Source: Okeania sp. (GTDB taxonomy: Bacteria > Cyanobacteriota > Cyanobacteriia > Cyanobacteriales > Microcoleaceae). Taken from it: DNA of 32,000 nt. The stretch spans positions 21,969 through 53,968 of the forward strand of contig NZ_JAYKGW010000017.1 in the NCBI RefSeq assembly GCF_035285525.1, written 5' to 3'. A program made the position numbers and the translations under genes. Shown here in pieces: positions 1 through 32,000 of this stretch; the stretch's first letter is position 1, and each line of letters opens with the position of its first letter. The notes under the pieces were generated by a model, which was given only the letters and a program-made list of their open reading frames with translations, ran no database searches and was not told the DNA's origin.

Positions 1-106
1 GTTCATGTTCTTGAGAAATATTTATTAACCCTTGCTCAAGAGTTTGCAATAATTCTGTAGTTTCTTCTACGAAAAATTCGTAAGCTTGGTCATCAATTTC
101 TATCAT
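1..106 (-). CDS. 5' end (35 codons) of a CheA-like histidine kinase (Hpt-domain N-terminus); continues past the window edge
   Basis: The reverse complement starts at ATG (104-106) and reads MIEIDDQAYEFFVEETTELLQTLEQGLINISQEHE, open to position 1. The acidic helical pattern resembles CheA/PixL Hpt N-termini. It lies directly downstream of the MCP gene, where pixL sits in tax1/pix loci. It is too short to appear in the ORF track. Confidence 0.5.
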   Translation of the reverse strand, partial: MIEIDDQAYEFFVEETTELLQTLEQGLINISQEHE

Positions 107-117
107 AATAGGTAATA

Positions 118-389
118 GGGAATAGGGAATAGTCGTAGGTTGGGTTGAGGAACGAAACCCAACATTAGGGAGTAGGAACTAAGCCAGAAACCCGGTTTCT
201 TTAGGGAATAGGGAATAGTCGTAGGTTGGGTTGAGGAACGAAACCCAACATTAGGGAATAGGAACTAAGCTAGAAACCCGGTTTCTTGAGGGAAGAGGTA
301 TGGAAGGAATAGGGAATAGTCGTAGGTTGGGTTGAGGAACGAAACCCAACATTAGGGAATAGGAACTAAACTAGAAACCCGGTTTCTTA
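118..389. repeat. Three tandem copies (periods about 86 and 103 bp) of a composite repeat unit, plus a partial fourth copy at 439-465
   Basis: The unit is GGGAATAGGGAATAGTCGTAGGTTGGGTTGAGGAACGAAACCCAACATTAGGGA(A/G)TAGGAACTAAGC(C/T)AGAAACCCGGTTTCTT, starting at 118, 204 and 306. Each unit has an 8-bp stem hairpin (GTTGGGTT..AACCCAAC) and the palindrome AGAAACCCGGTTTCT. Confidence 0.9.
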
Positions 390-522
390 TCAGTGCGATT
401 TTTCGGGAACCGTGTATCTTGCTTCCTTGGGTGTACCGGAACTAAGCTAGAAACCAGGTTTCTTTTTGGACAAGAAATAAACCCCCAATTATTAATTATT
501 AATTGTTCCCTGTTCCCTTCTT

Positions 523-3500
523 TTAATTTACCTTAAACTCTGCCACATTCTTTTCTAACTCCCCAGCAACTTCTAGTAACTTAGCAAAAGACTGCGCCAC
601 AGTCATAGACTGTTCAGAAGTTTGATTAGCGATCGCTGCCACCTCCTCCATAGTTTTCGACAGTGCATTAGAAGTATCAGCTTGAGTAGTAGCAGAAACA
701 GTAATCTCCCCTACCAACTCACTAATTTGTCCACTCACATCCAACACATCCGTTAGAGTTTTTCGTGCCCCCTTAACTAACTCAGTACCAATCATAACTC
801 GCTTGCGTCCTACCACCATTGCCTTAATCACCTCAGTGGTGCCAGACTGAATCTCCTCGACAATTTGCTCTATCTCCTGAGTCGCACTAGCCGACTGTTC
901 TGCCAGAGAACGTACTTCACTGGCAACCGTCGCAAAACCTTGGTCGTCTTGCCCCGCTCTAGTTGCCTCCACGGAAGCATTCAAAGCCAAAACATTAGTT
1001 TGATTTGCCAAATCATTAATCAAACTCAACACCCGGGAAATCTTCTTAGAAGTTTCCCCCAAAACCTTCACCTTCCTAGCAGTTGCCTCCACAGTTTTCT
1101 GAATCCCCACAATACCATCCACAGTTTTATTCATCGCTGCATCACTGGTTTGCAGAATCTGATTTGCCTGCTGCACCTTAGCTTCGGCTTGTTGAGCATT
1201 ACCCACCACTGCCTTGACTGAATTAGCCATCACCTGAATTTTTTCCAGAGCATTAATAATCGCCTCCGCTTGCCGTGTCGCTCCCACAGACAACTTCTTA
1301 ATCTCTGCCTCATTACCCTCAGTCGTCGAACTCACCACATTTGTTGCCGACTGCACCTGCAACACCAACTGCTGTAAATTTTCAATCGTGGCATTAAAAA
1401 AGTCAGCCACAGTTCCCATCACACCACTGGTTACAGCAGCACGCACCGTCAAATCACCATCAAAAGAACTTTCGATTTCTGACAAAAACTTTTCAATTTG
1501 ACTTTCTAACAACTCCTTTTGCTGCTGTTGCTCAATAGACACACTCTCAGCTTTTCGACGAGCCTGTTCAACCTGTTGCAACAAAACCGCCTGGTCCAAA
1601 GCATACCCAATCTGCAAAGCCACCTGTTTAAACACCTCAACATCTGACTCCAACCAGTTGCGAGTTTCCGAACATTGATGCACACCCAACAAACCATAGA
1701 GAATCTGATTCACCAAAATTGGAGCCACCATATTCGCCTTCACCTGCCATTTTTTTAACTGTTCCTCATGGCAAGCAGTCAAACCTGCCTTACTAATATC
1801 AGCATTCACTAACACCCGACCTTGACGATATGGTTCCACATAATCTGCTGGAAAACAAGTCACATCGCTTTCCACCTCCGAAATATTGATATACCCTTGT
1901 TTCACTGCCTCACTAATAATCTTACCATCCCAGTCTTCATCAAAGCGATAAACTACCACCCTGTCAGCCTCTATTAACTTTAGCGCCTCCTCTACACCTG
2001 TACGGAAAATGCGTTCAATATCAAGAGACTCTCGAATCCTTAAACTAATTTGATTCAACTTTTTCGACTGCTCAACACTTGTTTTTTGTTGTTGGAGGAG
2101 GTTTTCCTGTTCCACCGCAAAACCAACTTGAGTAGCCAACTGCCTAACGAAATCCACCTCCGTATCTTTCCAGTTCCGGGGAGCAGAACATTGATTAATC
2201 ACAAAGAAACCATACAGCTTTTTGTCAACAAAAATTGGAGCCGTCAAAGTTGCCTTAATTGCCAAAGGTTCAGCATCCTTTAAATAACACTCAGTAGTCT
2301 TAGCATCGTCAATTATAGTTTGAGAAGGGTCATGCAAATTTCTCAGAACCTTAACTCGTCCTCGCAAATAAGCCTTAATATGATGTTCCTTAAAACACTT
2401 GCTATCTAACTTACTACCCAGAGCAGCATACCACATACTATCCACCGACTCAGCCACAACCACACCATTGTAGTCATCATCTAACTTATAAACCATCACT
2501 CGGTCTGCTGCTAACACTTGGCGAGTCTCCACCACCACCGTATTAAAAATATCCTGTTCATTCAAAGACTCCCGAATCATCGAACTAATTTCATTCAACC
2601 GTCGCGCTTGTTCCGTCGCCACCCTTTGTTGTTCCAAAAGTCCTTGCTGTTCCAAAGCAGTGCTGACTTGACTAGCCAACTGTTTGATAAAATTAACTTC
2701 TGACTCTTGCCAACTTCGAGGTTTAGAACATTGGTGAATAATCAACCAACCATACAACCTTGCCTCCACTAGAATTGGTGCAGAAATGTTCGCCTTAACA
2801 TCAAAAGGTTTTAATAGCTGAAGCATACATTCAGATACCCCAGGACTATTAATATTTTTAATTGTACTAACTTGTCCGCGCAAATAAGATTTAAAATTTT
2901 TCGCAAAGCAAGGATCAGCTATTTTCTGCCCCAGAGTGCTTTTCCAACCCTGACCGAGTGATTCTGCTATCACTGTACCAACCATATTCTCATCAAAACA
3001 ATAAATTATAGCACGGTCAGCTCCCAGAGCATTACGAGCCTCCTCAATCACAAGGTCAAAAACTTCTTCAATATTCGTGGTACTACGAAGATTCATAGAA
3101 ATTTCATTTAATAAGCGAGCCTGTTTAGTCGCCGCTTGTTGCTTTTCCAATAGATACGCTTGGTCTAGAGCATATCCCACCTGAACACCAACCTTCCGCA
3201 TCAAATCCATTTCTAACTCCGTCCAACCTCTTGGACCGGAGCATTGGTGAGCAATCAACAAACCCTGCAACTCCTTCTCCACTACAATAGGAGCAACCAA
3301 ATTAGCCTGCACCTCAAAAGGTTCGAGTTGACCAAGATAACACTGAGTCAATCCCGCTTCATAAATATTTTCTGTAGCTTGAACTCGTCCTTGTTGATAA
3401 GATTGTATATAGCGATCAGCAAAACAAGGGTCAGCAATTTTTGCCCCCAACGCTTTCGGCCAGCCACTACCCACCGACTCAGCAATAACAGTACCCTTCC

Positions 3501-4446
3501 ACTCTTCATCAAACTCATACACCACCACCCGGTCTGAGTTTAAAGCACGGCGAGTTTCTTCAACAGCAGTCACCAAAATATCCTTCAGATTGAGAGACTT
3601 ACGAATTTCAGCATTGATGTAATTTAAGTTTTGAGCTTGTTGAGTAGCTGCCCGTTGTTTTTCTAATAATAATGCTTGGTCTACAGCATAACCAAGTTGA
3701 ATCGCCAATTGTTGGAAAAACTCAATTTCTGACTCCACCCATTGTCGAGGTTGAGCGCAATGATGCGCTATCAATAACCCCAGTAACTTTCCATTAGCAA
3801 GTATAGGCGCAACCAAATTTGCTCTCACAGCAAAAGGTTCCAATTGCTTAATGTGACATTCAGTTAATCCAGCCTTATAGATATCAGGAGTCGCTCCTAC
3901 CCGCCCTTTCTTGTAAAATTCTACATAGCGATCAGCAAAACAAGGATCCGCTATTTCCGCTCCCATAGCCTTTGGCCATTGTACATCTACTGATTCTGCA
4001 ATAACTGTACCTTGCCAATTTTTATCAAATTCATATACTATTACTCTATCTGTTTGCAAAGCAGCCCTAGCATCTTGCACCACAGTTTTAAAGATGTCTT
4101 CAATATTGAGAGACTCCCGAATATTTGACGTGATTTCGTTTAATAATTCAGCCCTTTCTGCTGCCGCTCCTTCTTTTTCTATTAATAATTGAAGTTGATT
4201 AATTCTGATATCTATATTAGAGCGTAATGTGGCTAAATCTTCTGCCAAAGCATTAGTTTTTGCCTTTAACCCTTGTGGTTTTTGATTAGTATTTGGCTGC
4301 CAAACTTCTACTGGCACAATTGTTACCTCCTCATCATCTACTTGATTCTTTGTAGTTTCTCGATTAGATTTTTGAGAGTAATCTTGAGCTTGATTTTGTA
4401 CTCTATTATCTGGCTGGTTGTTTTTTCTAAAACGTGCTTGTGTCAT
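523..4446 (-). CDS. pixJ: Phototaxis-type methyl-accepting chemotaxis protein with five tandem cyanobacteriochrome-like GAF domains (PixJ/PtxD-like)
   Basis: 1307-aa ORF. The C-terminal ~300 aa carry the MCP signalling hairpin (LINDLANQTNVLALNASVEATRAGQDDQGFATVASEVRSLAEQS). Five ~170-aa GAF repeats each have a (D)xCF-type Cys and a downstream AGLTxC(H/Y/M) Cys. It lies in a pixG-H-I-J-L-like gene order. Confidence 0.9.
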   Translation of the reverse strand: MTQARFRKNNQPDNRVQNQAQDYSQKSNRETTKNQVDDEEVTIVPVEVWQPNTNQKPQGLKAKTNALAEDLATLRSNIDIRINQLQLLIEKEGAAAERAELLNEITSNIRESLNIEDIFKTVVQDARAALQTDRVIVYEFDKNWQGTVIAESVDVQWPKAMGAEIADPCFADRYVEFYKKGRVGATPDIYKAGLTECHIKQLEPFAVRANLVAPILANGKLLGLLIAHHCAQPRQWVESEIEFFQQLAIQLGYAVDQALLLEKQRAATQQAQNLNYINAEIRKSLNLKDILVTAVEETRRALNSDRVVVYEFDEEWKGTVIAESVGSGWPKALGAKIADPCFADRYIQSYQQGRVQATENIYEAGLTQCYLGQLEPFEVQANLVAPIVVEKELQGLLIAHQCSGPRGWTELEMDLMRKVGVQVGYALDQAYLLEKQQAATKQARLLNEISMNLRSTTNIEEVFDLVIEEARNALGADRAIIYCFDENMVGTVIAESLGQGWKSTLGQKIADPCFAKNFKSYLRGQVSTIKNINSPGVSECMLQLLKPFDVKANISAPILVEARLYGWLIIHQCSKPRSWQESEVNFIKQLASQVSTALEQQGLLEQQRVATEQARRLNEISSMIRESLNEQDIFNTVVVETRQVLAADRVMVYKLDDDYNGVVVAESVDSMWYAALGSKLDSKCFKEHHIKAYLRGRVKVLRNLHDPSQTIIDDAKTTECYLKDAEPLAIKATLTAPIFVDKKLYGFFVINQCSAPRNWKDTEVDFVRQLATQVGFAVEQENLLQQQKTSVEQSKKLNQISLRIRESLDIERIFRTGVEEALKLIEADRVVVYRFDEDWDGKIISEAVKQGYINISEVESDVTCFPADYVEPYRQGRVLVNADISKAGLTACHEEQLKKWQVKANMVAPILVNQILYGLLGVHQCSETRNWLESDVEVFKQVALQIGYALDQAVLLQQVEQARRKAESVSIEQQQQKELLESQIEKFLSEIESSFDGDLTVRAAVTSGVMGTVADFFNATIENLQQLVLQVQSATNVVSSTTEGNEAEIKKLSVGATRQAEAIINALEKIQVMANSVKAVVGNAQQAEAKVQQANQILQTSDAAMNKTVDGIVGIQKTVEATARKVKVLGETSKKISRVLSLINDLANQTNVLALNASVEATRAGQDDQGFATVASEVRSLAEQSASATQEIEQIVEEIQSGTTEVIKAMVVGRKRVMIGTELVKGARKTLTDVLDVSGQISELVGEITVSATTQADTSNALSKTMEEVAAIANQTSEQSMTVAQSFAKLLEVAGELEKNVAEFKVN

Positions 4447-4507
4447 TTATTTTAGGAAATAGGAAATAGTGCGACCATCTTGCTCGCATTGGAACAGGGA
4501 CTAAGCT

Positions 4508-4551
4508 AGAAACCCGGTTTCTTGGAGAAACCGGGTTTCTTTTTTTTTTTT
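4508..4551 (+). terminator. Very strong intrinsic-terminator-like hairpin facing the plus strand, antisense to the operon
   Basis: AGAAACCCGGTTTCT (4508-4522) pairs perfectly with AGAAACCGGGTTTCT (4526-4540). That gives a 15-bp stem with a 3-nt loop, followed by T11 (4541-4551). On the minus strand no U-tract follows the hairpin. Confidence 0.6.
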
Positions 4552-4586
4552 GGAAACCGGGTTTCTTTGAGTAGGGAGTAGAAAGT

Positions 4587-4668
4587 AGGAAATAGTGCGA
4601 CCATCTTGCTCGCGTTTGATAGAGTAAGAAATAGTGTGACCATCTTGCTCGCGTTTGATAGAGTAGGT
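4587..4668. repeat. Two tandem 41-bp repeats, with a third dispersed copy of the core at 4464-4487
   Basis: GGAAATAGTG(C/T)GACCATCTTGCTCGCGTTTGATAGAGTA occurs at 4587 and 4628. The core AAATAGTGCGACCATCTTGCTCGC also occurs at 4464. The adjacent hairpin GGGTTTGG-TCT-CCAAACCC lies at 4672-4690. Confidence 0.85.
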
Positions 4669-4738
4669 TAGGGGTTTGGTCTCCAAACCCAAGCATTAAG
4701 GGATGATATCTAGTTATTAGCATTCAGTCTAGTTTAAT

Positions 4739-5236
4739 CTAGTTTTTTTCTATGTATTCAATAATTGCTTCAACATCTAAAATCATCTTTCTTTCTCCTG
4801 TTGAATTAGTGCAAGTTCCTAGAATAAATTGTTCTACAAGTGAATCTTTTTTCTCTTTTTTTATAGCACTAATATTTTGACTTTCAATGTCAATCAAGTT
4901 ACCTACTTTTTGCACTAATATACCCAGATAACTATCTCGAAATTTTACTTTGATTACCCGAAATTTTTGTTGATAGTATCCAGTAGAGAGCAAAGGTTCA
5001 AAACCCATCAAATAAGCTAGATCAATTAACCAGAGAATTTCGCCTTGCCACTGAAACACTCCTACAACTACAGTTGGCATACCCGGTATTTGTAAAATTG
5101 TTCTCTGGTCTAGGGTAATCACTTCATTCAGCTCACGGGTAGATAATATAACCTCTAATGTTTTAGTAACTTCTAAAGATATAAATTGTTTACTACTACT
5201 GATTGTTTGGGAACCGTATGATGCTTGTTTTGACAT
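4739..5236 (-). CDS. pixI: CheW-like coupling protein
   Basis: 165-aa ORF with the CheW signature region (IPGMPTVVVGVFQWQGEILWLIDLAYLMG ... ILDVEAI). It lies between the CheY-like and MCP genes. Confidence 0.85.
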   Translation of the reverse strand: MSKQASYGSQTISSSKQFISLEVTKTLEVILSTRELNEVITLDQRTILQIPGMPTVVVGVFQWQGEILWLIDLAYLMGFEPLLSTGYYQQKFRVIKVKFRDSYLGILVQKVGNLIDIESQNISAIKKEKKDSLVEQFILGTCTNSTGERKMILDVEAIIEYIEKN

Positions 5237-5524
5237 TGGCTTTTTTCTATTTTTAGGGAGTAGGGAGTAGGGAGTAGAAAGTAGGTAATAGGCAATAGGG
5301 AACAGTTTAGAGTATCTGCTACGGCCAAATTTTCTGACAATATGTCAAATCTTTACCATTTTGAGATAACAATAGCCAAAAAATAGGTACTTTTTTAGGC
5401 ATCAATAAAAAGGCACTTACCTTGATCTGTTAATGCTTTTATATTTAATGAGCATAGCAATATTTATTGGTTGGCTTGGGCTTGGTTTTATTTAATTCTT
5501 TAGTGATTAAATACCTACCGTTTT

Positions 5525-5893
5525 TCAAGCGACCAATTTTTCTAAAGTTGCCACAAGTTTCTCTTGATCAACTGGTTTAGTAACATAAGCAGATGCTCCC
5601 TGCTTCATCCCCCATTTTTGATCTATTTTCTCTGATTTACTAGAACAAATAATAATCGGGATATTCGCTGTATTTTCTTGATTTTTTAGTTCTCTACATA
5701 AACTATAACCGCTTTGACCAGGAAGCACAATATCCATTAAAATCGCATCAAAATTTTTTTGCCCCAATATAGCTTTAGCTGCTTCTGCTGTAGTTACGCT
5801 CAAGACATCATATCCTGATTTTTTTAAATAGTCAGTCAAGATAGTAGCTTCTGTTGGACTATCTTCTACAATTAAAACATTTTTTTTTACCAT
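5525..5893 (-). CDS. pixH: Single-domain CheY-like response regulator
   Basis: Receiver domain: LIVEDS, phospho-acceptor context ILMDIVLPGQSG, and conserved K in YVTKP. The track ORF begins at a TTG (5914). I prefer the ATG at 5891-5893 (MVKKNVLIVEDS), which has an AAGGAA Shine-Dalgarno-like element about 10 nt upstream. Confidence 0.85.
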   Translation of the reverse strand: MVKKNVLIVEDSPTEATILTDYLKKSGYDVLSVTTAEAAKAILGQKNFDAILMDIVLPGQSGYSLCRELKNQENTANIPIIICSSKSEKIDQKWGMKQGASAYVTKPVDQEKLVATLEKLVA

Positions 5894-6065
5894 TGCTGAT
5901 CTTTTCCTTATCAATACTAATTTAATAATAAATTCTTGTTAATTAATATTATTAATATTTAGACAAAAATTTATTTTTCTTCATAATACAATATTAATTA
6001 CTAAGTTGCATCTTCCCAATTGTTTTTCCTGCTTCTCTGGTGTAGCTTATAGGAATTTCCATACT

Positions 6066-6265
6066 TAGGGTTTGCGCTTCTTCAGTCTTTTTAAGAAGAT
6101 GGGGTGATAGGGTGATGGGGAGTAAATTTTTGTGCCCAACTATGCGCCCAAAATAATAAATTTTTGAGTATGAATAGCTCAAATAAGCTGATTTTTTTAA
6201 GGTGTAAAAAAGCTAAAACTTTTATCTGTCAAGGTTTTTATCTTTAATTAGTAGGAAATTAGGCT
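6066..6265 (+). mobile_element. MITE-like element, family D (TAGGGTTTGC.. terminal repeat)
   Basis: It starts TAGGGTTTGCGC. Its interior (AAGATGGGGTGATAGGGTGATGGGGAGTAAATTTTTGTGCCCAACTATGCGCCCAAAAT) matches the reverse complement of 9260-9371. It explains the spurious ORF at 5994-6182. Confidence 0.6.
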
Positions 6266-6477
6266 TTAGGGAAAAATAGTACAGTCTCCAACGACAAGTA
6301 GCAAAGAGTTATGACATTAGTCGAGAGGCTTTGCTAGAGCGATTATCCTTGCTAACAACTGCTTTTCATCCCCTGAAAAGGGAAGGCTTGAGACCTTATT
6401 TTTTGGTCAAACGATATAGTCGAGTTTATTAACATATTTTAATTATATAAGCAATAGTAATATTGACTGATTTTTGA

Positions 6478-7764
6478 TTAGGAAAATTTGGGAGCGACAG
6501 ACAAATATTTTTCGATCATTTTTAAAATTTCTTCTGGTTCACCAGGTTTGTGCAAAAATCCAACAGCTCCCATTAATTTAGCCCGACTCCTATCTATTAA
6601 ATTATTCCGACTGGTAAAGATGATTATTGGTATTTTGGCAAATACTGGTGCATTTCGTAAAAATTGATAAACAGTATAACCATTAGCATCAGGCATTTCT
6701 AAGTCAAGAAAAATTAAATCTGGTTTTTCTTCAGCAATTTTTACCAGTCCTTTGACTGGATCTTGTACATCCATCAACTCATATCCAGTAGGTTCAATAA
6801 TTTTTCTTAATCTTTCAGCAACTACTATACTGTCATCAATACAAGCAATTAATGGCTTTTTTTTAGTAGTAATCTGGTCTTTATTTTCCTCATTTTCTTG
6901 AGCATCAGTTAAATGTAATTGAAAATTCGGTTTTGGTAAATCGGGAATTTCTTGTAGTTCTACAAAGTTTTTTTTGATTAAGGGAAGTAAAGCTTTACTG
7001 ACAGTTAATACTGTTTTTTTTAGTTTACAGGAAATATCCCACAAAGTTAAATCCCCCTTTAAGTATTGAATTTGATTAGATAAAACTTTTGAATCAACAG
7101 ATTTTTTCAATATAGGAACAAGATTGGGGTTAAAATTTTCTAAACCTGCTCTTTTCGAGAAATATTGCATTTGAGCAACTTTTGTTAAAATTTTTTCTAT
7201 TTCCCAATAAGACAGAGATAAACCAAGGGATAATTCTGAGCGACTATCATCATTTTTTTTCCATTGATATGTTAAATCTAGACAATGACTCATGGAAAAG
7301 AATATTTCTAAGGTGACAGTGCTAATCACTGCTTTAGCTTGAGAAACAGTGATTTGATCTTTCCTAATTCCATCATATAGAAGTAAATATTCCCAAGGTT
7401 TGTCTGAATCTGATGGTATTGTTGAAGTTGCACGATTCCAATGAGGACAGTAACATTTTACACATCGTTCCCAACGTCTGACTCTATGGATATCGCTAGT
7501 GGCATAGAGCAGTCTACCATAAAATAGGATGAGTCTTTCTTTTCTAGTAGGACTTTTTAACACTAGAGTCCCTATTGCCTTATCTTGAGCAAGTATATTT
7601 AGTTTTTGTGCTAATTGAATTAATTGTTTGTTGCCAGACATGAATTTTAAATTCTTAACACTATCATGAGAAGAATCTTCGGGCTTTGTATCTGTCATAG
7701 TATTGTTATGAAAAGAATCTTCAGGCTTGGTATTTTTCATAACATTCTTGGTGGCCATATACAT
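6478..7764 (-). CDS. pixG: PatA-type response regulator (N-terminal PATAN-like domain plus C-terminal receiver)
   Basis: 428-aa ORF. The C-terminal receiver reads PLIACIDDS ... DLIFLDLEMPDANGY ... FLHKP. The long N-terminal domain is typical of PatA/PixG. It is the first gene of the pix-like operon. The N-terminus carries the duplication TKPEDSFHN / TKPEDSSHD. Confidence 0.8.
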   Translation of the reverse strand: MYMATKNVMKNTKPEDSFHNNTMTDTKPEDSSHDSVKNLKFMSGNKQLIQLAQKLNILAQDKAIGTLVLKSPTRKERLILFYGRLLYATSDIHRVRRWERCVKCYCPHWNRATSTIPSDSDKPWEYLLLYDGIRKDQITVSQAKAVISTVTLEIFFSMSHCLDLTYQWKKNDDSRSELSLGLSLSYWEIEKILTKVAQMQYFSKRAGLENFNPNLVPILKKSVDSKVLSNQIQYLKGDLTLWDISCKLKKTVLTVSKALLPLIKKNFVELQEIPDLPKPNFQLHLTDAQENEENKDQITTKKKPLIACIDDSIVVAERLRKIIEPTGYELMDVQDPVKGLVKIAEEKPDLIFLDLEMPDANGYTVYQFLRNAPVFAKIPIIIFTSRNNLIDRSRAKLMGAVGFLHKPGEPEEILKMIEKYLSVAPKFS

Positions 7765-7927
7765 ACTTTTAATCTATTGAGTTATTTAAATTGAAACGTT
7801 CATATCTACATTGATAACATTATTCTTTCTTTAATGTTAAGATTTGTTTACTTCTATTTAGTGATATTGATCGCTTGCAAATAGAACTCTGATTTTGAAA
7901 CACTTGTTATAAAAGCTTCAGAAGCTT

Positions 7928-8095
7928 TTATACTACATTTTGCTGGTCAAGCCCCATATCTATTGTACCCAATAAAGGAAGGATAATTGAAAACCCTCCC
8001 TTTAATTACTTCTGAGTGGTTCCATAGGAGTTTTTTCTCAGGGGGGAGGTTAAGTTATACCCTACATACATTCCGCACGTCAAAATGTAGTATAA
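7928..8095. repeat. 168-bp imperfect long hairpin or MITE-like element bounded by 15-bp inverted repeats
   Basis: TTATACTACATTTTG (7928-7942) is complementary to CAAAATGTAGTATAA (8081-8095). The interior also has complementary blocks (AACCCTCCC / GGGGGAGGTT and TCTGAG / CTCAGG). Confidence 0.6.
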
Positions 8096-8297
8096 AATAT
8101 AAGTCAAAATTCAAAAGTTATGCATTAAAAAGTAAATAGTTAATTCAGTATTTATGGTTAATATTTTCGTGAGAATTGGACTTGGAAGAAAGTTATAGCG
8201 CTGCTTTTAGGGAACAGGCAATAGGGAACAGGTATGGAGTAAAAATGAATAGCCTATAATATAAGGCTTTGAGCTGCTTGGACACCTCCGGCAATTT

Positions 8298-8325
8298 GTA
8301 AATATTAAGTGCGCACATTGCTATA
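8298..8325. repeat. 28-bp block identical to 19924-19951, the core of a ~110-bp dispersed repeat
   Basis: GTAAATATTAAGTGCGCACATTGCTATA is present at both sites. Both copies are preceded by GGGAACAG-type heptamers and an ATAAG(G/A)CTTT(G/T)AGCT..TTGGACA segment. Confidence 0.85.
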
Positions 8326-8573
8326 AATAAAGATAATTCGTACAGTATAAATACTTACTAAGCTACCGAATTATGATAATACTCTAGTGTTAGAAATTGA
8401 CTTGCGGAACGTGGGTTATACTGCATGGCTAATCTTAATTTACCTTTTTCTTAATTACCAAAAAGGGAGTAGGAAATAGGGAGTAGGAAGTAGGGAGTTA
8501 CAGAGGAAGTAAATTGCTTCTACAAGAGTTAGGATAAAGAAAGAAGAAGAAATAATTTTGCGATGTTTTAAAA

Positions 8574-8672
8574 GCAGGACTAAAGCCATGAACCCTATCA
8601 GTAGGGTGTGTTAGCGGTAGTTTCACGGACATAAACTCTATATATAGTGCCTCCCGTGTAAGTCCTGAAAAG
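8574..8672 (-). mobile_element. MITE-like element, family E (CAGGACTTAC.. / ..GTAAGTCCTG termini)
   Basis: CAGGACTAAAGCC ... CTATATATAGTGCCTCCCGTGTAAGTCCTG. The reverse complement matches the start of the 26546-26706 copy (CAGGATTTACACGGGAGGCACTATATATA). Confidence 0.65.
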
Positions 8673-9153
8673 AACAAAAACTGAAACTCTCACTTCCAGT
8701 TAAGTTTTCTCTCAAAACTAAAATTTTGCGCCTCATAGCAATGGAAAGGACAGTATGACTGCGATCGCAACCAGTTGTATTTCCTGAAAGCACCTCAATA
8801 GTTACAGGAGTTATGCAAAGGAAAGACACTATATAGAACAGAACCCCTAACCAGATCTATAAAATTAGCTGGGGAGATGGGGAGATGGGGAGATGGGGCT
8901 ATTTTTCTACCTTTTTCCCCTCCACGGTCAGGGTTAGGGGTGGGTTGACTCCTGATATCAAATCCGCTGGCTTTGGAGAATAAAATTATACCATCAGAAA
9001 AGATCGAAAAGTCCTAGTTTGTAGAGGGTACGGTTCCCGAAAAATTGGAGACCAAACCCCTACATCTTTAATTTTACCGATACTATCGGATTTTATATGA
9101 CTCCTGTATTTTGTCTCCTTCGCCAAAAATCCGCACATTTGCAGAGATACGGT

Positions 9154-9371
9154 TAGGGTTTCTACTTAATAGTTTGCTGAAAAAATATGAAAGCATTGAT
9201 AGACAAAGCTTTTAAGAATTTTAAGTCTAGAAAAAGTGTCAGCTTTTAGGTCAAAAAGGTTTAAAAAGGAGCGCATTTTGGGTGCATAGTTGGGCAAAAA
9301 AAATTACTTGCTACCTCCCAATCACCCCATCTCCTTATCAAGACTTTTTCACCAGACCCTACATAGAGTAT
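9154..9371 (-). mobile_element. MITE-like element, family D, inverted relative to 6066-6265
   Basis: The termini are TTAGGGTTTC..TTTGCTGAAAAAA and TTTTTCACCAGACCCTAC. The interior matches copy 6066-6265 in reverse complement. Confidence 0.6.
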
Positions 9372-9975
9372 GGGTGCGTTACGCTCCGCTAACTCACCCT
9401 ACTGGAATGAGACAGCTAAAAATGTAGGTTGGATAGAACGAAGTGAAACCCAACTTACTGAACTGTTTCATCTAAAATGGTGCATTAGGGAGTCGGGGAG
9501 TAGGGGAGTAGAGGAGTCGGGGAATCGGGGAGAAAGATTATTGTAACCTACAGCTATTGCATCATTTAAGGTGAAACAATGCACTACTTTTATGGCACTA
9601 TTTTAGATTTGTCAGTCTACTACTAATAGCTTTGGAAACTTCTGTAAGACGGAAGCTACCAATGATATCGCGTCAATAAACCATATGGCTACAACCAAAA
9701 CTTAGTAGGGACATTCCATGGAACATCCCTACTATAATCTACCGAAATGGAAACCACTATCAGATAATAGACATCTTCTATTGAGCCAAACTACATCGCC
9801 AAATTTTGTGTTATTCAAAGTTAGCAGAAAAGTTGAAGTATTTTGTCCGTTTACTAATTTATTATTAATTTATTATCTTTATGAGAAAGATATTCTAGTT
9901 ATTTTCTCCCATCCTTCAACTCATCTTCTTTATTTCCTATTATCTAATTCAAATAGAAAATTGCTGTATATATCC

Positions 9976-10176
9976 TTAGTCAATTACCCAATAGCCATTT
10001 TTTCGCCAATATTGTTCTTTTAAAGCTACTTCTAAGTCACTTTCTTGAATTAAACCTTGAAACATAAGTAATTGTCCAAGTTTTTGACGACATGAGACTT
10101 GAATATTCACTGCTTGGTCTAATTGAGATTGGGAAATTAATTGTCTGCGAATCAGAATTTCACCTATTTTCATCAT
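9976..10176 (-). CDS. Small stand-alone MshEN / T2SSE_N-like protein (putative c-di-GMP-binding module)
   Basis: 66-aa ORF. It has two 24-residue motifs, KIGEILIRRQLISQSQLDQAVNIQ and KLGQLLMFQGLIQESDLEVALKEQ, separated by exactly 5 residues (VSCRQ). Both fit the MshEN consensus RLGxxLLxxGLLxxxxLxxxLxxQ. A weak AAGGG lies about 10 nt upstream of the ATG. Confidence 0.6.
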   Translation of the reverse strand: MMKIGEILIRRQLISQSQLDQAVNIQVSCRQKLGQLLMFQGLIQESDLEVALKEQYWRKNGYWVID

Positions 10177-11011
10177 GGCTTTTTACCCTTACCTATTTGT
10201 ATTGGTGTTATTATATATATACCTTAATAACAAGCTCTATTTATAAGTTAGATATATAAGTTTACACTTGGTAATCTACTCAGTTTATCCCTAGTAATTT
10301 GCCATTTTCCAGATATATCTGCAAAGCTTAATACTCTCAATATACTATCAATAATCAAAGGAAGAAACATTCTAGTATAAAGTACGTCATTTAATTGAAA
10401 ATTTTTTTGCCAAGCTGGAACATTATACAGCGTTCGCGAAGCATTTCTCCTAGAAAATGGCTACAACTATAATAAACATTCGATAAATTTTCTAGGAGGA
10501 ATTTCTTTGATAGCTTCAGTCATATTGGCATAGTTATTATTCTCTAGTTGAGTATAGCGGTCCTCAATAGATTGTGACAAATCAAAAAGTAAATAAAAAA
10601 CCTGCAACTATTATCTGTTCCCTCTCTTGGTTGATTGGATATGGGGTTTTCCTACACGACATAAAAAGCATTAGCGTTAGGGAAGTTCCTCTTTAAGAGC
10701 CAGTTCCTCTGCCAAATGTAGCTCATTTCTTAGCGCTGCTCTGCAAGAGCAGCGACCTTCCGATATTTAGATAGACCGCTGTTCCTCGTTAAGTTTTCCC
10801 TAAAAGCTTTTGAATTTTGTACACTAATCAAATAGGATTGCTATATTAGCATAACTATATTTATCCACTCTTCCTCTAAAATGGCCATGGAATATTTTGG
10901 CAGTTTTCCCACAACTACTGGTTATAATTATTATTTATTTGATGACAAATTAAGTCTTAGAACCGAGTACAATGGTTATGTATTTGATCAATAAATTAAG
11001 CTAACAAATAG

Positions 11012-11156
11012 GTCATTTCAGTTATCAGTAACTCTGACTGTTTGCGCAGCATTCCGCAGGAAAGCCAGAGACTTGAGATGCTGGATCTAATTTTTTTCAT
11101 TCTCTTAAAATGGGAAGCTTTAGACCTAAGTTTTTGGGTTATAAATAGTGGACAGG
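11012..11156 (+). repeat. Dispersed ~140-bp repeat, family C, copy upstream of the solute-binding-protein gene
   Basis: GTCATTTCAGTTATCAG..CTGTTTG(C/T)GCA..AGGAAAGC(C/A)AGAG(A/G)CTTGA..TTTTTT.AT..C..AAAA.GGGA(A/G)GCTTTA.ACC. It is a direct repeat of 12386-12522. Related pieces lie at 6361-6413 and, inverted, at about 20410-20522. Confidence 0.7.
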
Positions 11157-11238
11157 ACGAACTATTAAGTAGTTGTGCTAGTGAACAAAAAATCATCAAT
11201 AAATATCTATAAAAATTTATTTTAAGTAATAATTAAAC

Positions 11239-12381
11239 GTGAAGCGAAGGAATTTTTTAATTGGAGCAACGGCAATAACTTTAGCTGAATTTTTAGCAGG
11301 ATGTGAAACACAAGCGGATTTAAAAATCCAATTATTAAAAAATACTATTCCTGCTCAAATAGTGTCAAAATTTCAAGGGGAATTAACTTCTCCTTCTCAA
11401 TTAAGTTTTCACCCTCAAGAAAGCTTAATAGAATTATTTTCTCTGCTGCAAATTTGGCAGAGAAAACTTTTGTTAGAAAAAGAGAAATTATCTATAGATC
11501 AAACAAAAAAAATAGATATTGCTAATCTGGTGACAATAGGAGATTATTGGTTAGCAAATGCTATCAAACAAGAATTAATTCAACCTCTTAATTCTCAAGC
11601 TTTACTAAGATGGAATAATTTGCCAGAAAAATGGCAAGAATTAGTCAAACGTAATAATCAAGGTGATGTAAATTCTGAAGGAAAAATTTGGGCAGCACCT
11701 TATCAGTGGGGTACAACTTTAATTGCTTATCGAGTTGATAAGTTTAAAACTTTGGGATGGGAGCCTAAAGATTGGAGTGATTTATGGCGACCAGAATTGA
11801 AGGATAATATTTCTTTGCTAAATCAAGCTAGAGAAGTTATTGGTTTAACTCTGAAAAAATTAGGCAAATCCTACAATACTAAAAATCTTGATGAGGTTAA
11901 TAATTTAAAATCGGAACTGGTTAAACTTAATCAACAAGTTAAGTTTTATAGTTCCGAAAATTATTTACAATCATTAGTTATTGGAGATACTTGGTTAGCT
12001 GTTGGTTGGTCTAATGATATTTTACCATTGGTTAAAAAACACAAAGAAATTTCTGCTATTGTTCCTCAGTCAGGAACAGCTTTATGGGCTAATTTATGGG
12101 TTAAACCTGCTGCTAGTGCTGAAACTTCTTTGACACAAAAATGGATTGATTTTTGTTGGCAACCTCAGATAGCAGAACAAATGTCACTGTTAACCCAAAT
12201 TGCTTCTCCTATTTTACTAGAAGTTAATTCTAATAAATTAACTTCAGAGATTAATAATAATCCGCTTTTATTACCCCCAAAAGAAATTATGGAAAAAAGT
12301 GAATTTCTTTATCCATTGACAGATAATACCATTGAACAGTATCGAAAATTATGGAAAGAAATTCGGATCAACAGGGAGTAG
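11239..12381 (+). CDS. Extracellular solute-binding protein, PotD/PotF (spermidine/putrescine)-like; Tat-type lipoprotein signal
   Basis: 380-aa ORF with a GTG start. The N-terminus MKRRNFLIGATAITLAEFLAGC has a twin-arginine RRxFL motif plus an LAGC lipobox. The body resembles family-1 SBPs (WAAPYQWGTTLIAYR, GDTWLAVGWSND). There is no adjacent permease or ATPase gene. Confidence 0.75.
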   Translation: MKRRNFLIGATAITLAEFLAGCETQADLKIQLLKNTIPAQIVSKFQGELTSPSQLSFHPQESLIELFSLLQIWQRKLLLEKEKLSIDQTKKIDIANLVTIGDYWLANAIKQELIQPLNSQALLRWNNLPEKWQELVKRNNQGDVNSEGKIWAAPYQWGTTLIAYRVDKFKTLGWEPKDWSDLWRPELKDNISLLNQAREVIGLTLKKLGKSYNTKNLDEVNNLKSELVKLNQQVKFYSSENYLQSLVIGDTWLAVGWSNDILPLVKKHKEISAIVPQSGTALWANLWVKPAASAETSLTQKWIDFCWQPQIAEQMSLLTQIASPILLEVNSNKLTSEINNNPLLLPPKEIMEKSEFLYPLTDNTIEQYRKLWKEIRINRE

Positions 12382-12385
12382 GGAG

Positions 12386-12522
12386 TCATTTCAGTTATCA
12401 GTTATCAGTACCTCTACCTGTTTGTGCACCATGACCTAGGAAAGCAAGAGGCTTGATATAAATATCTTTTTTTATCCCCTGAAAAAGGGAGGCTTTAAAC
12501 CACTATTTTTCGGTAAATTGAT
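12386..12522 (+). repeat. Dispersed ~140-bp repeat, family C, copy downstream of the solute-binding-protein gene
   Basis: It is a direct repeat of 11012-11156 and begins 5 bp after the stop codon. Confidence 0.7.
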
Positions 12523-12676
12523 AATGGATAGTTGATAGGGGAAATGTAGGCAATAAATACAAGATATTTCCAATAAATGAGGTACAAATTTTAATGATAA
12601 AATTATTGTAGTTTGGGTCTATTGTGCGCTAGCTATATACTTCATAACAACGGGAACGCTGTATCAATTACTTCTT

Positions 12677-13237
12677 TTATTCCCTACAATTGAACAATAT
12701 TGCCTCTAAATTTTGTAAAGTATCTTCCAAATTATCATTCACTAATCGTATATCAAACTCTGTAGCAGCTTCCAGTTCTTCTGTTGCTAATTTTAGACGT
12801 TTAGCGATCGCTTCTTCTGAGTCTTGTCCCCTCTTTCGTAACCTTCTTTCTAATTCTGTGTTTGAAGGTGGTAAAATAAATATTCGCAAAGCATCAGGAA
12901 ATGTTTTCTGAATTTGTCGTGCTCCCTGTAGTTCAATTTCCAGTATTACCGATTTACCTTGTTTAATATTTTCTATCACTGGCAGATTTGGTGTCCCATA
13001 AAAATTACCTGCATATTCTGCCCATTCTAATAATTCTCTATTTTCAATCATTTGTTGAAATTTCTCATGGTCTATGAAAAAATAGTTTTTTCCGTCTATT
13101 TCCCCTGGTCTAGGAGAGCGAGTAGTCGCAGAAACAGATAAAGCTAATTCTGGATGACGTTGTCGCAAAGAGCTTAACAAAGTCCCCTTACCTACACCAC
13201 TTGGCCCAGTTAAAACAATTAATTTACTAATTTGCAT
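12677..13237 (-). CDS. gmk: Guanylate kinase
   Basis: 186-aa ORF with the P-loop [12 protein letters not shown] and the motif [19 protein letters not shown], typical of Gmk. Confidence 0.95.
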
Positions 13238-13310
13238 AATTTTTTATCCTAGTACCGACATCATAGAACTATTTGGGTTGGGGTGAGCTTAAAATAACAT
13301 TACTGATGGA

Positions 13311-13350
13311 TAATTAATAATTAATAATTAATAATTAATAATTAATAATT
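13311..13350. repeat. Heptamer tandem repeat (TAATTAA), about 5.7 copies
   Basis: Read directly. Related (TAATTAT)n arrays lie at 15286-15318, about 31245-31262 and 488-505. Confidence 0.9.
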
Positions 13351-13351
13351 T

Positions 13352-13442
13352 AGGAGTTACGCAGTGACGCTAAATATAGCACTTAAAACCCCATACGCAA
13401 TAGTTTTTTAACTCCATAGATAGTACCTTTGCGTAAGTCCTG
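13352..13442 (+). mobile_element. MITE-like element, family E
   Basis: AGGAGTTACGCA ... TGCGTAAGTCCTG inverted termini. The interior resembles copy 17280-17374. Confidence 0.65.
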
Positions 13443-13453
13443 TAATTAATAAT

Positions 13454-14117
13454 TAGGGTTTGCTGAATAAATACAAGTCTTTACAGATAGAGCTTTTAGG
13501 CTTTTTTTATGTAGGGAAAAATCACCTGGTTTTGAGCTGCTTAATGCACGGTTCCCGAAAAATCAAAAAGTCAGAATTTTAAGCAAGAGTTGGGAAAAAA
13601 ATGATTTTCCTGCTCCCCTATTCCTTAAAAAATACTTTTTCAGCCTAATTAGGGCTTGCTGATTAAATCTCGCTCCCATTGAAATTCCAAAGTTTTAGCC
13701 TTTTTAGACCAAAATACCTGGTTTTTAGCTTTTCATGCACGGTTCCCGAAAAATAGGGTGCGTGGATAAAATAAGAACGGAAAAATTAAGGTAAAATTAT
13801 TGATCCTGCTGTCTCTGTCTTCCCAAACTTCCCAAACTTCCCACCCTTTGTTTTTTTCAGCAAACCCTAATTAGGAATAGATGATTAAATCTAAAATAAT
13901 TGGTATATCAAATATTTTAGCCTTTTTAGAACTTTGAAAAAGTAACAAATTTTCAATCCCAAACCCTCAAAAAGTTAGCATTTTGAGGTAACTATGGCAG
14001 AAAAGTTAATCTTACCCTTATGAATTACCACTTCCTCTATAATTCCCATTCGTCTTGACTCTTCACTACTCCCTACTCCCTGTCAAGGGCAAAAAAACTT
14101 CCATAAGCAAACCCTAA
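13454..14117. mobile_element. Three abutting family-D MITE-like copies filling the gmk-remA spacer
   Basis: Copy 1 (13454-13648) runs TAGGGTTTGCTGAATAAA ... TTTTTCAGCCTAA. Copy 2 (13649-13870) runs TTAGGGCTTGCTGATTAAATC ... TTTTTTTCAGCAAACCCTAA. Copy 3 (13871-14117) runs TTAGGAATAGATGATTAAATC ... CTTCCATAAGCAAACCCTAA. Copies 1 and 2 share the internal block TGCACGGTTCCCGAAAAAT. Confidence 0.65.
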
Positions 14118-14122
14118 ATATT

Positions 14123-14377
14123 TCAGTCATCTTTTTGATTAAATAAAAATCTTTGCGCTACAGTTTCAGGTTGAATAGCAGAAAGAATAATATGATTAGA
14201 ATCTGTTATAATTACAGATCTGGTACGCCGACCATAAGTAGCATCAATTAATTGGCCTTTTTCTTTGCCATCATTAATGAGTCGCTTAATAGGAGCTGAT
14301 TCTGGACTAACAATTGCTACAACTCGATTAGCAGAAACTATATTACCAAAACCAATATTAATTAATTGAATATTCAT
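14123..14377 (-). CDS. remA: RemA/DUF370 family regulatory protein
   Basis: [62 protein letters not shown] is a close match to the conserved RemA/YlzA family pattern. The ATG at 14375-14377 is preferred over the upstream GTG. gmk-remA neighbourhood is common. Confidence 0.85.
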
Positions 14378-14389
14378 CACATATTATAA

Positions 14390-14647
14390 TTAGGGTTTGC
14401 TGAAAAAGTATTTTGGCAGGGGGAGGACTCAGAATCGGTGAATCCAGCATCCAGGAGGAATGGGAATTACAGAAGAGGTAGGAGGAAAAATTATCCCTGG
14501 ATTTTCTGTCACAATTAGCCAAAAATACTAGACTTTTTAGCTTTCAAGACCTAAAAGCTGGTAATTTTTGTAGGCAAAAAAAGACTGAAACCTTTATGCA
14601 GTAGTGCTTTCATGCTTTTTTTTTCAGCAACCCCTAATTAAATATAA
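14390..14647 (+). mobile_element. MITE-like element, family D (258 bp), 13 bp upstream of the remA start codon
   Basis: The terminal inverted repeats are TTAGGGTTTGCTGAAAAAG and CTTTTTTTTTCAGCAACCCCTAA. It is roughly 85% identical by eye over its length to 20133-20380. Confidence 0.75.
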
Positions 14648-15330
14648 TCAACCTGTACAAGTAGATAATAAGTACAAAGTTTTCTACAATAAAAGAATAT
14701 ATCTAAATCTTGATTTGGATAAATTAAATTTTCATAAAAAAGAGATGGAATATAGGGAATATAGCAATTTGTATAGCCTTTTTAAATCTTTTTATCTATA
14801 AAGTTTATCTGAAAATCCTTTAAGTTTACTTAACCACGGATATTCTACCTGACTTATAGAAAAAATTTTAATCTTGCCAAAGATATCAAATAGTTTATAT
14901 AAAAGTAATGGATATATATTGTCAAGTTTAAAAATAGATACAACTCATCATTATATTTCAATTTTTGATAAATTGAATAATCAGATTCAGGTTTAGATAA
15001 TTTTGGAAATTTAATTTAGAAATTTTGATTCTTACCAAAAAATATCAGGTATAAAACCTCTCCATTAATTTTGGCGACTGGCGAAATGTCATATCTAATC
15101 GACCAATAATATCAAATCTGTTGACTTCGGAGTAATATAATTCCTATCCTCATTGGGGAGACAAGACTATTTTAATCTAGAATATCAATAAATTATTCCT
15201 CAATACTGAATTATACCAATGCTACTGGACTTGATAGAAAAGAAAAAAATTCCTTTTAGCTAATCCTCTTCTTACAAAAAAGAGGTAATTATTAATTATT
15301 AATTATTAATTATTAATTCTTGAACTAACT

Positions 15331-17082
15331 GTGCAACCTGTTGATTATACAACTCTCATAGCTTCTTGTTCTGAACTTCAATCTCAATGGCTACCAGCTA
15401 GATTAGAACAAGTATACCAGCGCGATCGCTTTACCATTTCTCTAGCCCTCCGAACTATTAAAAAAAGAGGTTGGCTAGATATTTCTTGGCATCCTCAAGC
15501 AGCTCGGGTTTGTATCAGTAAACCCCCTCCTCGCATCCCTGATACATTTACTTTTAGTCAACAACTCAAACATCAGTTAGCTGGATTAGCTTTAATATCT
15601 ATTAATGAAGTTTCTCCCTGGGAGAGAGTTTTGGATTTTCAATTTGCTAAACGTCCTGGAGAACCTCCCTTATGGCATCTTTATGTAGAAGTTATGACTA
15701 AATATAGTAATGTTATTCTAACTACTGCCAATAATTTAGTTGTTACCTGTGCCCATCAAATTAATAGTCAACAGTCTAGTGTCCGTCAAATTCAAACTGG
15801 TCAACCCTACGAACTACCACCCTCTCTGACTAACTCTATTCCTAGTTTGCAAGAAACTCAACAACAGTGGCAAGAAAGAATAAGTTTAATTCCTGGTCTG
15901 CTATGGCGAAATTTAATCAAAAATTATCGTGGTCTTAGTCAAGCATTGGTCAAACCCATGATTGAAACGGCTGGTTTAGACCCACAAAAATCTACAGATG
16001 ACTTGACTACTTCCGAATGGGAAAATTTATTTCGACTTTGGCAAAAATGGCTCTTGATGTTGGAAAAATTAGATTTTTCCTCTAGTTGGACATCTATAGG
16101 CTACAGTGTAACAGGTTGGGGAGCAACAGAATCTGTTAATACAGTCGGTGAATTACTAAACAGCTATTATACTCAACATCTTAATCAGCAGGAGTTTGGT
16201 CAACTTCATCATCAAATTAGTCAAAAACTTCATAGTATTACAGCCAAGTTACAACTAAAGGCCAATACTTTTACCGAACGTTTAAATCAGTCCGATGGGG
16301 CAGAATTATTGCGATCGCAAGCTGATTTACTTATGGCCAATCTTCAGGAATGGCAACCAGGGATGAAAAATATCTCCCTTCCAGACTTTGAGACGGGAAA
16401 AACTATGGTCATCAAATTAGACCCAGAAAAAAATGCTGTCCAGAATGCTCAAAGTCTCTACAAAAAACACCAAAAGTTAAAAAGAGCGCGTACAGCAGTT
16501 GAGCCACTTTTAGCAGAAGTTCAAGCTGAAATTGACTATCTGGAACAAGTAGAAGCTTTTTTGTCTCAGCTAGATAGTTACCGAAGTCCAGAAGATTTAG
16601 AGACTTTAGTGGAGATTCGGGATGAGTTGATTCAACAGGGTTATCTTAATGCCCCAGAACATCATCATCAAGATAATAGAAAAGATACAGAATTTTATCG
16701 CTACAAAACTCCTGGAGGGTTGGAATTATTAGTAGGTCGTAATAACCGTCAAAATGACCTATTGACTTTTCGAGTCGCAGGAGATTATGATATTTGGTTT
16801 CATTCTCAAGAAATTCCTGGCAGTCATGTTTTATTACGACTGGACGCTGGTACAATGCCAGATGAAGTTGACCTCCAGTTTGTTGCCGACATGAGTGCCT
16901 TTTATAGTCGCGCCCGTCAAAGTGAAGTTGTTCCGGTGATTTATACTAAACCTAAGTTTGTTTATAAACCTAAGGGGGCAAAACCTGGTATGGTTGTTTA
17001 TAGACAGGAGCAAGTTTTGTGGGGTAAGCCAAAAAGTGCGGAAGTCCACATCAAACAAATGTCAACTCCTCTTGATTTTTAA
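15331..17082 (+). CDS. rqcH: NFACT-family protein (FbpA/RqcH-like ribosome quality-control factor, NFACT-N plus DUF814)
   Basis: 583-aa ORF with a GTG start. The N-terminus reads QPVDYTTLIASCSELQSQWLPARLEQVYQRDR. The C-terminal NFACT-R/DUF814 pattern reads GGLELLVGRNNRQNDLLTFRVAGDYDIWFHSQEIPGSHVLL. Confidence 0.85.
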   Translation: MQPVDYTTLIASCSELQSQWLPARLEQVYQRDRFTISLALRTIKKRGWLDISWHPQAARVCISKPPPRIPDTFTFSQQLKHQLAGLALISINEVSPWERVLDFQFAKRPGEPPLWHLYVEVMTKYSNVILTTANNLVVTCAHQINSQQSSVRQIQTGQPYELPPSLTNSIPSLQETQQQWQERISLIPGLLWRNLIKNYRGLSQALVKPMIETAGLDPQKSTDDLTTSEWENLFRLWQKWLLMLEKLDFSSSWTSIGYSVTGWGATESVNTVGELLNSYYTQHLNQQEFGQLHHQISQKLHSITAKLQLKANTFTERLNQSDGAELLRSQADLLMANLQEWQPGMKNISLPDFETGKTMVIKLDPEKNAVQNAQSLYKKHQKLKRARTAVEPLLAEVQAEIDYLEQVEAFLSQLDSYRSPEDLETLVEIRDELIQQGYLNAPEHHHQDNRKDTEFYRYKTPGGLELLVGRNNRQNDLLTFRVAGDYDIWFHSQEIPGSHVLLRLDAGTMPDEVDLQFVADMSAFYSRARQSEVVPVIYTKPKFVYKPKGAKPGMVVYRQEQVLWGKPKSAEVHIKQMSTPLDF

Positions 17083-17230
17083 ATTTTTTTTGTATAGATT
17101 TCTCAATAGTTTGTTACAATGAGTACATAACAGCAAAGTGAGACTTATAACCCGCTGGACGCTGCGAACTTGGGAATGCGTAGCTAGAGGTTTATCTCAC
17201 AGATATAACAACGGAACATACTTAGAAACT

Positions 17231-17260
17231 AGGCCAGTTTTTCTGAACTGGTCTTTTTAT
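17231..17260 (+). terminator. Intrinsic terminator about 150 nt downstream of the rqcH stop
   Basis: The stem is CCAGTT / AACTGG (extendable to 8 bp with one mismatch), the loop is TTTCTG, and TTTTTATT follows. Confidence 0.55.
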
Positions 17261-17279
17261 TGTATTATAATAACACAAA

Positions 17280-17374
17280 CAGAACTTACGCACAGACCAC
17301 ATATATATATAGCGTCAAAAACTATAACGTTATAGTTTTTAAACTCCGCATATAGTAGCTTGGCGTCAGTCCTG
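17280..17374 (+). mobile_element. MITE-like element, family E
   Basis: CAGAACTTACGCA ... GGCGTCAGTCCTG termini. The interior is similar to 13352-13442. Confidence 0.6.
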
Positions 17375-17411
17375 ACAAAAAAAGCTTTTTGTGATACGAA
17401 GTAATCTATAG

Positions 17412-17848
17412 ATAGGGTTGGCTGATTAGGGTTGGTTAATTAGGGCTGGCGTATGGAAATATCAAAGCTTTCACAGATAAAGCTTTTAGGCTTTTTAGGT
17501 ATTGAAAAAGTGAGTATTTGAATAAGATAAAGACAGAGTTGGCAAAGCATAATTTTTACAAGTACATCCTCTAAAACTCCTGATTCCTCTTAACTTATCC
17601 TCCATCGGAGGGGTTAGGGGTGGGTTTACTCCCTACTCCCTACTCCCTATCAATTAATAATATATTTTGTTGTGGGGAATGTAGGTTTTAGGCTAACTAT
17701 GGCAGCCAAATTATGGGAATATTTTCTCATCTCACTATTTCCTATTAACTTCCCCTCCATCGGAGGGGTTAGGGGTGGGTTTACTCACTACTTACTCACT
17801 ACTCCCTACTCCCTGGCTTAACAAAAGACTTCCATAAGCAAACCCTAG
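17412..17848 (+). mobile_element. Composite family-D MITE-like element with triplicated head and duplicated internal module
   Basis: Three heads occur: TAGGGTTGGCTGAT, TAGGGTTGGTTAAT and TAGGGCTGGCGTAT. The tail is GACTTCCATAAGCAAACCCTAG. The internal module CCTCCATCGGAGGGGTTAGGGGTGGGTTTACT occurs twice (about 17611 and 17755), each followed by CTCCCTA heptamers. Confidence 0.6.
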
Positions 17849-17871
17849 ATAAAAACAGTATTAGTAAAGTA

Positions 17872-18701
17872 GCTCTTAGAAGAGGAAGAATTAAACTTTC
17901 AGGGACGCCAGCCAATTGAGTTCCCAACTCAAGTTGCTTCTGCTATTGTAGAAGTGAGGATAGTTCCTAAATATGATTTTTATCTAATTGAGGTGATTTA
18001 TGAAAAATCTGAACAGTTATTAACTCCAACTGAAAAGATCTAGGTGTAGATAATTTGATGGCTGTAACTTCAAATCAACCGGATTTTATTCCTTTGTTGA
18101 TTAATGGCAGACCCTTAAAAAGCATAAATAAATTTTACAACAAACGTCTAGCTCAGTTAAAATCTTTGCTATATGCGAACTTAAAAAGTTCAAGGCGAAT
18201 TAGTACATTAACCCGATGTCGCTTACATAAAATACATAATTATCTTCATCGCGCGAGCTGTCATAAGAGTGAATCTGTTAGTAGAACTTGAAATAATGAT
18301 TTTAGTGATTGGCAAAAATCAGGGATGGAAACAAGGGGTAAACTTAGGGAAAGTTAATAATCACTCATTTGTGACCATTCCCCACTCCAGATTGATTGAC
18401 ATGATAACTTATAAATGTCAGTTAGTTGGAATCAAGATTCTTCAAGAAGAATCCTATACCTCTGCTGCTAATTTTTTGAATGAAGCTCCGATCCCAGTCT
18501 ATGGAAAAACAAGTGAAAAAACCCCAATTTTCAGGAAAAAGAATTAAGTGAGGTTTATATCGAACTGATGAAGGAATTATTTGTCAATCTGATGTGAATG
18601 GTTCTGACAACATTTTGCGAAAAGCATTCCCAAATGCGTTTAACCGCTATGGAATAGAGAGGTTCGTAGTTCACCCCAGGAGAATTAATCTCTCAAAGTA
18701 A
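17872..18701 (+). pseudogene. tnpB: Decayed, 5'-truncated IS200/IS605-family tnpB (OrfB, IS1341-like)
   Basis: Conceptual translation across at least 3 frames gives RIKLSGTPAN*, EFPTQVASAIVEVRIVPKYDFYLIEVIYEKSEQ, LGVDNLMAVTSNQPDFIPLLINGRPLKSINKFYNKRLAQL, IVIGKNQGWKQGVNLGKVNNHSFVTIPHSRLIDMITYKCQLVGIKILQEESYTSAANFL, and GLYRTDEGIICQSDVNGSDNILRKAFPNAF. These are typical TnpB blocks interrupted by stops and frameshifts. The N-terminal ~100 aa are missing at the MITE boundary. Confidence 0.85.
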
Positions 18702-18853
18702 AACTGAAGGGAATTTCTAAAATTAAATCAAGTCTATCTATAATTTGACTATACTTTTACTAAAAAGTAAACTATCTCTAATTAGAAAGAAGGTTATTAA
18801 TAACGTATGATAAATCATAATTCCTTGTACCTACATTTTTATTGGTCATAACT

Positions 18854-19657
18854 ATGTTACAACAGAGTTTAATCACACTCAAAACAAACGGAAAATACTA
18901 TCAACAGAATTACGCATATCTACCAGAACTGGATCTTGGAGTCCTTAATGAGGAACTTGGTCAAGTGGATGCTCATACTTTAGTGAAGTGGGGATATGAA
19001 ACTTTTGGGAAAGGCTTAGTTATGAGTACCAGTTTTGGTATCCAGGCTGCTGTAATGTTACATCTAGTTACAAGTGTTGTACCTAATATTCCTATTATCT
19101 GGATTGATACAGGATATTTACCAGCCGAAACTTATAAATTTGCAGAAGAGTTGACGGAAAGACTTAAACTTAATCTTCAAGTATATCAGTCCCCTATTAG
19201 TCCAGCTCGAATGGAAGCTTTGTATGGGAAACTTTGGGAGGAAAAAGATGTTGATGCTCTTAACAGATATGACCAAATACGCAAGGTAGAACCTATGCAG
19301 CGGGCATTGAGAGAGCTTGGGGCAACTGGTTGGTTAGCTGGGTTGAGAGGAGACCAAACCAAGTATCGTCAAGGTTTGGCTCGTATTAGTAAACAGTCGG
19401 ATGTATATAAAATTTTACCTATACTTAGTTGGAATCCGCGGGATATTTATCAATATTTGACTGCTTACGATTTACCTTATCATCCATTTTTTGATTTGGG
19501 ATATACTACTGTGGGAGATTGGCATTCTAGTCGGCCTCTGACTGCTAATGATACAGATGAACGTGATACCCGTTTTCATGGTCTTAAGCAAGAGTGTGGA
19601 CTACATTTACCTCAAACAGATGAAGAAGCTCAAAGTCTTGATTCTAGTTCATTGTAA
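18854..19657 (+). CDS. cysH: Phosphoadenosine phosphosulfate (PAPS) reductase
   Basis: PAPS_reduct fold motifs are present ([26 protein letters not shown]), as is the C-terminal catalytic ECGLH. The protein has a single Cys and no CC..CxxC Fe-S ligands, so it is the PAPS type rather than the Fe-S APS type. The ATG at 18854 is preferred to the TTG at 18842. Confidence 0.9.
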
Positions 19658-19923
19658 TAAATATGCTTTGCTGAATAAATTTTTTGCTTGACAGGGAGTA
19701 GGGAGTAGTGAAGAGTCAAGATGAACCAGATTGCCATAACTAAAATATTGTAGGGACGTTGCCTAAGGGCGTCCCTGCTGCATTGTTTCATCTTACAGCG
19801 GATTCCATATTTCCACCATTTATAGCTCTGTGCCCAGGGAAAAGGGAACACAGAAGGTGGGAACAGAAGGAATAAGTTGCTTATAACATAAGACTTTTAG
19901 CTATTGGACAGTTCCTGTGATGT

Positions 19924-19951
19924 GTAAATATTAAGTGCGCACATTGCTATA
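19924..19951. repeat. 28-bp block identical to 8298-8325
   Basis: GTAAATATTAAGTGCGCACATTGCTATA. See the 8298 copy. Confidence 0.85.
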
Positions 19952-20132
19952 CCAAAAAAAAGAGGTATAAAGCCTCCTCTTTTAACCTATGCTTTACCCA
20001 CATCTTTCTTAAGATTTCTCAAAGAGCAGGGATTAAGAATTAGGAAGGTCCGAAATTAAGTCATCACTAAAATAGCATATATCCTGGAAAAAGTCAAGTC
20101 ATCTGTTGTTTTGAAATCTTGAAACCATTAAC

Positions 20133-20380
20133 TAGGGTTTGCTGAAAAAGTCTTTATAATAGGGGGAAGGAGCCAGAATCGAGAATCGGTGAATCCAGAA
20201 GGAATGGTCATTACAGAAGAGGTAGGAGGAAGAATTATCTCTTGATTTTCTGTCATAATTAGCCAAAAATACTAAACTTTTTAGCTTTCAAGACCTAAAA
20301 GCTCGTACTTTTTCCCGACCTAAACTTGCTGAAACCTTTGTTAAATAGCGCTTTCATTCTTTTTTTAGCATATCCTAACT
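20133..20380 (+). mobile_element. MITE-like element, family D, second near-full copy
   Basis: It is collinear with 14390-14647 (TAGGGTTTGCTGAAAAAGT ... GAATCGGTGAATCCAG ... ATTACAGAAGAGGTAGGAGGAA ... TTAGCCAAAAATACTA.ACTTTTTAGCTTTCAAGACCTAAAAGCT ...). The distal terminal repeat is degenerate. Confidence 0.75.
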
Positions 20381-20498
20381 AATAAGGCTTTCAAGATTGT
20401 AAATAATTATGTGGGTAATGGATAGCCTTTTAAGGGGATGAAAAAATATTTAACTCAGTATTTCAAGCCTCCGACTTTAGTCGGAGATTCACTCTCTA

Positions 20499-20555
20499 CT
20501 GATAACTGATAACTGAAATGACCGTGTACATCATTTATCAGTTATCAGTTATCAG
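20499..20555. repeat. Head-to-head heptamer arrays forming a long hairpin immediately 3' of hemY
   Basis: CTGATAACTGATAACTGAAATGA (20499-20521) faces TCATTTATCAGTTATCAGTTATCAG (20531-20555) across the loop CCGTGTACA. It may act as a terminator for the convergent cysH and hemY transcription. Confidence 0.7.
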
Positions 20556-21998
20556 TTATATATTTTCCAAACTTTGATAAATTTTAGTGGCTATTTCCGT
20601 ACCATGACGAACACAATCTCCTAAAGCTATACCACCAATATAATTGCTACACAAATAAATACCAGGCCAAGATTTTAAACCATGATTAATTTGAGCCAAC
20701 CGAGAATTATGACCTAAATTATACTGAGGAATAGCACGAGACCATATATTTACTGCCAGAACTTTTGGTTGTTCAGCATCCTGCTGCAATAAAGTTTGGC
20801 TAATATCTTGATGAACCTGTGCCACGATCGCTTCACCATCTAACTGAGAAATTTCTGGATCTGTTGCACCCCCAATAAAATTAGTAAACACTTGCCATCC
20901 TGGAGGTGTTCTACCAGAAAATAAAGCAGAAGACCAAATAGTACCAAGAGTCCGAATACCTTGACCTCTAGGAATAAGATTACCAAAACCATCTATTTTT
21001 GCCTTGACAGAAGAGATAGGATATGCTAGGACTACACAAGCAACGGTAGGATAGTAAAATTTATTAAATGTAGAAGCAACTTCGGACAATAAAGGTTTCA
21101 ATAATTCTGCACAAGCATAAGCAGGAGTAGACAGGGCAATAGTACGAGTTTCTACTCGCTCCGAACCATTAGGGGTAGAAAACTCTGCTATATAAGTTTG
21201 TTTTTCTGTCCGACGAATACTGGTAAGATGCCAATTTAGTTTAACTGCTTCTCCTAAATAAGTAGCGATCGCCTTTGGTAATGCTTCTAAACCACCTCGA
21301 AAAGAACCCAACTCCCCAGGTTTAGTCTTAGGAATATTAGGATCGGCAGCTACCTTTGACTGAGATTTTCTTTGAGCAGACAAAATACCACCAGCTAAAA
21401 GTCCACCACCAATATCAGCTATTTGAGCCACCTTAGAAAAAGCAGCAGCAGCACTAAGTTGACTAGGGTCTCCAGCATAAACACCAGAGACAAAAGGTTC
21501 TACCAACCGCTCCATTACCTCAAAACCAAGATGCCTTCGGAAAAATTGGGATACAGTTTCTTCGTTTCCTTGCTGAGACAGATGAGTACCCATAGCAGGT
21601 GACACAAAACCTAAAGCACCAACTAAGGCCCGTAATTTTCCAGCATCGCTCAGTAGTTTAGACTGTAACATAGCCTGTGGACTCATTGGCACTGGTAATA
21701 ATTGTCCATTCCAATAAACATAGCGTGGTAGTTTACGGTCTGCAAAAATTAAATCTTGTTTGAGGCCAACGTCTACAGCTAACTTTAAGAGTTCAGGTGT
21801 AGGAGAAAAACTATTTGGACCTTCTTCCCAAAGAAATTCTCCTTGAGAAACTGTTGTGATATTACCGCCTACTCGATTTTGGCTTTCAGCAACTAAAATT
21901 TTTAAAGGTGAATTGTTACTTAATTTTGTGAGTTTATGGGCTAAACTCAACCCACTAATACCTGCACCCACGACTAAGACATCTAATACTTCTGTCAT
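20556..21998 (-). CDS. hemY: Protoporphyrinogen IX oxidase, HemY (plant PPOX1-like, FAD-dependent)
   Basis: 480-aa ORF. It has the N-terminal dinucleotide fold VLVVGAGISGLSLAHKL. The block VGGNITTVSQGEFLWEEGPNSFSPTPELLKLAVDVGLKQDLIFADRKLPRYVYWNGQLLPVP closely resembles plant and cyanobacterial PPOX. Confidence 0.85.
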   Translation of the reverse strand: MTEVLDVLVVGAGISGLSLAHKLTKLSNNSPLKILVAESQNRVGGNITTVSQGEFLWEEGPNSFSPTPELLKLAVDVGLKQDLIFADRKLPRYVYWNGQLLPVPMSPQAMLQSKLLSDAGKLRALVGALGFVSPAMGTHLSQQGNEETVSQFFRRHLGFEVMERLVEPFVSGVYAGDPSQLSAAAAFSKVAQIADIGGGLLAGGILSAQRKSQSKVAADPNIPKTKPGELGSFRGGLEALPKAIATYLGEAVKLNWHLTSIRRTEKQTYIAEFSTPNGSERVETRTIALSTPAYACAELLKPLLSEVASTFNKFYYPTVACVVLAYPISSVKAKIDGFGNLIPRGQGIRTLGTIWSSALFSGRTPPGWQVFTNFIGGATDPEISQLDGEAIVAQVHQDISQTLLQQDAEQPKVLAVNIWSRAIPQYNLGHNSRLAQINHGLKSWPGIYLCSNYIGGIALGDCVRHGTEIATKIYQSLENI

Positions 21999-22116
21999 TT
22001 TTTCTTAAGTTAAAATATTCAGTTTAAATATGAGTTAAAATTGTAAACTTTTACTAATATTTGAGATTTTTTAGATGAAAACTGTGATATAATCCCGCGT
22101 GATATTTGTTATTAAA

Positions 22117-22249
22117 CAGGACTTACGCATTGGGAACGAGTTTTGGTCATTTGAGATTGCTTTCCTGAGGTCATAGGACTCATTCATGTCGCGGAGCGAA
22201 ACGCTGTCGCTGGAAATGACAGAAATGGGTTGCGCGTGCCTAAGTCCTG
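22117..22249 (+). mobile_element. MITE-like element, family E (133 bp)
   Basis: CAGGACTTACGCA ... GCGCGTGCCTAAGTCCTG inverted termini, lying in the DUF2811-hemY spacer. Confidence 0.65.
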
Positions 22250-22403
22250 ATTAAAGTTAGCGTCAGATTCTCGTTTCGTCAAATAATCTTATGACTTGAT
22301 TTTATCACTATCTTAGCCACAATAAAACTTCTGACACTAGGTCATAGCAAGAATTAAACTTCTGACAACTGATAACTGAATAGGATACTAAGCAATATTT
22401 ATA

Positions 22404-22437
22404 ACAGTGGACTTCTTTTGCCCACTGTATTTTTTTT
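22404..22437 (+). terminator. Intrinsic-terminator hairpin with T8 on the plus strand and A8 on the minus strand (possibly bidirectional)
   Basis: The stem is ACAGTGG / CCACTGT, with an 11-nt loop, then A plus T8. On the minus strand the hairpin is followed only by TTATAAATATT. Confidence 0.5.
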
Positions 22438-22615
22438 ACAACATTAGGACATTTAGACTCTTAAATTTAGTCATAGCAAGAATCAAACTTCTGACAACTG
22501 ATATAGCATTTGAAGTAAAGGACGCGGACATTTCTAAATCCTGAAACCCTGTTATAGTTTCCTGTTTCCTCCATACCTGTTCCCGATTCAAGTAGTGCCA
22601 TAACTGATCACTGAA

Positions 22616-22840
22616 CTAAGCATGATGCTGGAAAAGGGTTTCTAGATAAACTCTAGCAGCTTGACGATAATAAGGGGATGTCTCTGGTGTACCGCTATCT
22701 CCATTTTGTAATAAAAATAGTGACAAAGCTGCCGAAAATACACGGTCTTGATCCCAGTCGGGATGGGTTTCTAAGTATATTTTAAGGGATTCGTGCAATG
22801 CTTCAGGAATTTCGGCCAGAATACTAACAGTTACATTCAT
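22616..22840 (-). CDS. Small conserved cyanobacterial protein (DUF2811-like, recalled from memory)
   Basis: 74-aa ORF. ILAEIPEALHESLKIYLETHPDWDQDRVFSAALSLFLLQN resembles a widely conserved cyanobacterial hypothetical family. It shows no repeat content. Confidence 0.65.
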   Translation of the reverse strand: MNVTVSILAEIPEALHESLKIYLETHPDWDQDRVFSAALSLFLLQNGDSGTPETSPYYRQAARVYLETLFQHHA

Positions 22841-23311
22841 CTTTTAAATTAGTTTCTTTAATAAATAATATTTTTTCTTTTTTATAGTCCCTAGTTATGG
22901 CCATTAACCGATAACTTGGAACTACCAATGTCGCACCATTGTGCATTAAGAAGGGGTGGGTTTGTCAATGTTGAGAAATATTACAACCTATTTTCAATTA
23001 ATCAAAGATTTACGAAATCATCAGTGTTTCAGAGCCGGTTTTGTTACATAACTTGATAATCATGGCCTAACTTAAGAAATCTACCTATAACTGAACAAAA
23101 TCCCCAATTCATAAGTTCTTAAGCAACATTAATTGTATAAGTCCATAAGCAAAATTAATTGCAAATTACTATTAGACATCTCCAATCTTATCCATAAATT
23201 ATCAATTCTTTCTTCTTGTTCCCTGTTCTCAGTTAAGTGTTCCCTCTCTCAACTAAGAAATTCCTAAAAGCACGACTACTTATATAAGAAGATTATAATG
23301 TCGTTGAACTC

Positions 23312-23385
23312 TGTGGAAAACCCTGTTTAATTTGTGGAAAATATTAAACTTGTTTGTGGAAATGCTGTGGAATTAATGTGGAAAA
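23312..23385 (+). promoter_or_regulatory. Array of five same-orientation DnaA boxes (cyanobacterial consensus TTTTCCACA, read here as TGTGGAAAA)
   Basis: The boxes are TGTGGAAAA at 23312-23320, 23333-23341 and 23377-23385, TGTGGAAAT at 23355-23363, and TGTGGAATT at 23366-23374. Start-to-start spacings are 21, 22, 11 and 11 bp. Confidence 0.7.
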
Positions 23386-24143
23386 TTACATTAAAAGATA
23401 AGAATTTTGAACTACTTAAAGTTTGTTGATGGAAGTCTTTTTTAAGGAGCAGGGGAGCAGGGGAGTGGGGGAGTGGGGACGTTAGATACAAAATTTTATA
23501 CAGAGTAAAGAATAATGGGAGTTATAAAAAGAATAGGGTCTAAAACCCCGCTTTTTCAGGTGAAATGTTTTTGGAGCGTTGCTCTCATCCCCGTTACAAA
23601 AACAACTTCTGACTTCGTTAAAGAGAAGGTGGTCGTTCATAATGGTAGAATTGATTTTTATGCCATAGTTACCCCAAAATACTAACTTGAACAACCTGAG
23701 TTAACTAAAAATTGGCACTTTTTCTGAAGCGAAAAACCCTAAAACCTTAATTACTATTAAAAATTAAAAATTAAAAATATGTATACAAGCTCAAAAGTAG
23801 GTTTAAAGCTATAGCAATCCTTATTTAGTTTGGGATCAAACAACTATCAATTTGAAGTATAGATTATGGAATCAAACTATTATTTGTTTTATAAAGTAAA
23901 ACATTATAGTTTTTCGAGGTTAGTCGAGGTTAGTAGTTGGAATTTTTTTAGTTAGGAACATCAGTTAAGGTATACCATAGAATAATGAGTAAATAGAACA
24001 ATTTATCCCTAGTTGTTTATTAATATTTTTTTCTTAAGTTCGACAAACATAATTATTTATCAAATTCTTTTTCTTTTAATAATAAATAAAAAGCTGTTCT
24101 TCTAGAACATTACTATAAACTAAAATTGTCGGTAAAAAATTCG

Positions 24144-26255
24144 ATGACTATACAAGTTCAATCCTCTTTTCGCAAGTTTCTACTATCACGGATATTGGTA
24201 CTTACTTTACCAGTATTAATATTGGGTCAATATCTAATTTATAGGCAAGCACGTTCTACTCTTTTAGATACTGCTCGTCAAAACTTGAAAGAAAGCGCAG
24301 ACAGAAAAGCTGAAGATATTCAACAATGGGCAAAAGCCTTGGAATCGAATTTAATTAGTGCCAGTCAAAGCTATATATTTGAATCTAGCAAAACTGAAGA
24401 TTATCAAAATTATGTTGAACAGTTACACAAAATGTTACCCAGACAGGTAAGTTGTGTTCAACTGAGTAATTTACAAACTAAACAAATTGTCGCAAATAGT
24501 TGTAATTCTAAATTAATACATTCTTTACCAGAAAATATATGGCCTCAACAGCAGAAACAAGTTGTTGGAGAAAATAACAATATTTATATAAGCTGCATAA
24601 AGCCAGAACAGTTAAACTCAAAAGGTGAGTTAAATGATGGGGAAGTTAATGAAAAAACACAAGTTAGTTTAGGTTTTACTGTTCCAATATACGTTACTGA
24701 AAATGGCGAAAGAAAATTGCAATATGCTTTGAGTATTAAGTCAGCTTTACCAATGCAAACTGATAAAAGAAGAGGTTCACTAACAGGTTCAACTGTCATT
24801 ATTGATAATAAAGGTACAATATTGGCTACTCCATATCCTAGTACATTAGGTCATAATATTTCTGAACAACCAGATGGAAAGAGGTTAGAAAGTATTATCA
24901 AAAATGCACAGGAAGGTCAAAAAGATTTTGCCCACATATTTTCTTTTAAGGAAACAGATATTGTGAGTAGAAATAGGGAGAATGATGGAAGTAAAAATTC
25001 TTTGAGAGAAATTATTGATAACCTAGAAAAGATATTACCTGAGTTGTTAGGACTTAAATTATCAGCAGATAATGAATTTTTAGCGGGGTATGTTGCTATT
25101 CCTAGTCCTGTAGAAAGAGATAATAATAGTCAGTGGATTGTATTAGCAATTACACCTATAGATTTTGCCATATCTGGTCTTAAAGAAGTTCAAAAGGTTC
25201 TAATTGTTCTAGTTTTTGTTTTAGTTGTTGCTAGTATTGTAGCAAGTATTTATTTGGCTCGTGATTTAGCTCGTCCTTTGGAGAAGTTGCGAGACTATGC
25301 GGTTACTGTTAATAATTTAGAATCTCCTAATAAAGTACCTCGAAATTTAAAAATTAATGAGTTTAATCAACTAGCAATTTCATTAGAAAAAATGGTGGGG
25401 AGGCTCAAAAATTGGGCTAATCAACTAGAAGTAACTTCTAAAGAGGCTCAGGTTGCTAATCAGTTAAAAAGTGAGTTTTTAGCAAATATTTCCCATGAGT
25501 TAAGAACTCCACTTAATGGAATTATTGGTTCACTTCAATTAGTTCGTGATGATTTTTGTGATAGTAGAGAAGAAGAAATAGAATATGTAGAACAAGCTAA
25601 TAATTCAGCTATTCATTTACTAGGAATTATTAATGATATTTTAGATATTCGTAAACTTGATTCTGGAACTTTATCTCTTACTGTTCAGGATGTTAATATT
25701 ATCAATTTATTAAAAGAAACTGTGGATTCATTTAGAGATAATTTTCAAGAAAAATCTCTACTGTTCAACCTAAATATTCTTCCACAAATAATAATTGTTA
25801 ACGCCGATGAAGAAAAGTTAAAACAGGTCTTTGAAAATATTATTAGTAATGCAATTAAGTTTACAGAAAAAGGGGGTATTAATATTTCTATTAGTCTCCA
25901 ATATAATGAATTAAGTATTTCTGATAATTTTTTAATGAGCGATCATGGTCAGAGAATTAATGAAGTTTTAGTTAAAATTCAAGATACAGGTATTGGTATT
26001 GATTTAGAACAACAGGATAAATTATTTCAACCTTTTGTTATGGTAGATGGTACAACAACCCGTAAATTTGGTGGTAATGGATTAGGATTAGCGATTTCTC
26101 GCAGGTTGATGGAAATAATGAAAGGTGATATTCGACTTTATAGTGAAGGCATAAATCAAGGAACTACAGTTAATATTACTATGCCAATTAAGGAAATATT
26201 ATCATCTGAATCATCTGAGGAAAAATTGTATGTTTCCACAAAAGTTAAATTGTAA
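24144..26255 (+). CDS. Membrane sensor histidine kinase (periplasmic Cache-like sensor, HAMP, HisKA, HATPase_c); orphan
   Basis: It has two TM segments (about aa 18-40 and 352-372 of the track ORF), a HAMP-like linker, the H-box FLANISHELRTPLNGI, the N box ISNAIKFT, and G boxes DTGIGI / GGNGLGLAISR. The ATG at 24144 is preferred to the TTG at 24126. No response regulator is adjacent. Confidence 0.9.
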   Translation: MTIQVQSSFRKFLLSRILVLTLPVLILGQYLIYRQARSTLLDTARQNLKESADRKAEDIQQWAKALESNLISASQSYIFESSKTEDYQNYVEQLHKMLPRQVSCVQLSNLQTKQIVANSCNSKLIHSLPENIWPQQQKQVVGENNNIYISCIKPEQLNSKGELNDGEVNEKTQVSLGFTVPIYVTENGERKLQYALSIKSALPMQTDKRRGSLTGSTVIIDNKGTILATPYPSTLGHNISEQPDGKRLESIIKNAQEGQKDFAHIFSFKETDIVSRNRENDGSKNSLREIIDNLEKILPELLGLKLSADNEFLAGYVAIPSPVERDNNSQWIVLAITPIDFAISGLKEVQKVLIVLVFVLVVASIVASIYLARDLARPLEKLRDYAVTVNNLESPNKVPRNLKINEFNQLAISLEKMVGRLKNWANQLEVTSKEAQVANQLKSEFLANISHELRTPLNGIIGSLQLVRDDFCDSREEEIEYVEQANNSAIHLLGIINDILDIRKLDSGTLSLTVQDVNIINLLKETVDSFRDNFQEKSLLFNLNILPQIIIVNADEEKLKQVFENIISNAIKFTEKGGINISISLQYNELSISDNFLMSDHGQRINEVLVKIQDTGIGIDLEQQDKLFQPFVMVDGTTTRKFGGNGLGLAISRRLMEIMKGDIRLYSEGINQGTTVNITMPIKEILSSESSEEKLYVSTKVKL

Positions 26256-26545
26256 GTAGGGGCAGTAGGGATGTTGCATAACAAAAATGCGTTTTCGTAT
26301 AGGGAATGCTCCGCTTTCTATGTCGCGCAGCGATACGTCCCTACAGAGTCAAGACCCCGAACCAAGAAACCCGGTTTCTAGGAAAAACCGGGTTTCTTGG
26401 TGTAAGTCCTGTAGTAAAATTTTATTCTCCAAAGTAAGCAAATTAGGACTTACGCAAAATATGAAATTACACAACATCTGTAGGGGTGAGTCGCGATTCC
26501 CTCCTACTTAATGTTTTGGCTTTATGTAATTTCTGTAGATTTGAT

Positions 26546-26706
26546 CAGGATTTACACGGGAGGCACTATATATATATGGAGTATTGCTCAGTTACAAGAT
26601 ACGCTTTACATATCGCGTAGCGTTTCGGCGCTTGAGCCGACATATAAAGCGGAGCTTTGCGGAACGCAAAACACACCCTACCAATAGCGTTCATGCCTAA
26701 GTCCTG
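26546..26706 (+). mobile_element. MITE-like element, family E (161 bp), overlapping the 3' end of the oxidoreductase gene
   Basis: CAGGATTTACACGGGAGGCACTATATATA ... CGTTCATGCCTAAGTCCTG. The rest of the 26256-26545 spacer also consists of family-E ends (GTGTAAGTCCTG at 26402, AGGACTTACGCA at 26444), an AGAAACCCGGTTTCT hairpin pair (26365-26400), and the GTAGGGA..TCCCTAC inverted repeat (26266-26343). Confidence 0.65.
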
Positions 26707-27719
26707 TTGATATCACATCTGATTGTTTTTCCACCTTGCTGAAGAGAATCATTCAAAGCACATAGTATTCCTACTAACTCAGCACCAACCCAACCAGAAG
26801 AAATTTCTGAAATAGCATTCTGACTGATACAATTGAAAAATTCATTGCACACTTGAGCTAAAGGTTCAGCTTTTTCGACTGCCACAACTTCCCGACTTAC
26901 ATCTGCTGCTTTCCAGCGATCGCTCATATATTCTAAATGACCATGGTGAATAATTAAAGGTTGTTCGGCTGACATTTCATCAAAAATTAATGTTCCTTGA
27001 CTACCGACTACTCCTAAACGACGTTGTTTATCAGGGTTCAGCCAACACAAATGTAAAAATGCTTGAAAACCACTAGAATAAATCAGTTTAGCTGTAACTA
27101 AATCTGACTGTGGTGGTTGTTGGGGAAGCCAAACCATACCATTCGCTTGTACTTCTACGGGTGTTTCCTCTAGCAAACTATTAAAAATACAAATATCGTG
27201 AATCGCTAAATCCCAGAGTGCATCAACATCTGCACGGACAGGTTCAATATGAGTCCGGGTAGCATAGCCATAACGTAATTCTCCTAACTTACCTTCAGTG
27301 ACTATGGTTTTTCCAGCTTGGACAACGGAATTAAATAAATAAGTGTGATCGACAAAAAGTTGACGTTGTTGTTGTTCGGCTAATTTACATAGTGCTAGTG
27401 ACTCTGAATATTCCAAAGTTAGAGGTTTTTCGGAAAAGACATGATAACCTTTTTTCAGAGCAGCACTAATAATTTCGTAGTGGGTAGAAGCGGGAGTGGC
27501 GATCGCTGCTGCTGCAATATCTGGTAGCTCTAATGCTTCTTGCCAATTTTCTTTGAAGACAATATCTGGAGTTAGTTGCAACCGCTCTTGAATTTCTTTT
27601 AATTTTTCTGGGTTAGGGTCTACGATAGCAATAACTTGAGATTGAGGATGGTTGAGAAAGTTCCGAATTAAGTTAACTCCCCAACGACCTGCGCCAAATA
27701 TCACAATTCCTATTTTCAT
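26697..27719 (-). CDS. Gfo/Idh/MocA-family NAD(P)-dependent oxidoreductase
   Basis: 340-aa ORF with the N-terminal Rossmann motif MKIGIVIFGAGRWG and the EKPL motif (VFSEKPLTL) typical of the family. Confidence 0.85.
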   Translation of the reverse strand: MKIGIVIFGAGRWGVNLIRNFLNHPQSQVIAIVDPNPEKLKEIQERLQLTPDIVFKENWQEALELPDIAAAAIATPASTHYEIISAALKKGYHVFSEKPLTLEYSESLALCKLAEQQQRQLFVDHTYLFNSVVQAGKTIVTEGKLGELRYGYATRTHIEPVRADVDALWDLAIHDICIFNSLLEETPVEVQANGMVWLPQQPPQSDLVTAKLIYSSGFQAFLHLCWLNPDKQRRLGVVGSQGTLIFDEMSAEQPLIIHHGHLEYMSDRWKAADVSREVVAVEKAEPLAQVCNEFFNCISQNAISEISSGWVGAELVGILCALNDSLQQGGKTIRCDINRT

Positions 27720-27862
27720 AAATTATTAAATATATTAGCTAGTTTCTCACTTGCCAAATTTTGATAATCAGTTACCATTAACTGGTGTTTCCAGGCTATC
27801 ACATTAAAATTAAGATGTCGAATCTTTGCCCTACTCCCTACTCCCTACTCCCTATATTTTAT

Positions 27863-28615
27863 TTAATCTTTTTTCGTTTTCTGATCTGGTTTTATATTCT
27901 CTGTTCCTGACTGCTGTAAGAAATCTAAAGCAGATTTAGCTGCTGCTTGCTCTGCAGCTTTAATAGACGGTCCCTTACCTATACCAAGTTTTTTCCCTTT
28001 AAACCAAACTTCTGCCACGAAACGTCCCTGATCGCCATGAATTTTATTTGCTTCCTGAACGTGATAATGTGGTAAGGTTTTATATCGACCTTGAGTCCAT
28101 TCTTGCAGAGCAGCTTTATAATTTTGGCGAGCTGGATCGCTACGAACTTCTGCAATTAATTTTTCAAAATGATTATCTAACCAGGGGCGGATTAATTCTA
28201 CATTATTGGTACTTAAATAAAGAGCAGCCAAAACAGCTTCAAAAGAGTCTGCTATTCGAGACTCTTCACCAGCTTTATCCCCTGCTGCACTTTTGGATAC
28301 CAATAAATAGCGACCCCATCCATATTGATTGGCGATCTGTGCTAAAGAGCGATCGCTCACTAAAATGGAACGAATAGCAGCAAATTCTCCTACAGTGCAA
28401 TGAGGATAACGTTCTAAGAGTAATTCAGCAGCAACCAGTCGGACTACTGCATCTCCGACAAATTCTAATTTTTCATAGTTATTTATTGATGAAACTGTAG
28501 AGTGGGTTAATGCCAAGTCTAGCAAATCCCATTTAATTCCACTGTGCTGAGAAATAGATAATTTTTCGACTAAAGATTTAAGCTGCTTTTGACGGGGATG
28601 ATATATTTGAGTCAT
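27863..28615 (-). CDS. rnc: Ribonuclease III
   Basis: It has the RNase III signature NYEKLEFVGDAVVRL, a second catalytic block DSFEAVLAALYL, and a C-terminal dsRBD (YKAALQEWTQ ... GKGPSIKAAEQAAAKSAL). Confidence 0.95.
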   Translation of the reverse strand: MTQIYHPRQKQLKSLVEKLSISQHSGIKWDLLDLALTHSTVSSINNYEKLEFVGDAVVRLVAAELLLERYPHCTVGEFAAIRSILVSDRSLAQIANQYGWGRYLLVSKSAAGDKAGEESRIADSFEAVLAALYLSTNNVELIRPWLDNHFEKLIAEVRSDPARQNYKAALQEWTQGRYKTLPHYHVQEANKIHGDQGRFVAEVWFKGKKLGIGKGPSIKAAEQAAAKSALDFLQQSGTENIKPDQKTKKD

Positions 28616-28724
28616 CTACAAAAAATCGGTGGTTTAAAAATCCATTCTAAATCTAAAGTAATAAAAAATGAAGCCAATTATAATACTAAATACATCATGG
28701 AAATAGGTAGAATCAATAATTGAC

Positions 28725-29112
28725 ATACTCCCGACCCTCTCCCTACGGGAGAGCGCGGGATGCTTGAGCCAGATCAGCTCTGACCGCAGTTTTGACATAG
28801 AGAGGTGATGTCCTCCCCCTGTGTTGATAATAATCCTATCTTTTGTATTAGGAGCGCAGACTTATAATCTCTGTCTAATTCTTGCCCACATCTGGGACAT
28901 GAATGCCAGGGATCCGATAAGCTTTTAGAAACTTTATTCAAGCATTGCCAACAATATTGAGATGTGCCTTTTGGGTCTACGCGCGATAATTCTCTCTTTA
29001 TATCTACATTAGTTATTATATCAAAACAAGGACAAACAACACAGACAAAACCAGGCTTTCCCATACGACGCTCTCCTCCGGAAGAGCGCGGGACTTCCCG
29101 CCGGGGGAGTTA
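28725..29112 (-). mobile_element. tnpB: Deletion derivative of an IS200/IS605-family element: tnpB C-terminal remnant flanked by two related subterminal hairpins (PATE-like)
   Basis: The ORF at 28774-29064 encodes RVDPKGTSQYCWQCLNKVSKSLSDPWHSCPRCGQELDRDYKSALLI, the TnpB zinc-finger/RuvC-III region. Both flanks carry a hairpin followed by CGCGGGA: CGCTCT-CCTCCGGA-AGAGCG plus CGCGGGA at 29069-29093, and CTCTCCC-TAC-GGGAGAG plus CGCGGGA at 28737-28760. Confidence 0.7.
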
Positions 29113-29138
29113 ATTTTTTTAATTCTACCCAACTCAAA

Positions 29139-30986
29139 CTAACCAATAGGCGATCGCCCTTCTGCTTCTCCAAACCTAACATAATGTTCTAACCCATTAA
29201 TAAAAGTTCCATTGTTCACTGCTTCTAATACACCAGGATTACTATTCAAATAAAATTCTTCATCAAAAGCAAACTGAGGTGATCGCCCTTCAAAAAATCC
29301 ATATTCTAACCAATGCTCAAAACCACTCTCTAATATATTGTTTATTATGGCAGCAGCTACATCAAGATTTTCTATTAGATAAAGATTTTCATCAAAACTC
29401 TCAGAAATATTGGGAGTCGGAATAACTGGAGATGGGTTATTAGTAGCGAGTTTAGCAACAAAAACGTCATTTGTTGTATCCACATTATCAACTTGACTAA
29501 GTTCCAGAGAAGGTGCTAATGGAAAAGTAGGGATAGTGAAACCTATGAAATAAGCATTACCAATTTCATCTACTGCAATATCATTACCAAACAACCCAAT
29601 ATTGTCATTTATCCGGAAAGGAATAGAATACTCTACAGTTTGACCATCATTAGATATTTTACTGACAACAGTATTGGCAAAGTTGTTGTTGTTAATAATA
29701 TAACTATTTTCTTCAGCATCAATATCTATACTCTCAATAGACTCGAAGTTTTTTGTGCCTAAGTAAGTAGCATAGTCAAGGTTGTGATCGCTATTAATTT
29801 TAATTAATATTCCATCACTTTCGCCTCCACCAAAAGTATTTTGCATAGCATTAAATGTAGGAAATTGACCAACTGGAGGTACTACCGCATCTCCCCCAAT
29901 AATTTGACTACTGGAATTTCCTGCTACATAAATATTACCAATATCATCTACAGCAATACCATTACCAATGTCTCCATCTACTCCACCATAATAAGTGGAA
30001 AAAATTAAGTCACTACCATTATTATTAAGTTGAATAATAAATACATCTGCGTCTCCCCCGATAGTATTTTGTACTGCATTTAAAGTTGGAAAATCTAAGG
30101 AACGAGTTTCACCAGTAATATAAGCATTACCATTATTATCTACAGTAATATCTTGACTTATTTCTGTGTCATTTCCACCAAATAAAGTTGAGTAAATTAA
30201 CTGACTTCCATCGGCAGATATTTTACTCACAAAAGCATCTCGATTAAATTCAGTAACTAGGGTATTTTGTAGAGCATTTTCAGTAGTCGGAAAATCACCA
30301 ATTCCCGGAATAGGTTGAATTGGAAAACGGAGTGTTGCGCCAGTGTCTCCTGTTATAAAAGCATTACCATTATTATCTACAGAAATAGCATTACTAAAAT
30401 CGTTATCTTGCCCACCTAAATAAGTAGAATAAAGAATTTTACTACCATCATTAGATAGTTTAACTACAAAAGCATCACCAGAAAAGTTACCACCACCGTA
30501 GGTATTTTGCAGAGCATTTTCTGTTGGAAAGTCAACGGAATTAGTGTTGCCAGTAACGTAAATATTTCCGGTTATATCTACAGCAATATCTGTACCATGA
30601 TCATCACCACTTCCACCTATATATGTGGCATAAATTAGAGTTCCATCAGGAGAATATTTAGCCACAAAAGCATCGCTAAGACTCAATTCATTATTACCAC
30701 CTAAGCTATTTTGTACAGCATTTGGGGTAATAGGAAAATCTGTAGAATTGGTACTGCCAGTTATATAAATATTGCCTAGATTGTCAATAGTTATTCCGGT
30801 TCCTGTGTCTTGGTTAATACCTCTTATTAAGTCGGAAAATTCTAAAGTTGGATTATTGGTTGTGGGAATTTGAGAAGCTTGAGTGAAATGATTGTTAGTT
30901 AAATTTTCATCTGATACCTGTAACAAATCAGGTATTGATATTGACTGTGAATTTATAGATGGTTCATCAAACATAATTTGTATCAA
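29139..30986 (-). CDS. SBBP (beta-propeller) repeat protein with a duplicated C-terminal EGRSP motif
   Basis: 615-aa ORF with about 8 repeats of the pattern G.DIAVD..GN.YVTG.T.S.DFPT.NA.Q...GG...DAFV.K....G..L.YSTY.GG. The C-terminus has two ~40-aa copies, FDENLYLIENLDVAAAI..GFEHWLEYGFFEGRSP and FDEEFYLNSNPGVLEAV..GLEHYVRFGEAEGRSP. Confidence 0.85.
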   Translation of the reverse strand: MIQIMFDEPSINSQSISIPDLLQVSDENLTNNHFTQASQIPTTNNPTLEFSDLIRGINQDTGTGITIDNLGNIYITGSTNSTDFPITPNAVQNSLGGNNELSLSDAFVAKYSPDGTLIYATYIGGSGDDHGTDIAVDITGNIYVTGNTNSVDFPTENALQNTYGGGNFSGDAFVVKLSNDGSKILYSTYLGGQDNDFSNAISVDNNGNAFITGDTGATLRFPIQPIPGIGDFPTTENALQNTLVTEFNRDAFVSKISADGSQLIYSTLFGGNDTEISQDITVDNNGNAYITGETRSLDFPTLNAVQNTIGGDADVFIIQLNNNGSDLIFSTYYGGVDGDIGNGIAVDDIGNIYVAGNSSSQIIGGDAVVPPVGQFPTFNAMQNTFGGGESDGILIKINSDHNLDYATYLGTKNFESIESIDIDAEENSYIINNNNFANTVVSKISNDGQTVEYSIPFRINDNIGLFGNDIAVDEIGNAYFIGFTIPTFPLAPSLELSQVDNVDTTNDVFVAKLATNNPSPVIPTPNISESFDENLYLIENLDVAAAIINNILESGFEHWLEYGFFEGRSPQFAFDEEFYLNSNPGVLEAVNNGTFINGLEHYVRFGEAEGRSPIG

Positions 30987-31332
30987 ATTAAATTTTGGTT
31001 TTACTGTGAAATTCGGCTATCCGCTTAACTCAAGCTTTCTTCCTTCTTCCTTTTTATTTCTTCCCTACTATATCACAATATTTCTATATCTAGTAAGATT
31101 ACCTTAATAGTTAATAGTTAATAATTAAGAGTTGATCGTGAAGAATTATTCATTCAACAATTCACGCCTGGAAGTCTCCCTTATCCTAGGGGATAAATCA
31201 AAAATTTTCATAATTAGTCAATCCCCTTCTTTGAAGAAGGGGTAATTATTAATTATTAATTGTTCATTATTAATTTCTGAAATCTAGTTCTTATACATCT
31301 TTTATTTTTATATTCTAAATTATTTATATAAA

Positions 31333-31612
31333 TAGGACTGACTGATTAAATATAAAAGTATTCATAGGTGCAAGTAAGTGCCTTTTTAGGGTCTGATTTT
31401 TTGGTAACCATAAAAGTTAATTTTTTTGGCTATTCAGATTCAAGAATTGATAATTTTAGGCTAATTAGGAGATAAAAATTAAGGAAATATTTTTTTAACT
31501 ACTCGCTCTATAACTACCCTAAATTATCACTATGGAGGGAGGTTTTATACAACTTCCCTACTACCTATCTCAAGAAAAAGACTTTCCATAAGCAAACCCT
31601 AAATAGATTTAG
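31333..31612 (+). mobile_element. MITE-like element, family D (CCATAAGCAAACCCTAA-tail subtype)
   Basis: The head is TAGGACTGACTGATTAAAT and the tail is GACTTTCCATAAGCAAACCCTAA, the same tail as at 14097-14117 and 17826-17848. The interior is related in reverse complement to about 5380-5440. Confidence 0.55.
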
Positions 31613-32000
31613 TTAATATTTAAAAATTAGTTTGGAAAACAAGATTTGATATGATTTCTTTTTTCACAAAACTGTTTCCTTCTACTTCCTCTAGATAATT
31701 CAAACCTTCTTCCTTTTTACTTCTTATACCAATTACCATCAACTTTGCTATATTTGGTGATTTTGCCTATGAAAAAAGTTATTTTCCCAGCTTCTAAGTA
31801 TAGCAATATTTTTGATAATTAGTATTATTTATTACTTATTACTTCTTTTTAACCTGAGCATTTTAAGCTAACTAAGTAGGTAGGCGGGAAAATTTATAAC
31901 TATGTAACGAAAAGTTAAATCTAAGTTCTAGAGTTAAATTTAATACGCTCTGTACTGTACTCTCCTCTTTTTCCCCTAGCTCTCACCCCATTCATAACCG

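Follow-up and report, generated by a model that had tools for sequence, protein, structure and literature searches.

We found that the spacer upstream of a small DUF2811 gene in the 32-kb window (the whole stretch of Okeania sp. DNA analysed here) carries five DnaA boxes on one strand, and that the same array recurs upstream of DUF2811 genes across the cyanobacteria. Judged from comparative sequence evidence, the array is probably a non-origin DnaA-box cluster that acts as a cis-regulatory, and possibly titrating, element of the DUF2811 promoter.

A motif scan of the 32-kb window located exact copies of TGTGGAAAA on the plus strand at 23312, 23333 and 23377, together with degenerate copies on the same strand at 23355 (TGTGGAAAT) and 23366 (TGTGGAATT). 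As described in the first-pass annotation, the five boxes (23312-23385) share a single orientation, are phased with start-to-start spacings of 21, 22, 11 and 11 bp, match the cyanobacterial DnaA-box consensus and are distant from dnaA and dnaN. Read on the DUF2811 strand, with offsets counted from the box closest to DUF2811 (box 0), the array and its flank are as follows.

23312..23320, minus strand: DnaA box at offset 0, closest to DUF2811; exact TTTTCCACA, identical in 17 of 18 genera-level representatives
23333..23341, minus strand: DnaA box at offset -21; exact TTTTCCACA, exact in 16 of the 18 representatives
23355..23363, minus strand: DnaA box at offset -43; ATTTCCACA, one mismatch; (A/G/T)(T/G)TTCCACA in relatives
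23366..23374, minus strand: weak DnaA box at offset -54, with a 2 bp gap to each adjoining box; AATTCCACA, two mismatches; nATTCCACA in relatives
23377..23385, minus strand: distal DnaA box at offset -65; exact TTTTCCACA here, TTTTCCCCA in many other genera
23393..23406, minus strand: A+T-rich 14-mer AATTCTTATCTTTT, 7 nt past the distal box in the window

Base composition predicts about 0.4 exact 9-mers per 32 kb, while three were seen, all inside 74 bp; a Poisson calculation puts the probability of at least three exact boxes in some 74-bp stretch of the window near 2e-7, which bears out the earlier claim that the clustering is not compositional. The same annotation had counted only one other 8/9 match in the 32 kb. 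We found 18 further one-mismatch sites, and the window total of 22 is about the chance level (15.0 ± 3.6 expected), so the specificity rests on the exact copies and their clustering. The TATAAT hexamer at 23294-23299 is present, but it lies 12 nt from the first box and not 13, and the triple heptamer tract is likewise confirmed, as (ATTAAAA)3 at 23756-23778. The 45 bp past the fifth box, which had been called very AT-rich, are 80% A+T; however, this flank is unexceptional because 17% of the 45-mers in the same intergenic region are equally rich or richer. The 14-mer is kept from Trichodesmium to Lyngbya, Microcoleus, Limnospira and Chroococcidiopsis.

The array-bearing spacer (22841-24125) contains no ORF with a Pfam match, in agreement with its earlier description as gene-free. 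A histidine kinase gene on the plus strand lies to its right, and two genes lie to its left.

22616..22840, minus strand: DUF2811 gene, 74 aa, PF10929 (Pfam E = 2e-28), the gene accompanied by the array
20556..21998, minus strand: protoporphyrinogen oxidase (PPO) gene of the HemY type, 480 aa, downstream of DUF2811 (TIGR00562, 365 bits against a cut-off of 98)

The DNA is that of a low-GC filamentous cyanobacterium of the Trichodesmium/Okeania/Dapis group, and its best protein matches were a marine MAG (90%) and Dapis (88%). The spacer part 23430-23870 is unconserved except for a dispersed repeat. A 71-bp sequence, probably a small dispersed repeat, was found at 23618-23688 and again, 82% identical, at 13972-14042, with similar pieces at non-syntenic sites of Okeania loci. 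Tandem repeats of an octamer GGGGAGYG and a heptamer, of a kind common in filamentous cyanobacteria, were observed at 23446-23478 and in many other spacers, and long non-coding spacers run across the window. Elsewhere in the window, a minus-strand cluster at 523-7764 looks like a phototaxis-type signalling operon: its products are a multi-GAF methyl-accepting protein of 1307 aa, CheW, a regulator of the CheY type and a 428-aa protein that carries a response-regulator receiver domain at its C terminus.

To follow the array across the phylum, we fetched loci via the oxidase protein and via DUF2811 homologues, which gave 62 DUF2811/PPO loci in all. An equivalent array was found in about 40 loci, from Trichodesmium (including IMS101), Okeania, Dapis, Microcoleus, Tychonema, Lyngbya, Capilliphycus, Limnoraphis, Limnospira, Pseudanabaena-type MAGs and PCC 7367 to Leptolyngbya ohadii, Chroococcidiopsis, Spirulina, a Halothece-like MAG, Gloeothece and Stanieria. 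The offsets 0/-21/-43/-54/-65 are common to the 18 genera-level representatives, in which the information content per position was 1.59 bits for the boxes compared to 0.57 for the spacers; there is therefore selection on the boxes and on their phasing, the two weak boxes included. Each locus carries two to four exact 9-mer copies. Furthermore, across 780 kb of non-redundant loci, 103 of the 122 exact boxes fall in the 40 clusters and 19 are isolated. The protein searches named no DUF2811 homologue from the dnaA-less lineages Cyanobacterium, Geminocystis or UCYN-A among the matches listed. In a metagenome scan for triple boxes, which gave at least 120 loci from many phyla, approximately 17 of the loci listed adjoin dnaA or dnaN and 2 adjoin DUF2811; these numbers do not bear on how frequent such clusters are in cyanobacteria.

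The array travels with DUF2811 and not with its neighbours. It is invariably on the DUF2811 strand, and in most genera 284-317 bp separate its last box from the ATG of DUF2811, while the far-side genes differ by genus (histidine kinase, cryptochrome-related DPRP, NfeD, DUF1400 or a nucleoside transporter). In addition, it is retained where HemJ, Pth or peptidase S9 takes the place of HemY after DUF2811, and no box cluster was found in the four loci in which a HemY oxidase gene lacks an adjacent DUF2811 (L022, L037, L040 and L041). Euhalothece natronophila (L182 4690-5000) is the one exception: the promoter block described below and the A+T-rich 14-mer are kept, and all DnaA boxes are lost. The region upstream of DUF2811 in this natural box-less variant retains AATTCTTATTTT and TTGACA-N19-GACAAT. 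At least one lineage can thus do without the boxes. Leptolyngbya ohadii has two tandem copies of the entire array, about 127 bp apart (L056 5336-5536).

The array is the distal portion of a module upstream of the DUF2811 gene that spans about 280 bp, is rigid and is conserved across the phylum. Distances to the internal landmarks of this module were measured from the end of box 0.

23097..23107, minus strand: conserved block TTGGGGATTTT; its start is 205 nt past box 0 here, against 35-36 nt in other genera
23043..23060, plus strand: direct repeat GTTACATA-AC-TTGATAAT, the reverse complement of the conserved TGTAACAAAA block
22938..22992, minus strand: candidate DUF2811 core promoter; TTGTAATATTTCTCAACA, then TTGACA (22968..22963), a 19-nt spacer and CACAAT (22943..22938)
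23292..23319, minus strand: promoter-like TTTCCA-16-TATAAT with its -35 inside box 0; clade-specific
23117..23285, no strand: insertion of about 169 bp between the array and the other parts of the module, revealed by alignment to Dapis and Trichodesmium

The TGTAACAAAA block starts 94-96 nt past box 0 in most genera, and its counterpart at 23043-23060 presumably resembles the HLR1 motif bound by RpaB. An invariant TTGACAA comes next, with CAnAAT 17-19 nt later. The distance from box 0 to TTGACAA is 188-190 nt in Pseudanabaena-type loci and 173-177 nt in the measured loci of the Oscillatoriales, Leptolyngbya ohadii, Chroococcidiopsis, Spirulina and the Halothece-like type. We infer from this pattern that the TTGACA-N17-19-CAnAAT block is a candidate core promoter of DUF2811. 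The second promoter-like sequence has a narrower distribution: its -10-like (C/G/T)ATAAT is kept in Dapis and Trichodesmium, is weaker in Okeania and is absent in Microcoleus, Lyngbya and Limnospira. The 169-bp insertion, between box 0 and the TTGGGGATTTT block, is confined to this organism and the near-identical metagenome contigs L002 and L004 (93% identity, 125 nt aligned). It carries short tandem repeats.

These features agree with the other option in the first-pass annotation, namely a DnaA-controlled promoter or a titration or regulatory site, which fits the comparative evidence. Several consensus boxes occupy a spacer that is not near the origin genes, and they lie on the same strand as DUF2811, at constant distances from it and from its TTGACA block, the putative promoter. 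Cyanobacterial DnaA proteins bind TTTTCCACA boxes both in vitro and in vivo (PMC4674748; PMC7198777). Two strong boxes sit two helical turns apart, next to three boxes with 2-bp gaps in which the weaker is flanked by the stronger. In E. coli, weak boxes with 2-bp gaps flanked by stronger ones support cooperative ATP-DnaA oligomers, and because the layout here is alike, we propose that an oriented DnaA oligomer tunes the DUF2811 promoter. DnaA would bind the strong proximal boxes (0 and -21) and the distal box (-65), and ATP-DnaA would next occupy the two weaker boxes (-43 and -54, separated by 2 bp) and so build up the oligomer, so that the occupancy of the boxes would report the DnaA level or its nucleotide state. 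The occupancy may then modulate transcription from the invariant candidate promoter TTGACA-N17-19-CAnAAT, beginning about 175 bp past the proximal box; in the Trichodesmium clade, the second promoter, whose -35 would lie inside box 0, may be affected too. Some DnaA would necessarily be titrated by the cluster as well. Some observations count against this mechanism. The array is about 200-280 bp upstream of the predicted start (about 380-455 bp in the window), which is far for a simple activator or repressor, the 169-bp insertion parts it from the promoter block in the window, and Euhalothece keeps the promoter block without boxes.

We found no published description of the array in the literature on the box sequence, on DnaA in cyanobacteria or on DUF2811. 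Its closest known kind is the non-origin DnaA-box cluster of Bacillus subtilis and, more loosely, the datA and DARS loci of E. coli. For the B. subtilis clusters, as for the array, roles both in gene regulation and in DnaA titration are proposed. Examples of them lie upstream of sda, ywlC and yydA (Ishikawa 2007, as cited in PMC7198777). Like them, the array groups several consensus boxes between genes, outside oriC and beside a promoter (here a candidate), with a small regulatory-type gene downstream. Unlike them, it is a rigid five-box array at a fixed distance from the promoter and is found phylum-wide, and its binding by DnaA is predicted only. datA and DARS are also DnaA-box clusters with critical spacing that lie outside oriC and act on the DnaA pool, as is proposed for the array; in contrast to it, they depend on IHF or Fis sites and have no link to the promoter of any one gene.

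The main job of the array could instead be control of DnaA itself, by titration or by a change of its nucleotide state in the manner of datA or DARS, rather than regulation of DUF2811. The rigid multi-box spacing, the 2-bp gaps among three boxes and the conserved A+T-rich 14-mer a few nt past the distal box would suit such a locus, as would the persistence of the array whichever gene comes after DUF2811 and its tandem duplication in Leptolyngbya ohadii. However, the fixed strand and the fixed distance to the DUF2811 promoter block across orders would be needless for a pure titration site, and no accessory-protein site of the datA/DARS kind was identified at the array. We consider this alternative unlikely as the main role, and it is compatible with control of the DUF2811 promoter, as the two are mutually non-exclusive.

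Another explanation is that the repeats are bound not by DnaA but by some different factor, such as a response regulator that recognises 11-bp-phased direct repeats, or that they act in a long 5' leader RNA. In its favour, all repeats lie on the DUF2811 sense strand, and OmpR/PhoB-type regulators typically bind direct repeats spaced 11 or 21-22 bp apart. In contrast, the conserved 9-mer, present two to four times per locus, equals the DnaA-box consensus of cyanobacteria exactly, which argues for DnaA. An RNA element was rejected: Rfam gave no match at gathering or relaxed thresholds, and RNAalifold returned no consensus structure for 17 orthologous leaders. We regard this explanation as improbable.

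The first-pass annotation had also offered the array as a candidate oriC core, and a chromosomal replication origin, either the primary one or one of several in a polyploid filamentous cyanobacterium, appears improbable as well. The array does have clustered DnaA boxes of the clade consensus (three exact and two degenerate), phased on the same strand, and an A+T-rich flank past the distal box. Several cyanobacterial origins are poorly defined (PMC7198777), and those of S. elongatus PCC 7942, Anabaena PCC 7120 and Cyanothece 51142 have clustered intergenic TTTTCCACA boxes as well (PMC4009838, PMC4674748). Unlike those origins, which lie beside dnaN or dnaA, the array is linked in strand and distance to DUF2811 across cyanobacterial orders and has no conserved unwinding element. 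The absence of dnaA and dnaN nearby, which had been noted before, was confirmed among the window ORFs and by tblastn, which found neither gene in the window or in 59 loci (827 kb in total). With three further loci checked by gene tables, all 62 DUF2811/PPO loci lack both genes within about 10 kb. The sensitivity of tblastn was adequate, because the identical E. coli queries found both genes at 23-47% identity in unrelated metagenome loci.

The local sequence around the array also argues against an origin. No conserved DnaA-trio run or A+T-rich unwinding element was found flanking the array in relatives. The origin layouts of E. coli and B. subtilis define the side of the boxes on which an unwinding element is expected; in genera outside the Trichodesmium clade, the flank on this side is not A+T-rich and shows no run of NAN triplets, and the conserved A+T-rich 14-mer sits on the opposite side. 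A basal unwinding system consists of a box, a spacer of at most 16 bp and then at least three NAN triplets (PMC8287927). By this permissive NAN rule only the Trichodesmium-clade copies qualify, with five triplets after a 12-bp spacer, which is a point in favour of an origin; however, none of these triplets fits the strict trio consensus, and the run coincides with the -10-like ATAAT.

The chromosomal position of the array points the same way. DoriC/Ori-Finder places the origin of T. erythraeum IMS101 next to dnaA and dnaN (PMC4009838, Table 1), while the IMS101 copy of the array is at about 3.456 Mb of 7.75 Mb. Complete chromosome records usually begin near the presumed origin (PMC7198777), and in such records the array is scattered, at about 4%, 45%, 65%, 70% and 93%. 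The cumulative GC skew of the window shows no inflection at 23.3 kb, which is weak evidence as it covers 32 kb only. Taken together, the five-box array is probably not a replication origin, although this comparative evidence leaves a small probability of a minor or conditional one. A dispersed repeat (STRR or MITE), which the first-pass annotation had itself named as a possible refutation, and plasmid iterons were both rejected: the block occurs as a single cluster per locus at a syntenic site, and its neighbours are chromosomal housekeeping genes.

DUF2811 proteins from the cyanobacterial orders aligned share 74-93% identity, with 74% for the PCC 7367 homologue. For so small a protein this conservation is unusually high, and 30 residues are invariant in a 23-sequence alignment. 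Two AlphaFold runs gave a pLDDT of only 55-58, and a Foldseek search of the PDB returned nothing significant. A PDB profile search, a relaxed Pfam scan and NCBIfam gave no matches, and these searches detected no relative outside the family; a ribbon-helix-helix protein, guessed from the secondary-structure pattern, is unsupported. A literature search on DUF2811 found no papers, and a paper on the Synechocystis hemJ promoter does not cover it. The HemY-type PPO gene follows DUF2811 here and in many Oscillatoriales, and in Leptolyngbya ohadii (L056 6332-6931) and Chroococcidiopsis (L058 4841-5443) it is a HemJ-family oxidase gene (PF03653), unrelated to the HemY type, that follows. This suggests that DUF2811 is tied to the protoporphyrinogen oxidase step, because two non-homologous enzymes for one step share the same slot.

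Several cyanobacteria keep dnaA although they are able to replicate without it, and the role of DnaA there is an open question (PMC7198777). A transcriptional role has been proposed for DnaA in cyanobacteria that replicate without it, with no target genes named (PMC7198777). Conserved in sequence, spacing and position upstream of DUF2811, the array is a concrete candidate for a non-replication target of DnaA, and it is of interest because it makes the role of DnaA in DnaA-independent cyanobacteria testable. It also follows that box clusters in cyanobacteria should not be read as origins before checking for a neighbouring DUF2811. More speculatively, and with a likelihood that we put as low, the array and DUF2811 may form a phylum-wide DnaA-sensing switch in which the DnaA level or nucleotide state sets the expression of a small protein of the oxidase step. 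If true, such a switch would link the status of the replication initiator to the synthesis of chlorophyll and heme, and it would account for the retention of dnaA in cyanobacteria able to replicate without it.
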